NCBI GenBank assembly: GCA_043821645.1
Contig: JBDRCO010000051.1
Location: 96,001-160,000 of the forward strand
Direction: 5' to 3'
Length of the DNA: 64,000 bases
DNA from: Pseudomonadota bacterium
Lineage (GTDB): Bacteria > Myxococcota > JACRCW01 > JAFGSX01
A program made the translations under genes and the position numbers. This document shows, in pieces, positions 1 to 64,000 of this stretch; the stretch's first letter is position 1; every line of letters starts with the position of its first letter. The notes below the pieces were generated by a model. That model searched no databases, was not told where the DNA came from, and saw only the letters and a program-made list of their open reading frames with translations.

Positions 1-1
1 G

Positions 2-280
2 CAGGGCTCCTGAGGTTGCACCGCCGCTCTCGTGTCAGAGCGGAACGTGCCCCCCGGCGGTGAGGCCAAGATCGACGTCACCGTGATCACCTCGGGTCGA
101 CTCGGCCGGATCGGCAAGACGGTGCGCGTGCACTCCAACGATCCCAAGCAGCCCGTGGCCAGCCTGACCATCGAGGGAGAGATCGAGACTCCCGAGGGCG
201 CACTGCCTCCGGCCAAACCACCGCTGCGCCCCCTGGTCAAGGCCGTGGCACCCTCGACCAGCGTCAAGACCACGCACTGA
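2..280 (+). CDS. DUF1573-like (Ig-like) protein, 5'-partial, probable selenoprotein (UGA at 11-13)
   Basis: The frame of ORF 32..280 extended upstream reads Q-G-S-TGA-G-C-T-A-A-L-V-S-E-R-N-V-P-P-G-G-E-A-K-I-D-V-T...K-T-V-R-V-H-S-N-D-P. This matches the DUF1573 pattern (SCGCT...I.PG....I.V...K.V.V.SNDP) with TGA at the first Cys. Confidence 0.8.
18..50 (+). promoter_or_regulatory. Candidate bacterial SECIS hairpin
   Basis: Perfect 7-bp stem CCGCTCT(24-30)/AGAGCGG(37-43) with loop CGTGTC (G at loop position 2), 17 nt after the UGA. Lower stem GCAC(18-21)/GTGC(47-50). Confidence 0.6.
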
Positions 281-310
281 CGGTTCCGCCTGGACTGCGC
301 TGGAAGGCAC

Positions 311-1279
311 TCAGGCGGGGGCAAGACGCCCGCGGTCCAGTTCGGCATGCGCGGTCTCGCCACGAAGCAACTGGACAGCGTGCGGCAGCGCCTCGCGCAC
401 AGCGTCGAGATTCTCGATTGCCGCCTTGGGGCTTCCGGGCAGATTCAGGATCAGGCTGTGTCCGCGGATGCCGCACACGCCTCGCTGCAGCATGGCGTGG
501 GGCGTGATGCGCAGGGAGGCCGCGCGCATCGCCTCGGCCAGGCCCGGAACCTCGCGCTCGAGGACCGCCCGGGTGGCCTCGGGGGTGACATCTCGCGCTG
601 CGCAGCCAGTGCCGCCGCTGGTGCACACGAGGTCCATGCCACGACCGCTGTAGTCCCTAAGCACAGCCTGGATCGCTGGCGCTTCGTCGGCGACAAGCGC
701 TGTCCAGGCCACCCGCGCCGAGAGATTCTGTTCCAGCCACCGGGCCACCGCAGGCCCGGCCAGGTCCACGGTCTCGCCTCGATGGCAGCGATCGGACACC
801 GTGACCACGGCCACCTGCAGCACGCCTGCCGGCACCCGGTGCAGGACCTCGACGCTGTCCCCGGTCTGGATCGGCGCGCCTCGTTGCACCCGGGCAAACA
901 GACCTCGCCGGGGCATGATGCAGTCGCCAGTGGTCTTGTAGATGGCGCAGCGGTGGTGGCACACCTTGCCAACCTGCGTGATCTCGAGCTCGGCTCCGCC
1001 CACCCGCAGCTGGCTCCCGGGGGCCAGATCGGCCAGGGCGATCCCCGTCACGACGAGATTCTCGCCAAAAGCGCCGGGCTCCAGGGTCAGCCCCTTGGCC
1101 CGCATGGACTCGATGTCCAGCTCGTCGAGCAGGCTGACCTGGCGATGACCGGCTCCGGCATGCGCGTCGCCGAGCAGGCCATGGTCCGCCCGCAGTTCAG
1201 CCTGGCCCACGGCGAGCTTGACCACGCCCTTGGAGGTGGAGGTGCAGATCTGCAGCAGCCGTCCCGTCGCCTCAGCCAT
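311..1279 (-). CDS. MOSC domain + molybdopterin adenylyltransferase (MogA/MoaB-like) fusion
   Basis: N-half MOSC (GDAHAG, RQVSLL, PGAFGENL, GKVCHHRCAI, CIMPRRG). C-half MogA-like (TVSDR, GGTG, RDVTPEAT, PGLAEAMR, NLPGSPKA). GGAGG RBS before the ATG at 1279. Confidence 0.9.
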   Translation of the reverse strand: MAEATGRLLQICTSTSKGVVKLAVGQAELRADHGLLGDAHAGAGHRQVSLLDELDIESMRAKGLTLEPGAFGENLVVTGIALADLAPGSQLRVGGAELEITQVGKVCHHRCAIYKTTGDCIMPRRGLFARVQRGAPIQTGDSVEVLHRVPAGVLQVAVVTVSDRCHRGETVDLAGPAVARWLEQNLSARVAWTALVADEAPAIQAVLRDYSGRGMDLVCTSGGTGCAARDVTPEATRAVLEREVPGLAEAMRAASLRITPHAMLQRGVCGIRGHSLILNLPGSPKAAIENLDAVREALPHAVQLLRGETAHAELDRGRLAPA

Positions 1280-1976
1280 GCGACACCTCCTCGTCACGCA
1301 GGCCCCGCGCCACCAGCTGCCTGGTCACCAGCGCCGAGCGCCTGACGCTGATCTGGGTCCAGCGCGCTCGCAGCCGTTCGCGCCGCGCGGGATCCAGGTC
1401 GCCATCGCCGCCCAGGCAACGGCGCCGCCCCTGGGCCAGCGTGGACAGCGACAGGGCGGCGGCCACCGACACGTTGAAGGATCCCGTGAAGCCGTGCATG
1501 GGAATCACGAAGCGCCCGTCGAGGTGGCGCCGTGCCACCGGACTCAGGCCCCGGCGCTCGCTTCCGAGCACGACCACCAGCGGGCGATCCACAGGTACCT
1601 CGGCGATGGGCACGGCACCGGCGCCCAGGTCCGCACCCCAGGCCTCGAAGCCCCGGGCCTGCAGCGTCCCCAGGCAACGCGCCAGCCTGTCCTCGACATG
1701 CAGGGTGAGCCAGCGCTCGGCGCCGGCAGCAGCCTTGTGCCCGGGACGCTGCCTCGATCCACGCTGGATCAGGTGGACATCCTGGACGCCGACGGCCTCG
1801 GCGCTGCGCAACACGGCCGCGACGTTGTGAGCGTCGCAGAAGTCCTCGAGCACCACGACCAGGGAGCCCAGCCGCGACTGCAATACCTGCTCGATGCGTC
1901 GCCTCCGCTCGTCCGTGAGCAGGGCCGCCAGGGCCTGCATGGTCTCGCCATCGGGCACAGCACGCTGGGTATCCAC
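1272..1976 (-). CDS. TrmH/SpoU family RNA methyltransferase
   Basis: SPOUT motifs VVLEDFCDAHNVAAVLRSAEAVG, VVLGSERRGLS, IPMHGFTGSFNVSVAAA. Start codon uncertain. Confidence 0.88.
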   Translation of the reverse strand: MDTQRAVPDGETMQALAALLTDERRRRIEQVLQSRLGSLVVVLEDFCDAHNVAAVLRSAEAVGVQDVHLIQRGSRQRPGHKAAAGAERWLTLHVEDRLARCLGTLQARGFEAWGADLGAGAVPIAEVPVDRPLVVVLGSERRGLSPVARRHLDGRFVIPMHGFTGSFNVSVAAALSLSTLAQGRRRCLGGDGDLDPARRERLRARWTQISVRRSALVTRQLVARGLRDEEVSHG

Positions 1977-2046
1977 CACGCACCTCGCACGCTCGCGGCG
2001 CTCAGGCTCATTTGACAGGTGGCGCGGCCTCGCGCAACATCCGCGC

Positions 2047-4578
2047 ATGACGCGTCACACCTGCTTGCTGTTCTCCGTCGCTGTGCTCGGGACCTGGACC
2101 CTGTCCGCAGCACCCGCCGCTGCGCAGGGCCTGGCCGACCCGGTGGCCCTTGGCCTGGCTCCGCCCACCTCCGTCGCCACCGTCGACGAGGCCAGCGCCG
2201 TCCTGGTCAATCCGGCAGGGGTGGGCTTCGTCACCGGACCCGAGCTGATGTTCCTGCACAGCTCCAGCTTCGGCAGTACCCGCAGCGACGTCGATAGCCT
2301 GTACGCGGCGGTCACCCTCCTTGACACCCTGGGCGTCGGTGCCGGCTTCGAGCTGGCCCGACCCGTGGGCAGCACGAGCGCGACGCGGGGCCAGGATTTC
2401 GTGCGCGCCAGCCTGTCCTATGCGCTGCGCCTGGACGACGGATTCAGCGTCGGTGGCAGCTACCATGTCCTGAGCGCCCAGGCCCCGGGCTTGTCCGCGG
2501 TGCAGATGTGGAACCTGGGCTTCCAGGTGCGGCCCTTTCGCTTCCTGTCGGCGGGAGCCGTGGTCGAGAACGTCATCCCGCCCGAGATCGGCAGTGGTCC
2601 CTTGACACCGCGGGCCTACCGCCTCGGCGTGGGGCTGCGCCCGGGCGCAGAGTGGGCAACCCTGGGCCTCGAGGCACGCATCGACGAAGCCTGGCGCGTG
2701 GATCCCGCCCTGCTGCTGAGGATAGAGGCCTTGCCCGGCATCATCGGAAGCGTGCAGCTCGCCACCCGCGACCTGGGACGCGGCTTCGGTGACAGCAGCA
2801 TAGGGCTGGGTCTCGAGATCAACCACGCGCTGTTCGGCGTCGGCACCTCGGTGGCAAGCTCGCCGTCCCTCAACCTGTCCGGGGTCACCGTCTACGCCCG
2901 TGCCTCGGTGGCCGCCTACCCCTCGCTGTTCCCGCGCATGGGCCGGGTGGTCAAGCTGGTCCTCGCCGACGACCTGCGCCCCCTGCCGCCGGAGGATCCC
3001 TGGGAGGCCGCGACCTACGCCGAGGAGATCCCGGGGGAGATCGCCCTGGGTCTGGAGCGTGCCAGCCGGGATGACGCCGTCGAGGCCGTGTGGCTCGAGA
3101 TCCGACCGCTCAGCGCTGGCGCAGCCTCGGTGGAGGCCATGCGACGTCGCCTGCAGGCCCTGCGTGCCGCCGGCAAGAAGGTCTTTGTCTACCTCGAGCG
3201 CATGGGCAATCTCGAACTGTTACTGGCCTCGGCCGCCGATGTCGTGATCATGCCCCCCTCGGGGACGGTGGCGGCAGACGGAGTCGGGACCTCGATGATT
3301 TACCTCGCCGCGACTCTCGAGCGCCTGGGTCTTCGTGCCCATGCAGTGTCCGCAGGAGAGTACAAGAGCGCACCGGAAACCTTCACCCGCACCGAACCGA
3401 GTCCGGCTGCCCTCGAGTCCGAGGGGCGATTGCTGGACGTGGTGAGCGAGGTCCTGGTGAGTTCGGTGGCCCAGGGGCGCGGCCTCGACGAGAGCGCAGT
3501 TCGAGCGCTGCTGGACCTGGGCAGTCTCAGTCCCGCGGAGGCGCGAGACAAGGGCCTCATCGACCGCATCGCTTATGCCGATGAGATGAAGTCCATTCTC
3601 GAAGAAGTGCTGGGGAGCCGCCCCTTGGTCGACGACGACTACCTGCGGCCGCTGGTACACCGCAGGTACTGGGCGCGACGTCCGACCATCGCGGTGGTGC
3701 CCATCGTTGAGTCCATCACCATGGGCCGCAGCTCGCGCGGTTTCCTCGGCATGTCTGGCAACAGCGGCGCCGACGATGTGGTGGCTGCCATCGAGGCCGC
3801 GCTGGACGACGACGACGTCAAGGCGATCGTGCTGCGGGTGAACAGCCCGGGCGGCGACGCCCTGGCCTCGGACCTGATCTGGAGAGCGGTGGAGCACGCC
3901 CGCAGCAAGAAGCCCGTGGTGGCGAGCATGGGTGACGTGGCCGCGAGCGGTGGTTACTACGTGGCCTGTGGCGCGTCGACGATCCTGGCCGAACCCACCA
4001 CCATCACCGGCTCGATCGGTGTGTTCGCGCTGTTCTTCACCGCCGGGGAGCTTCTGACCGACCTGGAGGTGGGCATCCATGAAGAGCGGCGCAGTGCCCT
4101 GGCTGGCTCCCTCTCGCCGATGCGCGAGCCCACGGACGAGGAACTCGCCGCGGTGCAGCGTTCGGTCGACGGCACCTATGCCCTGTTCAAGTCGCGCGTG
4201 GCGGCCGGACGGCAACTGAGCGAAACCCAAGTCGAGGAGGTGGCCCGCGGCCGGGTCTGGACGGGCCGTGATGCCCTGGCCCACAAGCTGGTGGACAAGA
4301 TGGGAGGTCTCTACGAGGCCGTCGCCGAGGCCCGGTCCCTGGCGGGCATCGGCGAAAGCACCGACGTCGAGATCACCGTGTTCGAAAGTGGACAGGACCC
4401 CCTCACGCGCTGGAGCTCGGCGGTGGAAGGGACGCGGGCACTGGTGCGACAGGTCGTGGCGCCACCCCTCGCCGTGGAGCAGCTGGCATCGCAGCTCGGA
4501 CAGGCCGCCCTGCCCCTGGTCCTGGCCGGGGATGGACGACCCCTCGCGCTGATGCCCTACACCCTGCAGCTCCGCTGA
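2047..4578 (+). CDS. sppA: Signal peptide peptidase SppA (S49) with N-terminal beta-strand-rich (barrel-like) domain
   Basis: Two S49 domains: GEYKSAPE (Lys) and LRVNSPGGDALASD, SMGDVAASGGYY (Ser), TITGSIGV, GRVWTGRDA. Signal peptide followed by about 290 aa of amphipathic beta strands (NPAG motif). Confidence 0.88.
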   Translation: MTRHTCLLFSVAVLGTWTLSAAPAAAQGLADPVALGLAPPTSVATVDEASAVLVNPAGVGFVTGPELMFLHSSSFGSTRSDVDSLYAAVTLLDTLGVGAGFELARPVGSTSATRGQDFVRASLSYALRLDDGFSVGGSYHVLSAQAPGLSAVQMWNLGFQVRPFRFLSAGAVVENVIPPEIGSGPLTPRAYRLGVGLRPGAEWATLGLEARIDEAWRVDPALLLRIEALPGIIGSVQLATRDLGRGFGDSSIGLGLEINHALFGVGTSVASSPSLNLSGVTVYARASVAAYPSLFPRMGRVVKLVLADDLRPLPPEDPWEAATYAEEIPGEIALGLERASRDDAVEAVWLEIRPLSAGAASVEAMRRRLQALRAAGKKVFVYLERMGNLELLLASAADVVIMPPSGTVAADGVGTSMIYLAATLERLGLRAHAVSAGEYKSAPETFTRTEPSPAALESEGRLLDVVSEVLVSSVAQGRGLDESAVRALLDLGSLSPAEARDKGLIDRIAYADEMKSILEEVLGSRPLVDDDYLRPLVHRRYWARRPTIAVVPIVESITMGRSSRGFLGMSGNSGADDVVAAIEAALDDDDVKAIVLRVNSPGGDALASDLIWRAVEHARSKKPVVASMGDVAASGGYYVACGASTILAEPTTITGSIGVFALFFTAGELLTDLEVGIHEERRSALAGSLSPMREPTDEELAAVQRSVDGTYALFKSRVAAGRQLSETQVEEVARGRVWTGRDALAHKLVDKMGGLYEAVAEARSLAGIGESTDVEITVFESGQDPLTRWSSAVEGTRALVRQVVAPPLAVEQLASQLGQAALPLVLAGDGRPLALMPYTLQLR

Positions 4579-4682
4579 CACGGGTATGACGTCCGCGCCC
4601 CACGTTCTGCACCGGGCGCGTGGCGGTCATCTTGTTCCAACCCTCGCACGCGTGGTACACCTCGAGGGAAGGCAGAATTTCG

Positions 4683-6725
4683 ATGGCCAAGATTCTCATC
4701 GTCGACGACGACGCCAACTTCAGAGAAACGGTGCAGGCCCTGCTGGCCGACGAAGGTCACGAGGCGGCCATCGCCGAGAACGGCATGGTGGCCATCCAGA
4801 CCTTCAACAACGTCGAGCCCGATCTGGTGCTGCTCGACATGATGATGCCCAAGATGGGTGGTTTTGACTGCGCCCAGGCGCTGCGCGAGACCCCGCTTGG
4901 CGCCAAGATCCCGATCGTCTTTGTCAGCGGCGTGTACAAGAACGCCAAGACCATGTCCGAGGGCTTCGATCGATTCCAGTGCGTCGAATACCTGCTCAAG
5001 CCCTTCGACGTCGATGTGCTCCTGGCCGCCCTGGCCAAAGGCCTGGGTGAGGCGGCCGCGGCGGCTCAACCCCTGGTGGCCGCGGAACCCCTTCCCGAGG
5101 CCGGACGGTTGGTCGACACCTCGGTGGCGTCGCTGCTGCTTCGTGTCGTGGACGACAAGCACAGTGGCATCCTGGATCTCTTTGGCGAGAGCCAGCGGGC
5201 ACGCCTGTTCTTCTACCGTGGTACCGCGGTCATGGCGCAGACACGCAATCCGCAGTTGAACGTCGGCATGACGCTGCTGCGGCAGGGACAGATGTCGGCT
5301 TTTGACTACAAGGCTCTGCTCGAGCACGTGGAGAGCAACCAGGTTGGGCTCCACCAGGCGCTCAAGGACTTCAAGTCGGTTCAGGAGCCCGCCATCAAGG
5401 AGGCCTACAAGAAGGTCATCCCGCAGATCGTCGCGGACTGCGTGGCCATGACAGGCAACTTCAGGTGGATCGCCGGCGAGGCCTTCATGCGCCTGATCCC
5501 CACCACCTCGTGCCCCATCCTCCCGGCGCTCTACCTCGGGGTCCTGGAGGCTCCGATGAGCCTGCTCGAGGCGCACATGGAGCCTCGCAAGCACCTGAGG
5601 CTGAACAAGGGGCCCAAGTGGCAGGCGGGCAAGAAGCACCTGAGCGAGGGTTTGCGCAGTGATGAGGTGCTGCGCTCGGTCAACGGACGCGCGCGCATCG
5701 GCCAGATCTACGGTTCCGCACCGGACTCCGATAAAAAGCGATCGCGGCTGGCTCAACTCTTTATGCTGCTCGCCTCGGACGCGGTACTGATGAGCGAGGA
5801 GATCGTCGAGGTGGAGCCCTCGCTGGTGCAGGAAGCGCCCATCGAGCTGGGCGCCGTGCCCGAGGTGGAGATCGACGAGTCCAGGTTCCAGGCACCCACC
5901 GCCTCGTCGGTGGTCTCGACTGCCACGGCCGAGGCCTTCGTTACCAACGACGATGTCGATGCGCAGGTCGATAGTGCGATCGAGTTCACGGCGGAGGAGC
6001 AGGAAGCACGGGAGAAGATCCTGGCCAAGTTCGCGGAGGTCCGGCACCAGGACTTTTACGAGCTGCTGGGCCTGCCACGCGACAAGTTCGACGTCACCGC
6101 AGCCAAGAAGGCCTACTTCCAGCTCGCTCGCGAGTTCCACACCGACAGCTACAGCAGCATGAAGATCGGCAGCGCCCAGGGCAAGCTCGAGGCGATCTTT
6201 GCCAAGATCTCCGAGGCCTACGACGTCCTGGGAAACGAGAGCAAGCGCACGGAATACAACGCCAAGCTGGATCTGACTGCCGACGGCACGACCATGGACG
6301 TCGGAGCCATCTTCGAAGCCGAGAGCCTGATGGACAAGGCTCGCATCGTGTCGGACCGCGGCGACTTCACCTCGGCCGCGCGTTACCTCGACGAGGCCAT
6401 TGCCAAGTACCAGAGCCCCATGATCGAGGTGTGGCACGTGTACTGTAACTGGCGTGCGCGCGGCAACCCCCCCGACGACGTGCCCGCCAATGTGAAGCGC
6501 ATCGAGGAGATCCTCTCAGGCGCCACGGTCGAGCGCGGCCTGGAGTTCTGTGGCGTCATGTGCCGCATCGTGGATGACATCCCCCGGGCCAAGAAGTACC
6601 TGCAAAAGGCGGCGCGCGAAGAAGGAAAGAGTCCCAACGTCGAGCGCGAGCTGCGCCTGGTTCAGAAAAGAGAAGCCGAGCTGGCGAAGAAGCCCAGCGC
6701 CCTGGGCAAGCTCTTCAGCAAGTAG
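4683..6725 (+). CDS. Response regulator: receiver + DUF4388/PATAN-like + J-domain + TPR-like helices
   Basis: KILIVDDD, DLVLLDMMMPKMGG, YLLKPFD. Middle SGILDL..RARLFFYRG. J-domain QDFYELLGL..AKKAYFQLAREFHTD..ISEAYDVLGNESKRTEYN. Confidence 0.85.
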   Translation: MAKILIVDDDANFRETVQALLADEGHEAAIAENGMVAIQTFNNVEPDLVLLDMMMPKMGGFDCAQALRETPLGAKIPIVFVSGVYKNAKTMSEGFDRFQCVEYLLKPFDVDVLLAALAKGLGEAAAAAQPLVAAEPLPEAGRLVDTSVASLLLRVVDDKHSGILDLFGESQRARLFFYRGTAVMAQTRNPQLNVGMTLLRQGQMSAFDYKALLEHVESNQVGLHQALKDFKSVQEPAIKEAYKKVIPQIVADCVAMTGNFRWIAGEAFMRLIPTTSCPILPALYLGVLEAPMSLLEAHMEPRKHLRLNKGPKWQAGKKHLSEGLRSDEVLRSVNGRARIGQIYGSAPDSDKKRSRLAQLFMLLASDAVLMSEEIVEVEPSLVQEAPIELGAVPEVEIDESRFQAPTASSVVSTATAEAFVTNDDVDAQVDSAIEFTAEEQEAREKILAKFAEVRHQDFYELLGLPRDKFDVTAAKKAYFQLAREFHTDSYSSMKIGSAQGKLEAIFAKISEAYDVLGNESKRTEYNAKLDLTADGTTMDVGAIFEAESLMDKARIVSDRGDFTSAARYLDEAIAKYQSPMIEVWHVYCNWRARGNPPDDVPANVKRIEEILSGATVERGLEFCGVMCRIVDDIPRAKKYLQKAAREEGKSPNVERELRLVQKREAELAKKPSALGKLFSK

Positions 6726-6729
6726 ACCG

Positions 6730-7338
6730 TCACCGCCGGATCAGCAGCGTGACGCCGCCCCCCTCCAGGCTGATCGCCTGGGCCATCCCGGGCCAGCGAT
6801 CGGCAAGCTGTCGCCAGTCCTCGGCCGGAACCTCGGGCTCTCGCCCCGCTGCCAGCACGGTGACAGCTTTCCCCTTGCCCAGTGCCTGCTCGATGGCCTG
6901 GAGTTCTGGAGCTGTCGGCGCTGCAGGGTCGGACACAACCACCACCTGGACGTGCGCGGCATCGAGACCGTCGAGGCTGGCGACCGAGGTCCAGGCCGGC
7001 AGCCCGGGCACAACCTGTACCGCGGTCCCCCGGGCGCGCAGCTCGCGAAGGAAGAAACCATGGGGTGTGGCCACCAGTGGGTCCCCGGCCACCGCGAGAG
7101 CGACCTCGTGCACCTGGGCTGCGAGAGCCAGCACGTTTCGCTCCTGCTGGTCCAGGGTGGTGGCCAGCCGCAGCGATCGCCCGAGCAGTGCCTCGAGGGC
7201 TCGCTTCCGGCGCTCGCCTCCCCCGGCGGTGACCAGGTCGAGCCACACCTCCTCGCAGCACCGCAACACGCGCTCCGCGCGCGGTGTCAGATCATCCAGC
7301 TCGGGCGAAGGACCGAGCCCCACCAGCCACAGACTCAT
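6730..7338 (-). CDS. Tetrapyrrole-methylase-fold (class III) SAM methyltransferase, diphthine-synthase-like
   Basis: LWLVGLGP..DDLT.RAERVLRCCEEVWLD, VALAVAGDPLVATPH, GTAVQVVPG. Confidence 0.7.
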   Translation of the reverse strand: MSLWLVGLGPSPELDDLTPRAERVLRCCEEVWLDLVTAGGGERRKRALEALLGRSLRLATTLDQQERNVLALAAQVHEVALAVAGDPLVATPHGFFLRELRARGTAVQVVPGLPAWTSVASLDGLDAAHVQVVVVSDPAAPTAPELQAIEQALGKGKAVTVLAAGREPEVPAEDWRQLADRWPGMAQAISLEGGGVTLLIRR

Positions 7339-8057
7339 GCGGGAATCCCGGCAGCCAGTGTCGTGATCTTCAGCGGCGTGAATTCCAGGTGGTCACTGGC
7401 GACCAGCCTGTAGTGCACGCCCTGCCGGCTGCCCTCGACGGCAGTGCGGTGCGCCGCTGGACCGTGGAGGTGTCCATAGACGCACAGGGCCACGCTGTAG
7501 CGCTCGAGGAGTTCGGTAAAAGCGCTGCAGCTTCCGTCGGGAGCAAAGGGAGGGTAGTGCACGGCCGCGATGAGGGAGCCGCTGGCACCAGCGAGCTGGC
7601 GCCCCACCTGCAACGACATCTCCAGGCGCTGTACCTCCCGGCGCAGGATCTTGTCGTCGTCGGGCCCGAACTCCGAGGTCCCCGGCTGGGACCACAGGCG
7701 GGATCCGGCGATGACCCACTCGCCAACGACGATGGCGTCATTCTGCAGGGCCAGACAGCGCTCGGGCAGCGCCGCACGAACCTTGCCGATCGAACTCCAC
7801 CAGTAGTCGTGATTGCCACGTCCGAGGATCTTTGTACCCGGACGGGCGGCGATCCATTCGAGGTCCGCTGCGGCCTCGTCCAGCCGCAGGGCCCAGGACA
7901 GATCTCCGGGGCAGAGCACCAGATCGTCGTCTCCCACGCACCGATCCCAGGCCTCGGCCATCCGTGCCACGTGGTCCTGCCAGGCTGCACCAAAGACGTC
8001 CATGGGCTTGTTGCTCCCATGAGACAGGTGCAGATCTGCGATGGCGAACAGCTCCAT
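7335..8057 (-). CDS. Calcineurin-like metallophosphoesterase
   Basis: ADLHLS, PGDLSWA, GNHDYWW, HYPP, YGHLHG motifs. Confidence 0.92.
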   Translation of the reverse strand: MELFAIADLHLSHGSNKPMDVFGAAWQDHVARMAEAWDRCVGDDDLVLCPGDLSWALRLDEAAADLEWIAARPGTKILGRGNHDYWWSSIGKVRAALPERCLALQNDAIVVGEWVIAGSRLWSQPGTSEFGPDDDKILRREVQRLEMSLQVGRQLAGASGSLIAAVHYPPFAPDGSCSAFTELLERYSVALCVYGHLHGPAAHRTAVEGSRQGVHYRLVASDHLEFTPLKITTLAAGIPA

Positions 8058-8199
8058 GGCTTCGAGTGTTTAGTGAAAAGCCGGGCCCCTGGCCAGAGGG
8101 GACAGCGTCCTGACACCCCGATCACGTCCAGAAACGTGCGCTGGCCACGAGGGCGGTGTATGTATGGCGGGACAAGGGGTGGCCGATCGACGAGGCGAG

Positions 8200-9822
8200 A
8201 TGAGCGCACAAACGCGCATTTCAGCTGTCCTGACCGCGATGATCCTGGTGGGCGCATCCTCGTGTCGCACCACGCCCTCCGGGTCCACGTCGCCCACATC
8301 CGCCCCCGCACAGGTCGTTCAAGCAAGCGCAGAACCCTTCGAACTGCCCATCCTCTTCACCTCGGATGAGCATGGCTGGCTAGAGCCCCACCTGTCGGAT
8401 GAAGGGCGCGCCTACGAGGGCGGCATGGCCTACCTGCTGGGCCACTGGAAAGGTGCCTTCGACTACAAGCCAGAACGCTTCCTGGTGCTCTCCGGGGGCG
8501 ATGCCTGGACCGGCCCCTATGAATCCACAGTCCTGCATGGGGCTCCGGTGGTCGCCTTCATGAACCTGGCGGGCTACGACGCACAGATCATAGGTAACCA
8601 CGACTTCGACTTCGGCGCCGACGTGCTGCTGACCCGCGCCCGCGAGGCACACTATCCGCTGCTGGCGGCCAACCTGCACCGGGTGAGTTCGACGGTGCGA
8701 CCGCCCTACGCCGTGGGTCAAGCAGTGAGCCACGTCAACGGCCGGCGCATCGGGATCGTGGGCCTGGCCAACCTCGACACGCCGGTGGTGACGCACCCGC
8801 GCAATGTTGCGGGGCTGGCCTTCAGCCCGCTCGAGGGTGCGCTGCGACGGGAGGTCGCCGCGCTCCGCGCCACCGCCGTCGACGTGGTAGTTGCCGTGAT
8901 CCACGAGCCAGTCGAGGAACTGCTGCCCCTGGTCCCAGTGTTTCGGGAACTGGGCATCTCCTTCGTCGGCTCCGGTCACTCGCACCACCGGGGACTGACG
9001 GTGGATCCCGGGAGCGATCCCACGACGGCCGATGACGTCGTGGTGTGTAATCCAGGTCCCTATGCGCGTGCCTTCTGCCACGTGACCTTGCGCTTTGCCG
9101 GCCAACCACCCCGGCTGATGGGACATGACGAGGACATCGTGCAGGTGCGCGGTCGGATCGACGCCCCAACCTATCCGCCGGACGAGGCTGCCCTGGCCAT
9201 CGTCCAGCACGCGCGAGACTCGGCGTCCTCTGCTGGTGCCGAGGTGCTGGCAAGCACCGCGCAGGGACTCAGCCGCGGGGACCCGGATCAACGGCTTGGG
9301 CACCTGGTCGTGGATGCCTGGCTGGAGGCCCTGCCCCAGGCTCAGGTGGCGATCACCAACGCCGGCGGGCTGCGGCAGGACATCGATGTCGGAGACATCA
9401 GCATGCGCACCCTGGTGGGTGTGCTCCCCTTCGACAACTACCTGCTCCTCGTCGAGCTGACCGGTGCACAGCTCAAGAAAATCCTCGCCCACCCCCAGAC
9501 CATCGCCGGGGGTGTGCGCTTCCGGTACCGGTGCAACGGGGACGGAACGCGCCAGGTGATCGAGGTCCGGGACCTGAACAACAAGCTCCTGGACGACGAC
9601 AAGCCCTACCGAGTGGTGGTCAACGAGTTCATCTACCGGGGCGGCGACCGCTATCGCATTCGCGAGTTCGATCCGCATCCCGAGGAGACCGCATTGCACT
9701 GGCGGGAACCTGTGGCCCGGCACCTGCGGCAACTCACGCGGGACGGCAAGACCGCGGACCTGCCCATCGATGGACGCGCTCGGCCCACCGACGAGGGCTC
9801 GGGCTGCCAGCCCAAGGACTGA
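8200..9822 (+). CDS. 5'-nucleotidase / UDP-sugar hydrolase family lipoprotein
   Basis: Lipobox-like GASSC; TSDEHG, GGDAWTG, GNHDFDFG, GSGHSH; C-terminal domain NAGGLRQDI..LPFDN..VELTGAQL, GGDRY. Confidence 0.9.
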   Translation: MSAQTRISAVLTAMILVGASSCRTTPSGSTSPTSAPAQVVQASAEPFELPILFTSDEHGWLEPHLSDEGRAYEGGMAYLLGHWKGAFDYKPERFLVLSGGDAWTGPYESTVLHGAPVVAFMNLAGYDAQIIGNHDFDFGADVLLTRAREAHYPLLAANLHRVSSTVRPPYAVGQAVSHVNGRRIGIVGLANLDTPVVTHPRNVAGLAFSPLEGALRREVAALRATAVDVVVAVIHEPVEELLPLVPVFRELGISFVGSGHSHHRGLTVDPGSDPTTADDVVVCNPGPYARAFCHVTLRFAGQPPRLMGHDEDIVQVRGRIDAPTYPPDEAALAIVQHARDSASSAGAEVLASTAQGLSRGDPDQRLGHLVVDAWLEALPQAQVAITNAGGLRQDIDVGDISMRTLVGVLPFDNYLLLVELTGAQLKKILAHPQTIAGGVRFRYRCNGDGTRQVIEVRDLNNKLLDDDKPYRVVVNEFIYRGGDRYRIREFDPHPEETALHWREPVARHLRQLTRDGKTADLPIDGRARPTDEGSGCQPKD

Positions 9823-9906
9823 TCCGGGGCTCGCCCAGCCTGCCCGGTCAGGTTAAACTGCTACGGATTGCGGGCATCCGTTCCTCGCACGATCAGGGAG
9901 TATCTC

Positions 9907-11154
9907 GTGGCCAATGTCATGGAGCTGATGCGCGAGTACAAGAACCTGAAGGCGATGCAGCAGGCTGGCAAGCTGTCCCAGGGGGACGAGGACAGGCTGC
10001 GGGAGGTGGCAGCCTACCTGCAGGGTGCCATGGCGTCGCGCAAGGAGGGTGGCACCGCTGCCGCGGCCAAGCCAGCGCCCACCGCGGCCACCACCTCCGC
10101 TGCCCCTGCTGCGCCAAAGCCAACGGTCCCTGCTGCGCCAAAGCCAGCGGTCCCGGCAGCGCCAAAGCCAGCAGTCGCAGCCGCGCCCAAACCCGCACCG
10201 GCAGCGCCGTCCAAACCCCTGTGGCAAAAACAGCAGGAGGAGGACGCCGAACGCCAGAAACGCGCACAGGCGCTGTTCCAGGTCGCGGTCCCCGACGAGG
10301 TGATGGAGTACGAGCCCACGGTCAGCCCGGACAGTGGACCGCTGGAGCATGTGGTGCTCGAGAACGAAACGGGTGTCTCGTTCGCCCCCGAAATTGACAT
10401 TGACAACGACCCGCGCTTCAAGCAGCCACCCAAGCACAAGCCCCGACCTCGCACCATCGACGAGCTGCAGCAGCAACTCGAGCAAGTCCACAGCCAATCC
10501 CTGTATTCCACCTCCTTCGATGAGCTGCAGGCCGAGTACTATTACGAGTACTTCGACGAGGGCTATGGCCTGGTCGACAACGAGGCGGAGGTCGAGGCGG
10601 AGACCATCGATCCGCGGGAGATCGAGCTGCGCCGGGCGGGTCTGATCTCCGATACCGGCACACCGGGTGAAGGTGCAGCCAGCATCACCGCCGTTCCGGG
10701 CGGGGTGTTCCTGGACGATTTCATGGTGCTGTACGAGAAGGGCGTGCTGCCCCGGCCGGAGGACGACGAGGAGCCCGAGCTCGAGGATCCCAACGCCCTG
10801 GTTCCGGGCAAGCGCAAGGTCGCCCTGCACATGCTCAGTGGCGAGGTAAAGCGCGGCAGTGTCGCCAAGATCCTGCGCGGTGCGCCGGTCTTCGTGTTCC
10901 AGCCCGAGCGCGGCAAGGGTGAAGAGATCGATTTCGGCAGCATCAAGGCGCTCTTCATCATGCGCAGCAAGAATCCTCCAACGCCCGGGGCTGCGGCGCG
11001 CCGCCTGACGGTCGAGTTCAAGGACCGCCGACGCATCCAGGGCGTGTCCTGGGATTTTCAGCCCGGGCAGCCCATGTTCACGCTGGTACCCCAGGGTCCG
11101 GGTAACTTCGAGCTGGTCATCATCAACGTCGCGGCTGCGGCCCGGATCGGCTGA
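9907..11154 (+). CDS. Hypothetical protein with AAPKP repeats, acidic middle and duplicated small beta C-terminal domain
   Basis: Long ORF with normal high-GC codon pattern and AGGGAG RBS before the GTG at 9907. The C-terminus has two similar units (KRKVALHMLSGEVKRG / RRLTVEFKDRRRIQG). Confidence 0.7.
   Translation: MANVMELMREYKNLKAMQQAGKLSQGDEDRLREVAAYLQGAMASRKEGGTAAAAKPAPTAATTSAAPAAPKPTVPAAPKPAVPAAPKPAVAAAPKPAPAAPSKPLWQKQQEEDAERQKRAQALFQVAVPDEVMEYEPTVSPDSGPLEHVVLENETGVSFAPEIDIDNDPRFKQPPKHKPRPRTIDELQQQLEQVHSQSLYSTSFDELQAEYYYEYFDEGYGLVDNEAEVEAETIDPREIELRRAGLISDTGTPGEGAASITAVPGGVFLDDFMVLYEKGVLPRPEDDEEPELEDPNALVPGKRKVALHMLSGEVKRGSVAKILRGAPVFVFQPERGKGEEIDFGSIKALFIMRSKNPPTPGAAARRLTVEFKDRRRIQGVSWDFQPGQPMFTLVPQGPGNFELVIINVAAAARIG
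10108..10200 (+). repeat. 24-bp coding tandem repeat (AAPKPxVP, about 4 units)
   Basis: gctgcgccaaagccaacggtccct / gctgcgccaaagccagcggtcccg / gcagcgccaaagccagcagtcgca / gccgcgcccaaacccgcaccg. Confidence 0.85.
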
Positions 11155-11175
11155 ATCCTGGACATCAGCTCAGGG

Positions 11176-12705
11176 TCATTGCTCGCTCTCGGAGAGACGC
11201 GTTCGGCCCTCGCCGTATCTGAAGGTCGAGGACCAGAACACGTAGATGAGGAATTCCTGCGTGTCGACGGGGCGCACCGCAGGGTCGGTGGACTCGAAGA
11301 AACGCGCACCTGGGCTGACCACGCGCGCTTTCTGGCCCCACCCAAAAACGGTGCAAAGGCCCAGACGCGACAGTGAGTTCTCTCCGAAGTAGCCAGCCGT
11401 CAACGTGGCCCCCACATGGTCCACGTTGGAGACCCTGGTCGACGCATTCGTGAGGTAACCCTTGTCGTCGACGGCGTAGTCCGGGGCACTCGAGAGATCG
11501 GTGAACAGTCCCACCCCCAGGGAAATATCCCCTCGCAGGAGTTTCTCGACGCCCAGGTTGACGTTGCCTGTCCACTGGCGATCGACCTCGACCGGGATGG
11601 GGCTCTGGCGCCGGATGTTTGCAGGCAGCGGCGTGAAGGTGTCCTGGCCCAGCAGGGCCACCTGGCACAGCGGCGTGAACTCACCGACGATATCCACGTT
11701 GCAGGCATCCCCGACGAGTTCATAGCGGGTGGGCGCGTACAGGCTGAGGTCCAGGGTCAGGGTGAAGTCGTTGGCCTTGACGTAGGCCAGGCCGAGCCGC
11801 GCCGTGAGCGGCATCAGCGACCCCTCGTAGCGCACCCGCGACTGCACCGCGCCGAGATTGGTTTCGGGAACACCACCCGTCGTCGACACGTAGTTGGCCC
11901 GGGCGCTGCGCACGCCGAAGCTTCCGCGCTGGAAGACCGACAGCGAGGGAGAGGTGAGCGCCAGACCGATGAGCCAGCGGCGGCTGGGATGAAACTTGGC
12001 GCCGAGGATCACGGCCAGCGAGGCATTGGTGAGGCTCAGATCCGAGGTGCTGGTCAGGTAGGCCGGCGCCGTGTCGAGCGTGCTGATGTCGAGCAGGGTG
12101 AATTCCTCGACCATGTCGATGAGCCGCAGGCTGGTCTGCAGGGCAGCGCCCAGGCGAAGCCAAGGCCCCACCCTGTACGCATAGCCGGCCGAGGCCAGGA
12201 TGGTGCGATCAGAGATCCGGCTCGATGTGGACAGGTCAAGGCTGTGTTGCAGATCGTGGCTCTGATGCACGCTCCCACGGTAGGAGGGCACTATCGCCCC
12301 CAGGGCCACACCGTGGGGGAAGCTTCCGTCGGGGAGCTGACGGCCAAAGGCCCAGGCCACGCCGGTAGCCGCCGGGATGATGTTGACTTCGGCGCCGGTG
12401 ATGGGACGTCGCGTGAACTCGTCGATCCAGCGCTGGCCGTCGAGCTCCCCGGCGAAGCTGAGCTGGCGCTCGAAGCCATACAGACTGCTCGAGATGGAGA
12501 GGTTGGCGCGGCGCACGTCGACGATACCGGCGGGATTGAAGTAGAGCCCGGACGAGTCGTCGGCAATGGCAGTGAAGGCGCCTCCCAGTGTCGTCCCCCG
12601 GGCACCAGCCACGAAGTTCTGGTAGTGCGCGTCGTCGGCATGGAGTGTGGAGACCGCGAGGCTCGGCAACAGGCATGCAAGAAGGCGAGCCAGGTCACGC
12701 ATCAT
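11176..12705 (-). CDS. Outer-membrane beta-barrel, FadL/OmpP1-like
   Basis: Signal peptide; GARGTTLGGAFTAIADDSSGLYFNPAG N-terminal motif; alternating beta strands through to the C-terminus. Confidence 0.75.
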   Translation of the reverse strand: MMRDLARLLACLLPSLAVSTLHADDAHYQNFVAGARGTTLGGAFTAIADDSSGLYFNPAGIVDVRRANLSISSSLYGFERQLSFAGELDGQRWIDEFTRRPITGAEVNIIPAATGVAWAFGRQLPDGSFPHGVALGAIVPSYRGSVHQSHDLQHSLDLSTSSRISDRTILASAGYAYRVGPWLRLGAALQTSLRLIDMVEEFTLLDISTLDTAPAYLTSTSDLSLTNASLAVILGAKFHPSRRWLIGLALTSPSLSVFQRGSFGVRSARANYVSTTGGVPETNLGAVQSRVRYEGSLMPLTARLGLAYVKANDFTLTLDLSLYAPTRYELVGDACNVDIVGEFTPLCQVALLGQDTFTPLPANIRRQSPIPVEVDRQWTGNVNLGVEKLLRGDISLGVGLFTDLSSAPDYAVDDKGYLTNASTRVSNVDHVGATLTAGYFGENSLSRLGLCTVFGWGQKARVVSPGARFFESTDPAVRPVDTQEFLIYVFWSSTFRYGEGRTRLSESEQ

Positions 12706-12731
12706 CAACCGTCACCGTGGGGGGATCACTC

Positions 12732-13574
12732 TCAGAGCGCCAGCAAGGCGCCCCCGGCCGCCGCGACGAGGACACCGAGGCCCGCCACGACCCCGGCACC
12801 CACGCCGAGGCCCAGCACCTGACCGTGCAAGTCGCGAGCTTCCTGGCCACTGTCGGCCTGTCCATAGGCGCTGTACTGCATCCCGGAGACGGCTCCGAGG
12901 GCAGCAGCCACGAGCACTCCCGCGCCCCCCACGCCCAGCATGGCGATGGGCAGGATGGGCAGCTCCCCCTCCGGCGAGGATGTGTCGGCGGCTGGCGAGG
13001 CTGCGGTCCCGGGCGACGTCGTCGCCGTGGTCGAGGTCGCGACCGATGCGGGTTCGGGGGTGCCGGCGGCGAGGGCCTCACTGGCGGTACCCCCCGCGGC
13101 ATAGACGGCCATCTCGCGGGCAGCCTGGCGGATGGCCTCGATGAGCACGTCGTCCTCGCCCTTGACAGTCTTGCTCCAGCGCTTCTCGACGCGCGCCGTG
13201 GCGTGATCGATCATGGTCATGTTGAGCACGAAGGTGCTGCCCACCTTGCCGATCTTGCCCGAGATGATCTTGTGCACGCCCAAGGCCCCGGCGATCTCGG
13301 CCAGGCACGAGGTGTCGTCGCAGCCGAGCTTGGACTTCTGAGCCTCGAAGCCCAGCATGGCCTCGATCTCGTCGCGAGACACCACCTGCAGGTTCGAAAA
13401 GCTATCGAACTCGGAGACAAACAGGCCGTACAGGTTCTCGACGGCGTCATCCTTGAAGTTGGGCGCGGTGAACTTCATGACCGCGACCTTGATCTTGTCA
13501 GGCTTGGCCGATGCCGGCTCGGCCGCAGCAGCCGCCAGGATCAGAGCCGAGGTCAAGAGCGTCGTCGTCACCAT
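12732..13574 (-). CDS. Exported protein with CsgG/TolB-N-like domain and C-terminal hydrophobic hairpin
   Basis: KVAVMKF..QVVSRDEIEAMLGFEAQK..LGCDDTSCLAEIAGALGV..IISGKIGKVG; two C-terminal Gly-rich hydrophobic segments. Confidence 0.7.
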   Translation of the reverse strand: MVTTTLLTSALILAAAAAEPASAKPDKIKVAVMKFTAPNFKDDAVENLYGLFVSEFDSFSNLQVVSRDEIEAMLGFEAQKSKLGCDDTSCLAEIAGALGVHKIISGKIGKVGSTFVLNMTMIDHATARVEKRWSKTVKGEDDVLIEAIRQAAREMAVYAAGGTASEALAAGTPEPASVATSTTATTSPGTAASPAADTSSPEGELPILPIAMLGVGGAGVLVAAALGAVSGMQYSAYGQADSGQEARDLHGQVLGLGVGAGVVAGLGVLVAAAGGALLAL

Positions 13575-13659
13575 CTGTCACCTCGCGGTTGCCCGGGGAC
13601 GTTCGGATACCATTGTATCAGCTGGAGCCATCTGGGGCCGCACCAGGCCCTGGACCCCA

Positions 13660-16600
13660 TCAAGGCACGCAGCGCGGTCCCCTCGGGGTGCCCCTGCAAT
13701 TTCCCGCGATCCCTGCGCCCGTCGTGCAGGCCCCAACGGAAGGGTCACATCCCTCGAGCTGATCGGTGCTCATGCACGCACCCTGGCTGCTACAGACCGC
13801 CACCTCGTTGTAGCCACGATCATCGTCGCGGTAGATCGCATCGCAGGTCTGACCCACGGCACGACCACCACAGCGCGGGTCGCCCTTGAGCAGGCACAGC
13901 GCCGGCCCCTGGAGAGGCTCCCACAGCACGCCATCCGTGACACCTCGCCCATATGGCCTGCCATCGCAGGGCGCGCCGGTGGCGCGGTTTGCGGCATCCG
14001 CGAGATAGGGCGCGCAGGAATTGGCCTGACAGAGCTGACCGGCTGGACACTCGAGCCAGCTCGTGCAGCCGCGCCCCAGACCACAGACGGAGCCCTCCAC
14101 GTCGGAGATGTGGCAGCGTCCACCCGCACAATCCGCGCCCGAGAGGGAGCAGCGTTCGAGGCGCCAGGGCACGCACCCGGGCTCGCCCGTCAGTCCAGCC
14201 AGGGGCACGGGCGCGCCGTCGAGGCAGATCTCACCGGGCTGGGTCAGGTCACAGCCCACGCGCGGATAGCACAGACCGTTGCCGCCGCCATCCTCGATGC
14301 AGAGTCCACCCTCGGGGACACCGAAGTAGGCGCAGTAGGGACTGCTACGACTGCAACCGCCCGAGGACGGCGTCACGGGTTTCAGGCGGCAGGTCTTGGA
14401 GGTCACCGTGCCGACGGTGAAAGGGAGACAGCTGGAGTTGGCCGTGACCGGGTGGCACTCGGTGTCGGTGTTGCAGGTCGGCAAGCAGCCCCCCACCTGG
14501 CAGCGGCTGTCGGTGGCGCAGGTCAGCGATGGTCCGCAGCCCGGCGACAGGCCCTGCCCCGTGGGTACGCAGCTATGGTTGGTGTCCGCAATGCCTGGCC
14601 ACAACCCGGCACTGCACCGCTGCCCCGTCACCAGGCTCGCGTCCGTGGGCAAGGAGGTGCGTGACCCGCAGAACTCTCCCAGGCCGAAGAGGCCGCTCTC
14701 GCAGTCGCGAGGGATCAGTGCCGTGGGGTTGAAGGGAGCTGCAGACCCCATGCACACACAGGTCGGGCCGCAGAAACCAAGCATGCCATTGCAGGTCGCC
14801 ACGGGTTTTCCGACGGGCACCAAAGCTCTCGGCGTGCAGAAAGTGAGTCCAGTCTGCTGGACGCAGATGCCAGCCCAGTTCGTGCCGCAGGTCAGCCCCG
14901 GGGTGCTGCAGGTGACCGAGGACTGGGGCGCGCAGAAACCCTCAACGGTTCCCGACTGGATGCAAAAAGACCCCTGCTCGCAGTCCTGATTCTGGATACA
15001 CCTGTTTAGGCGCCAGCAGCGGCCTTCGAGCCACACGCCATCGCCCTGACAGGCCTCGCCATCACTGAGCCCGAACATGCACTCGATCGCGTCCGACTGT
15101 GCCGTGCAGCTTCCGTTGCCCGCGCTGTCGGGCAGGCACAGCAACCCGCAGGGGCACGCGGGGTCATTGGATGCATAGCAGGGCAGGTCCCAGGATGGGG
15201 GCTCACCCGTCGTGTCCAGGCAGCTGGCGCAGGCGCCGAGCACTGAAGCATGCCAGGGCGGACAGTTGCCCTGCACGTCCTCGCTCTCGACACAGCGGCC
15301 CGCGCGACACACGAAGCCAGAGCGGCACTCGCTGTCCTGCTGCGAGGGGCACAGCACCCGCTTGCCATAGCAGTGCGCGTTCTCCTGCCACATGCCACAG
15401 GGACATCGACTTGCAGTGGCGGACTCGCGCAGAGTCCACACCGCGTCCACCCCGTTGACCAGATCGCACTCGAGACAAGCATCACCGAGGAACCTGTCGG
15501 GACAGCCCAGCTCGGTCCCGCTCTCCGCGCACAGTCCCGCCACACAGTGCGCCGAGGGCTGACAATCGTCGTCGGTCATGCACAGCGGCGGCCCCCCTCC
15601 CCGCACGAAGCAGCGCTTGTCACCACTGTCGCAGCTGGCGCCTTGCGGGCAGTCGGCGTTGTCCTGGCAGGAGATGGACAGATTCATCACGGCCTCGGGG
15701 CCCAGGCAGGCTCCGTGGTAGGGGGGTAAAGAACAGGTGCCGGCGGTGTGCTTGGGCACGCAGGCGTTGGCAACGCAGACGCAGCCGTTCGGGCCGCTGC
15801 AATTCGCCGTGGTGCACTCACCATCGTCGACGCAGAACGGTGACGGGATGTCCCTGCCCTTGCTGGGCACGCAGAGCAGAGTCCCCCCGGTACAGATGGG
15901 CGAGCTGACGACCTGGGTATTGCTCGGACAGGACGTTGCGCAGAACTGGTTGGGGCTGCCACAGGTCCCGCCCACGCAGTAGTGCGTGGATGGGCACTCC
16001 AGGCTGGTGCGACAGGGCCAGTCCGGGCAGCCGCCCATCGGCCCCGGAACTGTCGGGCACTGGTCCACGCCCGAAAAATAGCCGTCCCCGTCGCCATCGT
16101 TAATGCCGGTGCGGATCAGGCAGTTGTTGTTGGGATCGAGGTCGGGCCTGAAGCAACTTGTTCCCTGGCTTGTGCTGTAGGGTCCGGAGACCGAACAGAA
16201 ACCAGGCTCAGCCGGGTGCCCGACCGGGAAGTCGCAGGCGGGGTTGGCTCCTGGTGGAATGGCAAACCTGCAGTCGTTCTCGGACTGACAGCGCGGCAAG
16301 CACAGCGTCGGGCCGCCCGGACCTGTCACCGGATACAGCCCACCGCCGCAGACCGTCGAGCCGCCATCTATTGCCGTGACGATGCTGGCCTCGCCAAGCG
16401 CCTGCCACATCAGGGCCTCAGGCGCGAGCAGACAGAACTGGCTGTCGTCGTAAAACCTCGTGCAGACCAGCGGGCCACCACAGTCCTGCGGACCTGTGCA
16501 ACTGATCCCAACAAACGCGGAGGGGATGAAGGTGAGCACTCCGGACACGGCAGGGTCGGGGTGGCTGCACACAGGCCCCACTTCTCCTGGCAGGGGGTCC

Positions 16601-17586
16601 GCGGGGAGGGTCAACCCGGCACCGCAGCGGGCCACGCAGATGCCCTGGTTGCTGCTGCTCAAGCTGCCATCGAAGCCCATGCCAAGGCAGAGGAAATCTG
16701 ACGCACAGGGAACATTCGGTCCGCAGCCTTGCAGACACCAACCCGTGGCGCCCTCGAAGGGAACGAAGCACTCGAGGCCATCACCGCACCAGCTCTGACC
16801 TCCAGGCTCGGGCACGCAGGTGCTGTAGGGGCCACCGCGGCGGTGAACACAGTTGAAGGTGCTCGTGTCGCAGGTCAGCAGGGCATGCTCGCAGGTGGCG
16901 TCCGATGTGCAGCTCTCCGGTGCGCAGAGCCCAGACCAGGTGCTCGAAGGATTGGCCTTGACGCACACGAAGTCGGGGGACACGCAGTCCGTGTTCTGGT
17001 CACAGAGCACGGGTCGACAGAAATCCGTGATGCAGCGAAACCCCGCCGGGCAATCTTGACCCGAACCGCAGCTCGTGGCGCCGGCGGAATCCCAGCCACC
17101 CGCACTGTCGGAGACTGCACCATCCGTCGACGAAACCGTGTCCTGAGATGTCCTGTCCAGGCTACCCGAGTCGGTGACAACCAGGACGTCCGTGCCCGAG
17201 GTGTCCGTGCCTGTTGTATCTGTGTTCACCAGATCCCGGCTCATGGCGTCGGTGCCGGCCCTGTCCACGCTGGCCAGATCGTTCACCCCAGCATCGCGAC
17301 CGCCGGTGTCGACGGAAGTCAGGTCCGTGGTCGCAGCATCCGAGGCGCCCTTGAGCTGGCAGCGACCCGCGACGCAGAGGTCGAACGGAGCCGCACAATC
17401 ATCCGAGGTCGTGCATCCGCTGCCCTGGCAGGTGCCGTCGACGCATTCGAGCCCCGGGGCATCGCACTGTTCGTCCGAGCTGCAGCTCTGGCCGTAGTAC
17501 TCGTAGGGATTGTTGAACGGGCAGGCCGTGAGCAGCAAAATCCAGCCCAGGGTCACCGGGATCGCGGATCGCGTCGTCATGCTCAT
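13660..17586 (-). CDS. Large cysteine-rich surface lipoprotein (about 1300 aa)
   Basis: Lipobox LLLTAC; Asp/Thr/Ser-rich DAG-type linker; many C-x-x-D-x-D/E-C-x4-C-x4-C repeats; one DGDGDG..DQCP Ca-binding-like repeat; GGAG RBS before the ATG at 17586. Confidence 0.8.
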   Translation of the reverse strand: MSMTTRSAIPVTLGWILLLTACPFNNPYEYYGQSCSSDEQCDAPGLECVDGTCQGSGCTTSDDCAAPFDLCVAGRCQLKGASDAATTDLTSVDTGGRDAGVNDLASVDRAGTDAMSRDLVNTDTTGTDTSGTDVLVVTDSGSLDRTSQDTVSSTDGAVSDSAGGWDSAGATSCGSGQDCPAGFRCITDFCRPVLCDQNTDCVSPDFVCVKANPSSTWSGLCAPESCTSDATCEHALLTCDTSTFNCVHRRGGPYSTCVPEPGGQSWCGDGLECFVPFEGATGWCLQGCGPNVPCASDFLCLGMGFDGSLSSSNQGICVARCGAGLTLPADPLPGEVGPVCSHPDPAVSGVLTFIPSAFVGISCTGPQDCGGPLVCTRFYDDSQFCLLAPEALMWQALGEASIVTAIDGGSTVCGGGLYPVTGPGGPTLCLPRCQSENDCRFAIPPGANPACDFPVGHPAEPGFCSVSGPYSTSQGTSCFRPDLDPNNNCLIRTGINDGDGDGYFSGVDQCPTVPGPMGGCPDWPCRTSLECPSTHYCVGGTCGSPNQFCATSCPSNTQVVSSPICTGGTLLCVPSKGRDIPSPFCVDDGECTTANCSGPNGCVCVANACVPKHTAGTCSLPPYHGACLGPEAVMNLSISCQDNADCPQGASCDSGDKRCFVRGGGPPLCMTDDDCQPSAHCVAGLCAESGTELGCPDRFLGDACLECDLVNGVDAVWTLRESATASRCPCGMWQENAHCYGKRVLCPSQQDSECRSGFVCRAGRCVESEDVQGNCPPWHASVLGACASCLDTTGEPPSWDLPCYASNDPACPCGLLCLPDSAGNGSCTAQSDAIECMFGLSDGEACQGDGVWLEGRCWRLNRCIQNQDCEQGSFCIQSGTVEGFCAPQSSVTCSTPGLTCGTNWAGICVQQTGLTFCTPRALVPVGKPVATCNGMLGFCGPTCVCMGSAAPFNPTALIPRDCESGLFGLGEFCGSRTSLPTDASLVTGQRCSAGLWPGIADTNHSCVPTGQGLSPGCGPSLTCATDSRCQVGGCLPTCNTDTECHPVTANSSCLPFTVGTVTSKTCRLKPVTPSSGGCSRSSPYCAYFGVPEGGLCIEDGGGNGLCYPRVGCDLTQPGEICLDGAPVPLAGLTGEPGCVPWRLERCSLSGADCAGGRCHISDVEGSVCGLGRGCTSWLECPAGQLCQANSCAPYLADAANRATGAPCDGRPYGRGVTDGVLWEPLQGPALCLLKGDPRCGGRAVGQTCDAIYRDDDRGYNEVAVCSSQGACMSTDQLEGCDPSVGACTTGAGIAGNCRGTPRGPRCVP

Positions 17587-17756
17587 GACTTGCTCCTCAT
17601 GCACGGATCTCACTGCGGTCGTGGTGGAGTCCCCCGACGACCACGAAGGATAGCACCTTGGTCCGGCGGCACAACGCCCCTGTCCCTTGTCCACGCCGGG
17701 ACCCCGCGCTATGGTCCGCCGCCATGTCCATTGCGCTTTCTCCGTCGAGGTGAGCC

Positions 17757-19061
17757 ATGCGTGTTGCAGTCATCGGATCGGGTTACGTGGGCTTGGTGAC
17801 AGGTGCCGGGCTGGCCCACTCGGGCAACGACGTCGTCTGCATCGACAAGGACCCGGACAAGGTCGCGACCCTCGAGCGCGGCGAGATCCCCTTTTACGAG
17901 CCTGGTCTGGCCGAGCTGGTGGCGGGCGTGCGTCGCGAGGGCCACCTGCGTTTCACCACCTCGATCGCCGAGGGCATGCGGGATGCGCAGATCGTGTTCC
18001 TGGCGGTGGGAACCCCTCCCAACGAGGACGGCTCTGCGGATGTGAGCCACGTGCTCGAGGCCGCCCGCGACGTCGGACGAGCGCTCACGGGCTTCGTCGT
18101 CGTCGTCACCAAGAGCACGGTCCCGGTGGGAACGGCGGTCCAGGTGCGCCAGGCCATCACCGAGATCACGACCCAGCCCTTTGCCGTGGCCAGCAATCCC
18201 GAGTTCCTCAAGGAGGGTGATGCGGTCAACGATTTCCTGAAGCCGGCGCGCATCGTCATCGGCACCGACGACCCGCAGGCGCGCGAACGGCTCGAGGAGC
18301 TGTACTCGCCCTACATCATCCGCGAGCACAAGGTCGCCTTCATGGACATCGCCTCGGCCGAACTGACCAAGTACGCAGCCAACGCGCTGCTAGCGACCAA
18401 GATCTCCTTCATCAATGAGATCGCAACCCTGTGCGAGATGGTCGGCGCCGACGTCGAGGCCGTGCGTCGAGCGGTGGGCGCGGATCCGCGAATCGGTCCC
18501 GCCTTCATCTATCCTGGAATTGGCTACGGCGGCTCGTGTTTCCCCAAGGACGTCAAGGCCATCGTCGCCACGGCCCGCGCGCACGGGTATCGCTTCGCCA
18601 TCGCCGAGGCGGTCGAGGCGGTCAACCAGCGCCAGCGCGGACTGCTGCTGGAGAAGATCGTGAAGCACTTCGGCGGCCGCCCCGAAGGTAAGACCATCGC
18701 CATCTGGGGTCTGGCCTTCAAGCCGCGCACGGACGATGTGCGCGAGGCTCCTGCTCTCACCTTGATCCAGGGCCTGCTCGCCCAGGGCGCCACCATCCGG
18801 GCCTACGACCCGGCGGCCATGCAGACCGCTCGCGCCGCGTTGGGGGACAGGCCGGTGCACTATGCCAGCACGGCCCTCGAGGCCGCCGAGGGCGCGGACG
18901 CGCTGTGCCTGTGTACCGAGTGGTCGACCTTCCGCCAGCCGGATTTCGAGCGCCTGCGATCCGTGATGCGGGAACCCACGATCTTCGACGGACGCAACAT
19001 CTACGATCTGGCACGGCTGCGCAGGCAAGGCTTCACGATCTACGGCGTGGGGCGCACCTGA
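17757..19061 (+). CDS. ugd: UDP-glucose 6-dehydrogenase
   Basis: GSGYVGL, AVGTP, KSTVPVGT, SNPEFLKEG, GYGGSCFPKD, GLAFKPRTDDVRE, DGRNIY. Confidence 0.95.
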   Translation: MRVAVIGSGYVGLVTGAGLAHSGNDVVCIDKDPDKVATLERGEIPFYEPGLAELVAGVRREGHLRFTTSIAEGMRDAQIVFLAVGTPPNEDGSADVSHVLEAARDVGRALTGFVVVVTKSTVPVGTAVQVRQAITEITTQPFAVASNPEFLKEGDAVNDFLKPARIVIGTDDPQARERLEELYSPYIIREHKVAFMDIASAELTKYAANALLATKISFINEIATLCEMVGADVEAVRRAVGADPRIGPAFIYPGIGYGGSCFPKDVKAIVATARAHGYRFAIAEAVEAVNQRQRGLLLEKIVKHFGGRPEGKTIAIWGLAFKPRTDDVREAPALTLIQGLLAQGATIRAYDPAAMQTARAALGDRPVHYASTALEAAEGADALCLCTEWSTFRQPDFERLRSVMREPTIFDGRNIYDLARLRRQGFTIYGVGRT

Positions 19062-20263
19062 TCCAGTGCCGGATCGACCCGCAACACGCGATTTCGGCCG
19101 GTCTCCTTGGCGCGGTAGAGGGCAGCGTCCGCCAGCTTGATCAGGCTCGCGGCGTCGCCAGCGTCGGCCGGAAAGCTCGCCACACCTCCTGACACGGATA
19201 CGCACCCCAGAGGTTGCTGTGCGGCGTGGGCAATGGGCGCAGCGGCGATGGCCTGGCGGATGCGGTCCGCATGAAAGAAGGCCTGCTGCCCGTCGGCGCC
19301 CAGCAGGATGACCAGGAACTCCTCACCGCCATAGCGACAGACCACGTCGGAGCCTCGGGTCACCTGGCGGGCCAGATGGGCTACAGCCTGCAAGCAACCA
19401 TCACCAGGCTGGTGCCCGTTGGTGTCGTTGTAATGCTTGAAGTTGTCGACGTCGAAAAGGAAGACGCTCACCGCCATTCCGTAGGACTGGGCGCGCGCCA
19501 GCTCGTCGGGGAGCCGTCTATCCAGGTGCCGGCGGTTGTACAGCCCGGTGAGCTGGTCGAGGTCCGCCTTGAGGCGCTCGTCATCGAGGGCGCGTACACC
19601 TTCGGCGCTGACGGCGTGCACGTCGGCGATCATCTGCACCACGCGCCGGATCAGCTGGTCATCCTGCTTCGTGTCATCGAGCACGGCGAAGGCATAGGTA
19701 TCCTCGTGGCGCCGCATGGCCACGGTGAGATCCGCCCGGAAAAGCTCATCAGCAAAACCCACCGGCAAGGTCCCGGGGTCGAGATCTCGCGCGGAACGCA
19801 CGCCTATCCACTTCGACAGGGATCCGAGCCGACCCTCCCCTGGCACAAAGGCCACATCCTGCGTCGGCCGCACCCCGCCACCATAGACCTCGAGCACGAA
19901 GCGCCCACTGCTGCGCTCGGGCACGAACAGACCGATACGGGACGCGCCGCAGTATTCCATGAGCGCGCGCGCGGTGGTGCGACACAGCTCGGTGTTCGAG
20001 CGTGCAGCCCCGATCTTGTTCACGGTCTCGGGCAGGTTGAGCAGGAGCTCGAGCATCCGGTGATGCTTCTTCTCCGAATCTGAGAGATCCCGGTGTAATC
20101 GCTGGGCCCGCTGCCGAGCGTCGTCGAGTTCCTGGCTGGTCTCGCGACGGACTCCCCGGCTGGCCTTGCTCGCTCCTCGCCACTTCCCCAGCAGGTAGCC
20201 AAGCACCGCCGCTGCACAGGACGCACCGACCAGCTTGATCACAGGCAGCCACTCAGCCGGCAT
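19040..20263 (-). CDS. Membrane-anchored GAF-GGDEF diguanylate cyclase
   Basis: N-terminal TM helix and coiled coil; GAF-like region; DQLTGLYNRR, DVDNFKHYNDTNGH, RGSD (I-site), RYGGEEF, ADAALYRAK. Confidence 0.92.
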   Translation of the reverse strand: MPAEWLPVIKLVGASCAAAVLGYLLGKWRGASKASRGVRRETSQELDDARQRAQRLHRDLSDSEKKHHRMLELLLNLPETVNKIGAARSNTELCRTTARALMEYCGASRIGLFVPERSSGRFVLEVYGGGVRPTQDVAFVPGEGRLGSLSKWIGVRSARDLDPGTLPVGFADELFRADLTVAMRRHEDTYAFAVLDDTKQDDQLIRRVVQMIADVHAVSAEGVRALDDERLKADLDQLTGLYNRRHLDRRLPDELARAQSYGMAVSVFLFDVDNFKHYNDTNGHQPGDGCLQAVAHLARQVTRGSDVVCRYGGEEFLVILLGADGQQAFFHADRIRQAIAAAPIAHAAQQPLGCVSVSGGVASFPADAGDAASLIKLADAALYRAKETGRNRVLRVDPALDQVRPTP

Positions 20264-20364
20264 GACCCTCCCTCATTGCCTGACCCCATGCATTCTTGCA
20301 GCATAGCGGATCCTTGAGCCGCGGACCATGCACCGGTACAGTCCCCTGCCTGGAGGCATCTGCC

Positions 20365-21291
20365 ATGCGCATCCTGGTCACCGGCGGCGCCGGGTTCATC
20401 GGATCTCACCTCTGCGAGCGCCTGCTCCGCGACGGTCACGAGGTCCTGTGCTGCGACAACTTCTTCACCGGACGCCGCCAGAACGTGGCGCCGCTGCTCA
20501 CGAACGCGCGCTTCGAGTTGCTCCGTCACGACGTCACCCAGCCCTTGCTGGTCGAGGTTGATGCAATCTACAACCTGGCCTGCCCGGCCTCGCCGGTGCA
20601 CTACCAACTCAACCCAGTCAAGACCATCAAGACCAACGTCTTGGGAGCACTGCATATGCTGGGGCTGGCCAAGCGTGTGCGGGCGCGTGTGCTGCAGGCC
20701 TCGACCAGCGAGGTTTATGGCGACCCACAGGTGCATCCCCAGCGCGAGGACTACTGGGGCCACGTCAACCCCGTCGGTGTGCGCTCGTGTTACGACGAAG
20801 GCAAGCGTGTCGCCGAGACACTCATGTTCGACTACCACCGCCAGAGCGGTGTCGACATCCGGGTGGTCCGCATCTTCAACACCTACGGTCCACGGATGTT
20901 GCCCGACGACGGGCGGGTGGTCAGCAACTTCATCGTGCAGGCCCTGCGCGGTGAGGATCTGACCATCTTTGGTGACGGCAGCCAGACGCGCAGTTTCTGC
21001 TTCGTCGACGACCTGGTCGACGGCCTGGTGCGGATGATGGAGCAGGATCAGGTGGTGGGACCGGTCAACCTGGGCAACCCCGCCGAGCTTCGGGTCCTGG
21101 ACCTGGCACACAAGGTCATCGAGCTGACCGGCACCAGCGCGGACATCCGGTTCTTGCCTCTGCCCGCGGACGATCCCGTGCGCCGCAAGCCCGACATCAG
21201 CCTGGCCCAGAAGTTCCTGCGCTGGACGCCCGAGGTGCAGCTCGAAGAGGGCCTGCCTCGCACCGTCGACTACTTCCGCTCCCAGGTGTGA
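20365..21291 (+). CDS. UDP-glucuronate decarboxylase (UDP-xylose synthase) family SDR
   Basis: [60 protein letters not shown]. Confidence 0.93.
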
Positions 21292-21298
21292 CGCCGGA

Positions 21299-21865
21299 TC
21301 AAGGTGCGTGCTGCAGATTCTCGCCGTCGAGTCTGTAGTGGATGGCACAGGGGCCGCAGATCAGATCGTCATCCAGGCGGCGACCACACTCGCAGACCCA
21401 GGCGATGCGACGCGCGGGAGTCCCGACCACCAGTGCGTGGGCGGACACGCTGCGCGTCACCACGGCGCCGGCGCCGACGAAGGCCCAGGCGCCCACCTGC
21501 ACACCGGCCAGCAGCGTCGCATTGGCACCGATGGTGGCACCCTGTCCGACGGTGATGGCCGCAGCAGAAGCGCGGCGACCGGGGTTGGCGCGTGGTACCT
21601 CGACGTTGGTGAAGACCGCCGAGGGGCCCACGAACACCCTGTCGTCGAGATCCACGCCGTCATAGAGCGAGACGTTGTTGCAGACGGTGACACCGTCGCC
21701 GAGCCGCACATGGGGCGCGACGTAGACATTTTGCCCCAGCGTGCAGTGCATGCCGATGCGCGCGCCCGACGCCACGTGGGAGAAGTGCCACACCTTGGTG
21801 CCTGCGCCAACGTCGGCACCATGGTCCACCACGGCTGTCTCGTGCACGAACACGCTGATCGACAT
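21299..21865 (-). CDS. Hexapeptide-repeat sugar N-acetyltransferase (WbpD/WlbB-like)
   Basis: FVHETAVVD.GA.VG.GTKVWHFSH, GQNV, NNVSLYDGV, GPSAVFTN, GANAT; C-terminal WVCECG..CGPC. Confidence 0.88.
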   Translation of the reverse strand: MSISVFVHETAVVDHGADVGAGTKVWHFSHVASGARIGMHCTLGQNVYVAPHVRLGDGVTVCNNVSLYDGVDLDDRVFVGPSAVFTNVEVPRANPGRRASAAAITVGQGATIGANATLLAGVQVGAWAFVGAGAVVTRSVSAHALVVGTPARRIAWVCECGRRLDDDLICGPCAIHYRLDGENLQHAP

Positions 21866-22013
21866 ACTCTCCTCCGCGCGTCACGGGTTGTCCTCGCGCG
21901 AACTGGCACCGTTTGATCTTCACCGTAACATCGCGTGAAATGGAGCCACAACCCGTGCGACGGGCGAGGTCTGTCAAGCCTGGCAAGCCACCGATGGGAT
22001 GAGGACTGTACCC

Positions 22014-24551
22014 ATGCCGAGCGAACGCCCACGCGGGGCCTGGCTGAATCCGCTGGCCGACGGGGCCCTGTTTGCCGCGTGTGTGTGTGCACCGCTCGCC
22101 GTCGGTGGAGTCTACCTGTGGTCGCAGGAACTGCTGTTGATGCTGGTCGGCGTGGCCCTCGTGGCCAGCATGCTCAACCAGAGGCGACGCGGCCATCGTA
22201 TCAGCGTGCCTCTGCTGGCGGCTCTGCCGGCGAGCTTCGTGGTGCTGTGCGCGCTGCAACTGCTGCCGCTGCCACCGGCGATGCTGCGAGTCCTGTCACC
22301 GACCGGCTACGAGATGCTGGACACCACGCTGACGCCTCTGGGCGCCCTGGGCTGGCATAGCGTATCCCTGGATCCACCAGCCACGGCCCTTGAGCTCGGC
22401 AAGGCCCTGCTCTACCTGTTGCTCGTGGTGGCCGCCTGCGTGCGCGGGCGCGAGCCCCACGGTGGACGCATGCTTCTGGCTGCGGTGGCCTGGAGCGGGG
22501 TGGCGACCCTGATGCTGGCGGCGGTGCACACGCTGGGCAACATGTCGCGGCCCTACGGGATGTTTGGCGGCCCCAGCAACAGCTTCTTGACCACGCCCTT
22601 CGTCAATCCCAATCACGCCGCGGGATTCTTTGGCATCGCCACCTTTGCAGCGGCGGGCCTCGCGCTGTCGCAACGCGATCGTGCGCGCACCGGACTGTGG
22701 AGTCTGGCGGCGATCCTGCTCGCCGCGGCCGTGCCCCTGACCCTCTCCCGCGGTGGCATCCTGGCGCTGGTGGCGACGTTGCTGTTCGGAGCCTGGCTGG
22801 TGTATGCGCGGACGCGCAGTGAGCGTGCAACCCTGTGGTGGGTCCACCTGGGTGTGGGTCTGGCCATCGCGGTGGCCGCCTACCTCGCCTACCAGCCCAT
22901 CGCTGCCGAACTCGCCACCCTCGACCCCGGCGACCTTCAGGGCGACAAGCGCTTCCTGTGGCGCGAGGCCCTGGCCATGGTGCCGTCCTTCGCCGGCACC
23001 GGCACCGGTCGCGGGGCTTTTGCCCGGGTCTTCCCGGCCTTCAAATCCAACGCCTACACAGCCTCGTTCGAGTTCGCCGAGAGTGCACCGATCCAGTGGC
23101 TGGCCGATTTCGGAATGGTCGCCGGTGGCGCGCTGCTGCTGGCCGTGGCCCTCGCCTTTGCGCTGGCCGTGCGCCGGGCCTGGCAGCGTCGACGAGCGGC
23201 AGCGCTGGCGGCCCTGTTCTTCGCGCTGGTGCACAACCTCGTGGATTTCAACCTTGAGATCCCCGGCGTGGCCATCCCCTTGCTACTGGTGGCGGTGATG
23301 CTCAGCGACAGGCGTCGCGACGAGGCCGCAGCGCCGCGTCCGATTCGGCTGGGCGTGCCGGTGCCCCTCGCCCTGGGCACGGGTCTCGTCCTGATCGCTC
23401 TGGCCACGATGAGCCTGCGCCACGGACACCTCAACGACGGGCGTGTCCTCGATGGACAGATCGCCGCCACCAGGGATCCAGCCAGGCTCGGGGCGCTCGC
23501 CGCCCGGGGGTTGCGCCAGCATCCCACGGACTACCTGTATGCCCTGACCATGGCCCGGGCGCACCTCGCCGGCGGGCCCGAGGACAGGGAGCGCGGCCTG
23601 CGCTGGCTCAACCGCTCGCTGCGTCTGAACCCAACCCACGGACTGACCCACCGCTTGATCGCGCGCACGCTGTGGGTCCAGGGCGTGCGCTTGCAGGCCC
23701 TCGAGAGCTGGCGCCGCGCCGTCGCGCTGCAACCTGCGCAGAAGAATGCCATCCTCGGCGAGCTGCTCAAGCTGGATGCGCAGTACCCCGAACTGGCAAG
23801 CGGGCTCCCGGCCGTGGACGCCATGGCGCTGTGCACGGGCCTGCGCGCCCGGCAGCGCCGCGACGAGGCCTGGGCCTGCCTGCTCGATCACCTGGAGCGG
23901 AACCCCCAGGACGCCGATGCCCTTGCGGTTGGCACCGGCTGGGCGGTGGCGGAGGGGGACACGCCGCGGGGTGATGGGCTCGTGCAACGCCTGCTCGACT
24001 CCGCGCCACGCGATGCACGCGGACCTCTGTATCGCGGACAGATCCTGCTGCGGCAGGGCCAGGCCGCCGAGGCCATCGCGACCTGGGAGCAGGCGCTCGA
24101 CCAGGTGGATGAACCCGCTCCCCTGCTGCACGCACTGTTCGAGCGTGCGCTGCGCGATCGGCGCTTCGTCGAGGCCCGCGAGTGCCTCGACAGGTTGCGA
24201 CGGCATGGAAGCCCGAGTCCCGGCACCGCGGCCCAGCACCACCACCTCGCGGGCCGCCTGTACCTGGCCCAGGATCTGCCAGCACGAGCGCTGCGCGAAT
24301 TCGAGACCGCCCTTGCGCTGTCCACGGCCTCGGCAAGCTACCTGCAGGCGGTGGCCGATACCGAGCAGAAGCTGGGCCGCCTGGATCGCGCCCTCGAGCA
24401 CTACCAGACGCTGCGGCGCCAGCACCCCAACCTGGCCTGGGTGGACCAGCGCATTCGCGCTATCGAGGAACTGCGGGCCAAGCGCGAGACTGCAGCACGC
24501 TGGCAACAGGTCCGGGAGCCGGACGCCGGAGCCGCGGAACGCACACCTTGA
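22014..24551 (+). CDS. O-antigen ligase/Wzy_C family membrane protein with C-terminal TPRs
   Basis: Multiple TM helices; PFVNPNH, TLSRGG, GTGRGAF, HNLVDFNL; helical TPR-like C-terminal half. Confidence 0.85.
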   Translation: MPSERPRGAWLNPLADGALFAACVCAPLAVGGVYLWSQELLLMLVGVALVASMLNQRRRGHRISVPLLAALPASFVVLCALQLLPLPPAMLRVLSPTGYEMLDTTLTPLGALGWHSVSLDPPATALELGKALLYLLLVVAACVRGREPHGGRMLLAAVAWSGVATLMLAAVHTLGNMSRPYGMFGGPSNSFLTTPFVNPNHAAGFFGIATFAAAGLALSQRDRARTGLWSLAAILLAAAVPLTLSRGGILALVATLLFGAWLVYARTRSERATLWWVHLGVGLAIAVAAYLAYQPIAAELATLDPGDLQGDKRFLWREALAMVPSFAGTGTGRGAFARVFPAFKSNAYTASFEFAESAPIQWLADFGMVAGGALLLAVALAFALAVRRAWQRRRAAALAALFFALVHNLVDFNLEIPGVAIPLLLVAVMLSDRRRDEAAAPRPIRLGVPVPLALGTGLVLIALATMSLRHGHLNDGRVLDGQIAATRDPARLGALAARGLRQHPTDYLYALTMARAHLAGGPEDRERGLRWLNRSLRLNPTHGLTHRLIARTLWVQGVRLQALESWRRAVALQPAQKNAILGELLKLDAQYPELASGLPAVDAMALCTGLRARQRRDEAWACLLDHLERNPQDADALAVGTGWAVAEGDTPRGDGLVQRLLDSAPRDARGPLYRGQILLRQGQAAEAIATWEQALDQVDEPAPLLHALFERALRDRRFVEARECLDRLRRHGSPSPGTAAQHHHLAGRLYLAQDLPARALREFETALALSTASASYLQAVADTEQKLGRLDRALEHYQTLRRQHPNLAWVDQRIRAIEELRAKRETAARWQQVREPDAGAAERTP

Positions 24552-24667
24552 TCCTCGGACCAGGACACTGCTGTTCTTGACTTCAGGTCGGCCTGCTCGA
24601 ACAATCAGGCCGTCGGGGGCAGCCGGGCTCAAACGGATGGGACCGCAGCCGGCCGTCGAGGGCAGAC

Positions 24668-27472
24668 GTGGCCAAGAAGAACCTCCTCCTTGTCGATGGT
24701 GACGCTCGTAGCCAGCGCTTGCTCGAGGTCAGCCTGCGCAAGGCGGGCTTCTCGGTGACCACCGCAGTCCATGGCAACGACGCCATGGAGAAGGTCGCCA
24801 TCGCGATGCCCGATCTCATCATCTCCGACACCAAGCTCCCCGAGGGAGACGGCTTTGACTTCTGTCGCCGACTCAAATCCGAGTCCAAGACCGAAAGTAT
24901 CCCGTTCATCTTCCTGACCGCGCAGAAGGCCATCGAGCACAAGATCAAGGGGCTCGAGCTCGGCGTCGACGACTACTTGACCAAGCCCATCTACATGAAG
25001 GAGGTCGTCACCCGCGTCCGCATCCTGCTCGAGAAGCGGGAAAAGGAATCCCTGGAACGCCGCGATCGCTCTGGCTTCAGCGGCTTTCTCGGCGACATGG
25101 GTGTGGTCGACCTGCTGCAGACCATCGAGATCGGCCGCAAGACAGGCATCCTGCACCTCGAGAATCCACCGCAGTCCGGCGAGGTCTTCTTTCGCAATGG
25201 CAAGGTGGTGGATGCGGAGGTGGGGCGGCTCCGCGGCGACAAGGCGGTGTATCGATTCCTGGTCTGGAACGATGGTGTGTTCAGCCTGGATTTCGTCGCC
25301 CACGAGCGAAACGACAACATCGAGCTGTCGACCCAGGGACTGCTGATGGAGGGCATGCGCCGCGTCGACGAGTGGGGACGCATGCTCGAGCAGCTCCCGC
25401 CCCTCGACAACCGCTTCGATATCGACTACCGCGAGTTCGCCAGTCGCCTGGCCGAGATTCCCGACGAGGTCAACTCCATCCTCCGCCTGTTCGACGGCGA
25501 GCAGACCCTGATGGAGATCGTGGACCTGAGCGATTTCGGCGACCTCGAGGCGCTCAACATCATCTCCAAGCTCTACTTCGAGGGCCTGATTCACGACGTC
25601 ACCACGCGAAACAGCGCCGATGACGGCACCGCAGCGGCCCGGGTGAGCTCGTGGCTGGATGAGCCTGCCAGAGAGGATGCAACACCCACCGAGGATCCTC
25701 CCACGGCCGCAGCACCGGCTTCGTCGCCTGCCCTGGAGCCCTCCCTACCTCCCGCCGCGGTCACCGAGGACCAGTTGCCTGTCTCGACGCTGGCACCCGC
25801 GTCCAGCTCTCCACTGATCGACAAGGAGGCCCCGGTGGCGCTGGCAGCCGAGGCCGCCGAGCGCGTGGCGAGCTGGCTCGAAGAGCCGGTGGCATCCCCG
25901 GCGGCAGCCCGCCCGGAGGACGCGGCGACCGACCAGGAGGACGACTGGGACGACGTGGTGGCGCCGGTGAGCGAGAGTGAGCTGGCTGCGGCTCTGCAGA
26001 GCCCCCAGGCCGAGGAGTCAGGTCCGGGCAAGGACCTGGATCGCTCGCTCGAAGACGCCCTGAGCACGCAGCTCTCCATCGAGGTCGGCGCTCCCCCCGG
26101 ACCACAGGCGAATGTGCTGGAACTGCCCGAGGACAGGTCCGTCGAGATCGCCGACCGGGACAGCGGTGGCTCGCTCGAAGACGCCCTCGCCGAACAGCTC
26201 ATCGCCCAGGCGCTCGACGACATGGATGGCGACGATGACGTCGAGCCTCCGCCGTCGCAGAGCTCTCCCATCGAGCTGACCACCCCCAAGAAGACGAAGA
26301 CCGAGCCCCTGTTCACGCTTCCGCGTGGCGGAGCCGCAGGCGGCGTGCCCGCTGAAACTCAGGATTCGCCCGCGGTAGCGGCTGCAACGCCGGTCACCCA
26401 GCCTCCGTTCGCGGCGCCAGCACCGTCCGCAGTCCTCGCCGCGACGAGCCAGGTGGAGGATCTCCCGCCGTCCAGACCCGCGGTGGTCCAGGAAAGTGAC
26501 GTGGTCGAGACCGTGGTCCCGCCCACACCCGCTGCACCTGCCGTGGCCGGTGGCAGCAGTCGCCCAACCAATGCCGAGGAGAGCTTCTTTGGCGACGACC
26601 AGGTCGCCAGGGAGTCTTCGCTCGCGGGTTCGCGATCCCTGTCGACCCCGTCCTTCAGCCGGGACGAGATGCCACCGCTGATGCCGGCCGCGCCGCCGGG
26701 CAGTGATGGCCGAGGCGGCCGGGGTCGATTGGGCATCCTGTTGGTGGCCGCGCTGGGACTGTTCCTGTTCGGCGGCACCGCCGGCGTGTTGATCGTCGGA
26801 GGCTTCTCTTTTCAGGAGCTGCGCGACCGTCTGACGGGTTCTGCAAGCCAACCCGTTGCCACGGTCGTCGACGCTGCCATGGCAGCGCCAGACGCGGCCC
26901 CCGCGGTGGTCCTGCCGCCCGCCGCCACCGATGCAGCAACTCCAGCAGCAGCCGGTTCCGATGCGGCAAGCGTTGCCGTGGCGACGACGCCCGATGCCTC
27001 AACACCGCCCGTCGACGCGGGGACCGCAACGCCGACACCCGCAGTGACCCCTCGCCGCCCCGACGCGGGCCACCGAGCGGCAGTCGAACCCAAACCCGCA
27101 GCCCCCCAGGAAACCTTCGAAGACTACATCAAGAAGGGCCGGGCCCTGGCCGATCGCGGCAAGCTGCGTCCGGCAGTGGCGGCCTACCGCAAGGCTCTGG
27201 AGATCAACAGCCGCAGTCCCGAGGCCTACACCGCCCTGGCCAACGCCTACTACGAGCTCGACGAGCTGAGCAATGCCGAACGCAACCTCAAGAAGGCCGT
27301 GACCATCAACGATCGCTACGCCCCGGCCTACGTGCTGCTCGGTACGGTGTACCAGTCTCTAGGCCGCAACGCAGAAGCGATCCAGGCCTACGATCGCTAC
27401 CTGACCCTCGCACCCAGCGGACCCTTCGCCAAGGACGTGCGCGAGGTCGTGTCCCGGCTCAAGGCGCGCTGA
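24668..27472 (+). CDS. Receiver + DUF4388 + acidic/Pro linker + TM + TPR protein
   Basis: LLVDGD..DLIISDTKLP..DDYLTKP; FSGFLGDMGVVDLLQTIEIGRKTG; LLMEGMRRVDEW; one TM helix (LGILLVAALGLFLFGG); three C-terminal TPRs. Confidence 0.88.
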   Translation: MAKKNLLLVDGDARSQRLLEVSLRKAGFSVTTAVHGNDAMEKVAIAMPDLIISDTKLPEGDGFDFCRRLKSESKTESIPFIFLTAQKAIEHKIKGLELGVDDYLTKPIYMKEVVTRVRILLEKREKESLERRDRSGFSGFLGDMGVVDLLQTIEIGRKTGILHLENPPQSGEVFFRNGKVVDAEVGRLRGDKAVYRFLVWNDGVFSLDFVAHERNDNIELSTQGLLMEGMRRVDEWGRMLEQLPPLDNRFDIDYREFASRLAEIPDEVNSILRLFDGEQTLMEIVDLSDFGDLEALNIISKLYFEGLIHDVTTRNSADDGTAAARVSSWLDEPAREDATPTEDPPTAAAPASSPALEPSLPPAAVTEDQLPVSTLAPASSSPLIDKEAPVALAAEAAERVASWLEEPVASPAAARPEDAATDQEDDWDDVVAPVSESELAAALQSPQAEESGPGKDLDRSLEDALSTQLSIEVGAPPGPQANVLELPEDRSVEIADRDSGGSLEDALAEQLIAQALDDMDGDDDVEPPPSQSSPIELTTPKKTKTEPLFTLPRGGAAGGVPAETQDSPAVAAATPVTQPPFAAPAPSAVLAATSQVEDLPPSRPAVVQESDVVETVVPPTPAAPAVAGGSSRPTNAEESFFGDDQVARESSLAGSRSLSTPSFSRDEMPPLMPAAPPGSDGRGGRGRLGILLVAALGLFLFGGTAGVLIVGGFSFQELRDRLTGSASQPVATVVDAAMAAPDAAPAVVLPPAATDAATPAAAGSDAASVAVATTPDASTPPVDAGTATPTPAVTPRRPDAGHRAAVEPKPAAPQETFEDYIKKGRALADRGKLRPAVAAYRKALEINSRSPEAYTALANAYYELDELSNAERNLKKAVTINDRYAPAYVLLGTVYQSLGRNAEAIQAYDRYLTLAPSGPFAKDVREVVSRLKAR

Positions 27473-27532
27473 ACCCGATACCCCTCGACCACGGCTTGTG
27501 AGAGATACCGCGGCCGTGATAGCCACACTCCC

Positions 27533-28456
27533 ATGAACGCCCACGCCACGCCCCTTGTCGACGAGGGACCCCTGCGCGCCCTGAGCGTGGCGGCCAGCGT
27601 TGGCCGGCTGCACATCGTGGCCATCGCCAGCCTCGGAACCCTGACCTTTGGCTGGCTGTTCACGGGGCACTACCTGTGGGGTCTGGCCGCCGTCTGTGCC
27701 CTGGACTGGTTCGTGGTCAACCTGCTCAACCGCGTGGTCGACCTGCCCGAGGATCGCATCAACCGCATCACCGGCGTCGGCTTCGTCGAACGACATCGCC
27801 GTGCCGTACTCGGGGTGGGTTTTGGTACGCTGGCCGCATCTCTCGTCGTCACCCAGCTCGCGATCCCGCAGATCACTGGCCTGCGCCTCGCCTACCAGGC
27901 CCTGGGTCTGTGCTACAACTGGCCGCTGCTCCCTGGCCGCCGGCGCCTCAAGCAGCTCTACCTGGCCAAGAACCTGGCCTCGGCCGCAGGCTTCGTGCTC
28001 ACGGTCTTTCTCTATCCGCTGGCGCTGGTGACCGACGGCAGCTTGCCCCTGGTGGCCGACATCGACCTGCGAGGCGTCCTGCTGGCGGCCCTGTTCTTCG
28101 TGCCCTTCGAACTCAGCTACGAGGTCCTGTACGATCTGCGCGACGCCGAAGGCGATCGCGCCGCGGGCGTGCAAAGCTTCGCGGTGGTGCACGGAGAGCG
28201 CATCACGACGGGGATCGTCGACGGGCTCATCGCGGTGTCGCTGCTGCCGCTGATCATCGGCTACGGGCTTGGCCTGGTGCCCTGGCGCCTGACCATCATG
28301 GGCGCCGCACCCCTGCTCCAGTTCGTGCTGTACAAGCGCTGGCTGCGCCGGGGCATCACGGCTCGCGACTGCATCCACCTGACCTGGTTGGGCGCTGGCC
28401 TGCTGGCGGGCTACCACCTGTGGATCCTGCTCGGCCTGCCGGGCGCGGGAGCCTGA
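27533..28456 (+). CDS. UbiA family prenyltransferase
   Basis: Asp-rich motifs NRVVDLPEDRIN and YDLRDAEGDRAAG; multiple TM helices. Confidence 0.85.
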   Translation: MNAHATPLVDEGPLRALSVAASVGRLHIVAIASLGTLTFGWLFTGHYLWGLAAVCALDWFVVNLLNRVVDLPEDRINRITGVGFVERHRRAVLGVGFGTLAASLVVTQLAIPQITGLRLAYQALGLCYNWPLLPGRRRLKQLYLAKNLASAAGFVLTVFLYPLALVTDGSLPLVADIDLRGVLLAALFFVPFELSYEVLYDLRDAEGDRAAGVQSFAVVHGERITTGIVDGLIAVSLLPLIIGYGLGLVPWRLTIMGAAPLLQFVLYKRWLRRGITARDCIHLTWLGAGLLAGYHLWILLGLPGAGA

Positions 28457-29293
28457 GTGCTGACCATAGAGCTGAGTTGTGCGGTCCTGCTGGTGCTGTA
28501 CTACGGCCTGACCTTCGCGCTCAGTCGCGATCGCAGCCTGCTGGCGCGCCAGGTCCTGGTGCTCAGCACCGCCTCGTGGCTGGCCGAGGACACCTGCATC
28601 CACCTGTACGGTTTTTATGCCTACAGCCCGCGCTGGCACCTCTTCGTCGACCAGGTGCCGCTGCTCATCGCCCTCATCTGGCCCGTGGTCATCCACTCGG
28701 CCTGGACCCTGGCCGGGGCCCTGTCCTCGCAACGCACCACGCTGCGCGCTCTGACCACCGCCGCACTGGTGTTCACGGACGCGGCCCTGATCGAGCCCGT
28801 GGCCGTGCGCGCAGACCTGTGGGCGTGGACGCATCCCGGGGTGTTCGAGGTGCCGGTCATCGGGGTGCTGGGCTGGGCGCTGTTTGCAGGAAGCGCCGCG
28901 TGGCTCCTCGCGCGCCAGCGTCCGCTGATCGACGCTGTGACGCTGTTGCTGGCGCCGGCTCTGACCCACCTGCTGCTGCTGCTGTGCTGGTGGTCCCTGC
29001 TGCGCTGGGTCGAGGCCCCCATCGCAGGCTGGACAGCGGCGGCTCTGGCCTGGCTGGTGTCGGCTGCCGTGCTCGTGCGCGTGCTGCTTCGCCGAACCTG
29101 GCGACGCATGCCACGGCGTGAGCTGATGCTGCGCATCCCTGCCGCGTTGTTCTTCATCGTGCTGCTCGTGATGCACGGGCGCGACGACGTGGCCCTGGTG
29201 CTCTACGTGCTGGCCTTCGTCCCCCCCTACCTGGCGGCCACGCCGTGGCTCCCGTCATCGAGCCAGGCCGGGAGCGCAATCCCCTCGACCTGA
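28457..29293 (+). CDS. Polytopic membrane protein, carotenoid-hydratase (CruF)-like
   Basis: TM helices with E..CI..YGFYAYS, DQVPL.I..IW, D..IEPVAV..LWAW, VPVIGVLGW. Directly abuts the UbiA gene (TGA-GTG). Confidence 0.55.
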   Translation: MLTIELSCAVLLVLYYGLTFALSRDRSLLARQVLVLSTASWLAEDTCIHLYGFYAYSPRWHLFVDQVPLLIALIWPVVIHSAWTLAGALSSQRTTLRALTTAALVFTDAALIEPVAVRADLWAWTHPGVFEVPVIGVLGWALFAGSAAWLLARQRPLIDAVTLLLAPALTHLLLLLCWWSLLRWVEAPIAGWTAAALAWLVSAAVLVRVLLRRTWRRMPRRELMLRIPAALFFIVLLVMHGRDDVALVLYVLAFVPPYLAATPWLPSSSQAGSAIPST

Positions 29294-29302
29294 GGACCGT
29301 GC

Positions 29303-29806
29303 TCAGCCCTCGTCCCGCCACGCCCCCAGCACCTGACCCACGAAGGCGCGGTGATAGTCGTGCTGCGGGTAGTTCTTGTGCAGGGTGGCGTCGAGAAAGT
29401 GCTCGGGCGCCAGGTCAAAGCGCGCCACCGTGCGACATTCGAGGACCAGCGAAGCCTCGGCCACCCGTGGCACTTCGATGTGCTCCGAGGCCTGCGCGTG
29501 AAGACCTGTTGCCTGCCACTTGTCGACGTCACGACCGCTCTTGCTGCCACACAGGTCCATGGCGGAGCGCCAGCGCTCGGGCAAGAAGTTCAGGGTGAAG
29601 GCCGCGGTCTCGTTGAGCAGCGAGAAGGTGTGACGGGTCGGCCTGACGTAGACCGTGACCACGGGCCTGTTCCACAGCGTGCCAAAGCCGCCCCAGGACA
29701 CGGTCATGGGATTGGGGTGCTCGGTACCACCCACCAGCAGAGCCCAGTCCAGGTCCAGGATCTGAAACGGTTTGAGACTGAACTCGACGAGTTCGATACG
29801 GCGCAT
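29303..29806 (-). CDS. Flavin reductase-like (flavoredoxin family) protein
   Basis: NPMTVSWGGFGTLWNRPVVTVYVRPTRHT, CGSKSGRDVDK, LECR, DYH. Confidence 0.88.
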   Translation of the reverse strand: MRRIELVEFSLKPFQILDLDWALLVGGTEHPNPMTVSWGGFGTLWNRPVVTVYVRPTRHTFSLLNETAAFTLNFLPERWRSAMDLCGSKSGRDVDKWQATGLHAQASEHIEVPRVAEASLVLECRTVARFDLAPEHFLDATLHKNYPQHDYHRAFVGQVLGAWRDEG

Positions 29807-29994
29807 GGTGATCTCCTGTGCTGCGGCCCCGAATGTATGCACGCCCGCACCTGCTCACCACTATCGGGAGCGCTCCTGGGTCGATCCCGACCCGGGCTGC
29901 GGTCCCAAACTCTGGATCCATGATCGCTTAATTTTGTTTACTTTCATGATGTTACTAATTTTTCAGGAATTGATCCTTGTCACTTCGAATTCGG

Positions 29995-30041
29995 GATATA
30001 TCTTTCCGATATATCTATAGGACATATCGAAATGATATGTC
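29995..30041. promoter_or_regulatory. Four GATATATC-like operator boxes at 13-bp period (probable PadR autoregulatory site)
   Basis: GATATATC(29995)-N5-GATATATC(30008)-N5-GACATATC(30021)-N5-GATATGTC(30034) in an AT-rich divergent intergenic region, just before the AGGAGG RBS. Confidence 0.7.
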
Positions 30042-30056
30042 TTGAAGGAGGAAACG

Positions 30057-30632
30057 ATGCACGCTAGAGCGCATGGTCACCACCCCTGGGAGTTCGATTG
30101 CATGGGTCCTCGAGGTCGCCACCACCACGGTCCCCCGCCCTGGTTCATGCACTTCATGGGGCCACCGCCACGCGCCGAACGCGGGGAGGTGCGCTACCTC
30201 ATCCTGGACGCGCTCAAGGATCAGCCGCGCCATGGCTACGAGGTGATCCAGACCATCGAGCAGCGATCCGGGGGCAGCTACCGACCGAGCCCCGGCACCA
30301 TCTACCCCACCCTGCAGATGCTCGAGGAAATGGGCCAGGTCGCGGCGCAGCGCCAGGGTGACAAGACCGTGTACGCCATCACCGAGGCCGGGCTGGCCGA
30401 GCTGGCCGAGCACCAGGACGAGGTGGACGACGCCTACCAGCGCCTGGGCGGCGGCACCGACTGGTTCTCGGACTTCGACTTCCAGGGCATGGGCTCGCGC
30501 CTGCGACGGCTGATGCAATCGCTCAAGGGAGCCGTGCGTCGGGGTCAGCTGGGCAAGAGCGAGCTGCAGGCCGTGGCCAAGGTCATCGACGAGGCCGTGG
30601 AGCGTATCGAGAAGATCCTCGATCGCGGCTAA
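30057..30632 (+). CDS. PadR family transcriptional regulator with His-rich N-terminus (YqjI-like)
   Basis: RGEVRYLIL..LKDQPRHGYEVI..YRPSPGTIYPTLQMLEE..YAITEAG. Confidence 0.92.
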   Translation: MHARAHGHHPWEFDCMGPRGRHHHGPPPWFMHFMGPPPRAERGEVRYLILDALKDQPRHGYEVIQTIEQRSGGSYRPSPGTIYPTLQMLEEMGQVAAQRQGDKTVYAITEAGLAELAEHQDEVDDAYQRLGGGTDWFSDFDFQGMGSRLRRLMQSLKGAVRRGQLGKSELQAVAKVIDEAVERIEKILDRG

Positions 30633-30655
30633 GACCAGATGAGCGGGGGTTATCC

Positions 30656-31129
30656 CTAGTCGACCGTGCGCAGGATCTCCTCGCGGAAGCTCTGGCGCCG
30701 CCGCACCATGGTGCGCAGCTCCGCGCCCTTGCGCTCGAAGATGTAGATGGCGCCGGACTTGTTCGACTGGCCCTGCACCAGGCGCTCGTCAAAGTCCACG
30801 CGCGCTGGGCCGGTGCGAGTGGCCACGATGGGAGCGCGGTCGGCCTCGGACTCGTCATCGGCCTGTGTCTGGGGCGGCGCTGGCGGTCGGGCGCTGGCCT
30901 TGCGCGCCTTGCTGCCACCGCGTTTGCTGCGGCTCACCTCGCCACTGCGCGCGGATCGACCGGCCTTGCCCTTGCGCTTGCTCCGGCGCTGCGCCACCTT
31001 GAGTTCGTCGGGCTGACCCTCGCCCTGTAACCTGGGTGTGCGGTCGCGGGCCAGGGCGCCGTCGACCACAAACAGCGAGCTGCTCAGCACGATGGCGCTG
31101 GCAATGGCAATGCGCTGCAGGTTCGACAT
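30656..31129 (-). CDS. Exported CglF/GltF-like small protein
   Basis: Signal peptide, basic low-complexity linker, and C-terminal VDFDERLVQGQSNKSGAIYIFERK..MVRRRQSFREEI resembling the myxobacterial gliding protein CglF/GltF. Confidence 0.6.
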   Translation of the reverse strand: MSNLQRIAIASAIVLSSSLFVVDGALARDRTPRLQGEGQPDELKVAQRRSKRKGKAGRSARSGEVSRSKRGGSKARKASARPPAPPQTQADDESEADRAPIVATRTGPARVDFDERLVQGQSNKSGAIYIFERKGAELRTMVRRRQSFREEILRTVD

Positions 31130-31406
31130 GAGAGCCTCCTTGGTCCTGTGCTAACGACCACCGTGTCCCTGGGGTCTTTCCGCGACGCGGTGGGTCCAGG
31201 TGTGGAGGTGTAGGACGCAAGCCTCGTACCAGGGCCCGGTCACGTCATTTCAAGGAGTTATATGGAGAGCTGTCGGTACAACCCGACACCTTGAGACGCG
31301 CCGAGGTGTGCAGGCCTCAGCAGCAGACCCCAGCGGGCATCGTTCCAGCCGCCCAAAAAACCCGGTCCAACTGGATGGCAAACCCGGTCCGAGGCGCGGT
31401 GCCGTC

Positions 31407-32294
31407 TCATTGGGCCGGCACGTGCTGCGGCACGGCGTGCTGGGCGCCAGCGCAAGCCAAGGACTCCAGCAGCAGGGAGCGACAGCTCTCGTCGCCAGGG
31501 TCGAGTTCGACGCAGCGCTGGGCGGCGGCAGTCGCCTCGGCGCACCGTCCTGTCGCGCGGTACAGGTGGGCCAGACCGGCCAGGCAGCGCGTGTGGGTGG
31601 GCGAGAGCTGCAGGCAAAGCGCACAGCACGCCTCGGCAGCCACCAACTCCTCGTTCTGCTTCTGCACGGTGGTGCTCAGGGCCGCTCGGGATCCGTGCAG
31701 GGCGCACAGGTCGTGCTGGGCCTCGACGTGGTGTGGGCGCAGGGCCAGCAACCGCAGATACTCCGCCTCGCTCGACGCGTAGAAGTCCATTTCGCGCTGA
31801 CGTGCCCCGGCGCCGTCGCCGGCACTCCGCGCGTGCTCGCGCTGGCCGAGCTTGAGCTGGGTCAGCGCCAGGTTGTAACGCGCGTCCACGTAGTCGGGCG
31901 CAATGGCCAGGGCCGAGCGAAAGCGCATGGCCGCTCGCTCCAGATCACCCCGGGACATCTCGAGCGCGCCCAGGTTGTTGCGTGCTTCGGCGAACTCGGG
32001 GTTCAGGCGCAAGGCCTCGAGGTAGCGCTTGCGCGCGGTGTCGTCGTCACCGCGCAGATAAGCCATCAGGCCCAGGGCATTGTGGCACTCGGGATTGAAG
32101 GGATCGAACTCCAGGCACAGCTCGCAATGCGGCTGCGCCACGTCGAGAGCGCGTTGCGTGAGGAGCTCAACGCAGGCGCGCTGCTGCTCGAGCGCCTTGT
32201 TGTTGGGCGGTGGCGTGCCCCAGCAGGTGGCTGCAGCCGCCACCAGCACCAGCAGCACGCACAGGGACACATCGTGCAGGCTTCGCACGTTCAC
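31407..32294 (-). CDS. TPR lipoprotein (Tgl/PilF-like), Cys-rich
   Basis: Lipobox-like AAATC; TPRs (ECHNALGLM, EARNNLGAL, DARYNLAL); AGGAGG RBS before the GTG. Confidence 0.75.
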   Translation of the reverse strand: MNVRSLHDVSLCVLLVLVAAAATCWGTPPPNNKALEQQRACVELLTQRALDVAQPHCELCLEFDPFNPECHNALGLMAYLRGDDDTARKRYLEALRLNPEFAEARNNLGALEMSRGDLERAAMRFRSALAIAPDYVDARYNLALTQLKLGQREHARSAGDGAGARQREMDFYASSEAEYLRLLALRPHHVEAQHDLCALHGSRAALSTTVQKQNEELVAAEACCALCLQLSPTHTRCLAGLAHLYRATGRCAEATAAAQRCVELDPGDESCRSLLLESLACAGAQHAVPQHVPAQ

Positions 32295-32487
32295 GTGCAA
32301 CCTCCTTTGTCGTCGTGGTGCGAGGTGCCGCGGCGCCCCACTGTCCCGTTATCGGACGGCACTCAGCGCTGGTGACGTCGACAGTTATCGCGTGCTGCCA
32401 GCGCGGCATAAGATACGAACACCCACCTCCGTCGTCACGGGGGCTTGCGAGACCGGCCAACAAGGGTGAGAGAGATAAGAGACGCGG

Positions 32488-33900
32488 TCAGCGCGAGGGG
32501 GTGATCCTGTCGTGAGCAATCACCGAGATCTTGAGCCCGGTCAAGGCCGAGGCCGCGCTGAGCCCCATGCGCAGCAGTTCCTCGGGCTGGCTGGTGCCCT
32601 GGGCCAGCTTGAGGCGATTGGGGCCCGCGTGGGGCTCGCCAAAGGTCGGGTCCACGGGTCGCCAGCCCTCGCCGTCAAGGTAGACCTCGACCCACTCGTG
32701 GTAGCCGACGCGGCCGTCCGCCACCACCACGCCGTCGGCAAGGCGGGTGGGGATGCCGGCGGCCTTGGCCAGGGCCGAGAACAGCACGCTGTGCTCGGTA
32801 CAATCGCCGATCCGGGTTTCCAGGGTCTCGGTGGCCGGCGCGTAGGCGCGCGACAGATCCTTCTGCTCCACGCGGTCGAACACGAAGCGGGTCAGGCGCT
32901 CGACGGTCTCCTGGGGTGAGCGCGTGCGATGCGTGAGCTCCTTGACCACCTGCACGATGCGCGGATCGTGGATCGCCTCATAGGGTGTCTCGGCCAGGTA
33001 CTGCTTGCGGTCCGCCGCGCTGAGCTTCTCGACCGGACCCTGGGCCTGGCGCTTCACCTCGACCACGAGGTGGCCGCCCTCGCGCTTGAGCACCCGCTGG
33101 AAACGATCCTCGGGGACCGGGGCGTTGAGGGTGCCATCGACCCGGAACAGAGCGCGCGCGAGCTGACCGCGCGGGGGGAAGTCTTCAGGCGCATCCCATA
33201 CCGTGCGCGCGAGCACATCGAGGGAGGTGGTCAGAGGCGGTGGCGCAGCACCCTCGGGGACCGCGTATGCGCCCAGGGCCGGGATCTCGACGCGCAGGGT
33301 CTTGCCCGCGCGGTCCAGGTGCTCGACCTGCTGCACGCCGGCGATGGAGCTCTCGACCACGAAGCCCTCGGCGGTGGCGCGGCTGCGGTAGCTGGCGTCG
33401 ACCACAGCACCCAGCTCCTCCAGCAACACCTTTCCAGAAAAAGTATCGCCGTCCTTGAGCCTCCTTCGCTGCTGCAGCTCCAGGGCCGCGGCAAAGGTCA
33501 CACCCTCATCCATATCGATGGTGCGTGTGGTGGTGGCACCACCCGCCTCGGTGGTAACGAGGACCTGGCGGCCTTTCACCTCACCGCGTGCCCGCACGGC
33601 ACCCCCTCCCTCGTCCCGTAGGTAGCGGTAACGTAGTGGCTTCAGGGCGGAGTCCAGCAAGGTGACCGCCTGCGAGCTCATGCGCACCTCGGTGCTCCCT
33701 CGGCGCAGGGCCAGCTGGCTTTCGCGGACCAGCTCGTGGGTCCCGTCTGGCAACACGCGGTCGATGGCGACAAGCCGGCCCACACGCTCACCCGCGATGT
33801 ACAGGGTGAAGCGCTCGCTGCGGGTGGCCGGTGCGGGCTCGGCAGCGATCAAGCAGGGCACGAAGATCAGCGCGAGCCAGGCGCGCGGTCGACGGGACAT
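32488..33900 (-). CDS. Exported transglutaminase-like protein
   Basis: Signal peptide from MSRRPRAW; catalytic triad motifs GDCTEHS, YHEWVEVY, VDPT. Confidence 0.88.
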   Translation of the reverse strand: MSRRPRAWLALIFVPCLIAAEPAPATRSERFTLYIAGERVGRLVAIDRVLPDGTHELVRESQLALRRGSTEVRMSSQAVTLLDSALKPLRYRYLRDEGGGAVRARGEVKGRQVLVTTEAGGATTTRTIDMDEGVTFAAALELQQRRRLKDGDTFSGKVLLEELGAVVDASYRSRATAEGFVVESSIAGVQQVEHLDRAGKTLRVEIPALGAYAVPEGAAPPPLTTSLDVLARTVWDAPEDFPPRGQLARALFRVDGTLNAPVPEDRFQRVLKREGGHLVVEVKRQAQGPVEKLSAADRKQYLAETPYEAIHDPRIVQVVKELTHRTRSPQETVERLTRFVFDRVEQKDLSRAYAPATETLETRIGDCTEHSVLFSALAKAAGIPTRLADGVVVADGRVGYHEWVEVYLDGEGWRPVDPTFGEPHAGPNRLKLAQGTSQPEELLRMGLSAASALTGLKISVIAHDRITPSR

Positions 33901-33941
33901 GGGGAACCTCACGAGATGGGACGTCGTGGCAAGGGTGGTGT

Positions 33942-35423
33942 TCACGCGCGCTCGACCGCCCGTTGCCAGATGGCCAGCTTGCGCTCGCGCTGCCCGGCGT
34001 CCATGGCCGGAACAAAGCGCCTGTCCTCGCGCCAGGCCCGGGTCACGGCGTCGAGATCCGCAAACACACCGGTGGCCAGACCCGCGAGGCAGGCCGCACC
34101 CAGCGCCGTGGTCTCGACGTCGGCCGGGCGAATGCAGGTCACACCCAGGACATCGGCCTGAAACTGCATGAGCAGGTTGTTCTGGCTGGCGCCACCGTCG
34201 ACACGCAGCTCGGTCAGGGTCTGCCCGCTGTCGAGCTGCATGGCGTCGAGCATGTCGTGAATCTGCAGCGCCACGCCCTCGAGCACGGCGCGGGCGATGT
34301 GGCCACGCGTGGTGTCGCGCGACACCCCCGACAGCAGGCCGCGTGCCTCGGGACGCCAGTGCGGAGCCCCCAGACCGGCGAGAGCGGGCACGAAGCAGAC
34401 CTCTCCACAGTCGTCGACGCTGCGCGCCAGCGCCTCGACCTCGGCCGCGTTCTGGATCAAGCCCAGGCCATCGCGCAACCACTGCACCGCGGCGCCGGCA
34501 ATGAAGGCCGAGCCTTCGAGGGCGTAGACCACCTCGTCACCGAGCTTCCAGCCGACGGTGGTGAGCAGGCCGCGGGCCGAGGGCACAGCGCGCGCGCCAG
34601 TGTTGAGCAACACGAACGCCCCGGTGCCGTAGGTGCACTTGGCGCTGCCGGGTGTGAAGCAGGCCTGTCCGAACAGGGCCGCCTGCTGGTCGCCGGCGAT
34701 GCCCGCGATGGGAATGCCATCGGGGAGGCTGTTGACGCCGGCGGTGTGGCCGTAGACCTCGGACGACGACCGGATCTCGGGCAAGCAGGCGCGCGGCACC
34801 CGGAGCGGAGCGAGCAGCGCGTCGTCCCACTGCAAGCTGCGCAGGTCCATGAGCAGGGTGCGCGAGGCATTGCTGACATCGGTGACGTGGACCTTGCCTC
34901 CGGTGAGCTTGTAGATCAACCAGGTGTCGATGGTGCCAAAACACAGGTCGCCGCGCTGCGCGGCCGTCGCCGCACCCTCGACGTGCTCGAGGAGCCAGCG
35001 CAGCTTGGTGCCGGAAAAGTAGGGATCCAGGACCAGACCGGTGCGTTCCCGGTACAGGGACTCGAGGCCCTGTTCCTTGAGGCTGTGGCACAGCTCCGCG
35101 GTCCGGCGGCACTGCCACACGATGGCATTGTGCACGGGTACGCCGTTGTCGCGGCGCCACAGGCCGGTGGTCTCGCGCTGGTTGGTGATGCCGATGCCCG
35201 CGATCTGTGTGGCGTCGACACCGGCGGCGGACAGCAGCGCTGGCACCTGTTGCTCGACGCAGGCCCAGATCTCATCGAGGTCGTGCTCGACCCAGCCGGG
35301 TTTGGGGAAGATCTGCTTGAACTCGCGGCCCTGCCTGGCGCGAAGACGCAGCTGCGCGTCCACCAGTAGCAAGGTGGTCGTGGTGGTCCCCTGGTCGATG
35401 GCAAGAATGAACTTCTCCGCCAT
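33942..35423 (-). CDS. glpK: Glycerol kinase
   Basis: AIDQGTT, GITNQRETT, NAIVWQCRRT, DPYFSGTK, TDVSNASRT, GDQQAALFGQ, KCTYGTG, DGGASQN, ETTALGAA. Confidence 0.96.
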   Translation of the reverse strand: MAEKFILAIDQGTTTTTLLLVDAQLRLRARQGREFKQIFPKPGWVEHDLDEIWACVEQQVPALLSAAGVDATQIAGIGITNQRETTGLWRRDNGVPVHNAIVWQCRRTAELCHSLKEQGLESLYRERTGLVLDPYFSGTKLRWLLEHVEGAATAAQRGDLCFGTIDTWLIYKLTGGKVHVTDVSNASRTLLMDLRSLQWDDALLAPLRVPRACLPEIRSSSEVYGHTAGVNSLPDGIPIAGIAGDQQAALFGQACFTPGSAKCTYGTGAFVLLNTGARAVPSARGLLTTVGWKLGDEVVYALEGSAFIAGAAVQWLRDGLGLIQNAAEVEALARSVDDCGEVCFVPALAGLGAPHWRPEARGLLSGVSRDTTRGHIARAVLEGVALQIHDMLDAMQLDSGQTLTELRVDGGASQNNLLMQFQADVLGVTCIRPADVETTALGAACLAGLATGVFADLDAVTRAWREDRRFVPAMDAGQRERKLAIWQRAVERA

Positions 35424-35460
35424 GAGGGCTCCTCCTCGGTGTGAAGGGAATCGGTGTGGT

Positions 35461-35817
35461 TCAGCGCGTGTGCAGAGTCAGCTGCTTGACCTGTTCGGCA
35501 AGGGCCTGGGCGCCGTCGCCCTCGATGCGCAGGAAGGAGATGCCCATGCCATGCAGCTCGGATTGTCCGCTGCCCTTCTCGTCGATGAGCAGGGTCTGGT
35601 GGTGCTTGACCACACCCTTGGCCTGAACGGCTCCGGCGCCGGGCAAGTCGAACTTGAGGTCGATCTGGCTGCCCACCGGAAGCGGTTTGTCGGTCTCGAG
35701 GTAGATACCCCCGGCGGACAGATTGAAGCTCTGGTAGCGCTGGATGCCACGCGTGGTCTCGACGCGAACCGCCGTGCGGATGAAGGCGCGCGGCATGACA
35801 CGGCGTTCGACGCCCAT
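35461..35817 (-). CDS. Single PilZ-domain protein
   Basis: RRVMPR (RxxxR), NLSAGG (NxSxxG), GMGISF; AGAGAGG RBS. Confidence 0.85.
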   Translation of the reverse strand: MGVERRVMPRAFIRTAVRVETTRGIQRYQSFNLSAGGIYLETDKPLPVGSQIDLKFDLPGAGAVQAKGVVKHHQTLLIDEKGSGQSELHGMGISFLRIEGDGAQALAEQVKQLTLHTR

Positions 35818-35971
35818 GGTGGTCCTCTCTTTCTGGGGCAGTCCGCCCAGGGGCGTCCGGCCGGAGGCACAGTGTGCCAGGGGATCGTTACCTAGCAAAG
35901 GACGGGGACGATCACAACGACCGCGCAGAACCGGGCTTGACCGCGCGTCGACGTGCGGTGATGGTGCCCAC

Positions 35972-36979
35972 ATGAATCGCCTCGACGCCATTCGCCGCCG
36001 CATGGCGCTGCTGAGGACCGTGCGCGACTTCTTCGAGGCCCGCGACTTTGAGGAGGTCGAGACGGCACTTCTCATCGAAGCCAACGCGCCCGAACCACAC
36101 ATAGACGCCCTCGCGGTGGACGTGCGCAGTGGCCCGGCAACGCAGCGGCGTTACCTGCGCACCTCCCCCGAACTCGCGCTTAAAAGGCTCCTGGGCCGGG
36201 GGCTCGAACGCGGCTTCGAGATCGCCCGCGTGTTCCGCGATGACGAGCAGGGGCCGCAGCACCGCGTCGAGTTCACCCTGCTCGAATGGTACCGCTCCGC
36301 CGAGGACTACACCGTCCTGATGGAGGACTGCGATGCCCTGCTGGCACAGTGCTGCCGGAGTCTGGGTGTGGGCCCTCGCGTCCCGGGTCTTCATGCGCCC
36401 TGTGACCTCGACGCTGGCTGCGAGCGTCTGACCATGAGCGAGGCCTTTGCGCGTCACGCCCACCTCGACCTGGTGCCTTACCTCGACGGCGATGGCCGAG
36501 GCTTGCGCGATGCCGCACAGCAGGCAGGCGTGTGCCTGGTTCCAGCGCTGCGCGACGATGCGGCGCCGGACTTCGAGGCTGTCTTCTTCAGCATCTTCCT
36601 GAGCGCGGTCGAGCCCGAACTCGGCCGGGCACGCCCCACCATCCTGTACGAGTGGCCCGCACCCCTGGCCGCCCTGTCTCGCCGCAAGCCGTCCAACCCC
36701 CGGGTGGCCTTGCGTTTCGAGCTCTATGCGGGTGGTCTCGAGCTCGCCAATGCCTTCGACGAACTTACCGACCCCGCCGAGCAAACCGCGCGTTTCACCC
36801 AGGATCGCAGCGCACGCCAGCTCGACGCGCGCGATCCCTATCCGCTCCCCGATGCGTTCCTGAGCGACCTGGTACGGGTCCAGCCCTGCTGCGGCATCGC
36901 CCTGGGCCTGGAGAGGCTCCTGATGCTGCTCCACGCGGAATCTGACCTTGTGGACGCGGCAGTGCCCTGGGCACTTTGA
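35972..36979 (+). CDS. epmA: EF-P lysine aminoacylase EpmA (GenX/PoxA)
   Basis: Class II LysRS catalytic domain without an anticodon domain: YLRTSPELALKRLL, FRDDE..HRVEFTLLEWYR, RFELYAGGLELANAFDELTD, GIALGLERL. Confidence 0.92.
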   Translation: MNRLDAIRRRMALLRTVRDFFEARDFEEVETALLIEANAPEPHIDALAVDVRSGPATQRRYLRTSPELALKRLLGRGLERGFEIARVFRDDEQGPQHRVEFTLLEWYRSAEDYTVLMEDCDALLAQCCRSLGVGPRVPGLHAPCDLDAGCERLTMSEAFARHAHLDLVPYLDGDGRGLRDAAQQAGVCLVPALRDDAAPDFEAVFFSIFLSAVEPELGRARPTILYEWPAPLAALSRRKPSNPRVALRFELYAGGLELANAFDELTDPAEQTARFTQDRSARQLDARDPYPLPDAFLSDLVRVQPCCGIALGLERLLMLLHAESDLVDAAVPWAL

Positions 36980-37141
36980 ACTTTTCTCCGTCGTGGAGCG
37001 TTGACGTGCATGGTGCGTCACTTGACGTGGGGTGGGAGCTTTGATTACCTTGCGCGCGTCTCAGGGGAACATTCGTGCTGTTCGTGGAGTTGCAGACAGC
37101 ACGTGCCACCAAAAACCCGCGCGCGTGCGCCTGGAGGTCTG

Positions 37142-37945
37142 ATGACCCGCAAGCTGCTGTCGCTGGTCCTGCCCATCGTCACACTAACCGTGCTGGCACT
37201 ATCAGCGTGCCCAGGTCCAGAGTGGCCAAAATGCGAGAATGACGATCACTGCAAGGCGGACAAGGACGGCAACGCCTCCGGGCAGGATCTCATCTGCGTG
37301 TTCGGGCAGTGCCAGGAGTGCGCCAAGGACACGGACTGCAAGGGCGGCAAGGTGTGCCGATCCTATCGTTGCGTGGTCAAGCCGGAGTGCGAGCGCGACG
37401 CCGACTGCGGCGGCAACAAGGTCTGCGGCGGCGGCAAGTGCAAGCTCGAGTGCACCGACGACGCGGCCTGCGGCGCCGGCCGGAGCTGTCAGAAGAACCG
37501 GTGCGTGACCGGCGTGTCGTGCGCAGAGGACGCGGACTGCCCCGAGGGTCAGGGCTGCGTGCGAGGCTTCTGCAAGAAGGCCGGCAGCGACGGTGCCAGT
37601 GCAGGCGGCCCCTGCGAGGTGCAACCGCGCATCTTCTTCGATTTCAACCAGGCCAGCATCACCACCGAGGCGCGCGCTACCCTCGATCAGACCGCGTCGT
37701 GCCTGAAGGAGCGCCCGGACCTGAAGATCACCATCGAGGGCCATTGCGACGAGCGTGGCACCGCGGAGTTCAACCTGGCCCTGGGCGAGCGGCGTGCCGA
37801 CTCGACCCGCAAGTACCTGCAGAAGCTCGGCGTCGACGCCAAGCGCGTCAAGATCATCTCCTACGGCGAGGAGAAGCCTCTGGATTCAGGAAGCAGCGAA
37901 TCCGCCTGGTCCCAGAATCGCCGCGCCGAGTTCGTGACCCGCTGA
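37142..37945 (+). CDS. pal: Peptidoglycan-associated lipoprotein (Pal/OmpA-like) with Cys-rich N-terminal repeats
   Basis: Lipobox LSAC; five C..D.DC repeats; IFFDFN, IEGHCDERGTAEFNLALGERRA, SYGEEKP, NRRAEF. Confidence 0.88.
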   Translation: MTRKLLSLVLPIVTLTVLALSACPGPEWPKCENDDHCKADKDGNASGQDLICVFGQCQECAKDTDCKGGKVCRSYRCVVKPECERDADCGGNKVCGGGKCKLECTDDAACGAGRSCQKNRCVTGVSCAEDADCPEGQGCVRGFCKKAGSDGASAGGPCEVQPRIFFDFNQASITTEARATLDQTASCLKERPDLKITIEGHCDERGTAEFNLALGERRADSTRKYLQKLGVDAKRVKIISYGEEKPLDSGSSESAWSQNRRAEFVTR

Positions 37946-37976
37946 GCACGCTCGCGCCTTGCCGAGGATCCCACCC

Positions 37977-38822
37977 ATGCCGTACCGGATCTTGTCGACG
38001 CTCGCCGGCGTCGCGCTCCTGACCTGCTCGTGCGTGATGACGCGCGAGGAAGGGCAGCAGATGGAGAGCGACATGCGCGCCATCGAGCAGGAGCTGGCGC
38101 TGGAGCGCCTGGAGAAGAAGAAGCACGAGGCCGAGCTCACTGACCGCCTCAAGGCGGCCGAGCTGCAGGTCGAGCGGATGAAGAACGCGATGGAGAGCGC
38201 GGACCAGAACGCGCGCCGTGCCGACGCGGATTTCTTTCTCAAGCTTGATGAGATGGTGGCCCAGGTGCAGCGCATGAACGGCCGCCTCGAGGAAATCGAG
38301 CACCGCCTGGGTGAGATCGAGAACGGCGCCGTGGCCAGCTCCAAGCCTGCCACCCCCGCGGACCCCGGGACGGCGATCACAGCGCCGACCGAGGTCCCCG
38401 ACGCCAGCGCCCTGCCCGCCGACAAACAGGCGCTGTACGACCTGGGCAAGAAGAGCTTTGACGAAGGGCACCACAACGAGGCGCGCCGGATCTTCAAGGT
38501 CTTCCTGGGCCGCCACCCTGACGACGCCACCCTGTCCGACAACGCCCTGTTCTGGACTGCCGAGTCCTTCTTTCAAGAGAAGACCTACGACAAGGCCATC
38601 CTGACCTACCAGGAAGTCATCAACAAGTACCCCAAGAGCGACAAGCTCGACGCCTCGCTGTACAAGATCGGCCGCTCCTTCGAGGCCCTGGGGCTCAAGG
38701 AAGACGCCTCTCTGTTCTATGAGGACCTGGTGGCCAAGTACCCCGGGTCCAAGCTCGTGAGCGATGCCAAGAAGCGTATTGCCACCAACAAGCCCAAGGG
38801 CGGCAAGCGCCGCTCGCGCTAG
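37977..38822 (+). CDS. cpoB: Tol-Pal associated CpoB/YbgF
   Basis: Lies after pal; coiled coil, then TPRs (DNALFWTAESFF, VINKYPKSDK, LVAKYPGS). Confidence 0.85.
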   Translation: MPYRILSTLAGVALLTCSCVMTREEGQQMESDMRAIEQELALERLEKKKHEAELTDRLKAAELQVERMKNAMESADQNARRADADFFLKLDEMVAQVQRMNGRLEEIEHRLGEIENGAVASSKPATPADPGTAITAPTEVPDASALPADKQALYDLGKKSFDEGHHNEARRIFKVFLGRHPDDATLSDNALFWTAESFFQEKTYDKAILTYQEVINKYPKSDKLDASLYKIGRSFEALGLKEDASLFYEDLVAKYPGSKLVSDAKKRIATNKPKGGKRRSR

Positions 38823-38834
38823 GCCACGGATCCG

Positions 38835-39422
38835 ATGGCCGCACGCGCCCGGCGACCCCTGGCCCTGACCCTGCTGTCGGTGATGGTGCGAGCGCCCCTG
38901 GCCGCGCTGGCCTGGTTCGAGCTGCGCTGTCGAGATCTGCTCTGGCTCGCGCTCCGACCGCGCTACCGCGTCGAGGGCACCTGCCAGCACAACGGCGTGT
39001 GCTGCCACCACATCCTCGTCGTCGAGCAGCGCTGGCTGGCCAGCCCTCCGCTCTCCTGGCTGGTTCGTTTCTGGCTGCAGGGCATCCACCGCTTTCGTCC
39101 CACCGCCAACCAGGTGGAGATGCCGGACGGCGGGGTGGCCCACATCTACAGCTGCGACAACCTCGACGAGAACCGGCGCTGCCGCGAGCACCTATTGCGC
39201 CCCATGATCTGCAGGATCTACCCGCGTCCTGGCCACTTCGTGCCGCCGGTGCTGCACCGCGGTTGTGGCTACCGGGTCGTCGACAGGATCAGCGGCGAGG
39301 AGCTGCGCACGGCCACCCCGCTCGCCTCCGGCGAGGTCGCAAAGCGCTATGACAAGGGAGCACTCATCGATCGCTGGTGCAGTCCCGGCGACCCGGAACG
39401 CAGGGGATCATCGCGCCCGTGA
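38835..39422 (+). CDS. YkgJ-like cysteine cluster (Zn/Fe-S) protein
   Basis: CQHNGVCC, CDNLDENRRC, RPMICRIYP, GCGY. Confidence 0.75.
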   Translation: MAARARRPLALTLLSVMVRAPLAALAWFELRCRDLLWLALRPRYRVEGTCQHNGVCCHHILVVEQRWLASPPLSWLVRFWLQGIHRFRPTANQVEMPDGGVAHIYSCDNLDENRRCREHLLRPMICRIYPRPGHFVPPVLHRGCGYRVVDRISGEELRTATPLASGEVAKRYDKGALIDRWCSPGDPERRGSSRP

Positions 39423-39455
39423 GTGCGATCGCTCCTGGCAGGAACACCCCGCGCG

Positions 39456-41300
39456 TCAGGGCCTGGGTGGTGACGCCGCGGGCATGGCGGGAGCGTCGTC
39501 GGGCAGGGCGGTCACCTGACCCGGTGGCACGAAGGGCTCCAGGGTGGGCAGAGGATCCCGGAACAGCACGTGGGCGATGTAGGCAGGGGGAATCGAACCC
39601 TGGCCAAGCAACGCGTCGTGGAAACGTCGCAGATCGAAGGTCAGGCCCTTGTAGGCCTCGGCGCGCTCTCGCATGCGCTCGATGGCGACGAACCCGATCA
39701 GGGCTGCTGCACCGTGCGCTGGCTGCTTGAGGAGGTCGATGACCTCCCGCTCCAGGACGGCACGGCGAGCCGCCTCAGGCTGCTGCCCCGCCAGGTCCTC
39801 CTCGGCGAGGGCGCGCACAGCCTGCTCGAAGTTTAGCACACCGGTGTGCAGGTTGACGTCGACGACGACCCGCGCTGCCGCCTCACGGATGGCCTGCCAG
39901 CGTGTCCGCTGGGCCACCGTGTCGGCCACCACCAGGTTGTGCTCGAGGGCCATACCCATGGCGTACAATGCCCACCCTTCGTCGAGGATCACCGAGTCCT
40001 GAGCGCGGCGCACCACCGAGGCCTGACGGCGGGCGAGCTGGTGGCGCAGCATGCGGCCGGGATAGGTCTCCCGGGCGGTGGCCAGGAGCAGGTCACTGCG
40101 GGTGAGTTCTGTGAACAGCGCGTCGCGCTGGGCGGGTGTCCACTCGCCCAGCGGCATCAACCCCACCAGCAGCAGGGGTTCTGCCTGACCGAAGGCCGGG
40201 GGTGGAACCAGCGATAGCGCGGACAGGCGGTCGCGCAACAGGGGCGGAGTCTCGACGACACGCAGGGTGTCGCCGGAGGACACTGGACTGATCAGGTGGT
40301 TCTCATCGACCAGGCCACGCAGGGTCCGCGCCTGGGTAGCCACGGTATCGAGCAGGGCTCGCCGGGTGAAACTGGTCGGGGCGCTGAGCTTGGACACGGT
40401 CACGGCGGGCAAGCCATCCAGCTGCTGATGTGCGGTCTGCAACCACTGTTGTCCGAGGTCCAGCACCGCCGCAGCGTCCATGTTGAGACCGTACTCGAGA
40501 CTGAGACGGTGGCCGTAGGCGACAGCACCCACCGGGGTCAGCTCGGGTCCATCGGCACAGCGGCCATCGATCCCGGCAATGAATCGCTCGAGTCCAAGCA
40601 TGGCCTCGTCGATGCCCAGGCCGAGACGTTCCCGCAAGCCCGCTTCGCTGCGCTCCGCGACCGCGCGCAGGTCATTGTCCAGAAAACGGCGCAGGGCTCC
40701 GGCGTCGGCAGCGGCGGCCTGGCACAGGCGGCGCGACGGCAGGTGCAGGTTATCGCGGGTTGCAGACAGCAGCAGCGGCACCTCGAGCAGACGTGCAGCC
40801 AGGGCTTCCAGGCGAACCTCGAGGGGACGGCTGCCGTCGAGCCACAGCGACAACACCGAGCGCATCAGCTCGTCGACGTCGTCGGTCGGGGCCAGCAGGG
40901 GTCGTCCCTCGACGGCGATCTCGTGAATGGCCAGGCGCAGCGACGCGATGAGTACCTGGCGATCGATCTGCTCGTCCGCGGTGAGGGCGTCCCCCGGTAT
41001 CGCATAGAGGTTCTGCACGGCCCGGGTCAGGTTATCGACCTGGACCTTGAGGATCTTGCCGCTTCGCCGGGGCAGTTGCCGGTCGTAGCGGTGTATACCC
41101 AGGGCCGAGGCGCGGCCCGGGTAAAGCTCCCACAGGGTACCCAGGGCACGATCCGAGAGCTCGGGCCAGCGCTCTGCGGGAGAAAGTTCTGCCGGGGCAG
41201 GCTGCGACAGCTCGACCCTCTGCACCCTCTGGCGGGACGGGCACGAGGCCACGACGAGGAGAAAGAGGGCTAGCAACAGGATGCGTGGATGGGTTCGCAT
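39456..41300 (-). CDS. DUF885 family lipoprotein (His motif degenerate)
   Basis: Lipobox [52 protein letters not shown]. Confidence 0.85.
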
Positions 41301-41434
41301 GGCTCATCTTCCCGGTCTGTCGATGCCGGGCAGCATGGGCTGAGCCCTTCCCGACGTCAAGGCGTTGCGGCCCGCGGCGCCGTCATGTTAGATGGGCGAC
41401 GCCTGTTCGACCCCGCCGGTCGCTGGAGCCAAAT

Positions 41435-42184
41435 ATGTCCGGTCATAGCAAGTGGAGCACCATCAAGCACAAGAAGGCCGCCACCGATGCCAAGCGCGGC
41501 GCGGTGTGGACCAAGGTGATCAAGGAGATCACCATCGCAGCCCGCATGGGTGGCGGAGACATTGACGGCAACCCGCGTCTGCGCAAGGCGGTGGATGATG
41601 CCAAGGCCGCCAACATGCCCAAGGACAACGTCGAGCGCGCCATCAAGAAGGGCACGGGTGAGCTCGAGGGTGTGAACTACGAGGAAGGTACGCTCGAGGG
41701 CTATGGCCCCGGCGGCGCAGCGATCTATGTCGAGTTCTTGACGGACAATCGCAACCGCGCGACCTCGTCGATACGTTCGACGCTCACCAAGCTGAACGGC
41801 TCGCTGGGTAAGGACGGGTGCGTGGCCTACCTGTTCTCGAAGAAGGCCCAGTTCCTGTTCGAAAAGAGTGCGGTCAGCGAGGACGTGCTGATGGAGGTGG
41901 CCCTGGAGGCCGGCGCCGAGGACGTGATCGATGCTGGCGACGCCTGGGAAGTGCGCGGCGAGCCCTCGACCTACGACGCCCTCAAGGACGCCTTCACGGC
42001 CAAGCAGCTGGAGTACCTGCAGGGCGACATCACCATGATCCCGTCGAACACGGTCAAGCTCGAGGGCAAGGACGCCGAGACCATGATCAAACTCATCGGC
42101 AACCTCGAGGACAACGAGGACGTGCAGCACGTGTACTCCAACTTCGACATCGATGCGGACCTGCTCGAGCAGCTGTCCTCGTAA
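41435..42184 (+). CDS. yebC: YebC/PmpR family protein
   Basis: [45 protein letters not shown]. Confidence 0.96.
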
Positions 42185-42190
42185 TCCCGC

Positions 42191-42766
42191 GTGCGCATCC
42201 TCGGCGTCGATCCTGGTTCCCTGCACACCGGCTACGGCGTCATCGACGTGGCCCAGGGCAGCGTGGTCCCTGTTGATGCCGGGGTGATTGCCCCCCCCGC
42301 CGGTCTGGAGCTGGTGGACAGGTTGACCTTCATCGCCAGCCAGCTCGCCGAGGTGGCCCGCGCGGCTGCGCCCGACGTGGTGGCCATCGAGAACATCTTC
42401 ACCGCCCGCTCGCCCCGCTCGGCCCTGGTCCTGGGCCAGGCCCGGGGTGCCGCGATGGTGGCGGTCGGCAGCCTGGGCGTGCCCGTGGTCGAGGTGGCAC
42501 CGAGCCGGGTCAAGTCCCTGGTGGCGGGCCACGGCCGCGCCGGCAAAACCCAGGTGGCGCGCGCCGTGCGTCAGATATTGCATCTCGAGGGCAAGCTCCC
42601 GGTCGACGCCTCGGACGCCCTGGCCATCGCCCTCAGCGTTGCCTTTCACCTGCCCGGCCCAGGCGCCACCCTGCCCCGAGTCCGCGTGCGCAAGCAAAGT
42701 GCCCGCGAGGCCTGGAACCAGGAGCTGCGCTCGAAGCTGCCCGGCCGCGGACGCCCCCGACCATGA
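42191..42766 (+). CDS. ruvC: Holliday junction resolvase RuvC
   Basis: ILGVDPGS..TGYGVI, AIENIF, LGQARG, GRAGKTQV, DASDALAIA. Confidence 0.95.
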   Translation: MRILGVDPGSLHTGYGVIDVAQGSVVPVDAGVIAPPAGLELVDRLTFIASQLAEVARAAAPDVVAIENIFTARSPRSALVLGQARGAAMVAVGSLGVPVVEVAPSRVKSLVAGHGRAGKTQVARAVRQILHLEGKLPVDASDALAIALSVAFHLPGPGATLPRVRVRKQSAREAWNQELRSKLPGRGRPRP

Positions 42767-43353
42767 TCGCCCTGCTCAGCGGCGTGCTCGTCGACAAGAG
42801 CCTGGAGAGCGCGGTGGTTGACGCCGGGGGCGTGGGCTACGAGCTGTTCATGCCCCTGCCCGACCTGGCCGCCCTAGGCGCCGTGGGCAACAAGATCACG
42901 GTGCACGTGCACACCCACGTGCGCGAGGACGCGCTCAAGCTCTTCGGCTTCAGGGACAGGCACCACAAGCAGGTGTTCGAACGCCTGATCAACGTCACCG
43001 GTGTGGGCCCCAAGCTGGCCCTGGCACTGCTCTCGGGCATAGACCTCGACGAGCTGGGGCGCGCCGTGGCGACCAAGGATGCGACGCGCCTGAGCAAGAT
43101 CCCGGGCATAGGCAAGAAGACTGCCGAGCGATTGTGCCTGGAGCTGCAGGACAAGCTGGAGATCCCCGCCGGGCCCGCGACCAGCGTGGCCGAGGCCATC
43201 GACCTGCACCTGGTGGCCGCCCTCGAGAGTCTGGGCTACAAGCGCCTGCACGCCGAGGACGTGGCTCGCAACCTCGATGCCCAGGTGAAGGCGGGCACGC
43301 CGCTCGAGGACCTGGTGCGCGAGGCGCTCAAGCGCCTGCAGGGTATGAAGTGA
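42763..43353 (+). CDS. ruvA: Holliday junction branch migration protein RuvA
   Basis: MIALLSG, GGVGYEL, HVREDALKLFGF, VTGVGPKLA, PGIGKKTAERLCLEL, ALESLGY. Confidence 0.95.
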   Translation: MIALLSGVLVDKSLESAVVDAGGVGYELFMPLPDLAALGAVGNKITVHVHTHVREDALKLFGFRDRHHKQVFERLINVTGVGPKLALALLSGIDLDELGRAVATKDATRLSKIPGIGKKTAERLCLELQDKLEIPAGPATSVAEAIDLHLVAALESLGYKRLHAEDVARNLDAQVKAGTPLEDLVREALKRLQGMK

Positions 43354-43370
43354 CGACGGAGGGAGAAGCG

Positions 43371-44144
43371 ATGTCTCGAATCTTGTACCCGAGTATTCTG
43401 ATGCTTGCGCTCACCAGCAGTGCGTGCATGGCCGGCCTAGTCAACGAGGAGTTCCGGCGCATGGCCGATGAGATCAAGGCCAGGCCTCCACAGCTCGAGG
43501 TGCTGGACATGAGCCAGCTGGCCTCGGTCAAGCGCGTGGCGGTGATGCCCTTTCGCAACCTGGCCTTTGGCACCGAGGGCCCCATGGAGGTCTACCGCGG
43601 TGACGGCCTGATGGCGGGCCGCGTGTTCTTTGCCCACAACGGCATCGAGGAACTCATCGCCGAGCGCTTCGAGGAGCTGCTGCTCAAGGACAGGGCGGTC
43701 GAGGTGGTCGAGCGCTGCCGCATCGCCGCGGTGCTGCACGAGCAGGAACTGGCGCAGAGTGGCGTCGTCAAGAGCGAGATGATGCCCGAGATGGTGGCGG
43801 CCAGTGCCGGCGCCGACGCGGTGCTGCTGGGCACCATCACCATGGAGATGATCTACATGCCCGACAGTCCGGATCTGATGTCGATGGGCATGTTTGCCAT
43901 TCATGTCCGGCTGGTCGACGCCCGCGACGGCAAGATCCTGGCTTTTGGCCGCGACAGCTTCAGCAACGTCGAGCGCAACATCAACGACGAGCAGATGATC
44001 AGCGAACTGTCTGCACGGCTGGCGGCCAGTCTGTCCGCGGCCATCGCCGAGGCGCACAAGACCTATCCCGAGGCAGTCAGGCCTGCGGCCATGCCTTACA
44101 TGCAGGCGCCAGTGGCGGTTCCTGAGACCAGCAAGGGACCGTGA
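43371..44144 (+). CDS. CsgG/HfaB-like lipoprotein, Met-rich
   Basis: Lipobox-like SSAC; KRVAVMPF, VEVVER..IAAVLHEQEL, GADAVLLGTI, VRLVDARDGKIL. Confidence 0.7.
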   Translation: MSRILYPSILMLALTSSACMAGLVNEEFRRMADEIKARPPQLEVLDMSQLASVKRVAVMPFRNLAFGTEGPMEVYRGDGLMAGRVFFAHNGIEELIAERFEELLLKDRAVEVVERCRIAAVLHEQELAQSGVVKSEMMPEMVAASAGADAVLLGTITMEMIYMPDSPDLMSMGMFAIHVRLVDARDGKILAFGRDSFSNVERNINDEQMISELSARLAASLSAAIAEAHKTYPEAVRPAAMPYMQAPVAVPETSKGP

Positions 44145-44347
44145 ACCGTTCAACACTGACGGTATAGCTCTTCATCCCCAACGTCGTCATGGTTGGGTTT
44201 GACGGACACTTACGACGAGATCGTGCGTGCGCCTGAATGATCAACTGCTAAACTGAATTTCACTCCTCGTCCTCAGATCACGACGGACAGGCAGCGCGCA
44301 GCGAGCTCTCGTTGCGCCAGGGTAAACCAGGGTCCGGAGGTTGTTCG

Positions 44348-45049
44348 ATGCTGACGAAGCTCATCGCAGGCATGCTCGGCGCGGCGGCTGTGGCCGCGGC
44401 CACCACCTTTGTCGTGCTCAGATCCAGTGCCGGTGACGACGGAAATCTCGCCGGCGCCGTGGTGCAGGTCGAGCCTGTCACTCCTGCGAAGACCGACGAC
44501 AGTGGCGCCATGAAGCAGTCGATCGCCATCAAGGGACACTGGCAGATCGAGGTCCGGAATCCGGATGGGACCGTCACCCAGCGGCGGGAGTTCGACAATG
44601 CGTTTGTCGGTGCCCTTTCGATGCAGGAACTCATGCAGCGCCAGAATGTCATAGGGGCCTGGCATATTTCGCTGTACGGAGTCGGCGCAAATCCTGCCAG
44701 TGCCTGCATGGCAACTAATCCCGAACCTTGCGTCATCCGAGAACCCCAACCGCCGGCACAGGAAGACACGAGGTACTCGTTCAACCTCAGCCTGACTCCA
44801 TCGACATCTGGTGTGAGATTCAGCGGAAGCAAGGTGGCATCGAGGGACGGCGTCGTTGGCCGCGTTGACCTCGGGTACACCGCCTGCCCCGGAAACAACT
44901 CTCCGGAAAGCTGCGCCGCCTGGAATGTGGTGCAGATGGAGTCTAAGGCTTTCACCGCGCATGCACTAACAGCAGGGCAGGAGATCTCCCTCATCACCGG
45001 ACAACAGATCCTGGTCAGCGTGGAGGTCTCCTTTCTCCCCGCGAACTAG
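44348..45049 (+). CDS. Exported or membrane-anchored hypothetical beta-rich protein, lower GC
   Basis: GGAGG RBS; N-terminal hydrophobic helix; IKGHWQIEVRNPDG..RREFDN; two Cys pairs; C-terminal GQQILVSVEVSF. Confidence 0.7.
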   Translation: MLTKLIAGMLGAAAVAAATTFVVLRSSAGDDGNLAGAVVQVEPVTPAKTDDSGAMKQSIAIKGHWQIEVRNPDGTVTQRREFDNAFVGALSMQELMQRQNVIGAWHISLYGVGANPASACMATNPEPCVIREPQPPAQEDTRYSFNLSLTPSTSGVRFSGSKVASRDGVVGRVDLGYTACPGNNSPESCAAWNVVQMESKAFTAHALTAGQEISLITGQQILVSVEVSFLPAN

Positions 45050-45115
45050 CACAGAGCTGCCTCTTTGGGGTGATGTGTTGAGCGGTGCACCGCAGACAGG
45101 TCGTCGAGCATTGAC

Positions 45116-48100
45116 ATGAAGCGTCCTGCTTTTCTGATCCTGATGGCCTCCGCAGTCATCATCTCGGAGCGCTCAGCCCACGCCGGCCAGTGCGGCGCCA
45201 CCTGCTCGACGGTGTGCCCCGAGGGTAGCTGCGACTACCTGTCGCCGGACGCGTGCGAGGACAGCATCGCCGACGGCTCGACCTGCCTGGTGCTCGGCGG
45301 CGTGTACCACGAGACGGTCAGCTACCAGGCCGGCAACCTCAAGAGCAATCTGACCTTCGAGTGCGAGGACCCCATCAACGCCCCCTGCGTCATCGACGGT
45401 GACGGGCTCCGCAGCTATGGCTTCTACGGCTACAACGGCTGGGTGATCGACGGGTTCGAGATCCGGAACGTCCTGGCGGACGGGATCTCCTCGATCCCCT
45501 CCCGCTACGTCGCAGCGGTTCGGAACTGTTACGTGCACGACGTGGGCGGGCGGGGCATTGATGCCGTCGACGTGGGCACCGCAGGTGTCGACGCGGTCAT
45601 CGAGTTCAACCGGGTCGAGCACACGGGCAATCACGGCATCATCTGCCCGGCCTTCACCTCGGATCATCTGGTGCGCAACAACGTGGTGTTCAACGCCGCC
45701 ATCTTCGGCGGCAACGGCATCACCTGCGGCACCAGCTACACCGCCTGCAACAACGCGCGCGTCGAGCACAACACCGTGGTCCTCGCCGACAACACGGCCC
45801 CCTACGGCGCCGCGCCCAACGGCATCGTCGCCTGCATCGCGCGCTACAACATTGTGGTGGGCGGCAACACCAGCATCAGCACCAATGGCACCGGCGCCGA
45901 GAGCGCCTACAACCTGGTTCACGGCTGGGTCAGCGCAGCGTATGCAGGCACCGCCGTCAGCACGGGCGATCGGACCGGCGACCCGCTGTTTGTGAGCCGC
46001 GAGGACCTGCACCCGCAGGCCGGTTCGCCGGCCGTCAACGCCGCGTTGTCTTCAACAGAGTCCGTGGACTTCGAGGGCGTGGCGCGGCAGGGCGTACCCG
46101 ACATCGGCGCCCTCGAGTACAGCGGAAGCCACGTCGAGGATCCCGGCCACTGGCCCGTGCGCGAGCAGGTGGCGACGACACCGACCCTGGCGGCCGCGCC
46201 CTCCCTCGTCATGGTGCCCGGGCAGGGCCCGGCCATGCTGTACTTCAACAACCGCGCAGGAGCCTGCGACCTGGTCTACGCCGAGCGCCGCAACGACGGC
46301 AGCTGGACCCAGGAGACGGTCAAGAGCGGCGCCCAGATGCAGGACTACAACAACACCAACTGGGCCCTGCAGCCGACGGACCTGGCCATCGATCCTGCCA
46401 CGGGGCGACCGGCGGCGGTGTGGATAGAGCAGGTCGGGACCACGCGCTACCTGCGCTTCGCCCGCTTCCTGGGACCTGGCTGCCCCACGGGCGACTGCAC
46501 CAGCAACCGCTGGCGAGGTTGCACCGCGCCGACCATCCTGGCTGCAAGCGCCTACACGGGAAGCGTGACCCTGGCCTTTCACCCGACCTTGCACTACCCG
46601 GCGGTCGCCCTCTCGTACGAGGGCAGCGGCGGAGTCTACCGGGTTTACTACTGGGACTATGCCGACGGCAGCAGCTGGCAAGCCGCCACGGTCGAGCAGA
46701 ACCTGACCGGCACGCACTTTTTGGGGCGCGGAATAGATCTGAGCTTCAACCCGGCCACGGGCGAGCCCGAGGTTGCGTACACCCGCATCGCCAAGACGCC
46801 CAGCAACGGTACGGGTGAAGTCGTCGTCGCCAGCCGGTCCACGGGGACCTTCACGCCCCTCACCGTGGCCCTGGATGCCAACTTCCCCTCGGCGTCAGGG
46901 GTCTACAACACCGTCGCCATGGCGCACTGGTCCAATGGCGACCTCGCGGTGGTCTACTCCGCGCGCCAGCCCAACAACGACGCGGCCATCGGTTACATGG
47001 AGCGCAGGACGGGCGTCTGGAGCTCGTCGGTGGCACCCGCCCTGGGGCACGATGCCTATGTCAGCACCAGCTACCTGGGTCTGGACCTGGTGCTCGACGC
47101 GGACGGAGAGCCCGCCCTGGCTTCGGCCCTTGGCAACATCGTGCGGGTCAGCCGACGCACGGGTGGTGACTGGAGCTGGGGCGCCGTGGACGTGCGGCGA
47201 GAGACCGGCAACTGGGTGGACATCGCCGTCGGCGACGGTGGCGAGCTCATGGTCGGGCACCAGCGCAACAATGTCAGCCGCAGTGTCGAGTTCTCGGCCG
47301 AGAGCGATCCCGGCGGCATTGGTCCTGCGGCGCCGGCCACTTGTGGAGGCGGCGATCTCTGTGCAACAGCGGCCTGTGACCCCCAGCTAGGCTGCGTGCT
47401 CGCACCGGTGGATTGCGACGACAGCGATGCCTGCACGACCGATCGCTGCGCGCCCTCGCAGGGCTGCCTCAACGTTGCCATGACCTGCGACGATGGCGAT
47501 GCATGCACCCTCGATGGATGCGATCCGGCCACGGGCTGCACCTCGGTCGCGCTGGACTGCAATGACAGCGACGCCTGCACCACGGACCGCTGTGCGCCCG
47601 GGACAGGATGCGTCAACGTGGCCATCACCTGCGACGATGCCGACGCTTGCACCGACGACAGCTGCGACCCTGCAACGGGTTGCGCCTCGGCGGCCAGGGA
47701 CTGTGCGGACAGCGACCCGTGCACCGTGGACAGCTGCGATCCGGGCTCAGGCTGCCTGCACAGCTTCGTGGACTGCGACGACGGCGACGCCTGCACCGTG
47801 GATGCCTGTGACGGTTCGGGCGGCTGCACGCACACGCCCCTGAACTGCGACGACAGCGACGCCTGCACCATGGACAGCTGCGACGTGGCCACCGGCTGCG
47901 CCAACGTGCCCGTGGTCTGCGACGACGCCGAGTTCTGCACCGACGACAGCTGCGACACTGTGCTCGGCTGCCAGTTCGTCGACAACATCCTGAGCTGCGA
48001 CGACGGCAATGCCACCACCGTCGGCGACGTCTGCCTGGCTGGATTCTGCAGCGGCTTCCCGGCCCAGGTCGTGATCCCGACCATCGTCGAGTCCATCGCG

Positions 48101-48508
48101 GTCAGCGACACACCCACCGTGACGCCACCTGCGATCATCGCCATCACCGAGACCGTCGCGGTCAGCGACACACCCACCGTGACACCACCTGCAGTCATCC
48201 ACATCACCGAGACCGTCGCGGTGCAGGACAGTCCGACCCTGATCGCTGGCACGCTGCCTGACGCCGGCTTGCCGGACGTGGCGGGGCTGGAGCTGCAGCT
48301 CCCCGACCTCGGCGGCTACGACCGCACCACGCGCACCGACGCGGGTTCGGGACGCGACAGCGGCAACGCTCGTGTCAGCCCCCCTGCCGAAGAGGAGAAG
48401 CCGGGCTGCGGCGGCGATGGCTGCCGCGCCAGCACTCCGGCCCCGTCGCTGTTCGGGATCCTGATCGTCGTGGGCGGACTGCTGCGTCGGCGCCGGACTG
48501 CTCGCTAG
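45116..48508 (+). CDS. MYXO-CTERM surface protein: beta-helix/choice-of-anchor-Q-like domain, beta-propeller-like domain, Cys-rich repeats, 20-aa repeats
   Basis: Signal peptide; parallel beta-helix ending DPLFV..LHPQAGSPAVNA..PDIGALEY; repeated blade-like units; CDDxDACTxDxC repeats; C-terminal GCGGDGC..hydrophobic..RRRR. Confidence 0.85.
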   Translation: MKRPAFLILMASAVIISERSAHAGQCGATCSTVCPEGSCDYLSPDACEDSIADGSTCLVLGGVYHETVSYQAGNLKSNLTFECEDPINAPCVIDGDGLRSYGFYGYNGWVIDGFEIRNVLADGISSIPSRYVAAVRNCYVHDVGGRGIDAVDVGTAGVDAVIEFNRVEHTGNHGIICPAFTSDHLVRNNVVFNAAIFGGNGITCGTSYTACNNARVEHNTVVLADNTAPYGAAPNGIVACIARYNIVVGGNTSISTNGTGAESAYNLVHGWVSAAYAGTAVSTGDRTGDPLFVSREDLHPQAGSPAVNAALSSTESVDFEGVARQGVPDIGALEYSGSHVEDPGHWPVREQVATTPTLAAAPSLVMVPGQGPAMLYFNNRAGACDLVYAERRNDGSWTQETVKSGAQMQDYNNTNWALQPTDLAIDPATGRPAAVWIEQVGTTRYLRFARFLGPGCPTGDCTSNRWRGCTAPTILAASAYTGSVTLAFHPTLHYPAVALSYEGSGGVYRVYYWDYADGSSWQAATVEQNLTGTHFLGRGIDLSFNPATGEPEVAYTRIAKTPSNGTGEVVVASRSTGTFTPLTVALDANFPSASGVYNTVAMAHWSNGDLAVVYSARQPNNDAAIGYMERRTGVWSSSVAPALGHDAYVSTSYLGLDLVLDADGEPALASALGNIVRVSRRTGGDWSWGAVDVRRETGNWVDIAVGDGGELMVGHQRNNVSRSVEFSAESDPGGIGPAAPATCGGGDLCATAACDPQLGCVLAPVDCDDSDACTTDRCAPSQGCLNVAMTCDDGDACTLDGCDPATGCTSVALDCNDSDACTTDRCAPGTGCVNVAITCDDADACTDDSCDPATGCASAARDCADSDPCTVDSCDPGSGCLHSFVDCDDGDACTVDACDGSGGCTHTPLNCDDSDACTMDSCDVATGCANVPVVCDDAEFCTDDSCDTVLGCQFVDNILSCDDGNATTVGDVCLAGFCSGFPAQVVIPTIVESIAVSDTPTVTPPAIIAITETVAVSDTPTVTPPAVIHITETVAVQDSPTLIAGTLPDAGLPDVAGLELQLPDLGGYDRTTRTDAGSGRDSGNARVSPPAEEEKPGCGGDGCRASTPAPSLFGILIVVGGLLRRRRTAR
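47342..48054 (+). repeat. About ten 24-aa (72-bp) Cys-rich repeats CDDxDACTxDxCxPxxGC (Dictyostelium slime-mold-type repeat)
   Basis: Counted in the translation: one degenerate first unit, eight clear units and one partial last unit. Confidence 0.85.
48089..48238 (+). repeat. 60-bp coding tandem repeat (ETVAVSDTPTVTPPAIIxIT, 2.5 units)
   Basis: Near-identical DNA units start at 48089, 48149 and 48209. Confidence 0.9.
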
Positions 48509-49236
48509 GCCAGGTCCGCCGCTGCGACCAGCTCCCCGATGAGCGCTGTGCACGCCTGCGCTCTCAACTGCAGCAGCATGTGGGGAGCGCCCGGCAGCAT
48601 CTCGATGCGCGTCGCAGGGTGGAGCTGACGGATCAGCTCGGCATGGCGAGCACAGGGCACGATGCGATCGGCGGTACCACCGAGGTAGCCGACGGGAATC
48701 GTGAGTTCCCGCAGCGCCTCGCGCTGATCCACGCGGGCCGTGATGCCCAATCGATGCGCCAGCACGGCAGACGCCCGGTGGTCGTTGACGGCGACGAGCT
48801 GCTGCATCAGCCGAGCATCCGTGCCCCGCTCTGCAAGCAGGTAGCCCAGCACCACGCGCAGCAGGGCGGGCGGCCAGGGGATGGAGGTCACGGCCCGGTG
48901 CAGGGGCCGGATCAGGCCCGTGTTCCACGACGGGCGAGTGACGAAGGTGGCGACCAGACACAGCGCCTTCACGAGATCAGGTCTGGCCCTGGCCACGGCC
49001 ACGCTGACGGGCCCCCCGAAGCTCTCACCCACGAGGATGAGCGGTCGCGCGACGCCATCCACCACGGTCAACACGTCTTCGATGTGGGCCTCGAAGCTCT
49101 GCAGGCCGGGTCGGTAGCGAACGATGTGGGGTGCATAGCCCGGTCCCAGGGCCTGGATCACCGGCTCGAACAGGGTCCCGGTGCCGTCGAGGCCTGGCAC
49201 CAGCACCACGTCGAGAGTTGAGCGATGTAGCACCAT
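48505..49236 (-). CDS. Alpha/beta hydrolase
   Basis: VPGLDGTG, GESFGG nucleophile elbow, GTADRIVP, APHML. Confidence 0.9.
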   Translation of the reverse strand: MVLHRSTLDVVLVPGLDGTGTLFEPVIQALGPGYAPHIVRYRPGLQSFEAHIEDVLTVVDGVARPLILVGESFGGPVSVAVARARPDLVKALCLVATFVTRPSWNTGLIRPLHRAVTSIPWPPALLRVVLGYLLAERGTDARLMQQLVAVNDHRASAVLAHRLGITARVDQREALRELTIPVGYLGGTADRIVPCARHAELIRQLHPATRIEMLPGAPHMLLQLRAQACTALIGELVAAADLA

Positions 49237-49339
49237 GGCCTCTTTAATAAAACGACCGGGAGCACGCGGTCACGATCCCGCATGTACCTAAAATTGGACA
49301 ACAAAAAACACCGGGCTTAGGCTGAACCAGGGGTGCACC

Positions 49340-51037
49340 ATGCCTGCCGACACCACCGACAGCATCTACACCGACCTGCGCGCCCAGCTGCGCTTGCCCG
49401 GCCTGGACCCGGAGTTCAAGCCCAAGCGCGAGGGCCCCATCGTCGGCATTGACCTGGGCACCACCAATTCCTGCGTCTCGGTCGTGCGCGGCGACAAGCC
49501 CATGGTCATCTCGTCGCGGCAGGGTACCTCGACCATCCCCTCGGTGGTGGCGGTGAGCGACAAGGGCAAGCTGCTGGTCGGCCAGCCTGCCCGCGAGCTC
49601 ATGATCCTGAACCCCACCAACACCGTGTATGGCAGCAAGCGCCTGGTGGGCCGTCCCTTCGACTCACCCCTGGTGGGTGAGGTGAAGCTGCGTACCCACT
49701 ACAACGTGGTCGCGGGGCCAGATGGCCAGGCCGCGGTGAAGCTCGGCGAGGAGATCCTGACCCTCGAGGAGGTGGCCGCCCTGATCCTGCGCGAAGCCCG
49801 GGAGCTGGCCGAGGAGCACCTCCATCGCTCGGTACACAGGGCCGTCATCACCTGCCCCGCCTTTTACAACGAGCACCAGCGAGCAGCCGTGCGCCGCGCC
49901 GGGCACCTGGCGGGCTTTCACGTCGAGCGCGTGCTCAATGAGCCCACGGCCGCGGCCCTGGCCTTCGGCTACGGCAAGGGACTCAAGCGCCGGGTCGCCA
50001 TCTTCGACCTGGGAGGGGGCACCTTCGACGCCACGGTGCTCGCCGTCGACGGGGACAGCTTCGAGGTTCAGGCCACGGGAGGCGACACCTTCCTGGGCGG
50101 CGTCGACTTCGACCACCAGATCGTGGATCTGCTGCTCAAGGCCTTCAAGCAGCAGCACGGCGTGTTCTTCAAGGGCGACCGGGTGGCCGTGCAGCGCATC
50201 CGTGACGCTGCCGAGACCGCCAAGCAGGCGCTGGGCGAATACACCAAGTACCACCTGCAGCTGCCCCACCTCACCACCATCGACGACAAGCCCTATGACC
50301 TGACCGCGGACATCTCGCGCGAGCAGGTCAACGAGGTGTGCTCGCCCCTGGTCGAGCGCTGCATCCAGATCTTCGAGAACGTGCTCGAACAGGCGGGTAT
50401 TGGCCCCAAGCAGGTCGACGACGTCATCCTCGTCGGCGGCTCGACCCGCATGCTGCAGGTGCAGGAACGACTCAAGCGTTTCTTTGGCAAGGATCCCAAC
50501 AAGGGCGTGCACCCGGACGAGGCAGTGGCTGTGGGCGCAGCCCTGCTGGCTCGTGCGCTGGAACAAAGCGCGGGTATCCGACTGGTCGACGTCAACCCCA
50601 TGACCATTGGCGTGGGCCTGGCCAGCGGACGATTTCATGGTGTGTTGCCTCGCAACCAAGCGCTGCCTTGCGAGAAGACCTACGTCATCGCCACCAGCGC
50701 GCGCAACCAGCGCAGCCTCGACGTGCAGATCTACCAGGGCGAGTCCCCCGAGACGGCCAAGAACGAGCACCTGGGTACGCTGCTGGTCGACGGCTTGCCC
50801 AAGGGACCCAAGGGCACGGTCAAGGTCGAAGTGTCCTTCAAGCTGTCTGGAGAGTGCGTGCTCAGCGTCGGTGCGCGTGAGCTATCGCGAAAAACCGAGG
50901 TGCACGCGACCATGGCAACCAAGGGGACACCGGTCGCCGTGACCAAGCGCCTCAGCAAGGGGCCGCGTGTCACCGGCACCGTGGCCAGGGTGAAGCCGGG
51001 ACTGTGGAACAGGATCAAGAGCTGGTTCGGCCGCTGA
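49340..51037 (+). CDS. Hsp70/DnaK-like paralog lacking the C-terminal lid
   Basis: GIDLGTTNS, TCPAFYN, NEPTAAALAFG, FDLGGGTFD, GGDTFLGGVDFD, VGGSTR, HPDEAVAVGAA, IYQGE. Ends soon after the substrate-binding beta domain. Confidence 0.9.
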   Translation: MPADTTDSIYTDLRAQLRLPGLDPEFKPKREGPIVGIDLGTTNSCVSVVRGDKPMVISSRQGTSTIPSVVAVSDKGKLLVGQPARELMILNPTNTVYGSKRLVGRPFDSPLVGEVKLRTHYNVVAGPDGQAAVKLGEEILTLEEVAALILREARELAEEHLHRSVHRAVITCPAFYNEHQRAAVRRAGHLAGFHVERVLNEPTAAALAFGYGKGLKRRVAIFDLGGGTFDATVLAVDGDSFEVQATGGDTFLGGVDFDHQIVDLLLKAFKQQHGVFFKGDRVAVQRIRDAAETAKQALGEYTKYHLQLPHLTTIDDKPYDLTADISREQVNEVCSPLVERCIQIFENVLEQAGIGPKQVDDVILVGGSTRMLQVQERLKRFFGKDPNKGVHPDEAVAVGAALLARALEQSAGIRLVDVNPMTIGVGLASGRFHGVLPRNQALPCEKTYVIATSARNQRSLDVQIYQGESPETAKNEHLGTLLVDGLPKGPKGTVKVEVSFKLSGECVLSVGARELSRKTEVHATMATKGTPVAVTKRLSKGPRVTGTVARVKPGLWNRIKSWFGR

Positions 51038-51340
51038 TCAACCGCAACCGGGCTCACCATGGATGCGGCTGACGTAGAAACCCGAACCCCAGCCGCTGTC
51101 GACGTGGTCCACGCGCACACCGCCACGACTGAGCACGTAGGGCTCCTCATTGCTGGCGATGACCATGCGCAGGCCATTCATGTCGTGTGTGATGTCTCCG
51201 TCTCGCAGCTCGTCCAGAGCTAGCCCCAGGCGGGGCCCGCCTCAGCCATAGCCCGCGATGAAGATGCGGTAGATCTGCTCGGGTTGCTGTTGCACCATCT
51301 CCTGCAGCTTGGTCCTGGCTCGCTCCGTCAGCTCGATCAT
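51038..51340 (-). CDS. HesB/IscA-like selenoprotein (Sec at codon 33; TCA at 51242-51244 on the plus strand)
   Basis: Manual translation: MIELTERARTKLQEMVQQQPEQIYRIFIAGYG-U-GGPRLGLALDELRDGDITHDMNGLRMVIASNEEPYVLSRGGVRVDHVDSGWGSGFYVSRIHGEPGCG*. GGAGG RBS; fills the gap up to the Hsp70 stop exactly. Confidence 0.9.
51206..51241 (-). promoter_or_regulatory. Candidate SECIS hairpin(s) of the HesB-like gene
   Basis: mRNA after UGA: AGCUC-UGGAC-GAGCU hairpin (loop 25 nt downstream, G at loop position 2) and a nearer GCCCC-GCCU-GGGGC hairpin. Confidence 0.5.
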
Positions 51341-51561
51341 GACTGCCTCCCGCTCGACATATTACTCCATCTCGGTGGAGCCCGCAGGCGGGCAATGGGT
51401 TCGGGGCGTGCTCGACAGCGCCAGCCACAGGGGAGCACCATCACACACTCCATCCTGAGGCTTTGCACAGTCAGTGTGCCTCGCGCGAGCGGGTGAAATC
51501 TCCAGGAACTCCGACTTTGCGACTGGTATTATTGGTGGTCGAGAACGGTCGCGGAGGAGCA

Positions 51562-54500
51562 ATGAATTCGTCGCAGCGTCGTGCCTTGTGCGCAGCCATG
51601 GGCCTCGCAGTGCTCGGTTTCGGCACCACAGCCTGCCCGCATCCGGCCGCCGTGCCAGAATCCTGGTGGGACGCCGGCACCGTGACCCGGCCACGAACCG
51701 ATGCAGGGGCCGTGGATACCGGGATCGTCGACGCGCTCGGGCAGGACGCCCGGGCGGACGATGCGACCACCCCCGACACGACGAACCCAGGCGACAGCAG
51801 CGCGACGGATCAGGGAGCTGTGCCTGCGGACGCGACTGCGAGCGCGGACGCCTCGACCTCGCCGGACGCCGCCACCGGCGCGGATGCCGCTCCTGCGGTG
51901 GATAGTGGCGCCAGCGTGGACGCCGCGGCGGCCGACGCGGGTTACCAGCACCCGGGCACCTGGGTCGTGCCCTCGGAGCACGGTGCGGCCGTGCTGCAGG
52001 GAACGCTGGACTGCACGGTCTGTCACGCCGCAGATCTCTCGGGCAGCGGCGCGGCGCCGAGCTGCGACAGCTGCCACAGCCTCATCGACCCGGACTGGCG
52101 AACCAACTGTGTGTTCTGCCACGGTGGCAGCGACAACCAGACCGGCGCCCCGCCCCACGACCTGTCGCACAACATCCGGATCAGTGACCCCGGGGTGGGT
52201 GCGCACAGCGAGCACCTGGCACAGGCCACCCACCAGGCTGTGGCCTGCGCCGACTGCCACCTGGTTCCCGTCGACGTCACCAGTGCCGGTCACATGTTCG
52301 ACAGCACGCCGGGTGAGGCCGAGGTGGCCCTGGCGGGTCTGGGCAACGGTGGCGACTTCGACGGCACGGGCTGCACCACGGTGTACTGTCACGGCAACGG
52401 CCAGGTCGCTGGCGCCATCGGCGACTTCACGAGCTTCATCGACACCTGCACGGCCTGCCACGCGTCCACCACGTCGACACCGACCGCTCAGAGCGGCATG
52501 AGCGGCGATCACGCCAGCCACCTGGCGCGCGGCGCGGTCTGTGCGGAGTGCCACGCCCAGGTCCTCGATCCATCCGGCAGCTTTGTCGGACCGACCCTGC
52601 ACGTCAACGGCGTCCCTGACGTCGACGTCACGACGGGCAGTTACCAGAGCTCGACCGGCGACTGCACAAGTTCTTGCCACAACACCTCCGGCACACGGAA
52701 CTGGACCGCCGGTGGATTCCACACCGCGGGTTGGCAAGACCCGGCAAACCACGGGCCTGCCCTGTTCGACGCGAACCTGGACTGCACGGGCTGCCATGGC
52801 GCGGACCTGACCGGCGGAACGAGTGGCGTGAGCTGCGACAGCTGCCACAGCGGCGGCGCGGCCTGGCGCACGGACTGCACCTTCTGCCACGGCGGCAGCG
52901 ACAACGGGAGCGGAGCTCCGCCCGTCGACCTGGCGGGGGGCAGCGACGTCACCACCCTCACAGTGGGCGCCCACAGCGAGCACTTGCAGGGCGTGGATCA
53001 CGCGGCCGTGGCCTGCACCGAGTGCCACGCTGTGCCCGCCAACGTGCTCACGCCGGGGCACATCCTCGACGCAACTCCGGGCGTGGCCGAGGTCGACCTC
53101 GGCAGCGGTGGCATCAGCGGCGGCAGCTATGCCAGCGCAGCCTGCAACGCGACCTACTGCCATGGCAACGGCCAGGTCACCGGCGCAGCGCCGAGCTTTG
53201 ACACCTCCACCGACCTGGGCTGCTCGGCTTGCCACAACGGACCCGGAGGCAGCAACCCGGGGAGCATGAGCGGTCGCCACGCCAGCCACCTGGCCCGCGG
53301 AGCGTCCTGTGTGGACTGCCACGACGCGGTGATCGATGGCAGCAACACCATCACGGGTGATGCCTTGCACGTCGACGGCAACAAGGATGTGCACCTCGCC
53401 ACGGGCACCCATGACAGCGCGAGCGGCGACTGCACCACGACCTGCCACACCTCGGGCAATCCCAAGAACTGGACCACGGGCGGTGCACACCCGGCGGGCT
53501 GGGCCCAGGAGAGCCAGCACGGCGTGGCCACGGTGGAGGGCAGCACGGATTGCACCAGTTGCCACGGTGCGGACCTGACCGGCGGCACCGCGGGCGTGAG
53601 CTGCGATGATTGTCACACCGGTGGTACCGCGGCCTGGCGCACGGACTGCACCTTCTGCCACGGCGGCACCAACAATAGCTCGGGCGCGCCACCGCTCGAC
53701 CTGCACGACGCCACCGCGGTGACCGTGCGCACCGTCGGCGCCCATACCGAGCACCTGCAGGGCGCTGGCCATGCTGCTGTGGCCTGCGGCGAGTGCCACC
53801 TGGTGCCGGCCACCTTGCTGGCCCCGGGACACCTGTTCGACGCCACACCCAACCGCGCCGAGGTCGACCTGGCCCTGGCTGGTATCAGCAGCGGCACCTA
53901 CAGCAGCGGGAGTCACACCTGCGCGGCCACTTACTGCCATGGCACGGGCGTGGCCACGGGGAGCACGCCTGCCTTCGAGAATGGCACGGACCTCGGGTGC
54001 ACGACCTGCCATGGCCTGCCCAATCCCTGGCCACACCCGCAGCGCACGGACTGTTCAAGCTGCCACGCGACGGTGGTCAACGGCAGCGGCCAGATCACCG
54101 GGGCGGCCCAGCACGTCGACGGAGACGTGGACCTGACGCCCTATCACCCGGTGGGCTACGACAGCGAGGCCGTGCACGGTCTCGCAGCCAACCTGCAGAC
54201 CGAGGACTGCCGCGTGTGCCACGGCAGTGACCTGCGGGGTGGTGGCGCCACCGGCAAGATCCCGAGCTGCGACTCCTGCCATGACGTCGTCGATGCGGCC
54301 TGGCGTACCAACTGCACCTTCTGCCACGGCGGAAGCACCAACCAGAGCGGTGCTCCACCCGAGGACCTGCGCAACCGCACCACCGCGACGCTGCGCACGG
54401 TGGGGGCGCACACCGAGCACGGGACCGAGACCAACCACATGGCCTACAGCTGCAGTGAGTGCCACCGCACACCCGTCGACGTGCTGTCTGTGAATCACAT

Positions 54501-54978
54501 GTTCGACAGCACCGCCGGCCAGGCCGAGCTCGTGTTCAACAGTTTGGGGGCCGGCAACACCCTCAGCGACGCCGCCAGCGCCTCGCTGGGAGCCACCAAC
54601 ACGAGCTGCAGCAACCTGTACTGCCATGGCTACGAGGGACTCGACAACGGCAGCATGACCAGCTTCACGGCGAGCATCAGCACCTGCACGGCCTGCCACC
54701 CCTTCATGACGTCGAGCGGCGATGACTGGCAGAACAGGATGAGTGGCGAACACAAGAAGCACCTTGATGCCGGCCTGGGCATCCAGTGCTGGGAGTGCCA
54801 CGGCGGCGTGGTCACTCACAACAACACGAATGCCATCGCCAGCCCGGCCCTCCATGTCAACGGAACGCCCAACATCCAGCTGGTGAGCGGTTCGTTCAGC
54901 ATCACGAGCGGGGGCAACCGCCGTTGTTCCAATGTCGACTGTCACGGCGAGGATCACGGAGCCAACAAGACCTGGTGA
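51562..54978 (+). CDS. Multiheme c-type cytochrome lipoprotein, 31 heme motifs (CxxxxCH...CxxCH type)
   Basis: GGAGGAG RBS; lipobox-like TTAC; Asp/Ala/Thr linker; hand count of 24 CxxCH + 2 CxxxCH + 5 CxxxxCH in four modules. Confidence 0.93.
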   Translation: MNSSQRRALCAAMGLAVLGFGTTACPHPAAVPESWWDAGTVTRPRTDAGAVDTGIVDALGQDARADDATTPDTTNPGDSSATDQGAVPADATASADASTSPDAATGADAAPAVDSGASVDAAAADAGYQHPGTWVVPSEHGAAVLQGTLDCTVCHAADLSGSGAAPSCDSCHSLIDPDWRTNCVFCHGGSDNQTGAPPHDLSHNIRISDPGVGAHSEHLAQATHQAVACADCHLVPVDVTSAGHMFDSTPGEAEVALAGLGNGGDFDGTGCTTVYCHGNGQVAGAIGDFTSFIDTCTACHASTTSTPTAQSGMSGDHASHLARGAVCAECHAQVLDPSGSFVGPTLHVNGVPDVDVTTGSYQSSTGDCTSSCHNTSGTRNWTAGGFHTAGWQDPANHGPALFDANLDCTGCHGADLTGGTSGVSCDSCHSGGAAWRTDCTFCHGGSDNGSGAPPVDLAGGSDVTTLTVGAHSEHLQGVDHAAVACTECHAVPANVLTPGHILDATPGVAEVDLGSGGISGGSYASAACNATYCHGNGQVTGAAPSFDTSTDLGCSACHNGPGGSNPGSMSGRHASHLARGASCVDCHDAVIDGSNTITGDALHVDGNKDVHLATGTHDSASGDCTTTCHTSGNPKNWTTGGAHPAGWAQESQHGVATVEGSTDCTSCHGADLTGGTAGVSCDDCHTGGTAAWRTDCTFCHGGTNNSSGAPPLDLHDATAVTVRTVGAHTEHLQGAGHAAVACGECHLVPATLLAPGHLFDATPNRAEVDLALAGISSGTYSSGSHTCAATYCHGTGVATGSTPAFENGTDLGCTTCHGLPNPWPHPQRTDCSSCHATVVNGSGQITGAAQHVDGDVDLTPYHPVGYDSEAVHGLAANLQTEDCRVCHGSDLRGGGATGKIPSCDSCHDVVDAAWRTNCTFCHGGSTNQSGAPPEDLRNRTTATLRTVGAHTEHGTETNHMAYSCSECHRTPVDVLSVNHMFDSTAGQAELVFNSLGAGNTLSDAASASLGATNTSCSNLYCHGYEGLDNGSMTSFTASISTCTACHPFMTSSGDDWQNRMSGEHKKHLDAGLGIQCWECHGGVVTHNNTNAIASPALHVNGTPNIQLVSGSFSITSGGNRRCSNVDCHGEDHGANKTW

Positions 54979-55066
54979 CCCAGGGTTGGATTCCACCTGC
55001 GAGATCTCGAGGGTGCGAGCGCGCATGACACGGCCTTCGCCAGCGTGCTAGCGTCCGCGCCCTATC

Positions 55067-57391
55067 ATGGAGCGCTTTTGCCGATGGCTGCTTGCCTGGC
55101 GCGTCCCGATTCTCATCGGAGCGGCCATCCTGACCGCTGCCACAGCCGCAGTGGCGCTACAGGTGCGCTTCGAGTTCTCCTTCACCCAGTTCTTTCCATC
55201 ACGCGATCACCCCGTGGTCGCGCGCTACTTCGATTTCATGGAACGCTTTGGCCGCGACGACCGCGTGGCCCTGGTGGCCATCGAGACGCTGCAGGGTGAG
55301 GTGGTCGAGGCACGCGCGCTGACGGATGTGGCGGCGCTGTGCGCACAACTGGCGAAGATCGACGGCGTGACCAGGGTCGATGGCCTGCCGACCCTGCGGC
55401 TTCCCGCCATCCACCGTGACACCCTGGAAGCGCGCCCCCTGTACGACGCCCGGGACGGGGTGACCGACGACGAGCTCGCAGCCCTGCGAGAGCTGGCCCG
55501 GGCCTCACCCTTCGTGCGCCAGCAGCTGCTCGCGGAGGATCTCAAGGCCACCCTGGTGGCGGTGAGCCTGGGTTCCGGCAGCGATGGAGGCACGGCCCCC
55601 ACAGGCGATCGCGATCCGGTGCTGGACCGGATCACCGAGGTCAGCGCGCGCGTGCTGGACCCGACACGCTACCGCTGGTACCTCGGCGGCGTGCCCGCGG
55701 TGCGTGCTGGCTACGTGGCCCTGCTCGCGGACGAGACCTGGAGTCTGGTGCTCCTGGCCGGCGCCATCCTGGCCGCGGTGCTGTTCGCGCTGTTCCGCTC
55801 CTGGCGCGGGGTGGTGCTGCCCATGGCCACGGTGACGCTCTCCGCGCTGCTCAGCGTGGCCATGCTGGTGCTCACCGACCGCGGCTTCACGCTCATGAGC
55901 ACCCTGATCCCGACGGTGGTGCTGATCCTGGGCATTGCCGACAGCGTGCACTTCCTCGCGCGCTTCCAGGAGGAGCGCGAGCGCGGCTTGTCTGTCGACG
56001 ACGCCGTGGTCGCTACCTTTCGCCACCTCGCCGTGGCGTGCTTGCTCACCAGCGCCACCACCGCGGTCGGCTTCGTTGCCCTCGGCGTCAGTGCCATCGG
56101 TGTGGTGGCGGATTTCGGGTGGATCGCGGCCCTGGGCGTGATGGTCGCCTACCTCGTCACCGTGGTTGTGCTGCCTCCCCTGCTGGCCAGCTTTCCCCTC
56201 GATGGTGGCTTCAGCGTCAGCCAGGCATCCAAGCAATGGACGGGGCGCTTTCTCGCGCTGCACTACCACCTGGCAGCCCAGCACAGTCGCGCCGTTGTCG
56301 GCATCTTCCTGTCGGTGGTGCTGGTCCTCGCGGCCTGGTCCCTGCACAGCCTGCGACGCGATGCTTTCTTCGTCGATGATCTGGACGCCAGCCATCCCAT
56401 GGTCACCGCAACTCGCTTCATCGAGAAGCACTTCGGCGGCATCCTTCCGGTCGAGGTCCTGATCGAGGGAGACCACGATCTGAGCGAGGACCCGGACGCC
56501 GTCACCCTGGCCCATGCCGTGGCCGGACGACTGCGCCAGGAACCCTCGCTGGGCGCAGTGGTGGGCTACTCCGACCTGGTGCGATCCCTGAGCCAGACGG
56601 TGGCCGGCGACACCAGCCTCACGGACAGCCCCCAGGGCCTGGCCCAGCTCTCCCTCCTCGTCGAGAGCGGAGACAGCGCGGTGCGCGACCGCTTCGTGGC
56701 CACCGGGGGGCGAGGTCTTCGCATCTCAGCTCGCGGCGCGGACATCGGTTCGCACGCCATGGCGCCCATGCTGCGGCGCCTGGCCGAGGACCTCGAAGCC
56801 CTGGCGCGCGCGCACCCGGGTCTGCGCGTCCAGCTCACGGGCTTCACGCCGGCGGCTGTATGGGTCGACCGCTACATGGTCAACCAGCTCTTTTACGGCT
56901 TTGCCCTGGCCTTCGCGATCATCACGCTGATGACTGGCTTCTTGTTCCGCTCGCCGGCGTACGCGCTGATCGCGCTGCTGCCCAACCTGGTGCCGCTGGT
57001 CGGAGTGCTGGCCTGGATGGGGCTGTGGGGCATCGCGCTCAAGCCCACCACGGCCATCATCTTCTCGGTGTCTTTCGGTCTCGGGGTGGACAACACCATC
57101 CATTTTCTCACACGGTTCCGCAGCGAGCTGCGCGAGGTCCAGGACGCCCGCCGTGCCCTGTCCAGGACCCTGGCAGGCACCGGGCGCGGAATCCTGTTCG
57201 CCAGCCTGGTGCTCGGCCTCGGCTTCACCGCAGCACTGTTTGCCGAGCTCGGCACCAGCGCCAATTTCGCGGCTCTGACCATCGTGACCATCGCCAGCGC
57301 CCTGGTCTCCGTGCTGCTCCTGCTGCCCTCGCTGCTGCTGTGGCCCCGCCGCTCCCGCGCGCCGCTTCCCCCGACGCCACCCGCCCCCTAG
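55067..57391 (+). CDS. MMPL/RND family transporter
   Basis: Two-fold internal repeat with large periplasmic loops; LGIADSVHFLARF and GLGVDNTIHFLTRF; TSATTAVGF. Confidence 0.9.
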   Translation: MERFCRWLLAWRVPILIGAAILTAATAAVALQVRFEFSFTQFFPSRDHPVVARYFDFMERFGRDDRVALVAIETLQGEVVEARALTDVAALCAQLAKIDGVTRVDGLPTLRLPAIHRDTLEARPLYDARDGVTDDELAALRELARASPFVRQQLLAEDLKATLVAVSLGSGSDGGTAPTGDRDPVLDRITEVSARVLDPTRYRWYLGGVPAVRAGYVALLADETWSLVLLAGAILAAVLFALFRSWRGVVLPMATVTLSALLSVAMLVLTDRGFTLMSTLIPTVVLILGIADSVHFLARFQEERERGLSVDDAVVATFRHLAVACLLTSATTAVGFVALGVSAIGVVADFGWIAALGVMVAYLVTVVVLPPLLASFPLDGGFSVSQASKQWTGRFLALHYHLAAQHSRAVVGIFLSVVLVLAAWSLHSLRRDAFFVDDLDASHPMVTATRFIEKHFGGILPVEVLIEGDHDLSEDPDAVTLAHAVAGRLRQEPSLGAVVGYSDLVRSLSQTVAGDTSLTDSPQGLAQLSLLVESGDSAVRDRFVATGGRGLRISARGADIGSHAMAPMLRRLAEDLEALARAHPGLRVQLTGFTPAAVWVDRYMVNQLFYGFALAFAIITLMTGFLFRSPAYALIALLPNLVPLVGVLAWMGLWGIALKPTTAIIFSVSFGLGVDNTIHFLTRFRSELREVQDARRALSRTLAGTGRGILFASLVLGLGFTAALFAELGTSANFAALTIVTIASALVSVLLLLPSLLLWPRRSRAPLPPTPPAP

Positions 57392-57471
57392 AACCGCTGC
57401 TTTGGGTCCCTCACCGCAGCTTGTGTGGGCGCTAGCGCTGTGCCATAAGACCCCTTCACTGTGAGGAGAAC

Positions 57472-58440
57472 ATGGGCACCATCAGCGATTTCATCACGTT
57501 GCACTACCGTCACTTCAACGCCGCCGTGGTGGTGGATGCGGCGCAGGCCTGGAAGGACTTGCTGGCCAAGGACGGCAAGATGTTCTTCACCATGGCCGGC
57601 GCGATGTCCACGGCAGAGCTGGGCATCTCTCTGGCCGAGATGATTCGCCAGGACAAGATCGCAGCCATCACCTGCACCGGCGCCAACCTCGAGGAGGACG
57701 TCTACAACCTGGTGGCACACGAGCACTACAAGCGCGTGCCAAACTACCGCTACCTGTCGGCCACCGACGAGGTGGCGCTGTACGACGACGGATTCAACCG
57801 CGTCACCGACACCTGCATCCCCGAAGAGCAGGCCCTGCGCAAGATCGAGCACCACATGCACAAGCTGTGGGGCGATGCCGAGGCCGCCGGTGAGCGCTAC
57901 TTCCCGCACGAGTATTTTTACAAGCTGCTGCGCTCCAAGGTGCTCGAGCCCGAGTACCAGATCGATCCCAAGCACAGCTGGTTGCTGGCCGCCGCCGAGA
58001 AGGACCTGCCCATCATCGTGCCGGGCTGGGAAGACTCGACCAACGGCAACATGTTCGTGGCCGCGGTGATGTCCGGTGTGCTCAAGGGATACTCGGCCAT
58101 GCGCGTGGGCCTCGAGTACATGCAGCGCCTGGCCGAGTGGTATACCGAGACCCAGCTCAAGCACGACATTGGCTTCTTCCAGATCGGCGGCGGCATCGCT
58201 GGCGACTTTCCGATCTGCGTGGTGCCCATGCTGGTGCAGGACCTCGATCGCAAGGTCAGGCGCTGGGCTTATTTCTGTCAGATCAGCGATTCCACGACAT
58301 CGTACGGCAGCTACTCGGGGGCAGTGCCCAACGAGAAGATCACCTGGGGCAAGCTGGAGGCCAAGGGACCGAAGTTCATCATCGAGTCCGATGCCTCCAT
58401 TGTGGCGCCCCTCGTGTTCGCGTACGTGCTCGGACAGTAG
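57472..58440 (+). CDS. Deoxyhypusine synthase-like protein (probably polyamine/homospermidine synthesis)
   Basis: AGAMSTAELG, TGANLEED, NRVTD, IGGGIAGDF, GSYSGAVPNEKITWGK, ESDASIVAPL. Confidence 0.92.
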   Translation: MGTISDFITLHYRHFNAAVVVDAAQAWKDLLAKDGKMFFTMAGAMSTAELGISLAEMIRQDKIAAITCTGANLEEDVYNLVAHEHYKRVPNYRYLSATDEVALYDDGFNRVTDTCIPEEQALRKIEHHMHKLWGDAEAAGERYFPHEYFYKLLRSKVLEPEYQIDPKHSWLLAAAEKDLPIIVPGWEDSTNGNMFVAAVMSGVLKGYSAMRVGLEYMQRLAEWYTETQLKHDIGFFQIGGGIAGDFPICVVPMLVQDLDRKVRRWAYFCQISDSTTSYGSYSGAVPNEKITWGKLEAKGPKFIIESDASIVAPLVFAYVLGQ

Positions 58441-58451
58441 GCCATGCCTGC

Positions 58452-61028
58452 ATGAGACAGTTTCCGCTGCTCCTGGCACTCGTCGTGCTCGGCGCACCCG
58501 TCGCGCTGGCGGCCCCGCTGCGACCGGCTCTCGACGATGATCCCGGTTCGGCGGCGACCGAGGCCCTGGACGACGATGCCGGGGACGATGCCTCCTCCGA
58601 ACCCTCCGGGCTTGACGACGAGGACAGCCCGGGAGAAGAGGCGCCAAGCCCCCGAGCCCTGCGTCGCGGCGCCATCTCCGAGATCCAGGTTCGCGGCCAG
58701 CGCAAGGTCGAACCCGACGCCATCCGCGCCAATGTGCGAAGCCGCATCGGCGAACTCCCCGACTCGACCCTGCTGCGCGCGGACATGCGCCGCATCTACG
58801 AGATGGGCCTGTTCTCCGACGTCAGGCTGCTCACCGCGGAGCGTCCCAACGGCACCCTGACCCTGACCTTCGAGGTGGCAGAGAAGCCCGCGGTACGCGA
58901 GGTGCTGTACGAGGGCAACGACAAGGTATCCAAGGAGGACATCGAGGAGGTCGTCGACGTCAAACCCTTCCAGGTCCTCGACATCCCCAAGCTCAAGCGC
59001 AACGTCGACAAGGTTCTCAATCTCTACGTCGAGAAGGGCTACTACCTGGCCGACGTGCGCTACGAGATCCGCCCGGTTCAGGCCAAGGGCGAGGCGGGAC
59101 CTGCCCTGGCCGAGGGCGCCCTGCCCGACAGCGAGCAAGTCGACATCGCCTTCGTGATCATCGAGAACGCCAAGGTGCTGATCGAGAAGCTGCGCTTCGT
59201 GGGAAACCGCGCCCTCAAGGACGCCGACATCAAGCCCTACCTGCAGACCAGCGAAGGCACCCTGGTGTCCTTCCTGACCGAGTGGGGCACCTACAAAGAA
59301 GAAGCCTTCTCGATGGACCTCATGCGCATCGAGGCGCTGTACCACGACCATGGCTATGTCAACATCAAGGTCGGCAAGCCCCGGGTTCAGCTGTCACCGG
59401 ACAAGCGCAGGATGTTCGTCGCCATCCCCATCGAGGAGGGGGAACAGTTCACCCTGGGCAGCAAGGACATCACCGGAGACCTCATCCAGGACAAGGCCGA
59501 GCTGATGAAGCTGGTGACCCTGGAACCTGGCGCGGTGTTCAAGCGCAGCCAGGTGGCCCAGGACATCGACAACCTGACCAGTACGTACAAGGACGTCGGC
59601 TACGCTTACGTCAACATCGCGCCACTGACCACGGTCGATGCCGAGGCGCGCACTGTCAGCCTCAACCTGGAGATCGAGAAGGGTCCCCTGGTCACCATCG
59701 AGCGCATCGAGATCCGGGGCAACGACAAGACCCGGGACAAGGTCATCCGCCGCGAGCTGAGGATCTACGAGGGCGAGCTGTACACGGGCACCGGCCTGCG
59801 CGAGAGCGAGCGCCGGGTCAACGCCCTGGGTTATTTCGAGAAGGTCGACGTGGGCACGCGTCGGGGGTCCACCCCGGATCGCATCGTCGTCACGGTCACG
59901 ATCAAGGAGAAGTCCACCGGCACCTTCCAGATCAGCTTCGGCTTCAGCTCCTACGAGCAGTTCGTGGGCCAGGCCCAGGTCGTCCAGGACAACTTCCTGG
60001 GCTACGGCACGCGCGTGTCCCTGACGGGTCAGCTGTCCTCGCGGCGCCGCATCTTTGACCTGCAGTACACCGATCCTTACTTCCTCGACTCCCGCTGGAC
60101 CTTCTCGGTCAACGGGTTCAACACCGAGAACGATTTTTACGATTTCCGGCGCGACTCCACGGGTGGAGAGCTGACCTGGGGCTACCCCATGGACTTCGGC
60201 ATCCCCTACCTGGACAAGGTCTACGTCTACCTGGGCTACTTCGGTGAACGCGTGACCATTCCCGAGGAAGCCTTCAACGTCATCCTCTCTGGCCTGGAGA
60301 CCAACCGCCCGCGCCTGACCTCGTCGCTGCGAGGGACGGTCAGCTACGACTCGCGCGACAACCGTCTGTTCCCCACCGACGGCTACTTCGCCATGCTGCG
60401 CGCCGAGTGGGCCACGCCCTTCTTGCTCAGCGAGAACGACTTCGCCCGCCTCACGGCCATCGCCCGGGGCTACTGGCCCATACAGTGGGGGCTGGTGCTC
60501 AAGGCCAACCTGCGCGTCGGTTACATCTATTCTCCGGACCGTATCCCCATCTTCGAGAGCTACCGCGCCGGTGGCTACGGATCGATTCGCGGCTTCTACA
60601 CGCGATCCATCGGACCTCTCGAGCGCGTCGGCACCCTGGATCCGTCCAACGGACTCACCTACTTCAACGTCGGTGGCGACAAGGACGTGCTGGGCAACCT
60701 CGAACTCGAGTTCCCCATCGTCGAGCAAGTCGGTATCCGCGGCGTGCTGTTCGTCGACGTGGCCAATGCCTACGGCGCCAATGAGAACTTCCTCTATCTC
60801 GGGCAGGCGCCGAGCCAGGACCTGGCTGGCGAGGCCTGGGATCCCGTGCGCGACCTGCCCATCGGCCTGTACGCCTCGGCAGGCTTCGGCATCCGCTGGC
60901 TTTCCCCCATCGGCCCGCTGCGCTTCGAGTGGGGCTTCCCCCTGACCCGGCGCCCGCCGGGAACCCGCGGCCTTCCCAAGGGCGACGAGCTGTTTCTGTT
61001 CGAGTTCAACATCGGCAATCCGTTCTAA
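58452..61028 (+). CDS. bamA: Outer membrane protein assembly factor BamA
   Basis: Signal peptide; POTRA repeats (GNDKTRDKVIRREL); barrel with IRGF motif; WLSPIGPLRFEWG; C-terminal FEFNIGNPF. Confidence 0.95.
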   Translation: MRQFPLLLALVVLGAPVALAAPLRPALDDDPGSAATEALDDDAGDDASSEPSGLDDEDSPGEEAPSPRALRRGAISEIQVRGQRKVEPDAIRANVRSRIGELPDSTLLRADMRRIYEMGLFSDVRLLTAERPNGTLTLTFEVAEKPAVREVLYEGNDKVSKEDIEEVVDVKPFQVLDIPKLKRNVDKVLNLYVEKGYYLADVRYEIRPVQAKGEAGPALAEGALPDSEQVDIAFVIIENAKVLIEKLRFVGNRALKDADIKPYLQTSEGTLVSFLTEWGTYKEEAFSMDLMRIEALYHDHGYVNIKVGKPRVQLSPDKRRMFVAIPIEEGEQFTLGSKDITGDLIQDKAELMKLVTLEPGAVFKRSQVAQDIDNLTSTYKDVGYAYVNIAPLTTVDAEARTVSLNLEIEKGPLVTIERIEIRGNDKTRDKVIRRELRIYEGELYTGTGLRESERRVNALGYFEKVDVGTRRGSTPDRIVVTVTIKEKSTGTFQISFGFSSYEQFVGQAQVVQDNFLGYGTRVSLTGQLSSRRRIFDLQYTDPYFLDSRWTFSVNGFNTENDFYDFRRDSTGGELTWGYPMDFGIPYLDKVYVYLGYFGERVTIPEEAFNVILSGLETNRPRLTSSLRGTVSYDSRDNRLFPTDGYFAMLRAEWATPFLLSENDFARLTAIARGYWPIQWGLVLKANLRVGYIYSPDRIPIFESYRAGGYGSIRGFYTRSIGPLERVGTLDPSNGLTYFNVGGDKDVLGNLELEFPIVEQVGIRGVLFVDVANAYGANENFLYLGQAPSQDLAGEAWDPVRDLPIGLYASAGFGIRWLSPIGPLRFEWGFPLTRRPPGTRGLPKGDELFLFEFNIGNPF

Positions 61029-61038
61029 CTTACTCAAG

Positions 61039-61209
61039 GGGGCGTTCGGCACGCCCCCTCTGCCGCCGGAATGAATCCGGCGACATTCACCCCTGGCAGC
61101 AACGCGATTTTCTCTGACGGGGCGTTCGGCACGCCCCCTCTGCCGCCGGAGTGATTCCGGCAGCATCCACCCCTGGCAGCAACGCGATTTTCTCTGACGG
61201 CGCGTTCGG
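61039..61209. repeat. 80-bp intergenic tandem repeat (2 units + partial third), two hairpins per unit, REP/BIME-like
   Basis: Units 61039-61118 and 61119-61198 differ at 5 of 80 positions; stems GGGGCGT/ACGCCCC and GCCGGA/TCCGGC. Confidence 0.9.
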
Positions 61210-61397
61210 TCACCTCACACCCTGCGGTTGCTCGGCGGCTGTTGGGATCTCCTGCCTGCGCGCGGCACTTTCTCCGGTCAAAAATTGGACCCACTGCCGG
61301 ACTGGTGCGACCCTGGCTCCACAGGGTGCCAGGTGGCACCACGCACCGCCGGACGGCACCGGTTGCAGACGGCGGGCGCACAGGCAGGAGGTTCACC

Positions 61398-62652
61398 GTG
61401 GAAGCCAGCGAGATGCGCAATTACGAGCGAGCAGCCGTGTGTTGTCCCGCTGACCTGTTTCTCAGCGGAGCCCATCAGCCTGAGCACGCCTTCGTCACCG
61501 ATCTGTGCGAGGGCGGAGCCTACATCCAGACCCGCCACAAGCTCAGGCGCGGCGACCGCGTGTTCATGCGCGTGGCCCTGAGTGACGAGCAGGTCGCGGC
61601 CGTGGCCAGCGAAGTCACCTGGGTCAAGCGCTTCGACCCGGTCAGCGTCGACGGACGCTTGCCAGGCGTGGGTGTGCGCTTCGTGGACCTCAGTGGCGAA
61701 GATCGCTCGCTCATCCGCGGCTTCCTGCGCAGCTCCGCCGGTCAGCCCCTGACCTCGTTGCCGCCGACACCGGTGGACGACGACGACGTGATGCAGGCGC
61801 TGCCCCTGGATCACGAGCCCTCGATCGCCTGGCACGACACGGATGTGGACGACTCGGACACCGAGGACGACGACGACGACGTCATGTCCCTCGGCTACGA
61901 ACCCGACCTGGGTGAGCTCAGCCTCGACAGGCCGGAACCGGAGGTCCACTCGAGGCGGTCGCGTTCTGGCTCGCTCACGCCCTGGCTGGCCGCCGCCTCG
62001 CTGGTTCTGGGCGTGGGCGCTGGAGCCCTGTACGGTTTGCTGGCGCCCTCACCCCAGGCCGCCGCCCCTGGAGAGCGCCCCGCCGCCGATGCCCGAACTC
62101 GTCGCCATCGAGCCGTCGCCCGGGGAAGCTGTGACAGCACCGACTCCGGCCACCGACGTGAAAGTGGCCAAGCCCGAGACCAGGACCGCGAGCCCGACGC
62201 CCGCCAAGATCACCAGGGCCAAGGCCCAGGCCCCCGCCCCCACGCCCGAGGCAGCGGCCAAGCCCACGGCAACGCCCAAGAACACCAAGGCAGCTCCCCC
62301 TGCCGTGCCAGCGCCCAAGACCCGGGCGGGCGAGGTCGTCATGGCTCGCGCGGCGCAAGCCAGCAACGGCTGGTACCTGACCCTGCGCAACGCGGCCTCG
62401 ACGAGCAAGGGCTTTGCCCTGGGCGGTCCCCCGCGTGCCGTGGTGGACCTGCCGCCGGGGAGCGCACCGTCGCTGAGCAACCAGGACCTGGCCCGGGGCC
62501 CCTTTGGCAACCTGCGCGTGGGCCGCACCAGCACCCGCGTGCGGCTGGTCTTCGATCTCACCGGTGTGGTATCTCCGTCCCAGATCCGCTTCGTGACCAA
62601 GGGCCAGGATCTCGTCATCGAGGTGCCGAACCAGGCTCAGGCCCGGCGCTGA
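61398..62652 (+). pseudogene. PilZ + acidic linker + TM + Pro/Ala linker + AMIN-like protein, split by a frameshift near 62045-62090
   Basis: The first frame gives PilZ (RNYER, DLCEGG, GVGVRF) and a TM helix. The +1 frame continues with a Pro/Ala linker and an AMIN-like domain (FALGGPPRAVVDL..LRVGR..VRLVFDL). May be a sequencing error. Confidence 0.7.
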
Positions 62653-62718
62653 AGAAGTCCAGCCCTGCCAGGGATCCGTCCTGGTGGGCCCCTGCCGAGG
62701 CAGGTTCGGCGAGCTGAC

Positions 62719-63666
62719 ATGTCCACCTCCGCGCGCCTCGACAAGTACTTTCACCAGGGCGACCTGGAAGGTGCGCGGCGAGCGGTCAAGAAGCTGTTGC
62801 TCGAGAATCCCTCCGACGTCGACGCTCTGGTCGGCAAGGCGCGCCTGCTGACCCTCGACGGCCAGCACGCCCAGGCACTGGATATCCTCAATCCGCTCAT
62901 CGAGAAAAACCCGGATCATGCGCCCGCGCGCACCTACAAGGCCGTGGTGCTGGAACTCATGGGCAAGGCGCAGACCGCCGAGGTCCTGCTCCGGGCGGCC
63001 ACCCGGGTCGATCCACTGTTCGCTCCGGCTCGCTATAACCTGGCGCGACACCTGGTGCGCGCGGGCAAGCGCGACGAGGCCCTGGGTGAGCTGGAGCACG
63101 CGGCGCGCGCGGATCCGGACAACCCGACCTACCACCTGCGCATCGCGGAGCTTCAGCTCGAACTCGGGGACAACACCCAGGCGGGAGAGGTGCTCACCGC
63201 CCTGGTGTCGACCTTCCCTGGATATTCCTTTGGCTGGCTGCTGGCGGCTCGCGCCTACATGGCGAGGGGAGACGCCCGCGGAGCGCTGCGCCTGATCGCG
63301 GCCAGCATCGAGCACTGTCCGACGGATGTGCCGCTTGCGATTGCCGGCTTTCAGGCCGGGGCCGCTGTCGGCGACCTCCCCCTGTGCGAGCAAACCATCA
63401 AGATCGTTGGACAGTTCGACGAGGCCTTTGCCCACCAGCTGCGCAAGGTCCTGCAGCTGTTCAAGATCAAGCGCGAGGAGGAGATCGAGAGCGCGACGCT
63501 CAACATCTCGCTGCCTCAATGCGAAGAAGTGGCCTACTTCGTTGACGTTATCGCCGCAGCAAGCCCCAACAAGAAGCGCCAGGGTCTGCTGCGCGAGGTC
63601 GCCAAGCGCCTGCGCCGCCGCGTCAAGCAGAGCAAGCCCGGGCCAAAAAGACCTCCACCCAGATAG
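62719..63666 (+). CDS. TPR protein
   Basis: Repeated TPR helices (NPSDVDALVGKARL, NPDHAPARTYKA, DPLFAPARYNLAR, DPDNPTYHLRIAEL). Confidence 0.85.
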   Translation: MSTSARLDKYFHQGDLEGARRAVKKLLLENPSDVDALVGKARLLTLDGQHAQALDILNPLIEKNPDHAPARTYKAVVLELMGKAQTAEVLLRAATRVDPLFAPARYNLARHLVRAGKRDEALGELEHAARADPDNPTYHLRIAELQLELGDNTQAGEVLTALVSTFPGYSFGWLLAARAYMARGDARGALRLIAASIEHCPTDVPLAIAGFQAGAAVGDLPLCEQTIKIVGQFDEAFAHQLRKVLQLFKIKREEEIESATLNISLPQCEEVAYFVDVIAAASPNKKRQGLLREVAKRLRRRVKQSKPGPKRPPPR

Positions 63667-63726
63667 TATGGAAGCACGGGGCACGCTGGCAGCTTGCCAG
63701 CATTTCTAGGTGCGACGAGGTTCCGC

Positions 63727-64000
63727 ATGACCGTGATCAGCAGCAAGAATCAGGGTGCAGGCGGCGTCCAGCCCAAGGTTCAGGCGGGCCTAGAGCGGAC
63801 CACGGGTCAAGCGCCGCAAACGACCCCGAGCACCACGCCCCAGGTCGCGCCGACCACGCTACCCCAGACCGGCATCACCGCCGGCCGCGAGTCCGATGGC
63901 TTTGATGGCCGCGCCGAGCGCGTGAGCCTGTCGCCCCGGGGCGAGGAGGTGCTGCGCACCTTCATGACCGAGGTCGAGACCGGCACCCAGATGACGGCGC
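63727..64000 (+). CDS. Hypothetical protein, 3'-partial, Thr/Pro/Gln-rich N-terminus
   Basis: GAGG RBS and ATG at 63727; open to the window end: MTVISSKNQGAGGVQPKVQAGLERTTGQAPQTTPSTTPQVAPTTLPQTGITAGRESDGFDGRAERVSLSPRGEEVLRTF. Confidence 0.6.
   Translation, partial: MTVISSKNQGAGGVQPKVQAGLERTTGQAPQTTPSTTPQVAPTTLPQTGITAGRESDGFDGRAERVSLSPRGEEVLRTFMTEVETGTQMTA

Follow-up and report, generated by a model that had tools for sequence, protein, structure and literature searches.

Bacterial SECIS elements of the Escherichia coli fdhF type are hairpins that lie inside the reading frame, directly 3' of the UGA codon. The family OS_HP2 was introduced by Zhang and Gladyshev in 2007 (PMC1976440) as a new selenoprotein family, and is described there with two selenocysteine (Sec) members and with no Cys homologue at that time. 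According to the same account of the Olavius symbionts, SECIS-like stem-loops are present in all of its new families; the legend of Figure 5 in that paper omits OS_HP2. An entry in the 2008 GOS paper reads "OS_HP2, pfam07610, UxC" (PMC2398784), and two reviews, of 2022 and 2026, list a "DUF1573 domain-containing protein, UGC" (PMC9312934, PMC13188914).

Here we report the analysis of a gene that enters the 5' end of a 64,000-nt stretch of DNA, hereafter the window (G000:C51:96001-160000, where G000 is the genome under study, a 140-contig draft that is 94.7% complete). A preceding sequence-only reading had proposed that the first Cys of a conserved DUF1573 motif is replaced by Sec in this gene. 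We find that the gene is a further member of the known OS_HP2 / DUF1573 selenoprotein family, in the form of a short putative lipoprotein that is probably unannotated. It shares with the described family the PF07610 domain, a U-G-C motif with the putative Sec in first position, the existence of Cys homologues, and a hairpin 3' of the UGA codon. The novelty that the sequence-only reading implied does not hold, since DUF1573 selenoproteins of the U-x-C type have been in print since 2007/2008 and are represented by an NCBIfam model, NF041425. The locus thus adds little new biology, and its value is practical, for annotation.

Gene structure and reading frame

An in-frame TGA codon is located at positions 11-13 of the window on the forward strand, where the second reading frame runs Q-G-S-TGA-G-C-T and continues to another TGA at 278-280, just as the sequence-only reading had described (S-*-G-C-T at the first of these codons). 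When the TGA at 11-13 is read through, the gene forms a single open frame of 184 codons. The portion inside the window (1..280, forward strand) opens with the third base of codon 92 and finishes with the stop codon, codon 185; the ATG start precedes window base 1 by 275 nt (L001:1226, or G000:C51:95726) and lies 5 nt behind a Shine-Dalgarno-like AGGGAG. The 5' part, which was beyond the reach of the sequence-only reading, is an open frame with a start codon, a candidate ribosome-binding site and a putative lipoprotein signal peptide. The N-terminus of the read-through protein is MRVRHLAVCASSILLLVAC, with the lipobox L-V-A-C at residues 16-19 (the signal peptide was read by eye); it is followed by a Pro-rich linker, a single DUF1573 domain and a Pro/Ala-rich tail.

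By its frame, and by the alignment column described below, in which 19 matches have TGA and seven have Cys, the TGA at 11..13 (+) corresponds to a putative residue U96 in the motif G-S-U-G-C-T (residues 94-99). The DUF1573 / OS_HP2 Ig-like domain, delimited by PF07610, NF041425 and an AlphaFold2 model, has its first residue, 57, encoded upstream of the window; its C-terminal two thirds (residues 92-154) occupy positions 1..187 (+). Positions 188..277 (+) encode the Pro/Ala-rich C-terminal tail, TPEGALPPAKPPLRPLVKAVAPSTSVKTTH, which matched no family; conservation of the tail does not extend to the closest relative, G001, where it differs. The frame ends at the true stop codon at 278..280 (+), also a TGA, after which no hairpin was reported. 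The only part of the gene that appears in the list of open reading frames made with genetic code table 11 is an artefactual 82-residue ORF with a GTG start at 32..280 (+), whose translation carries no signal peptide; a standard gene caller will consequently split the gene, as had been anticipated. In all likelihood, then, the sequence at 1..280 belongs to an intact gene for a 184-residue putative lipoprotein of the cell envelope with a UGA codon recoded to Sec.

Family membership and predicted fold

The assignment to a DUF1573-like domain, made from the letters alone in the sequence-only reading, is borne out by profile searches. The read-through protein matches Pfam DUF1573 (PF07610) with 76.8 bits against a cut-off of 26.1, over profile positions 5-98 of 98, and the match (residues 59-153) covers both sides of the TGA codon; a HYDIN/VesB-like Ig domain was also matched in the Pfam profile search. 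The best and only strong NCBIfam match is NF041425, "OS_HP2 family (seleno)protein", at residues 57-154. The curated cut-off of this model, 100 bits, is not reached by the whole protein (93.2 bits) or by the domain alone (95.5 bits), both scored with C in place of U. Nine Sec forms scored in the same manner were divided between four that pass (103-108 bits) and five that fail (92-99 bits). Because the window copy falls just under the cut-off, annotation pipelines are likely to report two fragments rather than one selenoprotein.

The features by which OS_HP2 / DUF1573 selenoproteins are recognized in the literature are present at this locus: the in-frame UGA occupies the first position of U-G-C (UxC) within PF07610, Cys homologues with conserved flanks exist at the aligned column, and a SECIS-like stem-loop is found 3' of the UGA. 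In the genome under study, the selenoprotein gene encodes the sole strong DUF1573 domain; five other matches (23-34 bits) occur in large proteins and are free of in-frame stops. Among the Sec forms, the window gene and its counterpart in G001 stand apart by their shortness: each encodes a putative lipoprotein of about 184 to 190 residues with a single domain, in contrast to the other Sec forms, which have 340 to 400 residues and an extra C-terminal region.

The AlphaFold2 model, built from a 21-sequence alignment (pLDDT 96.0, pTM 0.85), presents the domain as a seven-strand sandwich in which U-G-C (domain residues 46-48) lies in the turn between strands 37-44 and 49-53. By this model the fold is a PapD/HYDIN-like Ig beta sandwich. 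Among solved structures, Foldseek ranks 2qsv from Porphyromonas gingivalis first (E 4.3e-07, TM 0.84, rmsd 1.9 A) and HYDIN and further Ig domains of the PapD/ASH-like kind next; in total, it gave 42 matches at E <= 0.001. These domains, including the HYDIN domain 2e6j (TM 0.76), have the same beta sandwich as the DUF1573 domain, but their sequence identity to it is at most 22%, and the HMMER alignment shows no Cys-x-Cys at the aligned position of 2qsv. None of the 44 Foldseek matches listed is described as a thiol oxidoreductase or a metal-binding protein, and known catalytic relatives of the fold were not found among them. A sequence search of the PDB returned only two matches (E 0.15), uninformative alone.

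The TGA codon and its Cys counterparts in related genomes

A search of 41 related genomes with NF041425 as the query gave 37 matches. All seven matches of at least 85 bits carry exactly one TGA, and the 30 weaker ones (<50 bits) carry none. In a wider sample of 401 genomes of the phylum, 26 matches in 20 genomes satisfied a threshold of E <= 1e-12, 19 of them with one TGA and seven without. The genomes with matches comprise 17 of the 18 members of family f4, the genome under study together with G001, its one relative in family f1, and one genome of family f30. When the matches were aligned, the 19 TGA codons fell into a single column within G-[GS]-U-G-C, and each of the seven other matches has Cys there. 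The TGA is thus found at this column in 18 genomes besides the one under study, in all in two families and 15 genera-level groups, and the sequence 3' of it is strongly conserved ([IVL]PPGGE..., SNDP).

The seven Cys matches of the wider sample are mostly neighbouring paralogues. Sec-type and Cys-type OS_HP2-like paralogues adjoin one another in four genomes (G045:C11:112906-116382, G056:C84:17125-18945, G066:C156:3438-5088 and G071:C606:4743-6412), the first of which has three copies.

Full-length database homologues are Cys forms with 42-51% identity over the domain and, where named, are called "DUF1573 domain-containing protein". C-G-C-T-A-A is invariant in an alignment of nine Cys homologues from other phyla, and a His at domain residue 25 is nearly invariant alongside both Cys positions. 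These Cys-type proteins, which occur among others in Ignavibacteria, Aminicenantes and Acidobacteriota, differ from the window gene in having Cys for Sec, in mostly containing a second domain (236-262 residues), and in lacking a recoding signal.

Selenocysteine machinery and genetic code

Genes for the complete Sec pathway, which the sequence-only reading had proposed to look for, are all present in the genome under study. The tRNA-Sec gene (selC) scores 78.6 bits against a cut-off of 47 and was also called by ARAGORN as tRNA-SeC with the anticodon tca. The genes selA (531 bits), selB (256 bits) and selD (388 bits) were detected as well; selB corresponds to a 651-residue ORF in which GTP_EFTU and the SelB winged-helix domains 2 and 3 are present. 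The selD gene at G000:C87:204011-204937 on the reverse strand (L020) itself contains one in-frame TGA, and SelD of this organism is therefore probably a selenoprotein. A genome-wide reassignment of TGA to a sense codon was considered and rejected: 28 of the 39 likely genes in the window are terminated by TGA, from which it follows that the genetic code is standard and that TGA is the normal stop codon in the organism.

By the standard bacterial pathway, SelD would make selenophosphate and SelA would turn Ser-tRNA(Sec) into Sec-tRNA(Sec); SelB would then bind a hairpin placed 10-30 nt 3' of the UGA (window 24-43) and supply the ribosome with Sec. At the second TGA (278-280), which is without such a signal, translation would end.

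RNA structures downstream of the UGA codon

The SECIS-like hairpin revealed by sequence and folding at 24..43 (+) has a perfect 7-bp stem, in which CCGCTCT (24-30) pairs with AGAGCGG (37-43), and a loop at 31-36 with the sequence CGTGTC (CGUGUC in RNA). Its description in the sequence-only reading was exact: the loop begins 17 nt after the A of the TGA and has G in its second position. Like a canonical SECIS of the fdhF type, it is located directly 3' of the UGA, within the frame, with a loop G near the 5' side; it differs in that no curated model matched the window copy and in that binding by SelB is presumptive there. Scanning the gene region with Rfam at E <= 10 produced three irrelevant weak matches and no SECIS family.

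Taken alone, the hairpin at 24-43 is unexceptional in DNA of 67% G+C. The fold of a 63-nt segment has z = -1.16 and is equalled by 27 of 200 shuffled sequences, and about 10% of the local 30-nt windows fold as well as the hairpin does. The minimum-free-energy fold of positions 8-70 is in fact another one, an extended structure predicted at 19..62 (+), in which a 5-bp apical stem is enclosed by pairing of CACCGCC (19-25) with GGCGGUG (56-62); this alternative pairing is not conserved in the relatives. The TGA at 11-13 and its hairpin rise above chance because of the relatives, through the pattern of TGA and Cys in the same column and through hairpins at the same offset.

When the 34 nt beginning at +9 after the codon were folded singly, a hairpin was found at the same offset in 19 of 19 Sec forms. 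The mean folding energy of these Sec forms is -12.7 kcal/mol (z = -1.36 against local windows); for the seven Cys forms it is -8.9 (z = -0.13). The stem sequences of this first hairpin vary by lineage. Pairing was counted in a fixed register on 18 of the Sec forms; G076, with its one-codon deletion, was excluded. In this register the first hairpin is 82% paired, with changes on both sides (compensatory) at three of the six consensus pairs, and the whole structure is 90% paired, compared with 49-71% when the partners are slid along each other. The observed pairing or covariation score was attained by none of 500 shuffles, in agreement with a version of the count on seven sequences. RNAalifold applied to the 18 Sec forms did not recover the first hairpin as a consensus, because the register shifts between lineages. 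By eye, and uncounted, most apical loops also contain a G-U step from conserved Val codons or have it at their 5' edge.

A second hairpin, UUCCCC-CGGGN-GGGGAA, was observed over the codons of I-P-P-G-G-E, about 38-54 nt beyond the U of the UGA (loci L024-L029 and L043-L053; in the window this corresponds to 48-64). It was delineated by synonymous-site and pairing counts, the codons being compared in 17 ungapped Sec forms, without G076 and the contig-end copy in G061. The codons of I-P-P-G-G-E are nearly fixed at synonymous sites (ATT in 13 of 13, CCC in 17 of 17, and CCG, GGG and GAA in 16 of 17 each). At the intervening Gly, whose codon makes up the loop, the most frequent codon accounts for just 9 of 17 forms, and other Gly codons of the domain are of three to four types. 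This hairpin is 97% paired in 18 sequences, with covariation absent; it is kept in 16 of 17 Sec forms, in neighbourhoods of about 57 to 73% G+C, and is absent from the Cys paralogues.

The exception among these Sec forms is the genome under study, where the codons read CCC CCC GGC GGT GAG; the window copy thus differs from the other OS_HP2 Sec forms in missing the second, sequence-fixed hairpin. It is conceivable, though unlikely, that the recoding signal of the family has two parts, a variable covarying hairpin and a fixed second hairpin, and that the lineage of the genome under study lost the second and may use the lower stem 19-25/56-62. If functional, for example in ribosome pausing or in stabilizing a complex with SelB, the second hairpin would add an accessory element that is unusual for a bacterial SECIS.

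Decoding of the UGA codon

The TGA at 11-13 could be a nonsense mutation, or an assembly or sequencing error, in a DUF1573 gene that once had Cys at this position, which would make the gene a fresh pseudogene. The codon is a single base away from TGC and TGT, the gene is split in table-11 ORF calling, and the genome is a draft in 140 contigs, all of which would fit such an origin. A private mutation or error would not, however, recur in one column in 19 genomes that span two families and 15 genera-level groups, be followed by a hairpin in every Sec form, leave the protein conservation downstream intact, and coincide with a full Sec machinery in the same genome. This explanation has a very low probability and is close to refuted. 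Alternatively, the UGA might terminate translation, any Sec insertion being inefficient or conditional on selenium supply; the product would then be a 95-residue N-terminal lipoprotein fragment, possibly with an 82-residue product from the GTG at position 32. Release factor RF2 competes with Sec insertion in all bacteria, and the GTG-started ORF at 32..280 is available for a separate product. Still, half an Ig domain would not be expected to fold, given that strands on either side of the TGA are required in the AlphaFold2 model; the ORF at 32..280 lacks a signal peptide, and the sequence is conserved in the manner of a single protein. We regard termination as the principal outcome as very improbable.

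Reading of the TGA at 11-13 as Sec in a real selenoprotein gene is accordingly very likely, and the proposal that the first Cys of the motif is selenocysteine in this protein is upheld, as very probably correct, by the column of 19 TGA and seven Cys, by the Sec machinery and by the hairpins. The occurrence of TGA at the same column in 18 other genomes answers the concern, raised beforehand, that the codon might be confined to this one.

Putative role of the U-G-C motif and gene neighbourhood

That the CxC motif is a redox or metal site we infer, as does the literature on the family. In the predicted PapD/HYDIN-like sandwich, the selenol/thiol pair would sit exposed in an inter-strand turn, facing the periplasm. 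We lean, tentatively, toward a redox-active selenenylsulfide site at U-G-C over a metal-binding role. According to the GOS paper, selenoproteins whose function is known are mostly oxidoreductases (PMC2398784), which speaks for a redox centre. With the same decoding as Sec, the motif might instead bind or traffic a soft metal, e.g. Cu(I), in the envelope, and this too is a serious possibility, if one we hold with somewhat less conviction. Two Cys homologues (P0015 and P0037) bear the name 'uncharacterized cupredoxin-like copper-binding protein', the nearly invariant His at domain residue 25 accompanies both Cys positions, and the 2026 review includes among its metal-handling selenoproteins a Cu/Zn efflux transporter with a UxC motif (PMC13188914). 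The names of the two homologues are, on the other hand, automatic JGI assignments and not experimental ones, and no gene for copper or another metal is located near the gene in the genome under study or in the neighbourhoods of five relatives. A literature search on the CXC motif and on selenenylsulfides found nothing specific to the OS_HP2 / DUF1573 family.

The neighbourhood survey covered these six genomes, with 76 ORFs picked by GC3 and scanned with Pfam. Neither thiol-redox nor metal genes were found within about 8 kb upstream and 3 kb downstream. Upstream of the gene in the genome under study, on the other strand, are MaoC-type dehydratases and XdhC/MobA. The downstream neighbours identified with Pfam are a MOSC and MoCF_biosynth fusion protein (311-1297, -), a SpoU-type RNA methylase (1272-2048, -) and an S49 (SppA-like) peptidase of 894 residues (1894-4578, +). 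The S49 peptidase gene is the sole gene common to the neighbourhoods in G000 and G001. We draw no functional link between the Sec gene and its neighbours in the six genomes; the neighbours give no functional clue, and for this reason the question of the role is no more tractable from the locus of the genome under study.

Several recurrent neighbours were recorded along the way. In the f4 genomes G005 (L062), G045 (L063) and G091 (L066), the long-form Sec gene is divergent from genes for a conserved secretion ATPase (T2SSE/MshEN), an AAA ATPase and a G3P dehydrogenase, and PhoU_div and PHO4 lie downstream of it in G005 and G091. About 5 kb upstream of the gene in the genome under study is a 755-residue FHA-GAF-GGDEF-EAL protein (G000:C51:88638-90905, -; L067), and FHA and PilZ proteins recur near the Sec gene in the f4 genomes.
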